A stretch of 49,574 nt of DNA from a virus: the IMG/VR virus record IMGVR_UViG_3300030320_000057; one strand, written 5' to 3'. The first letter of the stretch is position 1. Each line of letters opens with the position of its first letter. The notes under the pieces are model-generated. The model was not told the DNA's origin. It worked only from the letters and a program-made list of their open reading frames with translations, and did no database searches. The translations under genes were made by a program, and so were the position numbers. Of the stretch, positions 1-49,574 are shown piece after piece.

Positions 1-99
1 ATAACTTCACACAACTCCCGCATGGATGCCACCCATGCGGGGATTTTTTATGCGACAATAGAGACATGGAGGACGTGAGGATTCAAGGGCTGTACACGT
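1..99. repeat. Terminal direct repeat, copy A (circular-closure overlap)
   Basis: Bases 1-99 are identical to 49476-49574, and the window ends exactly at the end of the repeat. Confidence 0.95.
17..49 (+). terminator. Rho-independent terminator (inside the terminal repeat)
   Basis: 9-bp stem cccgcatgg/ccatgcggg with a 7-nt loop, followed by a T5 run. Confidence 0.8.
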
Positions 100-323
100 C
101 GCAGTCCTCCTCACGGACTCCTTATTTTTGTTGCAAAGGACGTGTTATTTTGCTTGTGAATGGGTCTGAGCTTGTCAAGCGGCTGGTAGCCTGCGGATGG
201 ACCATATCCAACGCCGCTGACACCTGTTTTCAGTATGCGGCAGAGGGGAAATTTTCAGAATTGGAGGCGTTCATCCGGCAGCAGGAATTGTTGTTCGATG
301 ACCGGCGTGAATATGCGGTTTGA
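66..323 (+). CDS. Hypothetical protein; start uncertain (internal TTG/GTG near 150-156 possible)
   Basis: Open frame whose stop overlaps the next start (313). No recognisable domain. Confidence 0.4.
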   Translation: MEDVRIQGLYTSQSSSRTPYFCCKGRVILLVNGSELVKRLVACGWTISNAADTCFQYAAEGKFSELEAFIRQQELLFDDRREYAV

Positions 324-678
324 ATTTTACAACGAAAACCCAGCCGGACGTAATGTTGGGGATTGCACAGTCAGAGCGATTTCTAAAGCCCTGGGCCAAA
401 GCTGGGACGCTACCTATTGGAATCTCTGTATTGAAGGAAACCTGCTCAAAGATATGCCGTCAAGCAACGCTGTTTGGGGAGCCTATCTGCGCAGGCAGGG
501 CTTCGAGAGGGACATTGTCAGAGATGATATGTCTGTAGCGGATTTCGCAGCAGAGAACCCACATGGGACCTATATTCTTGCTCTGTCTGGCCATGTGGTC
601 TGTATCCAGGATTCTATTATATATGACACCTGGGACAGCGGGAATGAGATCGTTTTGTATTATTGGCAGAAGGAGTGA
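313..678 (+). CDS. Putative papain-fold (Cys-His-Asp) peptidase/amidase-like protein
   Basis: Internal ATG of ORF 235-678. Motifs GDCTVRAIS, GHVV and DTWDS are spaced like a Cys-His-Asp triad. Confidence 0.6.
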   Translation: MRFEFYNENPAGRNVGDCTVRAISKALGQSWDATYWNLCIEGNLLKDMPSSNAVWGAYLRRQGFERDIVRDDMSVADFAAENPHGTYILALSGHVVCIQDSIIYDTWDSGNEIVLYYWQKE

Positions 679-684
679 CGTGAT

Positions 685-1158
685 ATGGCCTATTATCCGC
701 AGTATTACCCTCAGCAGCCCTATCCCTACCAGCCACCCATGATGGATAACCTTGCCCAGCTCCGGGCGGGGCAGTATCAGCAGCCGGTTCCCCCGCAGAC
801 GCCGCAGCCTATGCCGCAGCAGAGCGGTCAGAGCATGGTGTGGGTCAGCGGACAGGCGGAGGCTATGTCCTATCTGGTGGCTCCCAACAGTGCTGTTGCT
901 TTATGGGACAGCAATGCGCCCACCATCTATCTCAAACAAGCGGACGCATCTGGTAAGCCCAGCATCAAAATTTATGATCTGGTGGAGCGCGGAAATACTG
1001 CGCAGACGGTCCAGGCGGCCCCTCAGACGCCCCACGTGCGCTATGCCACACAGGATGACTTGGAGGCACTTGCGGCCCGTGTAGACGCTCTGAGCGCGAA
1101 GGAGATGACTCAGGCGAGACCGACCAACAAAAAGCCTGCAAAGGAGGATGCTGAATGA
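685..1158 (+). CDS. Hypothetical protein with Pro/Gln/Tyr-rich N-terminus
   Basis: N-terminus YYPQYYPQQPYPYQPP, then a globular core (VWVSGQAEAMSYLVAPNSAVALWDS). Tightly packed in the operon. Confidence 0.7.
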   Translation: MAYYPQYYPQQPYPYQPPMMDNLAQLRAGQYQQPVPPQTPQPMPQQSGQSMVWVSGQAEAMSYLVAPNSAVALWDSNAPTIYLKQADASGKPSIKIYDLVERGNTAQTVQAAPQTPHVRYATQDDLEALAARVDALSAKEMTQARPTNKKPAKEDAE

Positions 1159-1376
1159 ATCCGTTTTTCAACGCTATGGGCGGAAATAAACAGCCCAACA
1201 TGATGCAGCAGTTTCAGCAGTTTATGAACCAGATGAAGGGCAAAGACCCAAATGCAGTGATTCAGGACATGATGCAGTCCGGGAAAATCACCCAGGACCA
1301 ATACAACCAGGCCCGCCAGCAGGCACAGCAGATGCAGGGCATGTTTGAGGGGATGCGGGGAATGTTCGGAAAGTAA
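1155..1376 (+). CDS. Small Gln/Met-rich hypothetical protein
   Basis: ATGA start/stop overlap with the upstream gene. 73 aa, low complexity. Confidence 0.6.
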   Translation: MNPFFNAMGGNKQPNMMQQFQQFMNQMKGKDPNAVIQDMMQSGKITQDQYNQARQQAQQMQGMFEGMRGMFGK

Positions 1377-1468
1377 CCATTTCCAAACCAATTATTAAAC
1401 CAATTCAAACCATTTAATCAAAATCCGTGGCCACGGTTTTGAAATAAATCTACAAAGGAGATTACATC

Positions 1469-2266
1469 ATGAGTCTTTCTTCTGACGGCGGCACTGTTAT
1501 GACAATGCCGGTTACTCCCGCTTATCAGGGCGGCGGTTATGGTGGCAATGGCTCCATGTGGGGTGGAGACTGGTCTGCCTGGATTATTTTGTTCCTCATT
1601 TGGGGAGCCTTTGGGGGCGGCTGGGGCAATGGCTTCGGCGGAGGTTTTGGCGGAGCAAACGGGCCTGGCTTCCAGGGTTATGCCACACGCTCCGACATTA
1701 ACGAGGGCTTTGCTCTGAACAACCTCCAGAGCGGCATCAATTCCATCCAGAACGGAATCTGTGATAGTACCTACAGCCTGACCAACGCCATCAACAATGG
1801 ATTCCACGGTGTGGACACCGCCATGTGCAATCTGGGCACCCAGCTCCAGCAGTGCTGCTGCGACAACGCCCGGGCTATTGACGGCGTAAACTACAACCTG
1901 GCAACCCAGACCAACGGCATTCAGACTGCCATTCAGGGCGTTCGGTATGATATGGCTACTCAGGCTTGCGACACCCGCAACACCATTCAGAACAGCACGC
2001 GGGACATTATTGACAACGCCAACGCCAACAGCAGAGCCATTCTGGACTTCCTGACTCAGGACAAGATCGCCACGCTGACTGCTGAGAACCAGTCCCTGAA
2101 ATTCCAGGCTTCTCAGGCGGCTCAGAATGCGTTCATTACTGCCAACCAGGAGGCGCAGACCGCCGAGCTGATTCGCCGCATCAATCCTATGCCCGTTCCG
2201 GCCTATCAGGTTCCGAACCCCTATGCCGGTTGTGGGTGCTATAGCTCCTGCGGTTGCGGCTGCTAA
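1469..2266 (+). CDS. Gly-rich membrane protein with Asn/Gln-rich repeats and a Cys-rich C-terminus
   Basis: AAAGGAG RBS. GGGYGG...WIILFLIWGAFGGGWGNGFGGGFGG hydrophobic segment. C-terminus AGCGCYSSCGCGC. Confidence 0.75.
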   Translation: MSLSSDGGTVMTMPVTPAYQGGGYGGNGSMWGGDWSAWIILFLIWGAFGGGWGNGFGGGFGGANGPGFQGYATRSDINEGFALNNLQSGINSIQNGICDSTYSLTNAINNGFHGVDTAMCNLGTQLQQCCCDNARAIDGVNYNLATQTNGIQTAIQGVRYDMATQACDTRNTIQNSTRDIIDNANANSRAILDFLTQDKIATLTAENQSLKFQASQAAQNAFITANQEAQTAELIRRINPMPVPAYQVPNPYAGCGCYSSCGCGC

Positions 2267-2381
2267 AATCACATACATCAGCTTTCCGGCATGATCGGAA
2301 TGTTCGGCCCCGTGCCGATACTACAACAACGCGGCGGGGCAATGGCTCCGCCGTATTCTTTTATGAGAAAGGATTGATTTT

Positions 2382-2804
2382 ATGGCTGAATTTACAAATG
2401 TATTTGTTCAGCAGATCGCGGCTAATGGGAATGCAGTTTTCAGCGAAACGCCCGTTTCCGGCTCTAATTGTATTGTTCATCGGGATGGTTCTGGCATCAT
2501 CACTCTGCGGGGGATGACGAATCAGTGCCGTGCCCGTTACAAGGTGGTATTTGGCGGGAATATTGCCATCCCGACTGGTGGGGCAGTGGGCCCCATCTCC
2601 GTCGCTATCGCCGTGGAGGGCGAGGCCCTTGGAAGTGCGACAGCTGTTGTGACGCCTGCGGCAGTCGAGGACTTTTTCAATGTATTCGCTGCCGCATTTA
2701 TTGAGGTTCCCCGGGGCTGCTGTGTGACAGTGGCTGTCAAAAACACCTCCACAGAGACGATCGAGCTGGAAAATGCCAACGTGATCGTTGAGCGTGTATG
2801 CTGA
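2382..2804 (+). CDS. Small beta-rich protein, weakly BclA-C-terminal/C1q-like in pattern
   Basis: 140 aa with an alternating hydrophobic beta pattern and conserved Cys (GCC, terminal C). The family call is from memory only. Confidence 0.65.
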   Translation: MAEFTNVFVQQIAANGNAVFSETPVSGSNCIVHRDGSGIITLRGMTNQCRARYKVVFGGNIAIPTGGAVGPISVAIAVEGEALGSATAVVTPAAVEDFFNVFAAAFIEVPRGCCVTVAVKNTSTETIELENANVIVERVC

Positions 2805-2818
2805 AAGGAGATAACAAA

Positions 2819-3238
2819 ATGAAAGCACTGTATGAGCTGAAAGAGAAGTTTGAGATGGAGCTGGAGGAACTAGCTCGGAAGGGAGAGCTGGGCGCTGGCG
2901 ATTTGGAGCTGGCACACAAGCTCACCGACACCATCAAGAACATTGACAAAATCTGTGCTCTGGAGGAAGATGGTGGTTACTCTGAGGCAGGAGACTGGGA
3001 AGGGCGCGGGTCTTACAATCGCGGTTCCAGCTATGCCAATCGCGGCAAGCACTACGTTCGGGGCCATTACTCCCGAGATGGTTACAGCAATCGCGGCTAC
3101 AGCCGTGAAAGCGGTTACAGCCGACATGACGCAAAAGAGCAGATGATGGTCCAGTTGGAGGATATGATGGGCTCTGTGTCGAATGAGCGGGAGCGTGAGG
3201 CTATTCGCCGCTGCATGGAACAGCTGGACCGTGAGTAA
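2819..3238 (+). CDS. Hypothetical protein (coiled-coil N-terminus, Gly/Ser/Tyr/Arg-rich middle)
   Basis: AAAGGAG RBS 8 nt upstream of the ATG at 2819. Repeats of the form YSRDGYSNRGYSRESGYSR. Confidence 0.7.
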   Translation: MKALYELKEKFEMELEELARKGELGAGDLELAHKLTDTIKNIDKICALEEDGGYSEAGDWEGRGSYNRGSSYANRGKHYVRGHYSRDGYSNRGYSRESGYSRHDAKEQMMVQLEDMMGSVSNEREREAIRRCMEQLDRE

Positions 3239-3250
3239 GGGGGTGCCGCC

Positions 3251-3733
3251 ATGAATGGCACCAACGAAGCGCGGGAAGGCTCCCGAGAATGGCTCCTTTT
3301 AAAAATTGCGGAATGCATGGTTGAACCAATGAGTGAACGGACAGCAGAACGTTTAAGCGCTTACAGCGGCGCTTACAACGCTATCTGCCACTGGGAAAAC
3401 AGAAAACCTTTTTATTCCAATTCGGCTAAACCGTTCACACAGGAAGAGGCGAAAGAGTGGACCAGCGCAATGCAGAATGTAGACGGCACTACCGGCCCTC
3501 ACTGGACGTTGGAACAAACCAACCAGATCATGACGCAGCGCGGTATCAACTGCGACCCTGCGGAGTTCTACGCGGCCATGAACATGGTCTATTCCGATTA
3601 CAGCAAGGTCGCCAAGAAGCTCAATGTCAGCAACATCGACTTCTATGCCGAAATTGCGAAAGCGTTTCTGGACGACCAGGACGCCGCTCCGGACAAACTC
3701 GCTCGGTACTATGAGTTTGTCGTGAAGCACTGA
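3251..3733 (+). CDS. Conserved hypothetical protein
   Basis: 160-aa ORF and last gene of the operon. Followed by the terminator at 3741-3769. Confidence 0.7.
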   Translation: MNGTNEAREGSREWLLLKIAECMVEPMSERTAERLSAYSGAYNAICHWENRKPFYSNSAKPFTQEEAKEWTSAMQNVDGTTGPHWTLEQTNQIMTQRGINCDPAEFYAAMNMVYSDYSKVAKKLNVSNIDFYAEIAKAFLDDQDAAPDKLARYYEFVVKH

Positions 3734-3740
3734 TGATAGT

Positions 3741-3769
3741 CCCCGCTCTCTTATGAGGGCGGGGATTTT
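3741..3769 (+). terminator. Rho-independent terminator
   Basis: Stem ccccgc..ctc/gag..gcgggg, then TTTT. Confidence 0.75.
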
Positions 3770-3834
3770 ATTACATAATATTATCGCAACTACAGAGGGA
3801 GAAATATTAAGTAATAAAATTCATTAAAAATTTT

Positions 3835-5172
3835 TCAAACATTTAAGGAATATTCTATGTGCCTATCAGGGTATATTTTGATTTCTTTGACAATAATTCT
3901 CCAAAATTCTCGTTTTTCTTCGCGGTTGAGTCCGTCGTAAGATTCTTTCCAGTTTTCGGTTAACACCCTATCAATACTCTCGAAGTCTTGCTTTTGCTCA
4001 GGGAGTGCTGCTTTCTCCAAATCACTGATTTTTGCAAGCAATGCTTCACGGTCTGTCTTTAATTCTTCTAGTGTGATGATATCATTCAAATATAAATCCT
4101 TCAGTTTGTTTAACTTTGACTTTGCAGCAGAGATTTCCGCACGTGACCTTTTGTTGATTTCCGCATTTTTGAGAGCGGAAAAGTTGGCCTTGTATTCGTG
4201 AAATTTGTTGGCTACTGTCGCAAGAAGATACTCTTCAATTTTCCTTTCACCAAGATTAACGCGATTTTGGCATCCATTCTGCTTTGTATAGTGTCCGTTG
4301 CAATTGTAGAACACATACGTCTGCTTTGTGTTAATACGAGCACCCATCCTGTTGCCGCACTCCGGGCAAACCACTAATCCGGAAAACAGATAGGTACGAT
4401 TATTCTTTGCCTTTCGGACAACCTTCCTCCGCATAGCTTGAATTTGTTCATGATCTTCTTTAGTGATATAGGCAGGACACATTCCGTCCATATTGTAATA
4501 TTTCCCATAATATGTAGTGCTGCGCAGCATCTTATCAATAAGATGGTATCTCATTAAAACACCATATTTTTCTCTGATAAATTCGGAAGTTTTAGAAATG
4601 GAACCGGAGGCTAAATACTTCTTAAAGAAATCGTTAACAAGAGCCTCTTTGGATTCGTCTTTTTTGAATGATTTTCCTTCAATTTTATAACCAAAAGGTA
4701 TATTCCCGGTAAGAGGCTCCAACCGCGCCCGCTTTCCCTCAAAAACGAATTTGATACGCTCACTGGTCCGGTCTGCTTCATCTTGGGCAACGGACAACAT
4801 GATATTTACTTTCAGCCGCCCGGATGCGGTTGTCGTCTCATAATCCTCTTGTGTCGCCTGCCAAGATACACCATATTGATCTAGGATTTCCTGAACAGCA
4901 TAGTAGTTCCCCACATTTCTAAACCATCTGTCCAGCTTTATGAACAAGATCAGATCAATCTTCCCAGCCTTACAATCTTCAAGTAAACGCAAGAGAGCAG
5001 GGCGTTTCTTGTATGGTTTTCTGGCGGAAATGCCAGCATCTTCATAGATGCCAGCAATCTTCATTCCGTGAGATTTTGAAAATTGAGTCAGGTTGTTTTT
5101 TTGGTCCTCCAGAGATAGGCCGTGCCGCGCCTGTTCTTCCGTCGAGACGCGGATATATAGTGCGGCTCTCAT
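3835..5172 (-). CDS. Large serine recombinase (phage integrase)
   Basis: N-terminus MRAALYIRVSTEEQ (resolvase catalytic Ser motif), recombinase domain, Cys-rich zinc ribbon (CPECG...CNGH..C) and a C-terminal coiled coil. Confidence 0.95.
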   Translation of the reverse strand: MRAALYIRVSTEEQARHGLSLEDQKNNLTQFSKSHGMKIAGIYEDAGISARKPYKKRPALLRLLEDCKAGKIDLILFIKLDRWFRNVGNYYAVQEILDQYGVSWQATQEDYETTTASGRLKVNIMLSVAQDEADRTSERIKFVFEGKRARLEPLTGNIPFGYKIEGKSFKKDESKEALVNDFFKKYLASGSISKTSEFIREKYGVLMRYHLIDKMLRSTTYYGKYYNMDGMCPAYITKEDHEQIQAMRRKVVRKAKNNRTYLFSGLVVCPECGNRMGARINTKQTYVFYNCNGHYTKQNGCQNRVNLGERKIEEYLLATVANKFHEYKANFSALKNAEINKRSRAEISAAKSKLNKLKDLYLNDIITLEELKTDREALLAKISDLEKAALPEQKQDFESIDRVLTENWKESYDGLNREEKREFWRIIVKEIKIYPDRHIEYSLNV

Positions 5173-5173
5173 A

Positions 5174-5608
5174 CTATCCCCTCCAAAATCCGTAATTGGC
5201 GCAGTGAATATCTACCCACACGCACCAGACGAAGAGACCGACGATCAATAGCGACAAACCGAGCATGATCCACCTGTATAGTTTTACGGAATGACGTAGG
5301 TTATTCAGTTCCGCCTCCATCAGGCCGATGGTCTTCCGCTTATTTTCAAGGCGGTGTTCCAGCCCATCTTTTTCCGCCTGCAAGGTTTCTTCCGTGGCGG
5401 TACAGTGATCGCCAATACCAAAAAATGCGTCCAAAGACACCCCCAGTGCCGCACAGATACCAGCTGTGGTATAAAGGGCCGGGGATTTGGACGCATGGGC
5501 GAAGAAATTATTAACGGTGGAGAGGGGGACGCCGGAAGCATCGGCAATGTCCTGGGCCGTCATGTTGAGGGCGGCTCTTTTTTCGCGGCATAAGTCTTGG
5601 ATCGTCAA
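5174..5608 (-). CDS. XRE-family HTH regulator with C-terminal transmembrane helix
   Basis: TTG start 8 nt after AGGAGG (the ORF track extends to 5719). HTH MTAQDIADASGVPLSTVNNF, a coiled coil, and TM WIMLGLSLLIVGLFVWCVWV. Its stop lies 1 nt before the integrase start. Confidence 0.8.
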   Translation of the reverse strand: MTIQDLCREKRAALNMTAQDIADASGVPLSTVNNFFAHASKSPALYTTAGICAALGVSLDAFFGIGDHCTATEETLQAEKDGLEHRLENKRKTIGLMEAELNNLRHSVKLYRWIMLGLSLLIVGLFVWCVWVDIHCANYGFWRG

Positions 5609-5814
5609 AAAATCGGCCTCCTGTATTAAATTTATAAGATATGGGCAGCGATAGTACACAATTTCGTTTGGCAGTATACTGCCGGTTTCCCACATTTGGT
5701 TATTGCGTTGCCCAATCAATTTTTGCTATGGTTGCATCACGGCAAGCCAATCCCCCCAAGGCTTGCCCTCCGGCCCCGCCGTTTGTTGCAGAGGGCGGCG
5801 GGGCCTTTAGTTAC

Positions 5815-6249
5815 TTATTGCTTCTCAAGTTTTACGGTCTGCGTAACTCCCATGGCAGACACTTCGTAACTGATTACGCCGTCCTGATAGGTAAACGTCT
5901 TTGTGTCATCGCCGCTGGCGAGAATTGCCATATCGGTCTGATCTTTATCATTTTCCGATTCCCAGGTGTACGGCTCATCCGCCGTGGTAGGGGCATCGAA
6001 AGAACCGGCCCAATAGAGGGCTTTGGTTTCTCCGTTATCAGATACCCAATACACCTCAATGGCATCTCCGGCAATAGTAGCGGCCTGCCATGCGTCATCT
6101 GCATTGCTGTTTGTCTGCTTCCACTCTCCAACGAGATCGGGTGGAGTTACCGGCTCGTTTTCTGGCTCGGCCTGATTCGTTTCCCCGCAGGCGGTTAACA
6201 TGCCGAGCGCGAGAACTGAAGACAGCGCGATAAGCAAAAACTTTTTCAT
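5815..6249 (-). CDS. Secreted lipoprotein (prophage moron)
   Basis: MKKFLLIALSSVLALGMLTAC gives a signal peptide plus an LTAC lipobox. Internal ATG of ORF 5815-6303. Confidence 0.85.
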   Translation of the reverse strand: MKKFLLIALSSVLALGMLTACGETNQAEPENEPVTPPDLVGEWKQTNSNADDAWQAATIAGDAIEVYWVSDNGETKALYWAGSFDAPTTADEPYTWESENDKDQTDMAILASGDDTKTFTYQDGVISYEVSAMGVTQTVKLEKQ

Positions 6250-6340
6250 CTTAACTCTCCATTTTCTTATATTTTCGACTGCACAAAGTGCAATAATCGA
6301 CATATAGCCCCGTTACTATAATTATTGGGAGGGACGCAAG

Positions 6341-6499
6341 ATGTTGTATAATGACGCGAAATGTGATACAATAAACAGAGCAGATGTTGAAATACTGCGC
6401 GAAAAACTGGTATGCGCCGCGCTGGCGCTTCCGTATGAAGCAAAGCTTGAGCTTTTGAAACTTATTGAGGGGGAAGAGAAAAATGAAAGAGGCCGCTAA
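6341..6499 (+). CDS. Small hypothetical protein (52 aa)
   Basis: GGAGGG RBS 7 nt upstream of the ATG. Below the ORF-track size cutoff. Confidence 0.4.
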   Translation: MLYNDAKCDTINRADVEILREKLVCAALALPYEAKLELLKLIEGEEKNERGR

Positions 6500-6737
6500 G
6501 TTATGGTACATCGACTCCAAAATGGTTGACGCGGTAAATCGGTGCATGGACGCCATTTCGGCCTGCGGGCTTTCCGCGGACAGCGCGGAATATCTCCCCT
6601 TTTGCTTAGATCGTGCGATCAAGGCAAGCAATCAGATTTCCGCGCAAAGCATCCCGTTTCGCGCAACGCCCGTAAAGGTCAATGAGGAAAACGGGGGCTG
6701 TGATGTCACGCCTTTGGCGCTATTATTTGTTCAATAG
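6483..6737 (+). CDS. Small hypothetical protein (84 aa)
   Basis: Purine-rich RBS (GGGGAAGAG). Overlaps the previous small ORF, and its 3' end converges into the DUF2513 gene. Confidence 0.35.
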   Translation: MKEAAKLWYIDSKMVDAVNRCMDAISACGLSADSAEYLPFCLDRAIKASNQISAQSIPFRATPVKVNEENGGCDVTPLALLFVQ

Positions 6738-7149
6738 CCGCTGATGCAATCCCTTTTGAGATTGTTTCAATCACTGTTAAAGACACGGAGCCAAATGACC
6801 GCAGCAATTTTGATGTTTTTTCCCATTGCGTTTTTCCTTCGATTGCCGCGATAAATTCATGCCCCTTTGGCGTGACATAGTAAATAGACGGCAGACTGTT
6901 GTGATGGAAGTTTGTAATGGGATCAAAATGGAAATCTGTTGCCAGATACCCACTCTCCGAAAGCTGAATGATGTGATAAATCAAAGCCCCTGTATCGTAT
7001 TTGTTCAGTGGCGGGACGAGCCTCATTGAATCAATATATAAAACATGATAACTTGCGCAAGTATAATTGCCGACTTCTTCTGTTTTGATGTAAGTATTAT
7101 CTTCGCAAAACAGCATTAAATCTCGGACGCAGTCAGGGTCGAGTTTCAT
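6706..7149 (-). CDS. DUF2513-like (YjcQ-like winged-helix) protein
   Basis: N-terminus MKLDPDCVRDLMLFCE and overall length match my memory of DUF2513. ATGA overlap with the upstream HTH gene. Confidence 0.7.
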   Translation of the reverse strand: MKLDPDCVRDLMLFCEDNTYIKTEEVGNYTCASYHVLYIDSMRLVPPLNKYDTGALIYHIIQLSESGYLATDFHFDPITNFHHNSLPSIYYVTPKGHEFIAAIEGKTQWEKTSKLLRSFGSVSLTVIETISKGIASAAIEQIIAPKA

Positions 7150-7574
7150 GTCTTATCCCTCTTGCTTTCCAGATATTCAATATAGCGTGAAATCTCAGTT
7201 AATTCATCCGCAGATGCGGAGCGGATAAACTGCGCGATTTTATCGTCCACACCCTCGATCTTCGGATCGGGGGTTTCTTTTATGCCCTCAGCCTCGACCA
7301 GTTTCCGCACCGTCTCAATATTCTCTAAGCACTTTGCGGTTGCTTCTGGGGTTTCCCCCTCGCGCAACAAAATTTCGTCGGGAGTAGCTTTAAGAAGCTG
7401 ACATATCCGTGCGGCTTCTTCTGGGGATGGGAGATTTTTCCCACGCCTTACTTCACTTAACCACCTCTTGTGTTTCCCGATCATTTTCGAAAATGATGCT
7501 TCGCTCCAGCTTTTAGCCGAAACTTTTTCTGCTATCGAATCTACGTTTGGTTGGACTGTATCTCTTTTTGGCAT
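7146..7574 (-). CDS. HTH DNA-binding protein, candidate prophage repressor
   Basis: XRE-like HTH (SFSKMIGKHKRWLSEVRRGKNLPSPEEAARI) with an acidic C-terminal domain. Lies in the leftward operon facing the cro-like gene. Confidence 0.75.
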   Translation of the reverse strand: MPKRDTVQPNVDSIAEKVSAKSWSEASFSKMIGKHKRWLSEVRRGKNLPSPEEAARICQLLKATPDEILLREGETPEATAKCLENIETVRKLVEAEGIKETPDPKIEGVDDKIAQFIRSASADELTEISRYIEYLESKRDKT

Positions 7575-7576
7575 AT

Positions 7577-8278
7577 CTACTCCTGAATAAATCGTAATGC
7601 AGCAGCGTGTACGTCATGCTCAAACTTTTCGTTTTCAACAGATATCCGTCTATTCCGCTTGTGCTTGTTGTTCCTGATTACGTCAATTTTTCTTTTCTTT
7701 ATTTTATTGATTCTCTCAGCGAAATACTTGCTGTTTAATCCACCACGGCGAATCGCCTTTTTTAACCAAAATATGGCGTTGTCAAATTCCCACTCTTGCT
7801 CGTATAACTTGGAAAACATATTGCATGTAAATGTAAAGTCTAACGATGCAAATTTATCTAAAACAGTAAATGGTATTTTTCCGATTGCTTCTTCAAACGC
7901 TCCGATTGCAGCAAGCCTAAAATCAGCTCCTTTGTTCGCAAACGCATAAGCAACCGCGAATTTATCAAAAGCCGATGCCGAATTTCTATATTTTGTTACG
8001 GCAATTTCAAAAAGTACGTATCGGGGCTTGTACTTTATTACATACGCCTCGTTCACAAGCCCAAGAGACTGAAATTCCGCAGGGTACTTTGTTTTAACGA
8101 TAGACAGCACTTTCCTGACGACATCCGCTTCATGTTGCGAAAAACGAGTTAAATCATATTTGTAGTTCGCCGCAATAATGCTTTGTGATGAATTTTGTTC
8201 ATACTGTTCTGGATAATAGGCATACGGGTTATTCGGCCCTTTAGGCCGCGCAAGAATTAAGTCAATGTCTAAAAGCAT
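7577..8278 (-). CDS. Hypothetical protein, helical repeat (TPR-like) with Lys/Arg-rich tail
   Basis: Visibly AT-rich relative to the flanks. ATG at 8278 (the ORF track extends to 8356). First gene of a three-gene leftward operon. Confidence 0.65.
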   Translation of the reverse strand: MLLDIDLILARPKGPNNPYAYYPEQYEQNSSQSIIAANYKYDLTRFSQHEADVVRKVLSIVKTKYPAEFQSLGLVNEAYVIKYKPRYVLFEIAVTKYRNSASAFDKFAVAYAFANKGADFRLAAIGAFEEAIGKIPFTVLDKFASLDFTFTCNMFSKLYEQEWEFDNAIFWLKKAIRRGGLNSKYFAERINKIKKRKIDVIRNNKHKRNRRISVENEKFEHDVHAAALRFIQE

Positions 8279-8512
8279 ATCTACCAAAAAATAGATGTAT
8301 TTTTGTGCAATTCCACAAAAACCAACAAAATGGTCGTGTTTGGCTTTACAACACACAAAATGTAAGCTATAATAATCTCGTGAGTTATCATAGAGACAAC
8401 AAAAAACCAGACCCCCAAAGAAAAATCCTTTTTGCGGGTTCCATAGACGATATTTTGTTGGCTGACACTTACATGATAGCGGCGGCGGTTTCGTTTGTCA
8501 AGTGAAAACTCA

Positions 8513-8528
8513 CATTGACTGCGGCAGA
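8513..8528. repeat. Left arm of 16-bp perfect inverted repeat (cattgactgcggcaga)
   Basis: The reverse complement is found exactly at 8670-8685. Contains the palindromic core ctgcNgcag. Confidence 0.9.
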
Positions 8529-8533
8529 GATAA

Positions 8534-8576
8534 AAAACCGCCCCGAAGTCTCTGCAACAAACTTCGGAGCGGTTGG
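8534..8576 (-). terminator. Minus-strand rho-independent terminator inside the switch region
   Basis: Minus-strand reading aaccgctccgaagt...acttcggggcggtt (14-bp stem) followed by TTTTTT. Confidence 0.7.
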
Positions 8577-8654
8577 AAGCGAACTCGTTTGCTAAATGGA
8601 ATACCCCTCTGCAACAGAGTACGCCATTTGGCGCGTAGTTTAACTCCCATGCTT

Positions 8655-8683
8655 ACCATACCACATATTTCTGCCGCAGTCAA
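8655..8683 (-). promoter_or_regulatory. Candidate leftward sigma-70-type promoter
   Basis: On the minus strand: TTGACT, a 17-nt spacer, then TATGGT preceded by TGg (extended -10). The -35 element lies inside the right IR arm. Confidence 0.55.
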
Positions 8684-8685
8684 TG
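8670..8685. repeat. Right arm of 16-bp perfect inverted repeat
   Basis: tctgccgcagtcaatg is the reverse complement of 8513-8528. The arms are 141 bp apart. Confidence 0.9.
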
Positions 8686-8934
8686 AATTCTCACACCGAA
8701 AGGAGGGCACATGACTTGGCATTGAAGGAACTTCGAGAACGTTCCAACCTGACCCGTGCACAGGTAGCAAAGAAACTGAATGTGGACTTGTCCTGTGTGA
8801 CGCATTGGGAACTGGGAGACTGGCGACCGGCACGGAAGTACCACAAGAAGCTGGCGAGGATGTACGGCGTGACGGTGGACGAGCTTCTTTCAGAAGATAG
8901 CAGCACCAAGAGAGAAAAGGAAGCTCTCCAATGA
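8683..8934 (+). CDS. Cro/CI-type XRE HTH regulator (rightward)
   Basis: HTH LTRAQVAKKLNVDLSCVTHWELG. An alternative TTG start at 8713 follows AGGAGG. Confidence 0.85.
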   Translation: MNSHTERRAHDLALKELRERSNLTRAQVAKKLNVDLSCVTHWELGDWRPARKYHKKLARMYGVTVDELLSEDSSTKREKEALQ

Positions 8935-9002
8935 TAGAGGGCGGCAGAAGCAAAGCCTAAAATAACTGTACACGCAAATTGAGTGAGGGGGGGGTGAAAC
9001 CG

Positions 9003-9167
9003 ATGAAAAGAGTGGTTTTAAGAAACGATGGGCATAACACAAAGCTGGAAATTGACGGTGTGGAAATACAGAATTTATACAGCGTAAAAATTGAAAAAAC
9101 ACCGGATAGCCCCATAAGAATAGAACTATCCGGCTCCGTGACTAATGAAGTCCTAGTTGAGATTTAA
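9003..9167 (+). CDS. Small hypothetical protein (paralog-like of 10948-11112)
   Basis: G-rich RBS. 54 aa. Confidence 0.55.
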   Translation: MKRVVLRNDGHNTKLEIDGVEIQNLYSVKIEKTPDSPIRIELSGSVTNEVLVEI

Positions 9168-9218
9168 TGATTTCTGTTACTACAGCTGATGCAATTTTAG
9201 AAAGGGGGAAGATACAAC

Positions 9219-9437
9219 ATGAGCACGGCAAAAGAAAGATTTGACGCATTTCCTTCTTATGAAAAAGAGGTCAGAGAACATCTTGGCGATGAAGGGGCCG
9301 ACAAGGCAAACGCCATTATCGCCATTCTTCAAATCGGAGACAAGCGGAGCGTGGCATATTCAAAAGCCATCCTCGCCGCAGCGGAGATGGCTCTTGAACG
9401 GAGGTCTACTTTTCCCAGCGATGGAACAGGTCAGTAA
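9219..9437 (+). CDS. Hypothetical protein
   Basis: 72-aa ORF preceded by a GGGGGAAG RBS. Confidence 0.6.
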   Translation: MSTAKERFDAFPSYEKEVREHLGDEGADKANAIIAILQIGDKRSVAYSKAILAAAEMALERRSTFPSDGTGQ

Positions 9438-9465
9438 ACGATAACCAAAAAAGGCGTTGAGTGCA

Positions 9466-9768
9466 ATGAATATCAGCTACCAGTACATTGACCCAGATAT
9501 GATTTTTACAAACAACCGAGTGGAAGTAGTTGAACGCATTCAGACCGGAGAGTGGGATTGTTCGCTCTGTCCGCAAATGTTCGGTTATGAGTCTGGGTGC
9601 TATGGGCTTTTCGTCCAAGATACGACCACAAAGAGAACGCGAGAGGAAGCCGAAGCGTGGCTTTCAGGTATTGAGCGGTCTGGAAGAAAAGCATTCAGCA
9701 ACGAGCCGTTTAACCCGGCTGATCTTCCGGCGGATATTCCGGAGCGTCTTCTTCCTTGCAGAACATAG
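9466..9768 (+). CDS. Hypothetical protein
   Basis: ORF 9457-9768. The ATG at 9466 is the likely start. Confidence 0.55.
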   Translation: MNISYQYIDPDMIFTNNRVEVVERIQTGEWDCSLCPQMFGYESGCYGLFVQDTTTKRTREEAEAWLSGIERSGRKAFSNEPFNPADLPADIPERLLPCRT

Positions 9769-9878
9769 ACTAAGATTGTCCAAGCCATCTGCGAAATTTT
9801 GGAGATTCCTGATCTTGGAGGTGATACCAATTAAGTTCTTTGAGCGATTTCGGCGGGATTGGGATTTCAGGCACACAG

Positions 9879-10289
9879 TTATTCAGACGGCAACGATTGT
9901 TGTTCTGTTTCTGACATGTATTGTTCAAATTGTTTGTCTTGCCTTATGTTCGTGAGTGTTCCATAGAGCGACAGCAAAAAGCCAAGAACTGCAATGACGA
10001 GAGCAAGCCAATCACGAAATTCATGCCAGAAGTGTGATCTCCTGTAAATCCAGTATCTGGACACTTCCTGTTTGGCAAAATAAGCATTTCTTGTATCGTT
10101 CCCGTATTCATCCTTTGGAGTAGGCGGGAAACGATCAGAAAGGCTTTCATCAAGCAATCCATAGGCTTTAAGAGCAAGAAACGCCCTTGTTTGGGTCTGG
10201 TCATCAAGTTTGGAAATCCCATTATTTTCAATGTATTTGAGCAACTTCCGCTCTTTTTTAGTTAACCTGATTTTTTCAATTTCATCCAT
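9879..10289 (-). CDS. Membrane protein, antisense moron in the early region
   Basis: 136 aa with an N-terminal helical domain and one TM (WLALVIAVLGFLLSLYGTL). Oriented opposite to all its neighbours. Confidence 0.7.
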   Translation of the reverse strand: MDEIEKIRLTKKERKLLKYIENNGISKLDDQTQTRAFLALKAYGLLDESLSDRFPPTPKDEYGNDTRNAYFAKQEVSRYWIYRRSHFWHEFRDWLALVIAVLGFLLSLYGTLTNIRQDKQFEQYMSETEQQSLPSE

Positions 10290-10435
10290 AAAGTAACCTT
10301 TCTACATTAAAAAGGATGCCCCGCCAGGTGTCGGAAGCACCCAGCGAGGCGGCAAACCTAATTGAACGACCCAATCAGGCTTGCAGGAAGATTGTACCAC
10401 AACCTCCTTCAAGCCGCAAGAAGAAGGAGGAAAAA

Positions 10436-10624
10436 ATGTCTGATTTGACAACAAAGGATTTAAGGCGGGATATTTCCCGTGTCAAGCGAGAGGTGGACAA
10501 GATAGACCGGGCAGCTCACGGCATGACATTTGAGGAGTTAATCCGGCTGCTGGCATTCCCTAAAAAGGGCGTTGCAGCGGACGAGCTGCTTTCCGATCAG
10601 GACATAGGACAAACAGGAGATTGA
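10436..10624 (+). CDS. Small hypothetical protein
   Basis: AAGGAGG RBS before the internal ATG of ORF 10316-10624. Confidence 0.6.
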   Translation: MSDLTTKDLRRDISRVKREVDKIDRAAHGMTFEELIRLLAFPKKGVAADELLSDQDIGQTGD

Positions 10625-10625
10625 A

Positions 10626-10778
10626 ATGGCGGTTTTTAAAACGATTGTGTTTATGATCTATATTTTATGTGCAGCATCCGCCACCCATTTTAAATATGAG
10701 AAAGAGAATGACGAGGCATTATGGTGGCTTGGGTGGGCTATCATTTTTTACATGACATTCGTTTCTTATGGATGGTGA
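10626..10778 (+). CDS. Small membrane protein (50 aa)
   Basis: Hand-translated as MAVFKTIVFMIYILCAASA...WWLGWAIIFYMTFVSYGW. Two hydrophobic segments. Confidence 0.5.
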   Translation: MAVFKTIVFMIYILCAASATHFKYEKENDEALWWLGWAIIFYMTFVSYGW

Positions 10779-10790
10779 GGAGGTGAAAGG

Positions 10791-10955
10791 ATGGCCGATG
10801 TAAAACTCAATGTTACGCTGAACGGAGTAGATGAAGCTCAGCGTAAAGCAGAGCTGCTTGAGAACACAATAAAAAGGGCCATGTCGTTGGCGGGCGACCT
10901 GGCTGGATTACTCAAGGATTTATCAGTTGAAGTTAGAGGTAAAACCGATGAATAG
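10791..10955 (+). CDS. Small hypothetical protein (54 aa)
   Basis: GAGGAGGTGAAAGG RBS. Hand-translated as MADVKLNVTLNGVDEAQRKAELL... Confidence 0.5.
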   Translation: MADVKLNVTLNGVDEAQRKAELLENTIKRAMSLAGDLAGLLKDLSVEVRGKTDE

Positions 10956-11112
10956 CTTTAAAGTAACAAAAGATCACCGTATTTTACTGAATGACGTGGA
11001 GATTGATCATGTTCTTGGCTTTGATTTTCACATTGAAGCAGGAGAAGACCCGGAAGTTGTTCTGCGATTCTTGGCGTCAAACATTGATATTGATGATTAC
11101 AGAGACTACTGA
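10948..11112 (+). CDS. Small hypothetical protein
   Basis: Overlaps the previous stop. Similar in size and pattern to 9003-9167. Confidence 0.55.
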   Translation: MNSFKVTKDHRILLNDVEIDHVLGFDFHIEAGEDPEVVLRFLASNIDIDDYRDY

Positions 11113-11264
11113 TACAAGAGCTAGGCGAAAGGAACAATAAAAAGCGGGCTGCCTCTGGAGGTAACAGAGGACAGCCCATGACACCACGTGAAAGGGCCAC
11201 GAGGTATCGGAGACAGTATAACACATCCTCCGGCCTCTGGCAAGAATAGGAGGATATTTTTAAC

Positions 11265-11531
11265 ATGAAAAAGGAACCGACAACAATTCAGGAATTAAGA
11301 GGTATGGCCCGGTACGTGAACCGCGAGTTTGATAATCTCTGCCGCGATTGGAAGGGCCGGACATGGGAGGAGGCACATATGAATTATTCGTTTGAAGATT
11401 ACCGCAGGGCGCTAGAGGGAGCTGGCCCCAAGTTGAAGGAATTGATTCTTGATCGGGCGGCACATGACCCTGGCATTCATTTGATGGAACTGAAGGAGCT
11501 GGTGTCCAGTGCATACCCAGAGGATGCCTAA
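11265..11531 (+). CDS. Hypothetical protein
   Basis: 88-aa ORF with an AGGAGGA RBS. Confidence 0.65.
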   Translation: MKKEPTTIQELRGMARYVNREFDNLCRDWKGRTWEEAHMNYSFEDYRRALEGAGPKLKELILDRAAHDPGIHLMELKELVSSAYPEDA

Positions 11532-11677
11532 AAAATCCCCCGCCGTGTTCGCAGCACGACGAGGGTAAGGATTGAGGCACCACACGACAATCCCTTTTAC
11601 ACTATATCACTTCCGAAGGGATTGGACAAGATGCAATCACATAAAATTTACCAAGTTCTTGAGGAGGTTAGTTTGCT

Positions 11678-11800
11678 ATGGAAGAAAATCTGGATTGCTT
11701 TCAGAAAGCGCTGATTTACTTAAAGACAAAGCGTTTGGAGCAGCTAGGCGTTACAGCAGAAATTACTGTTACAAAGGTTGAGAAAGATGACAACGATTGA
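11678..11800 (+). CDS. Small hypothetical protein (40 aa)
   Basis: GAGGAGG RBS 10 nt upstream. Hand-translated. Confidence 0.4.
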   Translation: MEENLDCFQKALIYLKTKRLEQLGVTAEITVTKVEKDDND

Positions 11801-11882
11801 ACTGGTTTTCGTTTTGATTGGAATAGGGACAGCCACAAGCTGGCTGTTCCGCCCAGTGGACAAGCTGGAGGGGCGGGCATGA
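11787..11882 (+). CDS. Small membrane peptide (31 aa)
   Basis: MTTIELVFVLIGIGTATSWLF... ATGA overlap with the next gene. Confidence 0.4.
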   Translation: MTTIELVFVLIGIGTATSWLFRPVDKLEGRA

Positions 11883-12394
11883 AGCGACGACAGATTCTTA
11901 CATATCTTTGCTTCGTCGGGCTTCTGGCAATCTGGTTAATTGGATTCCTGGCGCTGAATGTGGATGCGGAGCCTCCGCGCCCGGAACACACAAAAGCCAC
12001 CATGCCGGAGATCACATTGGACGAGCTGGAGGCGGCTGAAAATGAGCTTATTGAGTCTGCGCTGCTGGCCCGCTCAACCAAACTGGAGGACGTGACCATC
12101 ACCTTCTACTGCTGCGAAGAACGGCCCCACATCTGCGGGACAGGCTCCGGCATCACTGCCAGCGGACGGCGTGTGACTCCGTATGTGAGCTGTGCTGTAG
12201 ACCCTGCCGTGATTTCGCTGGGCAGCACCATCATGATCGAGCACAATGGCGAAATGCTGTATCTGCGGGCGGACGATACCGGCCCTGCTATCCGGGGAAA
12301 CAGGCTGGACATTGCGGTACAAGGTCATCAGGAGGCTTTATCTTTGGGCGTGAAAACGGCTGATATTTGGTGGTGCGAGGAAGGGGTGTCCTGA
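11879..12394 (+). CDS. Membrane-anchored/secreted 3D-domain (MltA/RlpA-like DPBB) protein
   Basis: N-terminal TM/signal LTYLCFVGLLAIWLIGFLAL. 3D-domain pattern TFYC...GTGSGITASGRRV...AVDPAVISLGS...ADDTGPAIRGNRLDI. Confidence 0.8.
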   Translation: MKRRQILTYLCFVGLLAIWLIGFLALNVDAEPPRPEHTKATMPEITLDELEAAENELIESALLARSTKLEDVTITFYCCEERPHICGTGSGITASGRRVTPYVSCAVDPAVISLGSTIMIEHNGEMLYLRADDTGPAIRGNRLDIAVQGHQEALSLGVKTADIWWCEEGVS

Positions 12395-12395
12395 A

Positions 12396-12632
12396 ATGAG
12401 CATGGAAAAGCTGATTCAGGACTCCGTTGATTGTAGGAAAGACCACAAGACATACGGGAAATGGAAGCCAGATCATCCTGGAGACCCACCGCCAAGAAAA
12501 GGACATCCATCAATTGGAACCCGGTACTGTGAGGTGTGCGGCGCAGTTCTTCGCCCCCGTCAGCACCACTTTTGCAGTGCGGATTGCCGGGACGTCGCAA
12601 CTAAACGAAATAAGCGAAAGAAACCAACTTGA
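12396..12632 (+). CDS. Small basic Cys4 zinc-finger protein
   Basis: CEVCG...CSADC, with a Lys/Arg-rich tail. Confidence 0.6.
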   Translation: MSMEKLIQDSVDCRKDHKTYGKWKPDHPGDPPPRKGHPSIGTRYCEVCGAVLRPRQHHFCSADCRDVATKRNKRKKPT

Positions 12633-12646
12633 GGGGGAGATAAAAC

Positions 12647-12808
12647 ATGTACCGCTGCATGATCTGCGGGCTTGAATTCGATCATCCGCTTCTGGTCATA
12701 CGTGATGAAATTGTGGATAGCGATGGAAACCGGGAGCGGCAAATCAAGGCTGTGTGCCCCTCCTGTTGGATGGGAGAACAATATTTTGAAAATACGGAGG
12801 AATCTTAA
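12647..12808 (+). CDS. Small zinc-ribbon protein (53 aa)
   Basis: GGGGGAG RBS. CMICG...CPSC. Confidence 0.5.
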   Translation: MYRCMICGLEFDHPLLVIRDEIVDSDGNRERQIKAVCPSCWMGEQYFENTEES

Positions 12809-12811
12809 AAT

Positions 12812-13756
12812 ATGGCAGTCAAGAAACCAGCTGAATTGGATTTCAGCAACAAGAAATTTATGATGATTATCAGCGGCCAACCCGGCCTGGGAAAGACTAC
12901 GCTGGCGCTGTCAGCCCCCAAACCGTTCCTGTTTGATACAGATAACGGAATTGCCCGCGTCAAAGCGGAACACCGCTGTGTAACTTCCACCACGGCATCC
13001 TATGAAGAGCTGTTGGAGGACATGAGCAGCGAAGAATACAAAGCTGCTGAGACCATCATCATTGATACCGGCGGCACCCTTGTTCAGCTGATGAAGTCGT
13101 GGGCCAGAAAACAGGACGCTAAAGCGGCAAAGGACGGCAGGGCTATGTACGGCGTGATCAAGACGGAGTTTGACCGGCTGTGCTGGCAAATCCGCAATCA
13201 GGATAAAAAACATTTGGTAGTCGTTTTCCATACTACTGAGCAGGCAAAAGGAGAATCCGTTCAAACCCGCATTTCCTGCGAGGGGTCCACAAAGGATATT
13301 GTCTGGACGCCAGCCGATTTTGGGGGCCATATGTTCATGATGGGCAGCAAGCGTGTCATTGGATTTACGCCTACAGAAGAATATTTTGCGAAAGGGTGCT
13401 TCGGTGTCTCCGGCGTCATGGAGGTTCCTATTCTGAAAGACGGACAGGCCAATACTTTTTTGACAGACCTTTTCAAATCCGCACAGGCAAGCATTGATTT
13501 GGAAATGGAGCGGTACAGTGAAGAAAAGGCGGCGTATGCGGCGGCGATGGAAACTGGCTTTGCCGCAATTGCCGCTGTGGAAGACCCGGAAAGTGCTAAA
13601 ACGGCCCAGGACGCGATTGAAGGAATTGCCCACGCGCTGACCAGCCAGGCGGAACTCCGCGCCGCGTTTAGGCGCCGCTTGAAAGAGGCCGGTTTGAAAT
13701 GGGACAAGGAGGCAGGCGCCTATGTCGTATTGGCTGACACAAAGTCTGCTAAGTAG
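12812..13756 (+). CDS. Sak4-like AAA ATPase (AAA_24, RecA-like recombination/annealing protein)
   Basis: Walker A GQPGLGKTT and Walker B TIIIDT. Typical position upstream of the nuclease and SSB genes. Confidence 0.85.
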   Translation: MAVKKPAELDFSNKKFMMIISGQPGLGKTTLALSAPKPFLFDTDNGIARVKAEHRCVTSTTASYEELLEDMSSEEYKAAETIIIDTGGTLVQLMKSWARKQDAKAAKDGRAMYGVIKTEFDRLCWQIRNQDKKHLVVVFHTTEQAKGESVQTRISCEGSTKDIVWTPADFGGHMFMMGSKRVIGFTPTEEYFAKGCFGVSGVMEVPILKDGQANTFLTDLFKSAQASIDLEMERYSEEKAAYAAAMETGFAAIAAVEDPESAKTAQDAIEGIAHALTSQAELRAAFRRRLKEAGLKWDKEAGAYVVLADTKSAK

Positions 13757-14354
13757 CTGGCGGTACTGGATGGAGGCGGGGGACGCTCAGGCGGACCAGG
13801 CCAGAGAGGCGTTTTGCTCTTCACTTCGCCGGGAAAAGCAGCCCAAAACGGACGCCATGCTGCGGGGCATCCGGTTTGAGGATGCGATCAACCGTGTGGT
13901 GGCCGGGAAGACTGCAGAACTGTCGGATGAGTACACGGAAAAAGCCGTCAGGCGGTTTTCACGCCTTTGCATGGGCGGACAGCCGCAGGTACCTATATCC
14001 GGAAACCTGTTTGTCAGCGGGCTTGATTTAACACTTTATGGCGTCTGCGACTACGTGAAGGCTGGAATCATCTATGACATCAAGCGTGTTTCCCGCTACG
14101 AATACGGAAAGTATCAGACAAGCCCACAGCATCCCCTGTATTTACATCTGCTTCCCAAAGCTACACGGTTTGATTACCTGATCTTTGACGGAAGATTCTG
14201 CTATCGGGAGACATACCGTCGGGGAGACTTCCCGCCGATTGAAACGACGGTGGATAGATTCATCCAGTCCTTGCGGGAAGCGAATCTGCTGGACGATTAT
14301 AAGACGTATTGGAATATGAACGAAACAAGGGAGGAATTGATTCATGGCCTTTAG
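13722..14354 (+). CDS. PD-(D/E)xK (RecB/Cas4-like) nuclease
   Basis: Motifs CDYVKAGIIYDIKR (D..D-x-K) and QHPLYLHL (QxxxY). Confidence 0.8.
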   Translation: MSYWLTQSLLSSWRYWMEAGDAQADQAREAFCSSLRREKQPKTDAMLRGIRFEDAINRVVAGKTAELSDEYTEKAVRRFSRLCMGGQPQVPISGNLFVSGLDLTLYGVCDYVKAGIIYDIKRVSRYEYGKYQTSPQHPLYLHLLPKATRFDYLIFDGRFCYRETYRRGDFPPIETTVDRFIQSLREANLLDDYKTYWNMNETREELIHGL

Positions 14355-14808
14355 AAGTGTAGAAAACGACAACGAGCTGATGAAAGAAGGAGAATACGAG
14401 GTTTATGTGAAAGACTGCTGCCGAAGCGAAACGCAAAGCCACATCCCAGTCATCAAATTTGAGTTTGTCGTCCGGGCGGATTCCGGTATTGAGCAGGCAT
14501 ATAAAAACAAGCATGTGTTTAAGAACTTTTTTCCGGATGAAGAGACCGGTAACTTCCCGGAGGAAAAGATCGGAAAGTATGCTAATGCGCTTGGCATTCC
14601 AAAGGGTCAGGAATTTGAGCTGGATGATCTGATTGGAAGAAACTGTGTGATCGTCATTAAACATTATACCAATGAAAAGACCGGTGAGAAAAAGGACTGT
14701 ATCTTTTATACAAAGACCAGCAAAGCGGAGCCGTACATGAACACAACGCCAGTTGGAGGACAGGATTTCGCAGATATTTCAGAGGAAGATGGCGAGCTGC
14801 CGTTTTAA
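14344..14808 (+). CDS. DUF669-like single-stranded DNA-binding protein
   Basis: Size, position and acidic tail ISEEDGELPF are typical of an SSB C-terminus. Confidence 0.7.
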   Translation: MAFRSVENDNELMKEGEYEVYVKDCCRSETQSHIPVIKFEFVVRADSGIEQAYKNKHVFKNFFPDEETGNFPEEKIGKYANALGIPKGQEFELDDLIGRNCVIVIKHYTNEKTGEKKDCIFYTKTSKAEPYMNTTPVGGQDFADISEEDGELPF

Positions 14809-14820
14809 GGCGGTGGGCAT

Positions 14821-15429
14821 GTGAGACGTGAACAATTTACTTTTTACCGCAGTTACTATGAGGCATTGAAGAACCTGCCAAAAAGAGACCAGACAGCGGT
14901 GTTGATGGCGGTCATTGGCTATGCTCTTGACGAAACAGAACCAGCCCTGTCCGGAGTTCCTCTTTCCGTTTTTACGTTGATTCGCCCAACGCTGGACAGT
15001 GGAAGGAACAAAGCAAAAAACCGCATGAACAAACGAGGAACAAACGAAGGCCAAAGCGAGAACAAACAGGAAACAAATCAGGAACAAACACGTAAAGAGG
15101 GAGAGAAAGAGAAGGAGAAAGAGGGGGAGAGTGAGATAGAGGTAGAGGGAGAGAACGATAGTTCTCTCCCCCCACCCCCCCTCTCCGGGGGGAGATCGAA
15201 ACGGTTTGTCCCTCCCACCGTGGAGGAAGTTCAAACATACTGCCGGGAACGAAACAACGGAATAGATGCCGCTGCCTTCATAGACTTCTATGCTGCCAGG
15301 GGGTGGAAGTATGGGCAAGGCCGACCGATGGTGGACTGGAAAGCGGCTGTCCGAACTTGGGAGTCCCGAGAGAAAAAGCAGGAAAATGGCGGAAATATCT
15401 TCCTGAAAATGTTGGAGGAACAGGAATGA
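14821..15429 (+). CDS. Replication protein (DnaD/replisome-organizer-like), GTG start
   Basis: N-terminus FTFYRSYYEAL, an acidic EKEKE linker, and C-terminus VEEVQTYCRERNNGIDAAAFIDFYAARGWKYG...DWKAAVRTWE, typical of phage DnaD-like C-termini. Confidence 0.65.
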   Translation: MRREQFTFYRSYYEALKNLPKRDQTAVLMAVIGYALDETEPALSGVPLSVFTLIRPTLDSGRNKAKNRMNKRGTNEGQSENKQETNQEQTRKEGEKEKEKEGESEIEVEGENDSSLPPPPLSGGRSKRFVPPTVEEVQTYCRERNNGIDAAAFIDFYAARGWKYGQGRPMVDWKAAVRTWESREKKQENGGNIFLKMLEEQE

Positions 15430-15965
15430 ATCAAACAGAAACCTTGCAGATTATGGCCGTTCTCCGCGGTGCATATCCGGCATTTTACCGGGATATGGTG
15501 CGAAAAGATGCAGAAAGTGTAGTCGCTCTATGGACGGAGATGTTTGCGGAGGAAGATGTTGCGATTGTGGCCGCTGCGGTTAAAGCGTTGATTGCAACGG
15601 ATGATAAGGGTTTCCCTCCGCACATCGGGGCTGTCAAAGCTAAGGTCCGGCAGATCACACAGCCAGCCGGGATGACGGCGCAAGAAGCCTGGAACCTTGT
15701 GGCAAGGGCCATTCGTAACAGCGGCTATGAGAGCCGGAAGGAGTACGACAATCTTCCGCCAGACATCCAGAGACTAGTTGGTTCCCCTGAACAGCTCCGG
15801 GACTGGGCTATGATGGACAGCAGCACGGTGCATAGCGTGGTTGCATCTAATTTCCAACGAGCTTTTACAGCGAGGCAAAAGGCAGACCATGATTACAAGG
15901 CACTGCCCAGGGATGTGCAGGAACTTGTCGGAACTATGGCAGAGAGGATGGCGCTGCATGACTAA
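15426..15965 (+). CDS. G39P-like replicative helicase loader
   Basis: LRGAYPAFY...ALWTEMF...FPPHIGAVKAKV matches the SPP1 G39P-type N-terminal pattern. ATGA overlap with the upstream gene. Confidence 0.7.
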   Translation: MNQTETLQIMAVLRGAYPAFYRDMVRKDAESVVALWTEMFAEEDVAIVAAAVKALIATDDKGFPPHIGAVKAKVRQITQPAGMTAQEAWNLVARAIRNSGYESRKEYDNLPPDIQRLVGSPEQLRDWAMMDSSTVHSVVASNFQRAFTARQKADHDYKALPRDVQELVGTMAERMALHD

Positions 15966-16302
15966 AACGATCAACAGCAAGCGCAAGGGAAAAGAGGGAG
16001 AGCTGCGTCTGGTCCACTTCCTGCGAGAGCAGGGCTATGAGTGCCGCAGAGCAGCGCAGTACTGCGGAAAAACCGGAGAGGCAGCGGACGTGATCGGGCT
16101 TCCGGGCCTCCATATCGAGTGCAAGGCCGTTGAACGGCTGAATGTTCGGGAGGCATTGAAGCAAGCTGTCAGGGACGCGGTTGCCTCTTTGATTCCCGTG
16201 GTATTTCACAGGCACAGCCGGGAGGAGTGGCTTGTAACGCTCCGGGCAGAGGATTTCATGACCATTTACCGGGAGTGGGAGGCTGGACGACATGAAAAGT
16301 AA
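15958..16302 (+). CDS. Holliday-junction resolvase-like PD-(D/E)xK endonuclease
   Basis: KGKEGELRLV...DVIGLPGLHIECK (D...ExK). Confidence 0.75.
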   Translation: MTKTINSKRKGKEGELRLVHFLREQGYECRRAAQYCGKTGEAADVIGLPGLHIECKAVERLNVREALKQAVRDAVASLIPVVFHRHSREEWLVTLRAEDFMTIYREWEAGRHEK

Positions 16303-16621
16303 AACGCTTCTGCGCGTGGTGGAAATGGCGCGGAGCGGATGCACAGACAGAGAGATCGGGAAAGCGGTGGGCGCTGCCCCATCGACGGTCAGCTACCACA
16401 GGAAGAAAGCCGGAATCGAGAGGGCCCGCGGTCAAACATACCACACTCTGTACACGCTCTATGACCGGGATGGGCAGTACCTGTTTGAAGGCAGCGTGAA
16501 GGAATGCGCAAATTTCCTGGAAATTCAGGAGCACACGGTCCGGGAATATCTGTCCAGATTCCGCGCCGGAAGGAAAACGCCTGTTGAGATTTACGCAGAG
16601 CCAGTCAGGAGGATGAGATGA
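16292..16621 (+). CDS. HTH DNA-binding protein
   Basis: ARSGCTDREIGKAVGAAPSTVSYHRKKAG is a sigma-r4/LuxR-like HTH. Confidence 0.7.
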   Translation: MKSKTLLRVVEMARSGCTDREIGKAVGAAPSTVSYHRKKAGIERARGQTYHTLYTLYDRDGQYLFEGSVKECANFLEIQEHTVREYLSRFRAGRKTPVEIYAEPVRRMR

Positions 16622-16902
16622 CAGACGAAAGGCGCGCCCTGCTGGGCGACCGCGAGGCAAGTAAAAGACTGAGCGAGGCGGGGGTGCTGGTACCATGCCC
16701 GTTCTGCAAAGGCGAGGTACGCAGAGTAATTGGCTTTGGTGGGCTGAATTTTTTCAAGTGCAGGAAATGCGGGGCGGTGGTGAGCTTTGACAACGACTAT
16801 TTCAATGAGCACCCGAATGAAGCCCGCCTCGCCTGGAACACCAAAGCCCAGGTTCTGAGCTCTGAGGAGATGGAGAAAATCTATGGAAAAGAAAATTCTT
16901 GA
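16618..16902 (+). CDS. lar: Lar-family restriction alleviation protein
   Basis: PCPFCKGE...CRKCG...ARLAWNTKA matches the Lar signature (PCPFCG ... aWNrR). Confidence 0.8.
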   Translation: MTDERRALLGDREASKRLSEAGVLVPCPFCKGEVRRVIGFGGLNFFKCRKCGAVVSFDNDYFNEHPNEARLAWNTKAQVLSSEEMEKIYGKENS

Positions 16903-17392
16903 TGTGACCTGTGGAGCAAGGTCTATCTGGTTTGACAAGCACCATCCGGCGACGGTCTACTGTGATAAGCGTCGGGAGCAGTACCATCATCTTTGGAAGA
17001 ACGCCAGTAACTGTATGCTGGACATCAATCCTGATGTGGTATGTGATTTTACAAACCTGCCGTTCACAGATAACTCATTCCATCTGGTGGTATTTGACCC
17101 GCCCCATCTGACCGGGGCGAAAGAGACGGCTTGGCTCGTCAAGAAATATGGAAAACTGGACGAGAGCTGGCCGAAGATGCTCCATGACGGTTTCAGGGAG
17201 TGTATGCGAGTGCTTAAACCGGATGGGGTGCTTATCTTTAAGTGGTCTGAGTATGACATTCCGGCGGCGGATGTTTGGAAAGCCATTGGGCAAAAACCTC
17301 TATTTGGGCATCACAGCGGGAAGCAAAGCCGTACTTTCTGGGCGTGCTTTATGAAGTTGGAGGAGATGGAGATGCTGGAGGGGATGGAATGA
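16883..17392 (+). CDS. SAM-dependent methyltransferase (probable orphan DNA MTase)
   Basis: Motif I ILDVTCG and motif IV VFDPPH. Confidence 0.8.
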   Translation: MEKKILDVTCGARSIWFDKHHPATVYCDKRREQYHHLWKNASNCMLDINPDVVCDFTNLPFTDNSFHLVVFDPPHLTGAKETAWLVKKYGKLDESWPKMLHDGFRECMRVLKPDGVLIFKWSEYDIPAADVWKAIGQKPLFGHHSGKQSRTFWACFMKLEEMEMLEGME

Positions 17393-17640
17393 AGAACCCA
17401 GGAGAATATGTTGACATTGGGGACCCAGCCTTGCAAGTCAGAACAGACGAGGATGGAAACACTGTAGCCTCTGCAACGATACAGGCGGTTGTCCTCTGGA
17501 AAGAAGATATCAAAAACCACATCATGGACGAGATCATCAAGATGTGCAAGGAGCACGGAATTACGGACCTGTATGTGCTGAACCGGGATTTCATCCTGTC
17601 GGCTATCAAGGAGAAGATGGAAAAGGAGGCCCACCAATGA
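17389..17640 (+). CDS. Hypothetical protein
   Basis: ATGA overlap. Internal ATG of ORF 17275-17640. Confidence 0.6.
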   Translation: MKNPGEYVDIGDPALQVRTDEDGNTVASATIQAVVLWKEDIKNHIMDEIIKMCKEHGITDLYVLNRDFILSAIKEKMEKEAHQ

Positions 17641-17963
17641 CGCGGGAAGAAGCGATTAAGGTCTTGAACAATTTTCCGATAGATTTTCGGAACTCTGGAG
17701 GCTTTGAAGCGATGGAAGCCTTGAAAATTGCTATCTTAGCCCTCCGCCCCGTCAGCCGGGAGAAGGTGAAAAAGGCCGAGTGGATATGGAGCACAGGAGA
17801 CGTATATAGTTGCTCATCCTGCGGCGAGAAAACGCATGTAGACGAGTGCATGGAAAGCCCGATATATAACTTTTGCCCGTTTTGCATGGCTCCCATGACG
17901 GACGAGGCAGTGGAGATGGTGATGGAGAGATTGGAGGCGCTGAAAGATGGCAAGGGCGATTGA
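17637..17963 (+). CDS. Zinc-ribbon protein
   Basis: ATGA overlap. CSSCG...CPFC. Confidence 0.65.
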   Translation: MTREEAIKVLNNFPIDFRNSGGFEAMEALKIAILALRPVSREKVKKAEWIWSTGDVYSCSSCGEKTHVDECMESPIYNFCPFCMAPMTDEAVEMVMERLEALKDGKGD

Positions 17964-18237
17964 TGTTGTGCAGGTCAAAGCAGAGATAGCAGCTGAAAAA
18001 CTGGCTGTCATTATTGAAAATGGGAGCGTTTTGCTAAAAGATATGCAAAGCGGCGAGGCGGTTAAAATTGCCACCCTCACCCCGCCGAACGAGCCGCTGA
18101 TATGCGATGGGTGTCTATGGGCGGAAATGGGGGCACTTGAGAAATGCTCGTCTTGTATGAGAGACAAAAAAGATAATTACTATCGCCGCCTGCCAGAGGG
18201 AGAGGAGAACCCTGATGGACTACGAAAAGCTGATTGA
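17947..18237 (+). CDS. Hypothetical Cys-containing protein
   Basis: 96-aa ORF in the operon. CDGC...CSSC. Confidence 0.6.
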   Translation: MARAIDVVQVKAEIAAEKLAVIIENGSVLLKDMQSGEAVKIATLTPPNEPLICDGCLWAEMGALEKCSSCMRDKKDNYYRRLPEGEENPDGLRKAD

Positions 18238-18523
18238 GCAATTAAAACAAAAAGACGGGCTGTGGTGTTCTGTGCCTACAGGAGAAAAACTTGTCACTGA
18301 CGCTGCCGACGCCCTCACCGCCCTGCTGGCCGAAAACGAGAGGCTGCGGGCCGAGCTGGAGCAGAAATCAAAACTGATTGCTCAGCAGGCCGCAGAATTG
18401 GAACGGCGGGACAAACTGCTGAAAGAACAAGAGATCGAGTTGGATCAGATGAAGCGGGAGAATGAGACCCTAAAACATGCATTACAAAATTGGCACGAGG
18501 AGGACGAGCATGAGGTTGATTGA
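18215..18523 (+). CDS. Coiled-coil protein
   Basis: Heptad-rich sequence LRAELEQKSKLIAQQAAELERRDKLLKEQEIELDQMKRE. Confidence 0.6.
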   Translation: MDYEKLIEQLKQKDGLWCSVPTGEKLVTDAADALTALLAENERLRAELEQKSKLIAQQAAELERRDKLLKEQEIELDQMKRENETLKHALQNWHEEDEHEVD

Positions 18524-18785
18524 TGTTGATAATTTAGATTTCACTTTTGATAGGCGTTGCTTTTCAGAAGGTGATACTCAGTATGCACGCGGAGTTGATG
18601 ATGCTATTGAGGTTATAAACAATGCCCCCACCATCTCCGCCGTGCCTGTGGTCAGGTGCTGGGCGTGCAAGTATCACAAACCAATTGATTATTGCACGAA
18701 GCACAAGCAAACAGGTTGGTTCGATGATGATTTCTGCTCCTACGGCCAGCGAAAGGAGGCCGACCATGAAGTTTCGGAACTTTGA
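18510..18785 (+). CDS. Hypothetical Cys-containing protein
   Basis: Internal ATG of ORF 18477-18785, overlapping the upstream stop. Confidence 0.6.
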   Translation: MRLIDVDNLDFTFDRRCFSEGDTQYARGVDDAIEVINNAPTISAVPVVRCWACKYHKPIDYCTKHKQTGWFDDDFCSYGQRKEADHEVSEL

Positions 18786-19491
18786 GACGGGGGAACAAAG
18801 GAACCTAGATAGCGCATTCTGCAATTTCTGCATAAAACATAGTTGTTATGCGTGCGCTTTAAATAAAGAAAAAAACGGGATGAATTGTTTCAGGTGGGCT
18901 AAATTGAACCCCCACGAAGCCGCCCGCCTGATGGGCTATGAGGTGGTGGAGGATGAACCGTCCGGGAATCGCGGGCAGTTAGAATATGGAAACGCCGTGG
19001 AGGGTATGTGCTGCGACTGTGCTCATGGCGGCCCCTGCTGCTCTTGGGACGAAAACGAGGATTGCCACCACAGGAAAGAGGACGGAAGCTGCTGGGTGCC
19101 ACATACAAAGGAGGAGGCCAACATGGAAAAGCCGCTGAAGGACTGGACGCTGGGAGAACTGAAAGAGTGGTGCTATCAATACAGAAAGGCTCACACAGAC
19201 AAGCCGTGCGAACAGACCTGCCCTATCTATCAGAGATGGATTTGCTGTCGTGAATGGGTACATGAGTGGGATTTGGAGGAAAAGCCCCGCTGGACGGAGC
19301 AGGAGGTGGAGAGGGCGAAGGCGATCAAACTTATTTATCCAAATGCTGAAAAACTGGAATTAATACCATGTGCTATTCGTGTTTACACGGATATTGGGGC
19401 AATAGCCTATCTGCATACTGACCTATTTCCAAGCATGAAAAATGGACAAATTTCCACCCTTGACGAGATCATCGGAGGTGAAACGAAGTGA
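18766..19491 (+). CDS. Cys/His-rich hypothetical protein
   Basis: AGGAGG RBS. Clusters CNFCIKHSCYAC and CCDCAHGGPCCSWDENEDCHH. Confidence 0.7.
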   Translation: MKFRNFETGEQRNLDSAFCNFCIKHSCYACALNKEKNGMNCFRWAKLNPHEAARLMGYEVVEDEPSGNRGQLEYGNAVEGMCCDCAHGGPCCSWDENEDCHHRKEDGSCWVPHTKEEANMEKPLKDWTLGELKEWCYQYRKAHTDKPCEQTCPIYQRWICCREWVHEWDLEEKPRWTEQEVERAKAIKLIYPNAEKLELIPCAIRVYTDIGAIAYLHTDLFPSMKNGQISTLDEIIGGETK

Positions 19492-19796
19492 CTAAAGAAG
19501 AATACGAAAAGAAAATTGCGGCATTGGAACCACTGGACGATGAGAAGCGGAAAAGCGTGACCTGTGCGCTCCTTGGGCATAGCCATATTACCACAGGTTT
19601 CTTCGGGTATGTCTACTGTGCACGGTGTGGAGAACAAATTGGGGATGTTCTGGGCGGCTGTTTTTATGACCCACTGGAAGTCCGTGTAGGTCATAACTGC
19701 CCGATATGCAGAGCCAACTATGAGAAATTGGGATGGGAGGACAAAATCCTGACCCCTGACCCGTTTGCGGATGAGAACGGCGGAGGTGCCCAATGA
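19488..19796 (+). CDS. Zinc-ribbon protein (GTG start)
   Basis: CARCG...CPIC. Overlaps the upstream stop. Confidence 0.6.
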   Translation: MTKEEYEKKIAALEPLDDEKRKSVTCALLGHSHITTGFFGYVYCARCGEQIGDVLGGCFYDPLEVRVGHNCPICRANYEKLGWEDKILTPDPFADENGGGAQ

Positions 19797-20113
19797 GCGA
19801 AGTCATCATTACCAGAACATGGGGACATGAAGATGACCAGCAGGCAAAAGCCGACGCGGGGAAGCCTCGCCCCACGCTGGTCCCTGTCTCCCTGATCGAG
19901 GCTGTGACGGCGGTCCGAATGTACGGGAACGAAAAGTACCACGACCCGGAGAATTGGCGGCAGGTGGAGCCGCAGCGATATCAGGATGCTTTGTACCGGC
20001 ACTGGCTGTCCTATCTCAAGGGGGAGCAATGCGATCCGGAAAGCGGCCTGCCTCACCTGTGGCATCTGGCTTGTAATGCGGCATTTTTGATTGAGATGGA
20101 GGGCAAAGAATGA
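19793..20113 (+). CDS. DUF5664-like protein (dATP/dGTP diphosphohydrolase N-terminal-like domain)
   Basis: DAGKPRPTLVP...YGNEKY..ENWR...RYQDALYRHW...ESGLPHLWHLACNAAFL matches the family pattern from memory. Confidence 0.65.
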   Translation: MSEVIITRTWGHEDDQQAKADAGKPRPTLVPVSLIEAVTAVRMYGNEKYHDPENWRQVEPQRYQDALYRHWLSYLKGEQCDPESGLPHLWHLACNAAFLIEMEGKE

Positions 20114-20229
20114 GAGATATCCTTTTCAAAGCCAAGCGGCTGGATAATAGAGAGGTGCTATATGCAGACACATGGGTATCATGGAACTGTTGTTTATCAA
20201 CTGTGGGGAAAGATTTTAATTGGGCATGA
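20110..20229 (+). CDS. Short ORF with YopX-like N-terminus (possibly a frameshifted remnant)
   Basis: MRDILFKAKRLDN... for 39 aa only. A +1-frame ORF continues at 20162-20308. Confidence 0.35.
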   Translation: MRDILFKAKRLDNREVLYADTWVSWNCCLSTVGKDFNWA

Positions 20230-20308
20230 AAGAGCAACTAATAAAAGCTATAAGTGGTATTACGTGAATCGCAACCTCCACGACGGGGAGGGCGGACAGT
20301 GTGAGTGA
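20162..20308 (+). CDS. Small ORF (48 aa) in the +1 frame relative to 20110-20229
   Basis: GAGAGG RBS. Ends 8 nt into the DUF551 gene. Confidence 0.35.
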   Translation: MQTHGYHGTVVYQLWGKILIGHERATNKSYKWYYVNRNLHDGEGGQCE

Positions 20309-20546
20309 GTGGATCAGCGTCAAGGAGAGGCTGCCGGAAAAGGATGGATGGTATTTGGTCTATGCCCCTAGATATTGGGGTAACAGCAAAATTTATGGAC
20401 TTGATGGCCTTGCATATTCCAACTTTAAACACAACTACAAAGATCACTGGGGAATCGAAAGAGGAACGGGGAGAGGATGGCCTGGGATTGTCACCCACTG
20501 GATGCACCTCCCCGAACCACCAAAGGAGAATCAGCAGCATGAGTAA
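20301..20546 (+). CDS. DUF551 domain protein (GTG start)
   Basis: EWISVKERLPEKDGWYLV is the DUF551 hallmark. Confidence 0.75.
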   Translation: MSEWISVKERLPEKDGWYLVYAPRYWGNSKIYGLDGLAYSNFKHNYKDHWGIERGTGRGWPGIVTHWMHLPEPPKENQQHE

Positions 20547-20820
20547 AAAAGTCAATCCCCGCAGACAACCGGCGTCAAAGGCAGATGTAAAACGTGCTGA
20601 GCTTCGTGGGCGGGATGATGGCATCAAATTCGCAAGCGCTCTATTTTTGATGGCCCTGCGCGATAAGGAGGGCTTTGATCCGGAAGCTCTGCAAAAGGTC
20701 TGGAAAGAGGTTGGAGACTTGGCGGACAGCATTGCGGAAGGCTATTGCAGCATCGAGGATTTACATACCGTCTTAGAGTCTGAAGCGGGCGCTAGAATTG
20801 TGGGAGGGATAGCCACATGA
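20539..20820 (+). CDS. Hypothetical protein
   Basis: Internal ATG of ORF 20305-20820, overlapping the upstream stop. Confidence 0.6.
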   Translation: MSKKVNPRRQPASKADVKRAELRGRDDGIKFASALFLMALRDKEGFDPEALQKVWKEVGDLADSIAEGYCSIEDLHTVLESEAGARIVGGIAT

Positions 20821-20954
20821 CCGAATGGTGTCTTGCCCATCCGTGGATGACCTTTTTCTTGCTGACTTTTGCTCTGCTCGTCATCGACGAAATAGTATGC
20901 GCGATTGCGAATGCCATTGCAAGCAAGAACAGAGACAAGCATGAGGAGGGATAG
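20817..20954 (+). CDS. Small membrane protein (45 aa)
   Basis: ATGA overlap. TM WMTFFLLTFALLVIDEIVCAI. Confidence 0.45.
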   Translation: MTEWCLAHPWMTFFLLTFALLVIDEIVCAIANAIASKNRDKHEEG

Positions 20955-20957
20955 CCC

Positions 20958-21170
20958 TTGAATGAGTTCCAGGATAGGCTGAGGAGGCTGAGGGAAAGTA
21001 TGCGGCCAGTTCGGAGTATGACAGTTACATCACAGCTGATGGGGCTAAGCCCTGATGCCTTACGAAAATATGAGAGAGGAGAAGTTGAGCCTAAAATGAC
21101 AGCTCTAAAGTTGATTGCAGCATATTATCACATCAGCCTAGACGAGCTTTGCAAAATGGAGGAAGATTAG
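20958..21170 (+). CDS. XRE-family HTH regulator (TTG start)
   Basis: SQLMGLSPDALRKYERGEVEP. Last protein gene before the noncoding region. Confidence 0.7.
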   Translation: MNEFQDRLRRLRESMRPVRSMTVTSQLMGLSPDALRKYERGEVEPKMTALKLIAAYYHISLDELCKMEED

Positions 21171-21332
21171 ACCATAAACTTTCATAATCTCATAGAAAAA
21201 ATAGCGAATTCATAAAGTTTTATGAGTGAGCGGAAATATGTATGCGAAAATGGGAGTGTGGGGGCGTATCTCTGCACTCCCACTCCTTTTCCTCTCTGCC
21301 CGGGGGTTCACCTCCGCCTCCGGGCCTCCTAT

Positions 21333-21411
21333 GCCCTTGTAGCTCAGTAGGAAGAGCGGCCCAGGAATATGGGTGATTGAAGCGTCGCCGGTTCGAGTCC
21401 GGCCGGGGGCT
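21333..21411 (+). tRNA. tRNA-like element with aberrant anticodon arm (possible pseudo-tRNA or module of a larger RNA)
   Basis: Acceptor stem gcccttg/cgggggc (two G-U pairs), D arm gctc-agtaggaa-gagc and T arm gccgg-ttcgagt-ccggc are canonical. The anticodon stem gccca/tgggt closes a 6-nt loop (ggaata), and 12 nt follow before the T arm. Confidence 0.55.
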
Positions 21412-21919
21412 TGGCAACCCGCACCTTTCGCGGTAGCCAACTTAGACCGCCCCCTTGTGAAACCTCCCCACAATCCGGGGATAGGTGTGTAACCTGGGGG
21501 TAATGCGCAGGGAGTGCCTTTCGAGGCTGGCCCTGCAAAGCAGACCGCTCCAAAGGCCACGGAGCTGACTGTGGAAAGACACTATACTGGCGAATCGGGG
21601 CCGCGTATCTTACCAGTGAAATCACCAGCGGCCTGCCAGTAGCCATAGCTGGCCGACTCCGGGCGGAATGGCAGCCTTTGAGAGTCAAGTGTGCCGACAC
21701 GGAGAAAGCGGCTGCGCCCGGCGGAGCGTGTAGAGACGGAATCCGCCCCAGTGGACCGGCCCAGCGGCATTGTGACGCTGTATTCTAGATGGCTGGACCA
21801 CGAAGCGCTGTCCCGCTGAAAACTGCATTTGCCGCTGAAAGGCTTCGTGCTACTGACCATATTGGATTTGGCTGCGGCGATGGGCAGATGTGTGACAATT
21901 AAGCGGAAAGCGCACATAT
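21412..21919 (+). ncRNA. Candidate large structured ncRNA, 5' portion (ROOL/GOLLD-class or novel)
   Basis: No credible ORF. Stems include 21507-12/21531-36 (enclosing the gcct-UUCG-aggc hairpin 21516-27) and gccag/ctggc at 21635-53. CCGCTGAAA is repeated at 21813 and 21832. Strand is inferred from the tRNA orientation. Confidence 0.45.
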
Positions 21920-21990
21920 ACGGGTGTAGCTCAATGGAGAGCGCCGGTCTCCAAAACCGGAGGTTGGGGGAACAGAGCCTTCCACCCGTT
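21920..21990 (+). tRNA. tRNA-Trp(CCA)-like with non-canonical T-loop
   Basis: Acceptor acgggtg/cacccgt (7 bp), D arm gctc-aatgga-gagc, anticodon arm ccggt-CTCCAAA-accgg. T arm ggggg-AACAGAG-ccttc lacks the TTC motif. Confidence 0.7.
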
Positions 21991-22237
21991 CCAGGGCGCA
22001 AGTCCTTACAGAATTTCTTGGTGAAAGGCAAGTGAGAAAAGCCGAAAAACTCACAGCTCCCCCGCAAAGGGGGATATGCCGCCCCGCAGTTGCACGAGAC
22101 GGGGGCGGGACTAATGGGAGGAAACGCATGGCGGGGTAATCTCCCACCGCCTCTCGAAAAATGGTTGAATACCGGGGATAGGCCGACGGGCCGAAAAGGG
22201 AGGTGCCACCTTACTCCTCTTCCCCGGGTCAACATAA
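21991..22237 (+). ncRNA. Candidate large structured ncRNA, 3' portion
   Basis: Helices gtgag/ctcac (22032-54), ccccc-GCAAA-ggggg (22059-73), ccgccccg/cgggggcgg (22079-22108) and ccgggg/ccccgg (22173-22228). Confidence 0.45.
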
Positions 22238-22273
22238 ATGGTGGAAACGAAATTTAAGAAAGGGTGGTTTTTT

Positions 22274-23026
22274 ATGGATGAATTGAAACTTATCAAATCC
22301 GAATCTTTCGGAAACGTGGAATGTGATTTTTATGGGGACGGAAGAGAAACGTGGATGACTAGAGAACAAATCGGGGTGGCGCTGGAATACAGTGATCCGC
22401 GTGTTGCGATTGCTAAAATTCATGCAAAAAGGAAAGACCGTTTGGACAGATTTTCAGTTGTTACCAAACTGGTATCAACTGACGGGAAGTCTTATAACAC
22501 AACCCTTTATAACCGCAAAGGCATCATGGAGATTTGCCGGCACAGCGATCAGCCAAAAGCCGATGCATTTATGGACTTCTGCTGGGAAGTCATGGATAGT
22601 CTCATGACGGGGAAAACGAAGCTGGTTGGCATGACGGAGTATCAGCAGATGATGGCTGAGACTCGTCGCAGAAATGCCCGTGTTCAATCCGCCCGCATTT
22701 TGACACAGCTTGCAAAGCAGTACCATGGAACTACATACGAACAGGTGCTGAACGCTCACGCCACAAAGGAGCTGACCGGAGAATATCTGCTGCCTCTTCC
22801 AAGATTGGAAACTAAGACATATAGTGCTGGAGAGATTGGGGAGATTCTTGGAATCAGCGGGAATAAAGTTGGAGCGATTGCAAACCAAAATGGATTAAAA
22901 AACGATAAGTATGGGCAGTGGTTTAAGGATAAGGCCAAGTGGAGCAACAAAGAGGTACCGGCATTTCGTTACTATGATAATGTAATTCCTGTACTACGTA
23001 AAATTTTAGACCAAGAAAAAATCTGA
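22274..23026 (+). CDS. Bro-N/antirepressor-like DNA-binding protein
   Basis: FGNVECDFYGDGRETWMTREQIGVALEYSDPRVAIAKIH follows the Bro-N pattern, with a C-terminal HTH-like YSAGEIGEILGISGNKVGAIA. Confidence 0.7.
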   Translation: MDELKLIKSESFGNVECDFYGDGRETWMTREQIGVALEYSDPRVAIAKIHAKRKDRLDRFSVVTKLVSTDGKSYNTTLYNRKGIMEICRHSDQPKADAFMDFCWEVMDSLMTGKTKLVGMTEYQQMMAETRRRNARVQSARILTQLAKQYHGTTYEQVLNAHATKELTGEYLLPLPRLETKTYSAGEIGEILGISGNKVGAIANQNGLKNDKYGQWFKDKAKWSNKEVPAFRYYDNVIPVLRKILDQEKI

Positions 23027-23047
23027 CCGAGAGGTGGTGAGCCCATT

Positions 23048-23497
23048 GTGGCAAAAGGGAAGTATCAACGCTGGTTGGAGCCGGATGGGCTTACCCTTTT
23101 AGAGGGCTGGGCTAGGGATGGTCTGACTGACGAGCAGATAGCCCACAACATGGGAATCAGTACGGCGACCTTGTACGACTGGAAGAATAAGTTTCAAGAT
23201 ATTTCCGAGGCCCTAAAAAAGGGAAAAGAAGTTGTAGACATCCAAGTGGAAAACGCCCTTCTAAAGCGAGCACTTGGATATGACTACCAAGAACAGCGGA
23301 TTGAAAAGTCAGATAAAGACGGAATGAAGGTCATACAAACAATCCGCCATGTCCCGGCAGACACCACAGCGCAAATCTTTTGGCTAAAGAACCGTCGACC
23401 GAACAAGTGGCGGGACAAACCAGAGGTTCCGGGCGACACTGACATGCTTAAGAAAGCGCGGGAGCTGTTGGAGGGAATTCCAAGTGCCATTGACTGA
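23048..23497 (+). CDS. terS: Terminase small subunit (GTG start)
   Basis: N-terminal HTH GLTDEQIAHNMGISTATLYDWKNK, then WLKNRRPNKWRDK. Immediately upstream of terL. Confidence 0.85.
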   Translation: MAKGKYQRWLEPDGLTLLEGWARDGLTDEQIAHNMGISTATLYDWKNKFQDISEALKKGKEVVDIQVENALLKRALGYDYQEQRIEKSDKDGMKVIQTIRHVPADTTAQIFWLKNRRPNKWRDKPEVPGDTDMLKKARELLEGIPSAID

Positions 23498-24650
23498 AAA
23501 GCAACTGGAATATCTGCAAAACTGCAACCACCGCTGGAATGTCAAAACGGGCGCTACTGGCAGCGGGAAATCGTTTCTGGATTTCACAGTTACCATTCCA
23601 AAGAGAATTGTAGCAGCAAGAGGCGAGGGACTTTTGGTTCTGCTTGGAAATACCAGGGGGACGCTCGAAAGAAACATCTTGGAGCCTATGCGGCAGTGGT
23701 GGCCTGGGCAGATCGGAATTATCCGTAGCGATAACACTGTGGAACTGTTCGGGAAAAAGGTTTATGCCCTTGGAGCAGACAACAAAAAGCATGTCTCGCG
23801 TATACAGGGCGCAACTTTCGAGTACGTCTACGGCGATGAGGTGACGACTTGGAGCGAGGACGTATTTCAGATGCTTAAAAGCCGCCTGCGCTGTGAGCAC
23901 TCACATTTTGACGGAACCTGCAACCCGGACAACCCGGAGCACTGGTTTAAGAAATTCCTTGACAGCGACGCTGACATATATCAGCAGCCTTATGTGATCG
24001 ACGATGGCGTGCTCCCACCACATGTGGTGGAGGAGCTAAAGAAGGAATACGCCGGGACAGTCTATTATGATCGCTATATTCTTGGGCTGTGGAAACCCGC
24101 AGACGGCCTCGTTTATCCGATGTTTGACATGGACAAGCATGTTATTCGCGGAAACCCTGATGGACCTGGATTATATTATATCGCTATTGACTACGGTACA
24201 ATGAATCCAACGGCGATGGGGCTGTGGCGCGTTTATCGCGGGGAGGCTGTCATGCTGAAGGAGTATTATTACGATGGTCGGGCGAAGAAAAAACAAAAGA
24301 CCGATGAAGAATATTATCAGGACCTGGAGAATTTTGCGGATGGAAAGAAGATCGAACGTGTGATCGTTGACCCTTCTGCGGCAAGTTTCAAGGAGTGCAT
24401 ACATCGGCATGGGAAATTTGCCGTGTGGGATGCGGATAACTCTGTTTTGGATGGAATCCGGCTGACGGCAACTTTGCTGCAAACTGGACGGATCAAGTTT
24501 CACGAGAGCTGCGAGAATACGTTCCAGGAATTTCAATCCTACATGTGGGATGGAGATGCCGGGGAAGACAAAGTCATTAAAGAGTCAGATCACTCAATGG
24601 ACCAGATGCGCTATTTTTGTAACACCATTATGTGGAGAGAGATCGCATGA
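23484..24650 (+). CDS. terL: Terminase large subunit, PBSX/XtmB (Terminase_3) type
   Basis: Walker A GATGSGKS, Walker B-like YVYGDE, and nuclease-region acidic residues (IAIDYG, VIVDPS). Confidence 0.92.
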   Translation: MPLTEKQLEYLQNCNHRWNVKTGATGSGKSFLDFTVTIPKRIVAARGEGLLVLLGNTRGTLERNILEPMRQWWPGQIGIIRSDNTVELFGKKVYALGADNKKHVSRIQGATFEYVYGDEVTTWSEDVFQMLKSRLRCEHSHFDGTCNPDNPEHWFKKFLDSDADIYQQPYVIDDGVLPPHVVEELKKEYAGTVYYDRYILGLWKPADGLVYPMFDMDKHVIRGNPDGPGLYYIAIDYGTMNPTAMGLWRVYRGEAVMLKEYYYDGRAKKKQKTDEEYYQDLENFADGKKIERVIVDPSAASFKECIHRHGKFAVWDADNSVLDGIRLTATLLQTGRIKFHESCENTFQEFQSYMWDGDAGEDKVIKESDHSMDQMRYFCNTIMWREIA

Positions 24651-26029
24651 GTGTTTTTGTCGGCTGGTTGGGCCGCTTGAAAAACTTCATATTTCCGCAG
24701 GCGGTGACTCAGCGGGAGTTTGGCGTTAAGCCTGCCACGGGACAGACAATGGAGCGGAACATCAACCTGTGGTTTGCTATGTATGTCAACCGACCGCCCT
24801 GGGCGGTTCCTCCTGTGGTTCCGATGGGCCTGCCAGCAGCGATCTGTAGAGAGATTGCCCGCCCGACGCTGGCGGAACTCACAGTAAGTATTGCGGGCAG
24901 TGCCAGGGCGGACTATCATAACGAGCAGTTTCAAGCAGCGCAAGAAAGGTTCCTACAGCAGCTTGAGCTTGGGCTTGCAACAGGTGGTATTGCGCTGAAA
25001 CCGTATGTTTATGGGAACCGTATTTTGGTGGACGGAACTAGCGCGGCATCGTTTCAGCCCACAAAATTTGATGCTTCTGGTACCTGTGTTGGAGGCGTGT
25101 TCCGTGAAAAAGCACAAGCCAATGATAAATACTATGTCCGGCTGGAATACCACAACTTAGAGGGTACTACATATACCATCCAGAACAAAGCATACCGCAG
25201 CGACAGCAGCGGTTCCATGGGACCTGCAGCCGCTTTGAATGAGGTTCCGGATTGGGCGGATATCCCGCCAGAAGTCAAGATAGAAAACCTGGAAGGACCG
25301 CTCTTTGCCTATTTTAAGCCCCCGCAGTCAAACAATGTGGACACCGATGATAAAACCGGTGTGTCCGTATATGGAGGGTCCGCGGTAGACCTCATCCAAA
25401 GAGCGGACGAGCAGTGGGATTTGATCCGGTGGGAGTACAAGAGCGGCCAGAGAAAGATATTTATGGACGCTACAGAAACAGTAGCAAGGGACTTCGACAA
25501 ACGCTTGTTTGAGATTGCTCCGTTCTCCAAGGACGGCAAGTTTTTTGAACAGTTTGAACCCTCTTTTCGGGACGAACCGCTTTATCGAGGGCTACAAAAT
25601 ATTCTGAAACAAATTGAGTTCCAGGTTGGCCTCTCTTATGGCACGCTGTCAGACCCACAAAGTGTTGAAAAGACGGCGACAGAGGTTCGCAACAGCAAAC
25701 AGCGGATGTTTATCACTATCGATAGCATTCAAAAAGCGTTACAGCATACCTTTGACAGCCTGATCTATGCCATGGACGTGTATGCTACACTGTACAATCT
25801 GGCGCCTGCTGGAGGCTATGAAGTCACCTATTCTTGGGGAGACAGCGTTCTTGATGACGCTGACGCAAAGGAAAAGGAGCGGGCTAACGACCGGCAGGAC
25901 GTCTCCATGGGTGTGATGAATGATTGGGAATACCGGGCAAAATGGTATGGAGAGGACGAGGCCACAGCCAAGAAAATGCTGCCGAAAATGGAGGACATGA
26001 CGAACGAAGGAGAGAATGAGATTGAATGA
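24647..26029 (+). CDS. Portal protein (SPP1 Gp6-like)
   Basis: ATGA overlap with terL. About 460 aa, in the position and of the size typical of a portal protein. Confidence 0.88.
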   Translation: MSVFVGWLGRLKNFIFPQAVTQREFGVKPATGQTMERNINLWFAMYVNRPPWAVPPVVPMGLPAAICREIARPTLAELTVSIAGSARADYHNEQFQAAQERFLQQLELGLATGGIALKPYVYGNRILVDGTSAASFQPTKFDASGTCVGGVFREKAQANDKYYVRLEYHNLEGTTYTIQNKAYRSDSSGSMGPAAALNEVPDWADIPPEVKIENLEGPLFAYFKPPQSNNVDTDDKTGVSVYGGSAVDLIQRADEQWDLIRWEYKSGQRKIFMDATETVARDFDKRLFEIAPFSKDGKFFEQFEPSFRDEPLYRGLQNILKQIEFQVGLSYGTLSDPQSVEKTATEVRNSKQRMFITIDSIQKALQHTFDSLIYAMDVYATLYNLAPAGGYEVTYSWGDSVLDDADAKEKERANDRQDVSMGVMNDWEYRAKWYGEDEATAKKMLPKMEDMTNEGENEIE

Positions 26030-26811
26030 GATACCCGTTTTCTCCAGAAGTTTTGGATGCGCTTCCGGAAGAATTAGCGGAGTTGTTCCGAAGCCTGGAA
26101 GAGACGCTCCTTGATGAAATATGCTCTCGGCTGAAACTGGACGGAGAACTGAATGAGGTCACGGTGCAGGATATCCGGGCTCTGCGGTCACATGGAATTG
26201 GCCTAAAAGAGATAGAGAGGGCCATCCAGCGAACGGCCAATATCAGCGAGCAACGGCTCAATAGGCTGCTGGAGGACGTGGTGGAACGTAACCAGCGGTA
26301 TTACAAAGAGGTCATAGACCTTGCGGGGATGACGGCTCCTGAGACATTGGTAAGTGCTATGGATATTGCCGCGATTACGGCGCAGGCACAGAGAGAGGTC
26401 AGCAACCTGACCCGATCCATGGGCTTTCTGGTGGACAGTGGGCGGACGATGCTGGCACCAGCCCGTGCTTATCAATGGGCGCTGGATAACGCGGAGATGC
26501 AGGTTATGAGCGGAGCAGTCAGCTATAACCAAGCTATTAGAAATACTGTTAAGCAGCTTGCAGACAGCGGCATCAAGATCGTGGCTTATGAGAGCGGACA
26601 CCGAGACCAAATCGACGTAGCAGCCCGCCGAGCAGTGATGACGGGCGTCTCCCAGCTCTGCCAAAAATATGCGGAACAATCAATGGAATATTTGAATACA
26701 AATTTAGTTGAAGTTTCGGCCCATATAGGTGCACGGGATGTTGACGGGCCTATGGGGTGGGAAAACCATAAAAAATGGCAGGGAAAAATCTTCAAGTGGG
26801 AGAAAAAGTAA
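26026..26811 (+). CDS. Head-morphogenesis/minor capsid protein (MuF / Phage_min_cap2-like), N-terminal fragment
   Basis: Ends ...SAHIGARDVDGPMGWENHKKWQGKIF-KWEKK*. The conserved continuation (YPDF..GYG..NCRH) resumes at 27540 after the HEG insertion. Confidence 0.85.
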   Translation: MRYPFSPEVLDALPEELAELFRSLEETLLDEICSRLKLDGELNEVTVQDIRALRSHGIGLKEIERAIQRTANISEQRLNRLLEDVVERNQRYYKEVIDLAGMTAPETLVSAMDIAAITAQAQREVSNLTRSMGFLVDSGRTMLAPARAYQWALDNAEMQVMSGAVSYNQAIRNTVKQLADSGIKIVAYESGHRDQIDVAARRAVMTGVSQLCQKYAEQSMEYLNTNLVEVSAHIGARDVDGPMGWENHKKWQGKIFKWEKK

Positions 26812-27548
26812 CACCGGCGATTACTCGCCGATGTTAAACCCCCAATATTTCAGCTCGGCGGCCCTTCTTGCCGCCGCCGCATCTTCGAGTGTATAAAAAG
26901 TGCCAAGGTTTATTTTCCCTTGGTCAGTCGCTATTGATGCCCGATAGACAATAACACCGTCTTTCCTTAGACGTTCATATACTCCAGCAACGCCGGTTGT
27001 ATTATTTTTCCTCGCTTTTCTGTTTTTCGAATTTTTCTTGTGGGTTGCCCATCGACAGTTCTCAGGAGAATATTCTTTATCTCCATCTATCCTATCAATC
27101 TCTAATCCATCTTTATATCCGCTTCTTATTGCCCAATCAACAAAAACATCAAAATCCTCCCACTCTGAGCAATAAGAAATGCCCTTTCCCTTATAGTACG
27201 CTTTGTTTGTTGCGTTTCCGTTACATCTTCGCCGCATTTCTGACCATGTATGGTACAAGCGGTTTGTATGTCGACGCAAAAAAAGAGGGGACTTGTTTTT
27301 ATTACACTTTCCACAAAACGTACTTTTGCCTGAACGCAGAGCATCTCCAGATACATCCCGTTCAACGCCACAGTCACATTTACATCTCCACATAACTGGA
27401 CGATTTCCGGGGGCAGATGATCGGAACAGAACAGTCCAATTCCCGAAATGCTTACCAGATAAATCAATAAGTTTGTTTGCCAAAGTATCATCTCCTATGT
27501 GGCCTATTATACCATGAAATCAGATAAAAAGCGATATAAAAATATATT
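26794..27548 (-). mobile_element. Free-standing homing-endonuclease cassette inserted in the minor capsid gene (approximate boundaries)
   Basis: AT-rich block carrying the HNH-AP2 ORF on the opposite strand. The host reading frame is interrupted after WQGKIF and resumes at SLAPYGG. Confidence 0.7.
26821..27483 (-). CDS. HNH homing endonuclease with AP2 DNA-binding domain
   Basis: HNH_3-like LEIDRIDGDKEYSPENCRWATHKKNSKN. AP2-like GVAGVYERLRKDGVIVYRASI...LGTFYTLEDAAAARRAAELKYWG. Confidence 0.9.
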   Translation of the reverse strand: MANKLIDLSGKHFGNWTVLFRSSAPGNRPVMWRCKCDCGVERDVSGDALRSGKSTFCGKCNKNKSPLFLRRHTNRLYHTWSEMRRRCNGNATNKAYYKGKGISYCSEWEDFDVFVDWAIRSGYKDGLEIDRIDGDKEYSPENCRWATHKKNSKNRKARKNNTTGVAGVYERLRKDGVIVYRASIATDQGKINLGTFYTLEDAAAARRAAELKYWGFNIGE

Positions 27549-27659
27549 TCACTTGCGCCGTATGGGGGGGTGATATGGATGGCAGATTATCCTGATTTTG
27601 CTGAAACGTGCGGGTATGGCTCTGTAACTGGAATACTTGGAGCTAACTGCCGCCATTAG
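27540..27659 (+). pseudogene. Middle fragment of the split minor capsid gene, ending at an in-frame TAG
   Basis: Frame reads ...SLAPYGGVIWMADYPDFAETCGYGSVTGILGANCRH-TAG-HSFHPF. The TAG (27657-27659) sits inside the conserved NCRHSF motif. A possible ATG lies at 27579. Confidence 0.7.
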
Positions 27660-27686
27660 CACAGCTTTCACCCATTTGTAGACGGC

Positions 27687-28373
27687 GTGATGGAGCGGAC
27701 GTATACCGACAAAGAACTGGAACACATTGACGACGGGCATGATGTGGAGTTTGAGGGCAAACGTTATACAGCTTATGAAGCTACACAAAAGCAACGCCAG
27801 ATCGAGCGGACCATCCGCAAGCTGAAGCGGGAACAGACTGCATATAAGGCGGCAGGGCTTGAAGAGGACGCCCAGACGGTGACAGCCCGCATCCGGCGTC
27901 TGAACAAGGAATACAGAGATTTTAGCGAAGCTGCGGGTTTGCCATTGCAGCGGGAAAGGATGCAGGTTACCTATACGGATATTGAATCCGAACAAACCGC
28001 CTCGGCACTCAAAGTGCAGCGTGATGCAGAAGCGCCAATCAGGCAGGCGATCCGCAACGGTGAATATCCATTAGAGATCAATCCGGAGAAACAGGCGCGG
28101 CATATGGCCGGCACTGCTACACCGGGCAGAAGCGTGATAACGGTTTCTGTGGAGGAGTTGCAAGCGATCATAAACGCGAAGGCAGGTAGCGGAAAAATCA
28201 ATCTTACAGATGATTTTACAAAGTGGAAAAACACAGAAATTATTGATGCCGGAAAAGAAATTGGCTATACAGTTAACAGAAACGGTGATATAATAATTGC
28301 AAGAAGTATCAAAATCCATTACAGCAAAAGCGGTACGCATGGTGTTCCGTTTTCAGGGGGGTGGAAAAAATGA
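27687..28373 (+). CDS. Minor capsid protein C-terminal fragment with toxin-like C-terminal domain
   Basis: In the same frame as 27540-27659. ERTYTDKEL...GKRYTAYEATQKQRQIERTIRKLKRE is the conserved family region. The C-terminus EKQARHMAGT...GKEIGYTV...IKIHYSKSGTHGVPF resembles MuF-linked toxin modules. Confidence 0.8.
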   Translation: MMERTYTDKELEHIDDGHDVEFEGKRYTAYEATQKQRQIERTIRKLKREQTAYKAAGLEEDAQTVTARIRRLNKEYRDFSEAAGLPLQRERMQVTYTDIESEQTASALKVQRDAEAPIRQAIRNGEYPLEINPEKQARHMAGTATPGRSVITVSVEELQAIINAKAGSGKINLTDDFTKWKNTEIIDAGKEIGYTVNRNGDIIIARSIKIHYSKSGTHGVPFSGGWKK

Positions 28374-28579
28374 TAATTAACGATCCCACGATTTACTTTG
28401 GGAAGAAAATTAAAGTTTTTTCCACAAGTGGACGTGTAACGACCGGGGAACTCTATGGGTATGACTACGATTTTGATGATGATGGAAATGAATTTCTGGA
28501 GTTCGATGTGGAGAATGAACACGGCTTGTTGATTGGATTTACGGAGGACGAGATTGAGCGCATCGAGATTATTGGATGA
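28370..28579 (+). CDS. Small acidic protein, candidate immunity protein
   Basis: ATGA overlap with the toxin-like gene. 69 aa, Asp/Glu-rich. Confidence 0.6.
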   Translation: MIINDPTIYFGKKIKVFSTSGRVTTGELYGYDYDFDDDGNEFLEFDVENEHGLLIGFTEDEIERIEIIG

Positions 28580-28727
28580 AAAAACAAACAAAGAAACTAT
28601 TAAAGCGTGGGCCATAATTGGGGCCATTCTTGACCGCGGGAATGACGCGATTATTCGAAAAAAAGAAAGTGGATTTCTCATCATCGAGGAAAAGAAAAAA
28701 ACAGTATATCGCTCCCCCGACCGATAG
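28572..28727 (+). CDS. Small basic hypothetical protein (TTG start, uncertain)
   Basis: Part of ORF 28533-28727. Weak RBS. Confidence 0.3.
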   Translation: MDEKTNKETIKAWAIIGAILDRGNDAIIRKKESGFLIIEEKKKTVYRSPDR

Positions 28728-28747
28728 GGGCCGGGGAAGGACCGTTG

Positions 28748-28787
28748 GGGTCAACTACCGAGGATTTCTCGGTGGTTGACCCTTTTT
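28748..28787 (+). terminator. Rho-independent terminator
   Basis: 15-bp stem gggtcaactaccgag/ctcggtggttgaccc with a 5-nt loop, then T5. Confidence 0.85.
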
Positions 28788-28913
28788 CTTTTGACCGACC
28801 CGAAGTCGCTAAACTACGGGAGATTCAATTAAATTTGGCTATCCGCAAGCCTAAAAGTGCGGGGCGGTGGGTCACGGCAACGACCTAAAAAGCCTAGCCG
28901 CAAAGGAGAACGC

Positions 28914-29507
28914 ATGAAAACAGAAGAACTGCTTGAAATTGGACTGACAGAGGAACAAGCGACAAAAGTTTTGGCGATCAACGGGAAAGACATTGAACGA
29001 TACAAAAAGGCGGCAGATACAGCAAAGGCGGACCTTGAAGCGTCTCAGGAACAACTTTCACAGAGAGATGCGGATATTGAGAAGTTAAAAAAATCTGCCG
29101 GTGATGTGGATGGCATCAAGCAGCAGTTAGCTGACCTGCAGGCCAAGTACACCACGGAGACAGAGCAGTATCAGAAGCAGATTGCAGATCGTGACTATGC
29201 AGATGCTGTCAATCATGCGATTGCCGACAAGGGTGTAAAGTTCAGTTCTAAAGCCGCGGAAAAGGCGTTTGTTGCGGACCTTACCGCCAACCGCCTAACG
29301 CTCAAAAACGGGGCTCTGGAAGGGTTTGAAGATTACCTGAAGGCGCAGCAAGATAGCGACCCAGCTGCGTTCCAGGGGGACAAGCCTGCCCCGTCGTTTG
29401 CAAAGCCTGTTGGCCCTGGCGGGCCTCCTGCTCACGAGAGCAAAGGAGCCATGTACGCCAAGCAGTTCAATCAAATGTACGCAACCCAAAATACTACGAA
29501 GGAGTGA
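28914..29507 (+). CDS. Scaffolding protein (Phage_GP20-like)
   Basis: Coiled-coil, Ala/Lys/Glu/Gln-rich. Lies between the morphogenesis and capsid genes. AAAGGAGAA RBS. Confidence 0.85.
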   Translation: MKTEELLEIGLTEEQATKVLAINGKDIERYKKAADTAKADLEASQEQLSQRDADIEKLKKSAGDVDGIKQQLADLQAKYTTETEQYQKQIADRDYADAVNHAIADKGVKFSSKAAEKAFVADLTANRLTLKNGALEGFEDYLKAQQDSDPAAFQGDKPAPSFAKPVGPGGPPAHESKGAMYAKQFNQMYATQNTTKE

Positions 29508-29512
29508 AACGA

Positions 29513-30076
29513 ATGTCTCATTTTTACAGAGTGAATGGCACTTTTCGGCCGAACTTCCTGGAAAGCGAGGTTGGGCTTGTCCTGAAAACCTATCAGATTC
29601 CAGCTTCTATGGGCGTGGCGGATGAGTATGGAAACAAAATCGTTGCCGCCGGAACTGTGTTCCCGTCCAATGATGGGAGCGCCGCGGGTATCGTTTTTGA
29701 CGATGTGGATGTCACCCACGGCGACCACGAAGGGAGCGTCATGCTGGCTGGCCGTGTTCTGAAAGAACGCCTGAATATCCAGAGCGCCGCCGAGACACCG
29801 CTGAAAGCGGCTGGGATTGTGTTTGTGGATGCGCCCGAAGTTACCAGGGGATATTGCCTGACCTATGAAAAGGACGATGGTACAGGCACGCCTCCGGTTG
29901 ATACCCATGAATACCAGGAGGGCAGCTATGCTCCTGTATCAACCGATTATCCGCTGACTAAAGCGAGCAATACACAAACCGGATGGGCGCTCTCCAGCGG
30001 CGGGCCTGCGGTTACATCGGTCAAGATGACCAAGGATGCAAAACTCTATCCCGTCTGGACTTCCGCAGGCGTCTAA
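29513..30076 (+). CDS. Putative head decoration protein with C-terminal Listeria-Bacteroides repeat (Flg_new)-like domain
   Basis: Lies between the scaffold and MCP genes. C-terminus YCLTYEKDDGTGTPPVDTHEYQEGSYAPV...TGWALSS...DAKLYPVW matches the repeat pattern. Confidence 0.7.
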   Translation: MSHFYRVNGTFRPNFLESEVGLVLKTYQIPASMGVADEYGNKIVAAGTVFPSNDGSAAGIVFDDVDVTHGDHEGSVMLAGRVLKERLNIQSAAETPLKAAGIVFVDAPEVTRGYCLTYEKDDGTGTPPVDTHEYQEGSYAPVSTDYPLTKASNTQTGWALSSGGPAVTSVKMTKDAKLYPVWTSAGV

Positions 30077-30092
30077 CAAGGAGGATTGACAA

Positions 30093-31136
30093 ATGGCTGA
30101 TATTTTAACTTTGATTTCCGATGCTGAAAGACTGGACTTCTCTCAGAACCTGTCTGTTGCCCGCCCTGCATACCTAGGCGACCGGCTTTTCCCTGATCAG
30201 AAGACCGAAAACCTCAAGGCGGAATATATGCGTCTTGCCAATGGCGCTACCCTGCCTGTGATGGCTACCGTCCACGCCTTTGACACGGAGGCGGAAATCG
30301 GTTCCCGGCCTACCTTTGACAAGATGGAGGTCGAAAAGCTGCTGATCAAGCGCAAGATCAATCAGACCGAGCGCGTGCGGCTCCTGACTGAATCCGGCGT
30401 GTATGGCGATGAGGCTATCGTGCGCTATGTGTTTGATGATATGCGTCTGATGGCGGATGCAGTCAAGGTCCGAACCGAAGTTGCCAAGATGGATGTGCTT
30501 GCCACCGGCAAGATGAACATCAATGAGAATCGCCTTAAGATGACCGTTGATTATAAAGTTCCCAGTGAAAACCTGGCCTTCGATTTGGACATGTCCGCTG
30601 ATGCTGATGTCATTGGTCAGATTCAAGCCATTGTGGACCAAGCCGCTGAGATGGGGTACACCATCAACGAGGCGATTACCTCTAACAAGGTAGTCCGTAA
30701 GTTAGCGACCAACAAGGGCATTCAGACCCTGATCTTTGGTTCTGTTGGACAGGGGACCTATGTTCCCAACGAGCGTCTACGCGGTTTGTTTTCGCAGCTC
30801 TTCGGATTTGGAACCATCACAACCTATGATCTGCGATATAAGACTCAGAAGGCGGACGGCACGGAGGCGACGCATCGCTTCTATCCGGAGGATAAGATCA
30901 CTTTCACCGCAGTTCCGCAGGTGGGTGTGGGCTTGTGGGGCGTGTCTCCAGAAGAGGCGGAGTATGGACAATACAACGAAAAGTCCGCCGATCAGTACAT
31001 CACCATCACCCAATGGGCGACGCCTGACCCTGTGGCGGTGTGGACGAAGGCAACTGGCTTGTTTATCCCGGTCCTTCCTGACCCCAACGGCCTGTTTGTG
31101 GCCTCTGTAAAGCCAGACGCTGCCTCGGGGGGTTAA
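30093..31136 (+). CDS. Major capsid protein (Phage_cap_E type)
   Basis: 347 aa. The N-terminus ...RPAYLGDRLFP and the gene's position are typical of E-like capsid proteins. Confidence 0.9.
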   Translation: MADILTLISDAERLDFSQNLSVARPAYLGDRLFPDQKTENLKAEYMRLANGATLPVMATVHAFDTEAEIGSRPTFDKMEVEKLLIKRKINQTERVRLLTESGVYGDEAIVRYVFDDMRLMADAVKVRTEVAKMDVLATGKMNINENRLKMTVDYKVPSENLAFDLDMSADADVIGQIQAIVDQAAEMGYTINEAITSNKVVRKLATNKGIQTLIFGSVGQGTYVPNERLRGLFSQLFGFGTITTYDLRYKTQKADGTEATHRFYPEDKITFTAVPQVGVGLWGVSPEEAEYGQYNEKSADQYITITQWATPDPVAVWTKATGLFIPVLPDPNGLFVASVKPDAASGG

Positions 31137-31183
31137 ATGAGCTGTTGAGCGCGGCTTCACTCTCCACGCCCGACTTCTCCAGC

Positions 31184-31294
31184 ATGACTCGGGCAGAAAT
31201 GCTTGATTATGCTGTGGAGAACGGCGTGGAGGGTGTCAACAGCTCCATGAAAAAGGCCGATATTTTAGCGGTACTCCGGAGGACGGCGCTATGA
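31184..31294 (+). CDS. Small HeH/Rho-N-like peptide (36 aa)
   Basis: MTRAEMLDYAVENGVEGVNSSMKKADILAVL. The start could be further upstream (TTG at 31145). Confidence 0.5.
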   Translation: MTRAEMLDYAVENGVEGVNSSMKKADILAVLRRTAL

Positions 31295-31713
31295 TTTATG
31301 CGGGTTACGAGTTCTATTCGTATGTGTACTTCGGGAAATCTATTGAGCCATCTGATTTTCCGAGACTCGCGCTTCGGGCAAGCTCCTACCTTGACTGGTG
31401 TACGGCTGGAAGAGCCGCCAAACATGCAGACCTGGAAGCGGTAAAGATGGCGTGCTGCGCCCTTGCTGAGGACTACCAGACGATTGATTCCGCCAGGATG
31501 CTGGCAAACAGGAGCCTATCTTCTGCATCTGGAGACGGCGGAGAGCTGCAAAGTCAGACGGTTGGAAGCTGGTCCAAAACCTATCGTTCCGGAGGGTCAA
31601 GCGCCAAAGACGCGCTGAATGCGGCAGAAAGTGCACAAGGAGTTCTTATGGAGACGGCGAAAATGTATCTTGCTGGAACTGGGCTTTTGAAAGCAAAGGG
31701 GTACTACGCATGA
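31291..31713 (+). CDS. Head-tail connector protein
   Basis: ATGA overlap. Position and size fit a gp6-like connector. Confidence 0.7.
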   Translation: MIYAGYEFYSYVYFGKSIEPSDFPRLALRASSYLDWCTAGRAAKHADLEAVKMACCALAEDYQTIDSARMLANRSLSSASGDGGELQSQTVGSWSKTYRSGGSSAKDALNAAESAQGVLMETAKMYLAGTGLLKAKGYYA

Positions 31714-32162
31714 GCATGTTTCCACATGTTGTTACACTCTATAACACGAAGAGTATAGAGCTGCCGGAAAACAAATTTGAGCCTACTTTGGTCAATCACA
31801 TCACTGTTCTGCGTGGTGTACTCCTGGACGCCTCCAAGGGCGTTAATGTGAACAAGAGCGGCCTGGAAGGGGCGGACGCCGTTACCTTGTATATCCCGGT
31901 CAATGTTGATGCTGTGGATGGCTTAACAGGCAGAAAGAAGCGGTATGTCGGACCAAGAGAATTTTGGAATGCAGATGACAAGACCGGCCTGTGGACGCTC
32001 TCTGTAAGCCGCGACTGCTTTTTCGTTAAAGGGGAGGCCGTACACCCAGATTGGACGGTGCAGACCATCAAAGCGGCATATGATAACGTCTACGATGTGA
32101 GTAAGGTGGACTTCAAGGATTTTGGCGGAGATATGTCACACTTTCAAGTGGGAGGTGCTTGA
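31710..32162 (+). CDS. Head-tail joining / minor capsid family protein
   Basis: ATGA overlap. Conserved position in A118/PBSX-like head-tail modules. Confidence 0.7.
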   Translation: MSMFPHVVTLYNTKSIELPENKFEPTLVNHITVLRGVLLDASKGVNVNKSGLEGADAVTLYIPVNVDAVDGLTGRKKRYVGPREFWNADDKTGLWTLSVSRDCFFVKGEAVHPDWTVQTIKAAYDNVYDVSKVDFKDFGGDMSHFQVGGA

Positions 32163-32163
32163 A

Positions 32164-32574
32164 ATGCTGAGACTCACGGTACACACCAAAGGCCTGGAGG
32201 AAATCAAGGATAAATTGATGCAAGCATCTTCAAAAGCTGAACACACTCTTGCTATTCAAATCCGTAAGGACACGTCTCCTTACGTGCCTGCGTTAACCGG
32301 AGACTTGGATAGGAGAACAAAAGTAGACGGGTCTCGCATTATATATCCAGGGCCAGAATCCAGGATGCTATATTACGGGAAATTGATGGTTGATCCCGAG
32401 ACGGGAAGCAGCTACGCGCCAAAAGGCGGCACAAAGGTGGTCACAGATAAGGACCTGGTTTTTAACAAATCGATGCACGCACAGGCGCAATCCCATTGGT
32501 TCGAGGCTAGCAAGTCAGAAAACCTTGAGAAGTGGGTGCGAGTAGCAGACAAGGCGGTGAAGAATGATCTCTGA
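32164..32574 (+). CDS. Minor capsid protein 2-like (HK97 gp10-like tail-joining)
   Basis: Pattern TSPYVPALTGDL...IIYPGP..RMLYYG. Confidence 0.75.
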   Translation: MLRLTVHTKGLEEIKDKLMQASSKAEHTLAIQIRKDTSPYVPALTGDLDRRTKVDGSRIIYPGPESRMLYYGKLMVDPETGSSYAPKGGTKVVTDKDLVFNKSMHAQAQSHWFEASKSENLEKWVRVADKAVKNDL

Positions 32575-33040
32575 TAAAAAAGAACGGCCTAAGGTGCTGG
32601 CTGCGGCGGAAGAGGTTCAAACAATTTCCCGCTCTATGCTGGTTTGGGCCAATACCTTTCCGGACAAGCCTGTTGCCATCATTAACTATGAATTTTTAGA
32701 TGTGGACATGGCAAAGCCCGCTGAGGTAGGAATGACTCTCTCCACGATTCCGGGAACTTACATTACAAGCAAATACATTCTGGGCGGATATCAAGCGGAA
32801 TATCAGTTTGAAATGCTCTATCGAATCAAACCGGGAGACAGCATAGATGCACGATTAGAAGCTGTCGAGCTGTTGAACAGATTCGGAGACTGGGCCATAA
32901 CGAATAAACCGGAGCTTGGAGAGGGAATCCGCGCACTGAGAGTGGAGCCTACCACACAGGCCGCAAAGCTGGCCGCACTTGAAAACGGCTATGAAGATTA
33001 TCAAATTTTAATGCGCCTGACTTATGAAGTCGGAGTTTGA
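32564..33040 (+). CDS. Minor capsid protein 3-like / tail terminator
   Basis: Position between the gp10-like gene and the major tail gene. Confidence 0.7.
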   Translation: MISDKKERPKVLAAAEEVQTISRSMLVWANTFPDKPVAIINYEFLDVDMAKPAEVGMTLSTIPGTYITSKYILGGYQAEYQFEMLYRIKPGDSIDARLEAVELLNRFGDWAITNKPELGEGIRALRVEPTTQAAKLAALENGYEDYQILMRLTYEVGV

Positions 33041-33054
33041 AAGGAGAGAAACCA

Positions 33055-33582
33055 ATGCCCGATATGGAATTTAATACGACAGCCGGTCAAACGGTAGACC
33101 GTGAGCTTTTGGTGGCGTATCTCAATACGGGGGACAGTTCTACACCTGTTTGGAGCCCCCTGGGGACCCGTGTCACAGACAGTTCTATGGAATACGATTG
33201 GCAGGAGGACTCTACAAAAGATATCCTTGGGACCACCAGAACCAGCATGAAAAAGCCGATCATCACGCAGAGCTTTGACCCCAGTGAGTTGGATGCAGGA
33301 GACCCCGCCATCACAAAGATTTGGAATTTAGCGGTCAGAGAGCAAAATGCTGCTGCTCTTGCAAACCAGGACATGTTGATTGTACACCTTTATGCTGGCA
33401 CAGCTCAAACCGCTGCGTTTGCGGAGCGATATTCCGCCTGTATGGTTAAGCCGTCCAGCCTGGGCGGGGAGGGCGGCGGCTCTGTTGGAATGCCCTATGA
33501 TGTGACCTTGGGTGGTACAAGAACCACCGGAACGGCGTCTGTTTCCGGCGCTAAGGTGACTTTTACTCCAGACGAGGTGTAA
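33055..33582 (+). CDS. Major tail protein
   Basis: AAAGGAGAGAA RBS. About 175 aa, upstream of the chaperone genes and the tape measure gene. Confidence 0.8.
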   Translation: MPDMEFNTTAGQTVDRELLVAYLNTGDSSTPVWSPLGTRVTDSSMEYDWQEDSTKDILGTTRTSMKKPIITQSFDPSELDAGDPAITKIWNLAVREQNAAALANQDMLIVHLYAGTAQTAAFAERYSACMVKPSSLGGEGGGSVGMPYDVTLGGTRTTGTASVSGAKVTFTPDEV

Positions 33583-33585
33583 GAC

Positions 33586-34017
33586 GTGAAAGAACTGAGC
33601 TTCGACAGCGGACTTGTTACATATTCCCTGAACGGGAAGTGTGAGGTATCTTTTAACCCGACTGACAGCAACTTTGTGGAAAAGCTGTACTCCGCCTTTG
33701 AAGAACTGGATAAAAAGCAGGAAGGGTATAAGGCACAAATTGAAAAAATTGCAGACAAGCGGGAAATCTTTGCTTTTGCAAAAGAGCGGGATGCTGAAAT
33801 GCGCGGCATCATTGACGGCGTGTTTGGCGACGCGGTTTGTGATGTGCTGTTTGGCGGTATGAATGTTTATGCTTTGGCAAACGGGCTTCCGGTGTGGTGT
33901 AATCTCATGCTGGCTGTGATGGATGAAATTGATTCTTCATTCGCGCGCGAACAGAAAGCCACGAATCCCAAGCTCCAAAAGTATCTAAATAAGTACCAAA
34001 AGTATCAAAGAAGCTGA
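33586..34017 (+). CDS. Tail assembly chaperone-like protein (GTG start)
   Basis: Position between the major tail and tape measure genes. Confidence 0.65.
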   Translation: MKELSFDSGLVTYSLNGKCEVSFNPTDSNFVEKLYSAFEELDKKQEGYKAQIEKIADKREIFAFAKERDAEMRGIIDGVFGDAVCDVLFGGMNVYALANGLPVWCNLMLAVMDEIDSSFAREQKATNPKLQKYLNKYQKYQRS

Positions 34018-34032
34018 AGTAAGGAGCACGGC

Positions 34033-34632
34033 ATGAGTTATGGACTGCCAAAAACCGTTGAAATAGACGGAGAAGAGTTTGCTATTCGCTATGATTTTCG
34101 TGTCATCCTTGACATTTTTGAAATTCTGAACGACCCAGATTTCAACGATCAAGAACGAGCTCTTGCCGTGCTCCAAATCTTCTATGTGGAATTTGACCAA
34201 CTGACGGATTATGACGCGGCGATTCAGAAGTGCTTTCGCTTTATTAACGGTGGAAGAGAAGAAATATCCAAACAAAAACAGCCGCAGCTGATTTCCTGGA
34301 AACATGATTTTTCTATGATTGTTGCCCCAATCAACCGAGTCCTTGGATATGAAGTGCGGGCAAAAGAATATGATCCGCAGACCAATACAGGAGGAGTTCA
34401 TTGGTGGACTTGGCTAGGTGCCTACATGGAAATTGGGGACTGCTTATTTGCACAGATCATTCGTATTCGGGAAAAAAGAGCACTTGGAAAACCGTTGGAT
34501 AAAGCAGACAAAGAGTTTTATAGAAAAAACCGGGATATCATTGACCTAAAAACACAGTACACCGATACAGAGCAAGAGCTTTTGAAGGCATGGACAAAAA
34601 GTAAGACGGCACCCGAAACAGGCACCGTCTGA
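34033..34632 (+). CDS. Bacteriophage Gp15-like protein (tail assembly)
   Basis: GLPKTVEIDGEEFAIRYDFRVILDIFEIL matches the Phage_Gp15 pattern from memory. Confidence 0.75.
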   Translation: MSYGLPKTVEIDGEEFAIRYDFRVILDIFEILNDPDFNDQERALAVLQIFYVEFDQLTDYDAAIQKCFRFINGGREEISKQKQPQLISWKHDFSMIVAPINRVLGYEVRAKEYDPQTNTGGVHWWTWLGAYMEIGDCLFAQIIRIREKRALGKPLDKADKEFYRKNRDIIDLKTQYTDTEQELLKAWTKSKTAPETGTV

Positions 34633-34640
34633 GGCATTCA

Positions 34641-34919
34641 TTACTGAGCTTTTTTCAATTCTTCAATTTGCCGGGTATGTATAGCCACCGTCTTTTCAAG
34701 ATCATCCACGCGATCTTCCATAATGTCTATAGCTTCTTGCGGGATCATTTTAGACCCCATTGAATCTAGCTTTTCAAACAATAATTTGAATTGTGGGGCA
34801 AATGTATTCTCAATGATTACCTGCATATTTGCCATAGACTCTTTGAGGATTTCTTTCTTCTGCTGCTCCATCATCGTATGAATCGCTTGCAGGTCCTTTT
34901 CATCTAGCATCCCGATCAC
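34641..34919 (-). CDS. Coiled-coil hypothetical protein (antisense moron)
   Basis: 92 aa on the opposite strand, in an AT-rich block. Confidence 0.65.
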   Translation of the reverse strand: MIGMLDEKDLQAIHTMMEQQKKEILKESMANMQVIIENTFAPQFKLLFEKLDSMGSKMIPQEAIDIMEDRVDDLEKTVAIHTRQIEELKKAQ

Positions 34920-35009
34920 CTCTTGTTTGCTATTATACGGGCTGGCTGGATAGCTGTCAAGAAACTACACCTTGAAAACTCAATAGAGATAGCAGGGGAT
35001 TCTACATTT

Positions 35010-35654
35010 TTACTGCTTTGAATAAGTAAACGCAATATCTTTTCCAGACCAAAAATCGGGGGTAAACTTCACTTCTATTGTGGACCATCCAGATGGAACC
35101 TCATATCCAATAACACCATTCATCTTTTTTCCTGCTGCAACAGAACCATCAAGCTGTTTCTGGTTGGTGCTCAACATTGCTGAAAGGTTCATTGAAGTAG
35201 AATAATCATCAACATAAGCTTCAAACGACATGATAGAACTAACGGCTATATCTGTGTCAGAATTATTTTCTATCTCAAATTCACAGACGATAAAAACGTT
35301 TCCGTCTGTTGGAGTCATATAATTTCCGCCGTTATTTTCAGAAACGTTAACCAAGGTTACATGAATATCATTTAAAGCAGCTGTTTCTCCAACATTAAAA
35401 ACAGTTTTTTCCTCGGTTTCTTTCTGAACATCTTCTGACTGTGTAGAATTATCTCCTTGATTATCTGATTGTACTAATTCTGGATTGCTGTTATCCCCAA
35501 ATATAGATGCAAAAACACCTATTAAAAAAATAGCAATAAGAATAAAAGCTACATTTTTTAAAGCGTGTTTTTGTTTCGCACCACATTGAGGACACATTTT
35601 TGCCGACTTTGCGATTTCAGCTCCGCAAGATTTGCATTTTGTCATCTTTCCCAT
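35010..35654 (-). CDS. Zinc-ribbon / TM / DUF4352-like extracellular domain protein (antisense moron)
   Basis: CKSCG...CPQCG, TM VAFILIAIFLIGVFASIF, and a beta-rich C-terminus (VTLVNV...FIVCEFEIENNS...GYEVP) typical of DUF4352. Confidence 0.8.
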   Translation of the reverse strand: MGKMTKCKSCGAEIAKSAKMCPQCGAKQKHALKNVAFILIAIFLIGVFASIFGDNSNPELVQSDNQGDNSTQSEDVQKETEEKTVFNVGETAALNDIHVTLVNVSENNGGNYMTPTDGNVFIVCEFEIENNSDTDIAVSSIMSFEAYVDDYSTSMNLSAMLSTNQKQLDGSVAAGKKMNGVIGYEVPSGWSTIEVKFTPDFWSGKDIAFTYSKQ

Positions 35655-35763
35655 TCCAAATACCCTCCATTTTTCTTTAAAATATCAAAAAACAAGTAAA
35701 AGTATATTTTCTATACAAATCCCCTCCTCAATATATAAAACCGCTAGGAAGCAAGGTGATCTT

Positions 35764-37992
35764 ATGGCCGCTGATGGCTCTATTGTAATTGATGTTGATC
35801 TTGATAATAAAAAGGCGCAACAAGAACTGAACAAACTAAACAAAAAAATTGAGAGCTTAAATGATCAGATTTATATTAAGCAGCAACAACAAATGCCGTT
35901 GATTGAACAATCTAGGCAACTTGGGGCAGAGCTGGATGCTGCAAAAGCAAAACTAGAAGGAATGAGAAGCGGCGGCGAGTTTTTCACGTCTTCCAGTATC
36001 AATCAGCAGGCAGAAAAGGTAAAGCAGCTCCAAAAAGAATGGGATGCTGTGCAGAAAAAGGTGGAGAGCTACGATGCTTCTATTGAGAAAACCAACATTG
36101 CCCTTAATCTGACCAAAGAAAGAGCGGGAGATATTCAAAAGCAACTTGCATCTTCTGGACCAAACACAGAAATAATGTCACAGGCCATGGAGCGGATGCA
36201 AAAGAGCGCCGGAAAGTTTTCCATGAGACTACGAGAAGTGGTACGAAGCGCGTTGATTTTTACGGTGATCTCTCAGGGACTTGCCTCTCTGCGAGAATGG
36301 TTCGGAAAGGTCATTAAAACCAATGACGAAGCGACTGCGGCCATCGGTAGATTAAAGGGGGCCCTCCTTACATTAGTACAGCCCCTAGTAAATGTGATTA
36401 TACCAGCATTTACAGTATTTGTAAATGTTTTGTCGAGAATCATTACAGCAATCGCTAATGTTGTTTCCATGCTGTTTGGAAGTACCATTAAACAATCTGC
36501 ACAGGCAGCGGAAGGACTGAACAAAGAAGCTGAGGCTTTAGAAGGAGTTGGGGCGGCGGCAGATGAGGCTTCCGGATCACTAGCCGGGTTTGACGAAATT
36601 AATCAGTTGGCAGGGGAATCCAAAGACGGCGGGGGCGGCACTGCTGGAAACAACATTGCGCCGACATTTGACTTTGAAGAACAAGACACAGGGATTCTTG
36701 ATAAAATTTTAAACCTTGTCAAATTGATCGGGACAGCGTTGCTATATTGGAAAATTCCCGCGCAGTTTAGAAACGGTTTAAAGACTCTCTTGGGGTTATT
36801 TCTTGCGCTAGATGGTGCAATCGAATTTATCAGGAATACATTTGACGCATGGGTAAACGGTGTTACATGGGACAACCTCCTAGGAATGCTTTTAAGGGCG
36901 GCTGAACTTGTGGCAGGGCTTTGGTTAGTTTTTGGACGAGTCGGAGCGGCCGTTGGCTTGATCGTAACGGGTTTGACAATGCTTGTAACCGGATTCAGAG
37001 ATGCGTATGAAAATGGGTGGAACTTACAAAATCTGATTCTCTCTATCGCGGGAATTTTGGCAACGGGAGCGGGGATCGCACTTTTCATAGGTTCCTGGAT
37101 TCCAATGCTGATTGCAGGAATTGCGGCTATTGTCTTGGCAATTACGACCGCTTACGGACAAGGAGAAGCCTTATTAAACGGAATTCGAATGATTCTGCAA
37201 GGATTTATTGACTTCTTTGTTGGAGTATTTACAGGAAACATTGAACAGGCTGTCGCGGGAATTACTGGAATTTTTGATGGTCTTAATATTGCGATTACAG
37301 CGATTTTTGACGCAATCGAGACTATGATTCAAAGCTTCCTAGACTGGTTGGACGAAAAAACCGGCGGCGTACTCAGTCCTATTATTGATACAATTAAGAA
37401 TTTGTTTAGATCCGCGTTTGATGGAATTAGAACTACTGTTACGAATGTAATTAACGCTATTGAACAAATTTTTACAGGGTTGGTTCAATTCATTGGAGGC
37501 GTTTTTTCCGGAGACTGGGACCTTGCATGGGAAGGGATTAAAAATATTTTCAAAGGGGCTTGGAATGGAATTGTCAGTGTGATCGAAAGCGCCATTAACC
37601 TGATTATCAGCGGGATCAATAAACTGCTAGACGGCCTCCAAGCATTGACAGCTTTTGAACTCCCGGACTGGTTGGGAGGCTATTCGTTCAAAGGAATCAA
37701 CATTCCAAGAATTTCAAAAGTATCAATTCCGCGCTTGGCACAGGGCGCAGTGATTCCCCCCAACCGGGAATTCCTGGCTGTCTTAGGAGACCAGCGGAGC
37801 GGAACCAACATTGAAGCGCCGCTTGATACCATCAAGCAGGCGGTAGTGGAAGCCATGCGAGAGGTTGGTGGACAGGGGAATGGCACGATAACGGTAGTTG
37901 TCAATTTGGACGGGAGAGAGGTCGCAAGAAACACGGTTAACCATATTAACCGCATGACACAGCAAGCCGGAAAGCCGGTTCTAAACTTCTGA
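35764..37992 (+). CDS. Tape measure protein
   Basis: 742 aa with an N-terminal coiled coil, a hydrophobic Gly/Ala/Ile/Leu-rich core, and the expected position. Confidence 0.9.
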   Translation: MAADGSIVIDVDLDNKKAQQELNKLNKKIESLNDQIYIKQQQQMPLIEQSRQLGAELDAAKAKLEGMRSGGEFFTSSSINQQAEKVKQLQKEWDAVQKKVESYDASIEKTNIALNLTKERAGDIQKQLASSGPNTEIMSQAMERMQKSAGKFSMRLREVVRSALIFTVISQGLASLREWFGKVIKTNDEATAAIGRLKGALLTLVQPLVNVIIPAFTVFVNVLSRIITAIANVVSMLFGSTIKQSAQAAEGLNKEAEALEGVGAAADEASGSLAGFDEINQLAGESKDGGGGTAGNNIAPTFDFEEQDTGILDKILNLVKLIGTALLYWKIPAQFRNGLKTLLGLFLALDGAIEFIRNTFDAWVNGVTWDNLLGMLLRAAELVAGLWLVFGRVGAAVGLIVTGLTMLVTGFRDAYENGWNLQNLILSIAGILATGAGIALFIGSWIPMLIAGIAAIVLAITTAYGQGEALLNGIRMILQGFIDFFVGVFTGNIEQAVAGITGIFDGLNIAITAIFDAIETMIQSFLDWLDEKTGGVLSPIIDTIKNLFRSAFDGIRTTVTNVINAIEQIFTGLVQFIGGVFSGDWDLAWEGIKNIFKGAWNGIVSVIESAINLIISGINKLLDGLQALTAFELPDWLGGYSFKGINIPRISKVSIPRLAQGAVIPPNREFLAVLGDQRSGTNIEAPLDTIKQAVVEAMREVGGQGNGTITVVVNLDGREVARNTVNHINRMTQQAGKPVLNF

Positions 37993-37993
37993 G

Positions 37994-38362
37994 GTGGATA
38001 TGGAGATTTTGAAAATCAACGGGCACGACTATTCCCCATATGTGCAGAGCAAAGGTTTTGGCTGGAGCAGGGAGGACCTAGACAGCGATAAAACGACCCG
38101 CACAAAAGATGGGAAAATGCGCCGCCATAAGATTACAACCAAGCGAAAGCTGTCTTATACCATGCTAGGAATGAACCGCGAGCTTTTAGCGCAGCTGGAT
38201 GATGATTTAAGCGCCGCCACGTTTCCAGCTACATACCGTGATCTGCATGGTACCATGACCAAGACCTTTTACTGCTCCTCGTTCAATGCCAATATCAGCG
38301 AAGTATGGGACGGCGATACTGATATTTGGGAGGGAGCGTCTTTCAATATCATAGAGGTATAG
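37994..38362 (+). CDS. Tail component (distal tail-like)
   Basis: Immediately downstream of the tape measure gene. GTG at 37994 or ATG at 38000. Confidence 0.65.
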   Translation: MDMEILKINGHDYSPYVQSKGFGWSREDLDSDKTTRTKDGKMRRHKITTKRKLSYTMLGMNRELLAQLDDDLSAATFPATYRDLHGTMTKTFYCSSFNANISEVWDGDTDIWEGASFNIIEV

Positions 38363-38364
38363 CT

Positions 38365-39042
38365 ATGGCACAGATGACAAGCAAACTGTGGAAAAGTCTT
38401 TGGAGGATGCCAAACACAGAGCGGGAATATAAGTTTGAGATCAACGGAGTTGAGTACGGTCCAGATCAGGAAGTGGAGCACTCTTACAGCAACGGCCTGT
38501 TTGAGGATTTCGGAATCGGCAACGCATACACTGCCAGCTTGAAGATCAGCCTCTTTGCAGACAACATTCCAAAAGCGGCGAGCATTAAGCGGTATGTCCG
38601 CCTGAAAAATGGGACACAGGTTTCCGAATGGATTCCGAAGGGCACATTCTTCACCAACCGCAGGAGCGAGGACGACGGCGAGTGGACGCTGGAAGCCTAT
38701 GACGCCATGCGTAAGGCAGAGGTGGTTTGGGAGCCGGACCAGAGCCTGGAATTTCCCATGACCATGCCGGACGCTGTTGCGGAGTTCTGCCGCATTCTGG
38801 GAGTAACGCTGGACAGCCGGACGGCGCTGAACGCCAACTACACCATTGATTATCCGGCCAACGATTACACCATCCGGAACGAACTGTGTTTTATCGCCGC
38901 CGCCCATGCGGGGAACTGGATGATAACAGACGCAAATACCTTATATCTGGTTCCGCTCCTGTCCGCTCCTCCGGAAACAAATTATTTAGTGGATGAACAC
39001 GGAGACGCCATCACCTTTGGAGGTGACAGAATCCTTGTCTGA
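38365..39042 (+). CDS. Tail/baseplate component
   Basis: Internal ATG of ORF 38326-39042, in the operon. Confidence 0.7.
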   Translation: MAQMTSKLWKSLWRMPNTEREYKFEINGVEYGPDQEVEHSYSNGLFEDFGIGNAYTASLKISLFADNIPKAASIKRYVRLKNGTQVSEWIPKGTFFTNRRSEDDGEWTLEAYDAMRKAEVVWEPDQSLEFPMTMPDAVAEFCRILGVTLDSRTALNANYTIDYPANDYTIRNELCFIAAAHAGNWMITDANTLYLVPLLSAPPETNYLVDEHGDAITFGGDRILV

Positions 39043-40387
39043 ACAATTCTTTGTCGGCCTGGACATCACAGGCTTTGAGAATACCGGAAAGTATAAACCC
39101 ATTTCCCGTGTGACGTTGATAGTCGATGATGAAAACGCATTGACGGCGGGGGACGATACAGGTCTGGAGATCACGGCTTCCTGCCCCCATGCAACACAGG
39201 ACATGGTTAATACACTTTTATCACAGCTGCAAGGCTATGAATATCAGTCATTTACAGCAGATGCGGCCAATTTGGACCCGTCCGCAGAACTTGGGGACGG
39301 CGTTACTGTCAGTGGGCTATATTCCTTTATTTCCAGGCTAGAGGACGATGGAGATGGCTATCCAAGCATATCCGCTCCCGGAGAGGTGGAACTGGAGGAC
39401 GAATACCCGTCTGCTGGTCCCATGACGCAGGAGTTTAATCGCAAGATCGCAGAGACCCGTTCCACGATCACAAAAACGGCGGAAGAAATCCGTCTGGAAG
39501 TGGAAAACGAAATTGAAGGTCTGTCGTCCAGCATTTCCGTTCAGTTGGATAGCATTACATCCACAGTGCAGGGTTTGAATGGACAGGTTTCCACGATTTC
39601 GCAAAAGGTGAACAACATCACACTCACGGTGCAGAACGGCACGGACCGCTCGTATATTGATCTCTCTGTGGGCGGCGTTACGGTTGCCTCGCAGGTCATT
39701 CGATTTACTGGGGATGTGGTGTTTGAGTCCAGCCTGACCGACGGCTCCACCATGATTTCCGGAGACAACATTTTGACTGGCGAGGTCTCCGCAGAATATA
39801 TCCGGCTGGGCGGAGAAATGGCAGTCTATGAGAGCCTTAGTTCCAGGGCTGACCTGGGCGGCTACATCGGGTATGTGACCAGCTACGATTATAACGGCTC
39901 CCGCACCTATGGGATGGGTATGATTGAAGCTGTCAGTGAAAATCAGGTAGTTGCTACTAGCGGCGGCGTTCGTATGACCACCGATAATGGCGAGGTCGTT
40001 GTGGCGACAAATATTACACTGGACACCCGAAATGCCGTCAATGTGTACGCAAACCGCTTTACATCAGATGTGGAGCTGAATGTGACTTCTGACCGAAACG
40101 CAAAGGATGACATTCGGTATGATGTTGCTGAAAAATATATCTCTCTGTTTGACCGGCTGAACCCAGTGAGCTTTCTCTATAAAGGGAAAGAAGCCAAGCG
40201 CCACCTGGGCTTTATCGCACAGGATGTGGAGGATGTTTTAAATGAAATCGGGATGCCGCTGGATGATTTCGCGGCCTTGTCCGTAGATGACGAGGGGCGG
40301 TATGGCCTTTCTTATGGAGAGTTTGTCGCGGTGCTGACGGCAAAAATTCAGCAGTTGGAACAACGATTGAAAGCTTTGGAGGGCTGA
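38993..40387 (+). CDS. Tail fibre/spike protein with C-terminal intramolecular chaperone (Peptidase_S74) domain
   Basis: SDRNAKDDI...LNPVSFLYK...HLGFIAQDVEDVL...LSYGEFVAVLTAKIQQLEQRLKALE. The start may be downstream (TTG at 39035). Confidence 0.85.
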   Translation: MNTETPSPLEVTESLSEQFFVGLDITGFENTGKYKPISRVTLIVDDENALTAGDDTGLEITASCPHATQDMVNTLLSQLQGYEYQSFTADAANLDPSAELGDGVTVSGLYSFISRLEDDGDGYPSISAPGEVELEDEYPSAGPMTQEFNRKIAETRSTITKTAEEIRLEVENEIEGLSSSISVQLDSITSTVQGLNGQVSTISQKVNNITLTVQNGTDRSYIDLSVGGVTVASQVIRFTGDVVFESSLTDGSTMISGDNILTGEVSAEYIRLGGEMAVYESLSSRADLGGYIGYVTSYDYNGSRTYGMGMIEAVSENQVVATSGGVRMTTDNGEVVVATNITLDTRNAVNVYANRFTSDVELNVTSDRNAKDDIRYDVAEKYISLFDRLNPVSFLYKGKEAKRHLGFIAQDVEDVLNEIGMPLDDFAALSVDDEGRYGLSYGEFVAVLTAKIQQLEQRLKALEG

Positions 40388-40388
40388 T

Positions 40389-40538
40389 ATGGAAGAGACA
40401 AAGAAATTGATTGATGATGCGATTGCCATTCTTTCAACGCTTTCTGTGAATGGAGACGCGGTAGAAGTGATGGCAGCAGCCAAGAGCAAGCTGCGGAAAG
40501 CATCCGCAAATCTCAAGGAGGAACCCGATGGCCGATAA
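40389..40538 (+). CDS. Small hypothetical protein (49 aa)
   Basis: Hand-translated. Fills the gap between the fibre genes. Confidence 0.45.
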   Translation: MEETKKLIDDAIAILSTLSVNGDAVEVMAAAKSKLRKASANLKEEPDGR

Positions 40539-41142
40539 GAATATCAGCACACTCCCGGCAGTGGAAAGCATCGACAATGACTCCCTCTTTGTCGCGGAGC
40601 AGCAGGGAGTGGCTTCCAAAGTGACGGGCGCGCAGGTTGCGTCATTTGCCGAGAAAGCAGCTAACGCCAATGTACAAGCGGCTGTGGATGCGGCGGAAAA
40701 AGCGCGGGAGGCCGCAGAGACCGCAGAAGCGGCGGCGCAGGTAACAGCCCACCCGCCCCAGGTGAACGAGGAGACGGGCTTCTGGCAGGTATGGAACAGC
40801 GGAACCGGGGCCTATGAAGATACTACCATTCAGGCGGAGGGTCCTGTCGGCCCGCAGGGAACGTCTGTAAAGAGCATTACGCGCACCAGCGGTACCGGAG
40901 CGGCGGGAACCACAGACACCTACACGATGTACGATTCGGACGATGAAGCGATTGGAACATTTACCGTGTACAATGGCGCGGACGGCATCGGCTCCGGCGA
41001 TATGCTGAAAAGCATCTATGATACCGGGAACAAGAACACGGATATTTTTACTTACGCGGACGGGATTCTGGACTCCGCGAAGAGCTACACAGATACCTCT
41101 ATTCAGGCGGCGATTCTGGACAGTTGGGAGGCGAGCTATTGA
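40528..41142 (+). CDS. Tail fibre-like protein
   Basis: AGGAGGAA RBS. Ala-rich coiled coil, and a short collagen-like GPVGPQG. Confidence 0.75.
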   Translation: MADKNISTLPAVESIDNDSLFVAEQQGVASKVTGAQVASFAEKAANANVQAAVDAAEKAREAAETAEAAAQVTAHPPQVNEETGFWQVWNSGTGAYEDTTIQAEGPVGPQGTSVKSITRTSGTGAAGTTDTYTMYDSDDEAIGTFTVYNGADGIGSGDMLKSIYDTGNKNTDIFTYADGILDSAKSYTDTSIQAAILDSWEASY

Positions 41143-41915
41143 GCACTCAGGGGGACAAGCTGAAAGCGATTGCGGACGCTATTAGAGCGAAAGAAGGCAG
41201 CTCTGACCCTATTGCTGCCAATGATTTCCCGGCGAGAATCGCGGCGATTGAGACGGGGATTGACACCTCTGATGCTACCGCAACAGCTTCTGATATTGCC
41301 AGGGACAAGACAGCCTATGTTAGTGGGAAAAAGGTGACGGGAAATGTTGGCACGACGGAGGTTGGATATACGGGTTCTCTCGCAGGAACACGTGCATATT
41401 TCTCGAGTAGTCAATATGGAAATTATGTAAATATTGAGGGAACCATTACCTCTACATATGGTCAGCTTTTTCGCAACGGAGCAGGCTTCACTGCTGGCCT
41501 TCCTGCCTCAAATTTTGGAAACGCCACCGCCGCAGACGTAGCCGCAGGAAAGACCTTTACCAGCGAGGCGGGGGTAAAGGTGAGTGGTACAGGACAATTA
41601 TCACAGTTTTTCACAGGCACCCTTCGTGTTAGAAGCGCGACGGATATTGTTGAGTTTGTATCACCCGCAGGACTTATACAAAGATATAATCAAGTTGTTA
41701 ATGATGTCATATCGGTTTATGTTCCTGGTACTGTTATTTTTGTTAACATTATGGACTCAAACAACAATCAGTTTCGCCCTAAAGTTATTGAAGGCTTTGA
41801 TAATACATACTGGGTAGACACTACTAAGGACGTTTCTGGATATAGAATTTCCTACGGAGCCTTTATCGCAAAACCTGGCTACAGTGTGTATAACATTGAA
41901 TTCGACATATTTTAA
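41139..41915 (+). CDS. Tail fibre / receptor-binding-like protein (TTG start)
   Basis: GGGAGG RBS 7 nt upstream. KLKAIADAIRAKEG motif, common in fibre proteins. Confidence 0.7.
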   Translation: MSTQGDKLKAIADAIRAKEGSSDPIAANDFPARIAAIETGIDTSDATATASDIARDKTAYVSGKKVTGNVGTTEVGYTGSLAGTRAYFSSSQYGNYVNIEGTITSTYGQLFRNGAGFTAGLPASNFGNATAADVAAGKTFTSEAGVKVSGTGQLSQFFTGTLRVRSATDIVEFVSPAGLIQRYNQVVNDVISVYVPGTVIFVNIMDSNNNQFRPKVIEGFDNTYWVDTTKDVSGYRISYGAFIAKPGYSVYNIEFDIF

Positions 41916-41978
41916 TTGCCTTTGTGCGGAGTTATTCCAGTAATTTATTCCTAATTCAGCGTCCGAAAGAGGTGCATC

Positions 41979-42656
41979 ATGTTCCATCTACAAGCCAACA
42001 AAATATATTTGGAAGTCTGCGCAAAAGAGGGCGTGACCAGTGGTTCCGTTAATGTCTACACGGTTCGATTTTCCTTCAACTCGGATTGGGATGGCCTGGA
42101 CAGGACGGCGGTATTCCACGCGGGCGACGATCAAATTTCCGTGGTGTTGGACGACTCCAGCGAGTGCCAAATCCCGTGGGAGGTATTGGAGAATCCGGGG
42201 CGAAACCTGTCGGTTGGCGTATATGGAACAAAGGGCGGCACAGTCGTTCTCCCCACCATCTGGGCGCAGCTGGGAGAAATCCGGGAGGGCGTGTCGCTGG
42301 GCAGCAACGCGCAGCCTCCCACACCAGATGTGTACAGTCAGATTTTAGAAGCCGCCAAACAGGCGGAAAAGATTGCGCAGAGTGTACGGGATGACGCGGA
42401 CGCCGGAAAGTTTGACGGAGAACCCGGCCCGGAGGGGCCACAGGGACCGCCCGGAGATGGAGTGCCGGAGATTACCCCAGAGGACGAAGGAAAGTTTCTG
42501 GGTGTTCTGGACGGCGCTGCGGAGTGGGTTTTGGGAGGCTCCGGTTCCGGCAATGTATCATCTCCGGAGATATCAGTGATCCGTGTGATGGACAGGCAGG
42601 AATATGAGGAGCTTCCCACAAAGAGCCCCACCACGCTCTATCTGATTCGGGGGTAG
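41979..42656 (+). CDS. Structural protein with short collagen-like tract
   Basis: GEPGPEGPQGPPGDG. Confidence 0.7.
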   Translation: MFHLQANKIYLEVCAKEGVTSGSVNVYTVRFSFNSDWDGLDRTAVFHAGDDQISVVLDDSSECQIPWEVLENPGRNLSVGVYGTKGGTVVLPTIWAQLGEIREGVSLGSNAQPPTPDVYSQILEAAKQAEKIAQSVRDDADAGKFDGEPGPEGPQGPPGDGVPEITPEDEGKFLGVLDGAAEWVLGGSGSGNVSSPEISVIRVMDRQEYEELPTKSPTTLYLIRG

Positions 42657-42660
42657 CAAA

Positions 42661-42804
42661 ATGATTTATGCAGGAACAGAGACCATAGAGACCTTGATGC
42701 TGGGAGAGATGGGGATTAAAACCATCATGGCTGGCAGCGAGAATGTTTATGAAAGGCCAGGGGCCTATGTATATATCCAACTTGACACAAAGGAGAGTCA
42801 GTAA
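42661..42804 (+). CDS. Small hypothetical protein (47 aa)
   Basis: Hand-translated. Its stop abuts the next ATG. Confidence 0.45.
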   Translation: MIYAGTETIETLMLGEMGIKTIMAGSENVYERPGAYVYIQLDTKESQ

Positions 42805-43467
42805 ATGGCAAGCTATTTTAACCTAACTCTTGATACCACCGCACCGTCTGGCCTGACACTGCAAATCAATGATGGGGCACTGTATGCGACCAGTACAGCG
42901 GTAAAGCTGACCATTGGAGTCAGCGACGAGCAGACCACCGGCTACCAGATGAAAATCTGGGGAATTAATGGTGTTGCGGAGGAAGAGTCCGCCAGCTGGG
43001 AGACCTTTGCCACCAGCAAGAGCGTCAACCTGACTTCTGGGGATGGCCTGAAGACTGTACATATCAAGGTCCGTGACGATGTGGGCAACGAGAGCGCCGA
43101 GGTGACGGATGATATCACTCTCAACACTACGGTTCCCGTGGTCACAGTCACCGGCCCGGACAAGAGCAAGATTTCCAAGATTGCGGGATTCAATCAGTCT
43201 GTTATCAACTTTACTTCCGATGTGGAGTTTGACGAGTACAAGGTTTGCGTGGTTCCTGCCAATTCCAGCGAGCAGGATGCGGGCACCCTGATCCCCACCA
43301 CTGGCGGCTCCATCAACACCAGCGGAAACGAGGGCAATTATCCCGCCACCACTAATATCCAGGTTACGATTAACGGAACCGATTTGGAGAGCGCGTCTAC
43401 CGGAGACGGCGTGAAGATTGTCAAGGTCTTCGTCAAGACTGCCGCAGGCATTTGGAGTGTGGCATAA
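42805..43467 (+). CDS. Ig-like/beta-rich structural protein
   Basis: AAGGAGAG RBS. LDTTAPSGLTLQIN is a Big-like pattern. Confidence 0.7.
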   Translation: MASYFNLTLDTTAPSGLTLQINDGALYATSTAVKLTIGVSDEQTTGYQMKIWGINGVAEEESASWETFATSKSVNLTSGDGLKTVHIKVRDDVGNESAEVTDDITLNTTVPVVTVTGPDKSKISKIAGFNQSVINFTSDVEFDEYKVCVVPANSSEQDAGTLIPTTGGSINTSGNEGNYPATTNIQVTINGTDLESASTGDGVKIVKVFVKTAAGIWSVA

Positions 43468-43841
43468 TGGCGGCCCCAAAGCTGACATTCTCTATTTCTG
43501 GAGAAAAGGTCTCCGCCGTGTCTGGCTTTGATTATATCATTGTGGCGTTTCAGTCAGATATTCCCTATCAGGCGTTTGAGTGCCGCGCTACGAAGGCTGG
43601 GGAGGAGTACGGCGTGGGGAAGGGGGCGCTGATCGCGTCCTTCTCCACCACCCCGGCGAACACACAGCGGAGTTTCGAGGTGTATGACGATTACCTTGTT
43701 CATGGAGACGGGAACTATCGAATTTCCCTCTTTGCACAGGGGGAAGACGGAAGCTGGAACGACAACTACTATTATATTCCTGTTGGCAGCACAGCCTACA
43801 TTACCGCCGATGGGGAGCCATATCTCTGCATGAGGGAGTGA
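43467..43841 (+). CDS. Hypothetical structural protein
   Basis: TAATG stop/start overlap. Confidence 0.65.
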   Translation: MAAPKLTFSISGEKVSAVSGFDYIIVAFQSDIPYQAFECRATKAGEEYGVGKGALIASFSTTPANTQRSFEVYDDYLVHGDGNYRISLFAQGEDGSWNDNYYYIPVGSTAYITADGEPYLCMRE

Positions 43842-43845
43842 TCAT

Positions 43846-44553
43846 ATGCCGACAACAGATGGATATAACGGGGCCTACACGGGACCGGAAATTGACAAGG
43901 GAATCGCAAGAGCGAATCAGGCCGTTACGGTTCCCGGAAGCGGAACGGCTTCTATGTCCGAAACCCTCGGCTCCGGCCCATACACGATTGAGTTTACGGA
44001 GGAGGCGGACCCGCAAGATGTAAGCGCCTCCGAGATCACTTATAACAACACGGAGTCTGGTATGGCGGCCACCAATACGCAAGAAGCCATCGACGAGCTT
44101 TTTCAATCTGTCAGTGAGGGCAAGTCCGTGATTGCCGCCGCAGTCACTGACAAGGGGGTTGAAACTGCGGCGACGGACAGCTTTACGGCAATGGCGCAGA
44201 AGATTGGACAGATATCGACCGGGGCAGAGATAGTTTATGGAACTTTCATTGGAAACGGAAGTAATTCCATTACAGTCCCGAGTTTGGCAGGGTATACCAA
44301 TGTTGCTGCAATCACCACTGCGCAAAGTAGAGAGCTTGCAAACAGAGAATTTTTGATAGTTTCGCTTTTTTATACAGACTCAGTAAAATTACTGGCATAT
44401 GCGTATAGAGCAGACAATTCTGCTGACCTTCGCCGATCATATATACATACTACAAACCTAACATACAACGCTCAAAACGGGCAAATTACAGGTGGCGGTT
44501 CTATGGTGTTTATAAATGGCGTCACTTATAACTATGTCGCCTGGAAATCATGA
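43846..44553 (+). CDS. Tail fibre / receptor-binding-like protein
   Basis: QEAIDELFQSVSEGKSVIAAAVTDKGVETAATDSFTAMAQKIGQI motif. The C-terminal half is AT-richer. Confidence 0.7.
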   Translation: MPTTDGYNGAYTGPEIDKGIARANQAVTVPGSGTASMSETLGSGPYTIEFTEEADPQDVSASEITYNNTESGMAATNTQEAIDELFQSVSEGKSVIAAAVTDKGVETAATDSFTAMAQKIGQISTGAEIVYGTFIGNGSNSITVPSLAGYTNVAAITTAQSRELANREFLIVSLFYTDSVKLLAYAYRADNSADLRRSYIHTTNLTYNAQNGQITGGGSMVFINGVTYNYVAWKS

Positions 44554-44564
44554 GGGGGTGAATC

Positions 44565-44957
44565 ATGGCACTCTACGTAAACGGAAAAAAAGTGGCCGGG
44601 ATTGGACTTCCCGGCAAATCAGCTTATCAGTATGCGGTTGATGGGGGATATACGGGGACGGAGGAAGAATTTCAGGAAGTACTCGCCAATGCGGGCGGAA
44701 AGCCGATGGGTCATGGTGTGACGCTTTCTGTGTCTGCATGGTCTGGAAATTCTCAGACAATCACTGTTCCAGGAGTACTTGCAGACGAGACAAAGCAGCT
44801 GATTCAGCCTGTGCCTGCTATTGCCTCGCAAGCCGCTTATCTCGCTGCCGGAATCCTCTGTACCGGACAAGCCGCTGATAGTCTTACCTTCACCTGCCAG
44901 ACGGTTCCGGAAGCGGATTTGACGGTGTATGTGGTAATGACTGATGTTAAAAGCTAA
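44565..44957 (+). CDS. Hypothetical structural protein
   Basis: GKSAYQYAVDGGYTGTEEEF, a motif common in fibre proteins. Confidence 0.65.
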   Translation: MALYVNGKKVAGIGLPGKSAYQYAVDGGYTGTEEEFQEVLANAGGKPMGHGVTLSVSAWSGNSQTITVPGVLADETKQLIQPVPAIASQAAYLAAGILCTGQAADSLTFTCQTVPEADLTVYVVMTDVKS

Positions 44958-44966
44958 GGAGGACAC

Positions 44967-45299
44967 ATGATTGCAAATCAGATGATACCTATTTCTTCCG
45001 CAAAAGCTGTGGTGGGAGTTGCAAAATTATCTGGCTCTCCCGCATCATCAATTTCTATTGCTGATTTAAAAGGTAAGGAAAATTTTGTGATCTTTCCGGC
45101 TTCTGGAACTTTCCAATCATCCTCCGGAAAAGCGCCCCTAGCAGACGCTTGCTGTATTAATGGGACTGTATGGGGGCATTATCCTGGCGTTAGTGCCTTA
45201 CAATCGGCTGATGTTACCTTTGATAAGAGTAATGGTGCAGTGACCATGTCAGGTAACGCCATGTTTGGCATCGGTCTTTATTATTATGTCGCGTGGTGA
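44967..45299 (+). CDS. Hypothetical protein
   Basis: AAGGAGGA RBS. 110 aa. Confidence 0.6.
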   Translation: MIANQMIPISSAKAVVGVAKLSGSPASSISIADLKGKENFVIFPASGTFQSSSGKAPLADACCINGTVWGHYPGVSALQSADVTFDKSNGAVTMSGNAMFGIGLYYYVAW

Positions 45300-45367
45300 T
45301 ACCTATATATTCCATAAAAAACATAGGTTTTTGCAGTAAAAGCAAGATCAAGTATGCGCGCCAAACC

Positions 45368-45562
45368 TTAAGGGTCCAGCGGCTTCCCGGTTTTCCAGTC
45401 CCGGCCTGGTTCATGAGCGACCCATGAAGTTTCCCCGCAAAAGGAACAGGGATGATGCCAGTCCCAAGAACCCCATATGGTGGAACCATCTGGCGGAGTG
45501 AAAGGGGCCATTCGTCCACACTTTGAGCAGATAACAATAACTTTATACAAATCCATATCCAT
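45368..45562 (-). CDS. Small zinc-ribbon protein (antisense)
   Basis: GAGGTG RBS 5 nt upstream. CSKCG...CSFCG. Confidence 0.55.
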   Translation of the reverse strand: MDMDLYKVIVICSKCGRMAPFTPPDGSTIWGSWDWHHPCSFCGETSWVAHEPGRDWKTGKPLDP

Positions 45563-45607
45563 ATCATCACCTCAAAAAGATTATACCACAGATAGGCGGT
45601 GCTGCCC

Positions 45608-45949
45608 ATGAGTAATGAAAAATGTATCATAGACCCACAGCGGGATTGTTTGGGCCTGCAAAAAGCGGATATGCTGGAAAAGCAGATAACGGAACTCCGA
45701 GAATCCGCGCGAGGGACTCATAAAGAGATGTTTGACCGCATTCGGGAGCTTGAAAAGGTAGAAGCCGCCCGGAACGAACAGTATAACAACATCATGAAAA
45801 AACTGGACAAGCTGATCGAGTGGCAGGAGACAGAACAGCAAAAGCCTGGAAGACAATGGAGCGATATTAAAAGCAAAGTGGTTGTTGCGGTGCTTTCCTC
45901 CATTTTGACAGCAGCGGCGCTTGCGGTTCTAAGCTTGATTGTTCCCTAA
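45608..45949 (+). CDS. XhlA-like lysis-associated membrane protein
   Basis: Coiled-coil N-terminus plus a C-terminal TM (VVVAVLSSILTAAALAVLSLIV). First gene of the lysis cassette, as in PBSX. Confidence 0.65.
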   Translation: MSNEKCIIDPQRDCLGLQKADMLEKQITELRESARGTHKEMFDRIRELEKVEAARNEQYNNIMKKLDKLIEWQETEQQKPGRQWSDIKSKVVVAVLSSILTAAALAVLSLIVP

Positions 45950-46004
45950 TCAACAGTTTGTTATCAACCGGCACAGCCGGAAATTTAGAAAGGAAGTATC
46001 TATC

Positions 46005-46595
46005 ATGAACAAGACCATCAACGACATCATTAACAATTACACCAGTGGCAAGACTCCCGTGGGGGACACCAACAAGGCACTGAAAGAGGCCGGTGCTGGA
46101 TTTTCCTTTCAGCCTGGAAAGAATGCCCTGACGGCTGAGGAGATCGCCGCCACCAAGGTCGGCGCCCGACCCAACGACGCCACAGGCTACGGCCTGATGT
46201 CCAGCGGCACCGGCACGATGGACAAGGTGCATGTCGTAAAGGGAAAGCTGCAGGGCGGCGCCGTCAACACCGTCGGCTCCGATGGTATGCCTAACGAGTG
46301 CGATATTGTCTATATTGGCGGTCAGGTGTGGCAGGTGTACGGTGACGAGCTGGGCAACCTTGCGCCTGAGAAGGCTCCCTGGTGGGCCTCCATGCACACC
46401 TTCACCGGCGCAGTGGCATGGCAAAAGGAAATCGACAAGTACATCCCCGAACAGGATATGGTGTACAACCGGCCCAAGTATCATGGCCAGGAAGTGGTGA
46501 AGGGCGCTCTGCGGTACATCTATGCCGAGGACGGGTCCTGCAAGTATCAGCCCAAGTCTATGGCGGACTACGACAAGGACCACGGGAGGGTTTAA
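46005..46595 (+). CDS. Hypothetical protein within the lysis cassette
   Basis: AAAGGAAG RBS. 196 aa, no TM. Confidence 0.7.
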   Translation: MNKTINDIINNYTSGKTPVGDTNKALKEAGAGFSFQPGKNALTAEEIAATKVGARPNDATGYGLMSSGTGTMDKVHVVKGKLQGGAVNTVGSDGMPNECDIVYIGGQVWQVYGDELGNLAPEKAPWWASMHTFTGAVAWQKEIDKYIPEQDMVYNRPKYHGQEVVKGALRYIYAEDGSCKYQPKSMADYDKDHGRV

Positions 46596-46598
46596 TCT

Positions 46599-46877
46599 AT
46601 GGATGTTTCTTCTCTCGGCATCACCGGTGTGGCGGCAATCACCGTCATTTGCCTGCTGATCGGGCAAGGCGTGAAGGCATCCGGGCTTGACAACAAGTGG
46701 ATTCCCATTGTCTGCGGAGTGTTTGGCGGCGTTCTGGGTGTTGCGGGCATGTTCATTATGCCAGAATTCCCCGCCACGGATTACATCACCGCCGCGGCTG
46801 TCGGCATCGTGTCTGGCCTGGCGGCTACCGGTGCAAATCAGGTTTTCAAGCAGCTGGGGAGTGGTGGAAATGCCTGA
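46599..46877 (+). CDS. Holin (Phage_holin_4_1-like)
   Basis: Two or three TM segments, KWIPIVCGVFGGVLGV and GLAATGANQVFKQL. Confidence 0.8.
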   Translation: MDVSSLGITGVAAITVICLLIGQGVKASGLDNKWIPIVCGVFGGVLGVAGMFIMPEFPATDYITAAAVGIVSGLAATGANQVFKQLGSGGNA

Positions 46878-48204
46878 CCATCTGGCGGTAACAATCCCCC
46901 TGACAGACATCCAGCGCATCCAGCTCTACATCAACACCGCTCGCCGGTCTCTCTCTCAAATTCAGAGGGAGACCGGGGCGGATTACATCCTCAACGGCAC
47001 GCTCTACAACATGAGCACGTTTGTACCTAATTGCCACTTGAAAGCAGATGGGAAGGTACTCTGCAAACCGGATTACACAGTCTTTGGCTACTCCTGGAAT
47101 GATGGGCCGGACATTTCTATGGACACGCTGCCAGACGCCTCTCAGCGCAATTATATCACTTGCACACCGCTGATTGTTTCCGGAAAGCCAGTCTCCAAAT
47201 TGATCTATGACGAGGGGCAGGGCGGCAAACGGGGACGCTCTGCCATTGGCGTCAAGGACGGCTCTCTGGCCCTGTACTGTACGAGGGACGGAGGGAGTAT
47301 GACCCGGACGCCGGAAGCGCTCAGGGACGATCTGACAGCGGCAGGATGGGATTCCGCGGTTATGCTGGATGGCGGCGGCTCTAGCCAGTGTTATTTCAAT
47401 GGAGCGGTCATCCAGAGCAGCAGGAACGTGCATGATTTGATTCTGGTCTATCTCAAGAAAGGGGAGACAACTGTGGAAAAGAAAAAGGTGGTCCTGGACC
47501 CGGGCCATGACGCGGGAAACCTCGCCAACAAAAGCCCGGACGGAACCTATTATGAGCATGAGTTTGCCCTGGACATGGGGAAACGCATTCAGAGCATCCT
47601 GGAGCGGCATAGCGTTGCCGTCACCATGACCAGGACTGGCGGCGGGGAAATCAGCCTTGCGCAGCGGTGTACGATTGCAAACGCCATCAAAGACCTGGAT
47701 TTGTTCGTGAGCCTGCACAGCAACGCCGCTGGAAATGGAGGCTGGTCCTCTGCCTCCGGTTGGAGCGCATATGTCTACAAGACCAGCGGGAGCGGCTATA
47801 AGGCGGCAAAGGATATCCTGGAGGCCGCCAAAGACGCCGGAATTACTGTCAGGTCTACACCGATTGTGACGGACTCGTCGCTGTATGTCTTGAAAGGCAC
47901 CGTGGCTCCGGCTGTTCTGATCGAGCATGGCTTCCACACCAATCAAACAGACACCGCAAATCTCAAAAATTCCGCATACCGGCAGAAACTGGCGGAAGCG
48001 GAAGCAAAGGGCGTCCTGAACTATTTGGGGATTGCCTGGAAGGAGGAAACTGTGGACAATCCTTCTGAAAGTGATCTGGCGGTCCAGTGGGTGCAGGAGA
48101 ACGGCATTATGCTGGGCAACACGAACGGCGACATGATGCTGGACCAGCCCGTTACCCGCAGACAGTTTGCCGTGATGCTGTACAGGTATCACAATTTGAA
48201 GTAA
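46870..48204 (+). CDS. Multidomain endolysin: phosphodiester glycosidase (DUF2233)-like + Amidase_3 + SLH-like domain
   Basis: N-terminus ...GRSAIGV...MLDGGGSS. Middle VVLDPGHD...SLHSNA...LIEHGFH (Amidase_3). C-terminus WVQENGIMLGNTNGDMMLDQPVTRRQFAVMLYRY (SLH-like). Confidence 0.88.
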   Translation: MPDHLAVTIPLTDIQRIQLYINTARRSLSQIQRETGADYILNGTLYNMSTFVPNCHLKADGKVLCKPDYTVFGYSWNDGPDISMDTLPDASQRNYITCTPLIVSGKPVSKLIYDEGQGGKRGRSAIGVKDGSLALYCTRDGGSMTRTPEALRDDLTAAGWDSAVMLDGGGSSQCYFNGAVIQSSRNVHDLILVYLKKGETTVEKKKVVLDPGHDAGNLANKSPDGTYYEHEFALDMGKRIQSILERHSVAVTMTRTGGGEISLAQRCTIANAIKDLDLFVSLHSNAAGNGGWSSASGWSAYVYKTSGSGYKAAKDILEAAKDAGITVRSTPIVTDSSLYVLKGTVAPAVLIEHGFHTNQTDTANLKNSAYRQKLAEAEAKGVLNYLGIAWKEETVDNPSESDLAVQWVQENGIMLGNTNGDMMLDQPVTRRQFAVMLYRYHNLK

Positions 48205-48218
48205 AAGGACGTGAACCA

Positions 48219-48464
48219 ATGAGCGCAAGAGTGAAATTACCACCACCGCTAGATAAACTCTTGCGCTCTCAAATGGAGACGGCTATTCGGGAAGCTAACC
48301 TGGGAAACGATGACACGGACATTGCTAAACGCTACTTGATTGATCAAATCCCGCAGATTGAGATTGCCGCGGAGTTTGGATGGGAGCGCTCTACGATCAG
48401 CCGCAGGATTTCAAGAATCCTTCTAAAAGTAGAAAACGCCGCAGATAAATTAAAATATTTTTGA
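48219..48464 (+). CDS. Sigma-70 region-4-like HTH protein
   Basis: IPQIEIAAEFGWERSTISRRISRIL. Confidence 0.65.
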   Translation: MSARVKLPPPLDKLLRSQMETAIREANLGNDDTDIAKRYLIDQIPQIEIAAEFGWERSTISRRISRILLKVENAADKLKYF

Positions 48465-48469
48465 AGAGG

Positions 48470-48503
48470 TCCGTGGAATCTTAAGATTCCACGGATTTTC
48501 TTT
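48470..48503 (+). terminator. Rho-independent terminator
   Basis: Perfect 11-bp stem tccgtggaatc/gattccacgga with loop ttaa, then TTTTCTTT. Confidence 0.9.
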
Positions 48504-48672
48504 GGCGAATAGAATACAATATTGCATAGTAGCGTATACTTTTTTATAAAGCCCAAAGGTACACAAATACTAGGGAAAATTTACAGTTTGATGTTGCATT
48601 TAATATTGGGAGATGATATGATTGGCACAGGAGGAAGCCAGTATAATTAAAAGGAGGAAAGGGGGCATTCAA

Positions 48673-48876
48673 ATGGCACTGTTGGCAGCACCTATTAAAA
48701 CGGCCTTTCGAATTGATGCAAAAGACGCTAAAATACTAACACAAAAAACGGATGCTGTTCTGAACGCCTTTCGAAAGGTGAGGAAAGCAGAAGCTGAAAG
48801 CGGAGATACCGTGCGACTGGAACAGCTGGATGCGCAAATTCGCATATTACAAGAGGAATGTGATTCTGGCAAATGA
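48673..48876 (+). CDS. Candidate antitoxin of the GNAT toxin pair
   Basis: AAGGAGGAAAGGGGG RBS. 67 aa. ATGA overlap with the GNAT gene. Confidence 0.6.
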   Translation: MALLAAPIKTAFRIDAKDAKILTQKTDAVLNAFRKVRKAEAESGDTVRLEQLDAQIRILQEECDSGK

Positions 48877-49382
48877 TTTGTCTATCTGCGACATCAGATG
48901 ACATCAGAGGGGTTTCCTTCAAATGTGGTCACAAAGAAATTGATAAGTATTTTGAAGAGAATTTGCTCACAGATAGTGACGCTGTTTCCTATTGCTTCTG
49001 GGCGGATGCCGATAAGAAAGAGCTTATAGGGATAGCGTCATTATCATGCAGCGGTATTATAGTTCATTCCCGGACAAGGTTTAATATTACTCCAGCTATT
49101 GAAGTTAAGATTTTTGCTATAGATGAGAGGTATCAACACCAGGTTTTCTTAACAGATGAATCCGGAGAACAACACTGGAGTGACTTGTGTCTATGCTATT
49201 TGATAATGGAGATATATAAAATTTCTGAGTCTGTATGCGGAGCAAGCCATGTTGTTTTATATTCTGTGCCAGAAGCTGTTTCATTTTACCAGCGAAACGG
49301 CTTTAATAAGTTTATAGGAGATATGGAGATGCCATCCAATATGTTTGTTGAAGGATGTACGCCCATGTTTCTGAATTTGTAG
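48873..49382 (+). CDS. GNAT-family acetyltransferase, TacT/KacT-like toxin candidate
   Basis: FKCGHKEIDKYFEENL..., AIEVKIFAIDERYQH and FYQRNGF are arranged as in TA-type GNAT toxins. AT-rich block. Confidence 0.7.
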   Translation: MICLSATSDDIRGVSFKCGHKEIDKYFEENLLTDSDAVSYCFWADADKKELIGIASLSCSGIIVHSRTRFNITPAIEVKIFAIDERYQHQVFLTDESGEQHWSDLCLCYLIMEIYKISESVCGASHVVLYSVPEAVSFYQRNGFNKFIGDMEMPSNMFVEGCTPMFLNL

Positions 49383-49475
49383 ATTTCAAGTTAACTATCA
49401 CATAACCTATATAGCCTTATCAGAAAAGGGAAGTGAGCCGTTTGTCACAACCAGACAGCTCATTATTCTTTTCAC

Positions 49476-49574
49476 ATAACTTCACACAACTCCCGCATGG
49501 ATGCCACCCATGCGGGGATTTTTTATGCGACAATAGAGACATGGAGGACGTGAGGATTCAAGGGCTGTACACGT
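49476..49574. repeat. Terminal direct repeat, copy B
   Basis: Exact 99-nt copy of 1-99. Confidence 0.95.
49492..49524 (+). terminator. Rho-independent terminator downstream of the GNAT toxin gene (same sequence as 17-49)
   Basis: Same hairpin plus T-run, about 110 nt after the stop at 49382. Confidence 0.8.

Follow-up and report, generated by a model that had tools for sequence, protein, structure and literature searches.

Location and non-coding character of the region

The region between positions 21171 and 22273 is flanked upstream by a small HTH regulator gene and downstream by the Ant, terS, terL and portal genes. It is part of the IMG/VR record IMGVR_UViG_3300030320_000057, the entire stretch of which (49,574 nucleotides) was analysed and is called the window. 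The source is a temperate phage, Flavonifractor-like (Oscillospiraceae). The integrase is a serine recombinase encoded at 3835-5172 (Pfam/PHROG scans), and the Ant gene has PHROG anti-repressor matches down to 1.6e-37. Pfam and PHROG scans of the neighbouring proteins revealed no reverse transcriptase, Ro/Rsr, RtcB or other RNA-partner protein.

An earlier note on this DNA described the region as the longest non-coding gap, GC-rich and located just upstream of the packaging genes. These descriptions are borne out. The gap measures about 1,070-1,100 nt when minus-strand ORFs are ignored, the next one in the window is 333 nt long, and the GC content is 0.594 at 21501-22000 versus about 0.49 elsewhere. 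The region does lie directly upstream of the packaging genes.

The non-coding nature of 21171-22273 is supported as well. A protein-coding function could be sought in minus-strand ORFs of 116-217 aa, specifically those of 217 aa and 116 aa, or in small plus-strand ORFs, two of which are annotated as 'hypothetical proteins' in the homologous stretch of phage Chenonceau, the closest phage in GenBank. Such a function is extremely unlikely. The 217-aa ORF has no PHROG match and lies opposite a tRNA and an Rfam motif, and the neighbouring genes are all on the plus strand. The plus-strand 'hypothetical protein' of Chenonceau (ORF2) is broken in the window copy by a frame shift and a stop codon, and the homologous loci are separated by many indels. 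The earlier note would have abandoned its proposal if related phages carried an intact protein gene at this place; the related phages have no conserved protein gene here.

The same note envisaged a single, helix-dense giant RNA of about 1.1 kb. All the helices which it listed are present in the sequence at or near the positions it gave, among them the following:

21507-21536, GCAGGG/CCCTGC helix enclosing a UUCG hairpin, confirmed in sequence
Inside 21751-21801, CAGCG/CGCTG helix, confirmed in sequence
21800-21847, CGAAGC/GCTTCG helix, confirmed; CCGCTGAAA occurs twice
22173-22228, CCGGGG/CCCCGG helix, confirmed in sequence

The helix at 21800-21847 conflicts with pairing that is backed by family-wide covariation. 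The helix density is not statistically remarkable, with MFE z-scores of -1.68 (21412-21919, plus strand), -0.60 (minus strand) and -0.96 (21994-22273). The window copy does not fold significantly more stably than shuffled sequences do. The idea of one giant RNA has to be given up: the stretch consists of several separately conserved modules. Chenonceau possesses the 5' hairpin and the last 280 nt only, the RNA in the middle being absent. Among 50,697 GenBank phage records none carries the middle RNA, and Chenonceau is the sole match to the region.

Elements flanking the new RNA

The RNA in the middle of the region is surrounded by the following features:

21210-21225, no strand assigned: palindrome TCATAAAGTTTTATGA, candidate operator for an activator
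21243-21251, plus strand: extended -10-like motif TGCGAAAAT of consensus TGnGAnAAT, with the 5' hairpin directly after it
21251-21292, plus strand: 14-bp hairpin (21251-21282), then a pyrimidine-rich tail CTCCTTTTCC; flagged by a terminator scan
21299-21324, plus strand: hairpin CCCGGGGG...CCTCCGGG of the MFE fold, between the 5' hairpin and tRNA-like element 1
21333-21411, plus strand: tRNA-like element 1, in which the acceptor, D and T arms are present, the anticodon loop has 6 nt and the variable region is long
21920-21993, plus strand: tRNA-Trp(CCA)-like element 2, with an encoded 3' CCA, an aberrant T arm and the T loop AACAGAG
21993-22151, plus strand: string of hairpins (21993-22007, 22017-22032, 22032-22054, 22059-22073, 22078-22108, 22116-22151)
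22171-22241, plus strand: three-way junction of the int-alpA motif (RF02996), with the Ant ribosome-binding site about 30 nt downstream
22260-22276, plus strand: ribosome-binding site AAGGGTGG and ATG of the Ant gene, seen in the sequence; end of the cassette

Among 38 distinct upstream variants the position of the palindrome is constant, whereas its sequence is altered symmetrically, e.g., TTCCCCTCGCAAGGGGAA, TTCCCACAAAAGTGGGA and TTGTCCTTTTTTGGACA. From its 3' end to the -10-like hexamer downstream there are 20 nt, or 20-24 nt when the whole family is considered. With a transcription start about 7 nt past this hexamer, the centre of the palindrome would be near -40. We infer that the palindrome functions as an operator. 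The -10-like motif is conserved at one and the same position in most of these 38 variants (TGCGAAAAT 16 times, TGCGACAAT 9 times); a simple sigma-70 scan misses it because a -35 element is absent. As a candidate promoter, TGCGAAAAT would serve both the non-coding cassette and the late operon. The 14-bp hairpin which follows is kept in Chenonceau and in many loci; the segment 21251-21292 may attenuate transcription in the manner of a terminator or else stabilise the 5' end of the RNA. The hairpin at 21299-21324 is identical in the related locus L002, and in L080, L098, L104 and L154 it resides immediately 5' of the 3' module of the new RNA.

Two tRNA-shaped elements had been claimed and two were found. 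Both score above the gathering score of the Rfam tRNA family (RF00005, 29 bits), element 1 with 40.6 bits and element 2 (21920-21990) with 53.3 bits. ARAGORN reports element 1 as 'tRNA-???' with a 2-base anticodon and makes no call on element 2. Element 1 is identical in L002; element 2 has the same sequence in L002 and L060 and begins 2 nt past the 3' module. In a functional elongator tRNA the anticodon loop has 7 nt and the T loop is of the GTTCRANYC type; the shortened anticodon loop of element 1 and the T loop of element 2 depart from this. Because the anticodon or T arms are defective, recognition by RNase P is not guaranteed.

The string of hairpins downstream is 85% identical to Chenonceau and recurs elsewhere after a minihelix-CCA element. 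The int-alpA motif scores 47.5 bits (gathering score 35.8; E = 7.8e-7 for the whole window), with model positions 1-71 and all three helices matched. It is also present in Chenonceau (49.6 bits), L002, L073 and L138, and is a module separate from the new RNA. Going by the family name and by enterobacterial mentions, we take int-alpA to be usually tied to the int and alpA genes of proteobacterial prophage-like elements. Here, in contrast, it is found in a Firmicutes phage upstream of the Ant gene, i.e., between the tRNA-like/hairpin leader and Ant and not between an integrase and an alpA gene.

A conserved, covarying and modular plus-strand RNA in its genomic context

Between the two tRNA-like elements lies a modular RNA of about 380-500 nt (approximately 21412-21919) which consists of a 5' domain, an optional insert and a 3' module; these parts and the linker hairpins before them, all on the plus strand, are:

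21411-21536: linker hairpins, comprising hairpin D (21411-21440) and an optional domain (21451-21536) with GCAGGG/CCCTGC around the UUCG hairpin
21547-21686: 5' domain 'type a', comprising P1, P2, an H-type pseudoknot, P5 and P6; the 5' domain is optional in the family
21547-21565: P1 hairpin
21566-21583: invariant UGAC, then P2 hairpin with a GAAAGA loop
21587-21590 with 21613-21616 (PK1) and 21599-21604 with 21628-21633 (PK2): H-type pseudoknot
21635-21653: P5 hairpin
21655-21686: P6 hairpin
21689-21801: optional insert, 'G domain', with hairpins 21689-21700, 21720-21747 and 21751-21801
21803-21918: universal 3' module, with closing stems Pa/Pb, internal loop and variable hairpin P7
21805-21809 with 21909-21913: closing stem Pa
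21812-21816 with 21903-21907: closing stem Pb
21817-21824 (UGAAAACU) opposite 21892-21902 (GUGACAAUUAA): asymmetric internal loop
21825-21830 with 21886-21891: variable hairpin P7, 55-nt interior

This is a conserved structured RNA of about 60-510 nt, depending on the modules present. The pattern of the 3' module is found in no fewer than 116 stretches of IMG/VR and in at least 119 from metagenomes, mostly of the human gut; the family form of the internal loop is UGAAAACU opposite GUGACAAUYUAAGCG. A covariance model (R1) detects the 3' module as a single copy in the window with 60.3 bits and E = 4e-18, the window sequence being part of the training set. When 42 sequences were compared, 88.2% of the cells in the 3' module were paired versus 78.5% in shuffles, and none of 500 shuffles reached the observed value, a control which overstates independence because many family members are closely related; slid pairings gave 30-53%. 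Changes on both sides of a pair are seen in 51 cells. P7 is built from CG, GC, AU, UA and GU pairs, and its first pair is G-U in 27 of the 42 sequences. The frequent G-U pairs point to an RNA of the plus strand since the opposite strand would have A-C mismatches. The earlier note was prepared to withdraw if a lack of Rfam matches coincided with a lack of covariation; covariation is found among the homologues.

The 5' domain displays the same behaviour. The stem of P2 exists in four compensatory forms (UGUG/CACU, GGUG/CACU, UGCG/CGCU and ACCCCG/CGGGGG). Compensatory changes in PK1, PK2, P5 and P6 leave 95% of the cells paired, compared with a shuffle maximum of 92% and with 34-49% for slid partners. 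An 18-mer of this domain, GGAGCTGACTGTGGAAAG, is present in 56 IMG/VR stretches, and a 20-mer in three Oscillospiraceae genomes. The remaining parts come and go. Hairpin D is shared with L034, L040, L047 and L073; the optional domain 21451-21536 is missing in L002, present in L013 and varied in L088. The G domain, whose hairpin 21751-21801 combines CAGCG/CGCUG with the 3' bulge UAUUCUAGAU, is found in L002, L013-L019, L028, L087 and L129 and is missing from most homologues.

The genomic surroundings were examined in 84 non-redundant loci. All 58 tRNAs which ARAGORN predicts within 1.5 kb are on the strand of the module, and 12 of them start 14-20 nt past it. A minihelix ending in GGTGGCACCA lies within 120 nt in 31 loci, and one copy (L117) is embedded in an array of at least nine tRNAs. 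An HTH regulator gene is located upstream in 43 of the 84 loci, with terS, terL and portal genes downstream. The module directly precedes a ribosome-binding site and ATG in L024, L047 and L071; in L075, L091, L125 and L140 it is followed by a hairpin and not by a tRNA-like element. It is missing from Chenonceau and from nine loci which encode an Ant homologue, and this absence indicates its accessory nature.

Several other readings of individual segments were discarded. A tmRNA-like tag frame, GCU GAA AAC UAC, was rejected on three grounds: the sequence downstream of it shows the covariation of a helix, the encoded peptides lack conservation, and no tmRNA is called by ARAGORN. The RNase P-like segments GGAAAG and ACAAU..AAGCG are not complementary as P4 needs, GGAAAGA being the loop of the covarying P2 hairpin. 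A long-range GUGG/CCGC helix proposed by RNAalifold gave way to the covarying P2 hairpin and Pb stem. By inspection, the sequences of the internal loop are off the consensus of a K-turn or a tetraloop-receptor.

Relation to known RNAs and possible function

Searches of the window and of 22 related loci yielded no Rfam family that covers the RNA. It is a previously unnamed RNA, a new family, and it matches no Rfam family. The earlier note had allowed for a new class, and a conserved structured RNA without a matching Rfam family is what was found. Its first suggestion, membership in ROOL or GOLLD, is largely refuted by covariance-model searches. A cmscan of 21100-22320 gave no match at E<=10 to ROOL, GOLLD, tmRNA, group I/II intron or RNase P; Y RNA, pRNA and self-cleaving ribozymes are likewise without a match at E<=10 in the window. 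ROOL is also not matched at gathering score in the whole window, and neither ROOL nor GOLLD is matched in nine related loci (E<=1) or in 13 more (gathering score). With regard to introns and tmRNA, ARAGORN finds no tmRNA, and each flank is a whole tRNA-like unit and not one half of a gene.

GOLLD and ROOL are encoded by phages or prophages, often beside or containing tRNAs, and are ornate RNAs with pseudoknots (PMC5737381; PMC12286853). The new RNA shares this setting, a phage location next to tRNAs which are on the same strand family-wide. GOLLD likewise has a conserved 3' region, a variable 5' region and sometimes tRNAs in the linker. Nevertheless, a divergent ROOL or GOLLD member has next to no probability: the models do not match, the core comprises about 60-100 nt and the full form 190-510 nt versus a mean of 581 nt for ROOL and often more than 800 nt for GOLLD, and hairpins, one H-type pseudoknot and an internal-loop module take the place of the six multistem junctions of ROOL. 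The new RNA is smaller, differs in architecture and belongs to Oscillospiraceae gut phages.

Apart from tRNA, cow-rumen-3 (RF03083) is the one Rfam family that gives a match within the new RNA, at 21723-21846 with 23.5 bits and E = 0.0075, far below the gathering score of 86.7; L002 reaches 20.3 bits. Genuine copies score 121-130 bits. The AT-rich pattern used to retrieve cow-rumen-3 returned mostly chance matches, with 3 of 120 being genuine. Genuine copies (130 and 121 bits) are situated in phage tRNA arrays on the tRNA strand; those of L366 and L335 are flanked by same-strand tRNAs, as the window RNA is by tRNA-like elements. Two features are common to both RNAs: a CAGCG/CGCUG hairpin whose 3' bulge is 10 nt long and includes CUAG, and an A-rich segment, AAAACU(A/G)C, with a hairpin after it. 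However, the shared hairpin belongs to the optional insert of the window RNA and not to the universal core, and the genuine copies lack the GUGACAAUYUAAGCG strand and score 5 bits with the 3' module model.

The 'species 1' and 'species 2' RNAs of phage T4 (rnaC/rnaD) are small stable non-tRNA molecules which are co-transcribed with phage tRNAs and freed by tRNA-processing enzymes. The phage lineages are unrelated. Fremin et al. (2023; PMC10690425) screened IMG/VR for structured RNAs and reported 8,495 candidates without names, among which are tRNA-like structures and also motifs located upstream of terminase genes. The new RNA or pieces of it may be among these; the text of that report describes no motif with the features of the new RNA (PMC10690425).

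The stretch is best explained, with moderate confidence, as a plus-strand non-coding cassette which heads the late (packaging) operon and from which a trans-acting RNA would be excised. The elements of the cassette are ordered as follows: a promoter-like TGnGAnAAT with an upstream palindrome, a hairpin, a degenerate tRNA-like element, the structured RNA, a tRNA-Trp-like element ending in CCA, a run of hairpins, and int-alpA in the 5' UTR of Ant. On this most likely reading the RNA would be cut out at tRNA-like processing sites, in a genomic context like that of ROOL and GOLLD. The cassette would be transcribed as one precursor, and the flanking tRNA-like and minihelix-CCA elements could serve as handles for RNase P and RNase Z/exonuclease, both cleavage and stability being deduced from the tRNA-like flanks. 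The structured RNA would be released as a stable molecule late in infection and would act in trans via its conserved loop nucleotides by binding a protein or a ligand or by self-assembly. Its lifestyle would then resemble that of GOLLD, ROOL, cow-rumen-3 and the T4 'species 1/2' RNAs. One can go a step further, tentatively and with considerable doubt, and regard the RNA as the founder of a third class of phage RNAs associated with tRNA islands, beside GOLLD and ROOL, in which the internal-loop module and the pseudoknot drive a sophisticated function. Possibilities are an RNA-only higher-order assembly, or the capture or mimicry of a component of translation or tRNA metabolism, which might aid late infection or blunt tRNA-targeting host defences.

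A different reading, a minority view that carries real weight, is that of a cis-acting leader of the late operon, the modules of which stay on the mRNA and control expression. It might work by processive antitermination or attenuation at the promoter-proximal hairpin (cf. lambda pR'-tR'/Q, HK022 put, EAR RNAs), by riboswitch-like sensing, or via stability or translation of the Ant/terS mRNA. The promoter-like conserved motif with a terminator-like hairpin directly after it and the proximity of int-alpA to the Ant ribosome-binding site favour such a leader. The constant position between the regulator gene and terS/terL also fits cis regulation. Modules placed directly at a ribosome-binding site or a hairpin speak against excision in these loci and fit a leader too. 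Yet the first gene is usually several hundred nt away, past tRNA-like elements that would be cleaved, the copy in L117 sits within a pure tRNA array, relatives with the same late genes lack the module, and the module was not seen to overlap with any alternative terminator/antiterminator pairing.

Much less probable are two readings which dispense with a functional RNA. The region could be the remains of a decaying tRNA array, its blocks being kept by recent ancestry and recombination and not by function. Both tRNA-like elements are defective, blocks of 100% identity between the window and L002 alternate with unrelated ones, and many family members are near-identical. Decay is nonetheless improbable in view of helices kept by compensatory changes across divergent copies, of invariant loop nucleotides next to variable stems, and of a 3' module which is not tRNA-like and retains its structure in very different flanks. 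Similarly poor prospects attend an element acting as DNA, i.e., a pac site, an origin or a set of operators for terminase or regulator. The place immediately upstream of terS is where pac sites and late promoters sit, and the upstream palindrome probably does act as DNA. However, G-U pairs are tolerated on the plus strand only, the pairing extends to pseudoknots and hairpins of variable length, the orientation is always that of the neighbouring tRNAs, and copies also exist inside tRNA arrays far from terS.

GOLLD and ROOL are large tRNA-linked phage RNAs which build RNA-only cages. A third, smaller and modular family with the same genomic habit could help in exploring the role of such RNAs. 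In non-coding operons of phages, degenerate tRNA-like and minihelix-CCA elements may be punctuation, and the 'hypothetical proteins' of Chenonceau illustrate that gene callers put false proteins on such a region. The family is common in phages of the human gut and offers natural minimal (about 60 nt) and composite (about 500 nt) versions. Related phages which naturally lack the RNA are ready-made controls, and together these features form a tractable comparative system.

A composite non-coding cassette

The window represents a temperate siphophage-like genome, with a serine-recombinase integrase gene and a replication module outside the region discussed here. In GenBank the nearest relative is the Flavonifractor phage Chenonceau (L001, ON453904), with about 82% identity over patches and the same gene order. 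Exact-motif matches among species-representative genomes were restricted to Oscillospiraceae (Colidextribacter, Muriventricola and an uncultured MAG). A search of the proteins encoded in the window yielded neither a reverse transcriptase nor an RNA partner of the Ro or RtcB type. The region 21171-22273 and its neighbours comprise the following features.

Features of the region (window coordinates)
20958-21170, gene of a 70-aa XRE-type HTH regulator, the 5' neighbour
21210-21225, palindrome of variable sequence, 20-24 nt upstream of the -10-like motif
21243-21251, extended -10-like motif TGnGAnAAT, abutting the first hairpin
21333-21411, tRNA-like element 1 (Rfam, 40.6 bits; ARAGORN 'tRNA-???', 6-nt anticodon loop)
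21547-21565, P1 hairpin
21566-21583, invariant UGAC preceding a small hairpin whose GAAAGA loop is also invariant
21587-21590 with 21613-21616 (PK1) and 21599-21604 with 21628-21633 (PK2), H-type pseudoknot
21635-21653, P5 hairpin
21655-21686, P6 hairpin
21689-21801, optional insert
21723-21846, sub-threshold match to cow-rumen-3 (RF03083; 23.5 bits, gathering score 86.7)
21803-21918, plus strand, 3' module, the universal part of the new RNA
21805-21809 with 21909-21913, closing stem Pa
21812-21816 with 21903-21907, closing stem Pb
21817-21824 (UGAAAACU) opposite 21892-21902 (GUGACAAUUAA), asymmetric internal loop enclosed by Pa/Pb
21825-21830 with 21886-21891, variable hairpin P7, capping the internal loop
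21920-21990, tRNA-Trp(CCA)-like element (Rfam, 53.3 bits; aberrant T loop, encoded CCA; no ARAGORN call)
22171-22241, plus strand, int-alpA motif (RF02996; 47.5 bits, gathering score 35.8)
22274-23026, anti-repressor (Ant) gene, the 3' neighbour, followed by terS, terL and portal

The region is indeed GC-rich (0.594 at 21501-22000) and, with minus-strand ORFs set aside, forms the longest gap of the window, about 1.07 kb versus 333 nt for the next. As the earlier note had proposed, the minus-strand ORFs are not genes: for the 217-aa ORF no PHROG family was found, it overlaps RNA genes of the opposite strand, the frame of a plus-strand 'hypothetical protein' over the homologous part of Chenonceau is lost and meets a stop codon in the window, and many indels separate homologous copies. 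A protein-coding gene is an unlikely explanation. In Chenonceau, two annotated 'hypothetical proteins' at 2750-3233, WAK79791 and WAK79792, overlie the tRNA-like/minihelix and int-alpA RNA region; the frame of ORF2 is not kept in the window, and both are probably false gene calls.

All nine helices traced by eye and both tRNA-shaped elements are present. Helix density, which had appeared remarkable in itself, is not beyond chance, with MFE z-scores of -1.68 (plus strand), -0.60 (minus strand) and -0.96 (3' third of the region). The case for structure is carried by comparative evidence, not by folding energy. Further, the stretch is not the single 1.1-kb RNA that had been suggested, because it is a mosaic. 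Within this region, similarity to Chenonceau is limited to the 5' hairpin and the final 280 nt (21991-22268, 85% identity); the middle part of Chenonceau differs and is shorter. In L002, an IMG/VR relative, blocks 100% identical to the window alternate with unrelated ones and with additional insertions.

The int-alpA motif also exceeds the gathering score in Chenonceau (3177-3246) and two other related loci (L073 6586-6653, L138 1509-1579); these copies and that of the window are from Firmicutes gut phages and lie upstream of an Ant gene. Its name and the papers citing it suggest int/alpA contexts in proteobacteria, and the family may therefore extend beyond what the name implies. A second Rfam cis-regulatory motif of this phage, GP20-b (RF03003; 28837-28896, plus strand, 59 bits, gathering score 36.2), runs across the start of an ORF (28857-29507) of the head-morphogenesis region. 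Two islands of low GC content (0.36-0.41) and reversed GC skew, 26821-27483 (minus strand, with a 220-aa ORF) and 34500-36000, lie within the otherwise plus-strand structural operon; they may represent morons or genes acquired recently.

A universal 3' module and a variable 5' domain

A search pattern combining both loop strands of the 3' module matched 116 stretches in IMG/VR and at least 119 in metagenomes, the metagenome matches listed being mostly from the human gut. In 42 distinct sequences Pa, Pb and P7 are 88.2% paired versus 78.5% in shuffles (none of 500 as high) and 30-53% after sliding of the partners. In these stems 51 cells changed on both sides, with up to 5 pair types at a single position. 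Frequent G-U pairs indicate that the structure resides on the plus strand; a DNA-level site is unlikely. Between family members the P7 interior varies in length, the extremes being 4 and about 86 nt. The traced helix 21800-21847 (CGAAGC/GCTTCG) exists in the window copy, yet lacks support in the family alignment; it would sequester a conserved loop strand. CCGCTGAAA occurs twice in the window, 17 nt apart (21815-21823 and 21832-21840), the second time inside a window-specific P7 extension. In this one sequence the second copy and GCTTCGTG (21843-21850) could pair with 21798-21805 in an alternative helix, masking the conserved loop.

A covariance model of the 3' module, whose training set included the window sequence, detects a single copy there (60.3 bits, E = 4e-18), none in Chenonceau and none in nine loci with an Ant gene. 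One phage contig (L013) carries two copies, 1368-1510 and 1943-2027. The module stands alone, directly after promoter-proximal hairpins, in four loci (L080, L098, L104, L154); elsewhere various 5' domains precede it, one with an internal T-arm/ACCA element.

The 18-mer GGAGCTGACTGTGGAAAG (window 21561, mid-region) is found in 56 IMG/VR stretches; the stem sequences of its flanks vary while complementarity is kept. Anchored comparisons resolved the architecture. The GAAAGA hairpin has the compensatory stems UGUG/CACU, GGUG/CACU, UGCG/CGCU and ACCCCG/CGGGGG. Three or more sequence types of the 5' domain exist, and the pseudoknot topology is common to two of them; the stems of one type are 95% paired versus a shuffle maximum of 92% and 34-49% with slid partners. 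In the related loci L056 (8070-8500) and L078 a second P1-like hairpin (GCGCUCCAAAGGCCACGGAGC) points to internal duplication; a DUF3800-VIII motif (RF03075, 53.4 bits) was found about 100 nt downstream.

Genomic neighbourhood

Within 1.5 kb of 84 non-redundant loci all 58 ARAGORN tRNAs are on the strand of the 3' module, 12 of them starting 14-20 nt after it; one copy sits in an array of at least nine tRNAs. The minihelix GCCGCUCCUCGCCGCAUGAGGCGGGCGGUGGCACCA is found within 120 nt in 31 of the 84 loci. It follows the new RNA and combines a hairpin with an acceptor-like stem and an encoded ACCA; examples are found in L031, L037, L052 and L014, and at about 2955-2995 of Chenonceau. It looks like a minimal RNase P/CCA-enzyme substrate serving as punctuation. 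The commonest protein neighbours are a small HTH regulator upstream (43/84) and terS, terL, portal or Ant downstream. Upstream of the cassette, the -10-like motif and the palindrome are kept in 38 distinct sequence variants; the palindrome would be centred near -40, as an activator site would be. Together with its pyrimidine-rich tail, the first hairpin was flagged as terminator-like.

Known families and possible function

GOLLD (RF01998) and ROOL (RF03087) are phage-borne, tRNA-adjacent, pseudoknotted RNAs of unknown function; in GOLLD the 3' region is conserved and the 5' region variable (PMC5737381, PMC12286853). The new RNA shares this lifestyle and the GOLLD layout, yet differs in size and architecture. 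The proposed membership fails: neither family, nor group I/II introns, RNase P or tmRNA, matched the region at E<=10 in Rfam, and none of them was found in 13 related loci at the gathering score or in nine at E<=1. A divergent ROOL or GOLLD is unlikely; the alternative of a new class, also raised in the earlier note, holds. By sequence cow-rumen-3 is the nearest Rfam family. The genuine members retrieved (121-130 bits) also lie in phage tRNA arrays. A CAGCG/CGCUG hairpin bearing a CUAG-containing bulge is common to them and the optional insert of the window; they are devoid of the universal 3' module. A phage tRNA array in L366 (9488-14260) carries cow-rumen-3 (130 bits) and cow-rumen-4 (65.6 bits); hence, several 'cow-rumen' motifs appear to be tRNA-island residents. 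A possible functional analogue are the stable RNAs 'species 1/2' from the tRNA cluster of phage T4. Fremin et al., 2023 (PMC10690425), in a large screen of IMG/VR, may already have captured unnamed pieces of the new RNA.

How might it work? The leading model, inferred throughout and one over which we are evenly divided, is an excised, trans-acting RNA. A regulated promoter of its own would drive the cassette, the tRNA-like and minihelix-CCA elements would be RNase P and RNase Z/exonuclease handles excising the structured RNA, and this would act in trans via its invariant loop nucleotides. The main rival, a cis-acting leader operating by antitermination, attenuation or UTR control, we consider doubtful: the fixed position, the promoter-like/terminator-like pair and a few 3'-module copies abutting a ribosome-binding site agree with it, whereas copies within tRNA arrays and the distance from the RNA to the first gene do not. 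A decayed tRNA island is unlikely. Whatever its mode of action, the RNA is conserved, covarying, modular and of the plus strand; it is physically coupled to tRNA-like elements where the late operon begins, and related phages can dispense with it. The feature at 21171-22273 is neither a ROOL/GOLLD RNA nor a single 1.1-kb molecule. It is a composite non-coding cassette harbouring a new family among the structured RNAs associated with phage tRNA islands.
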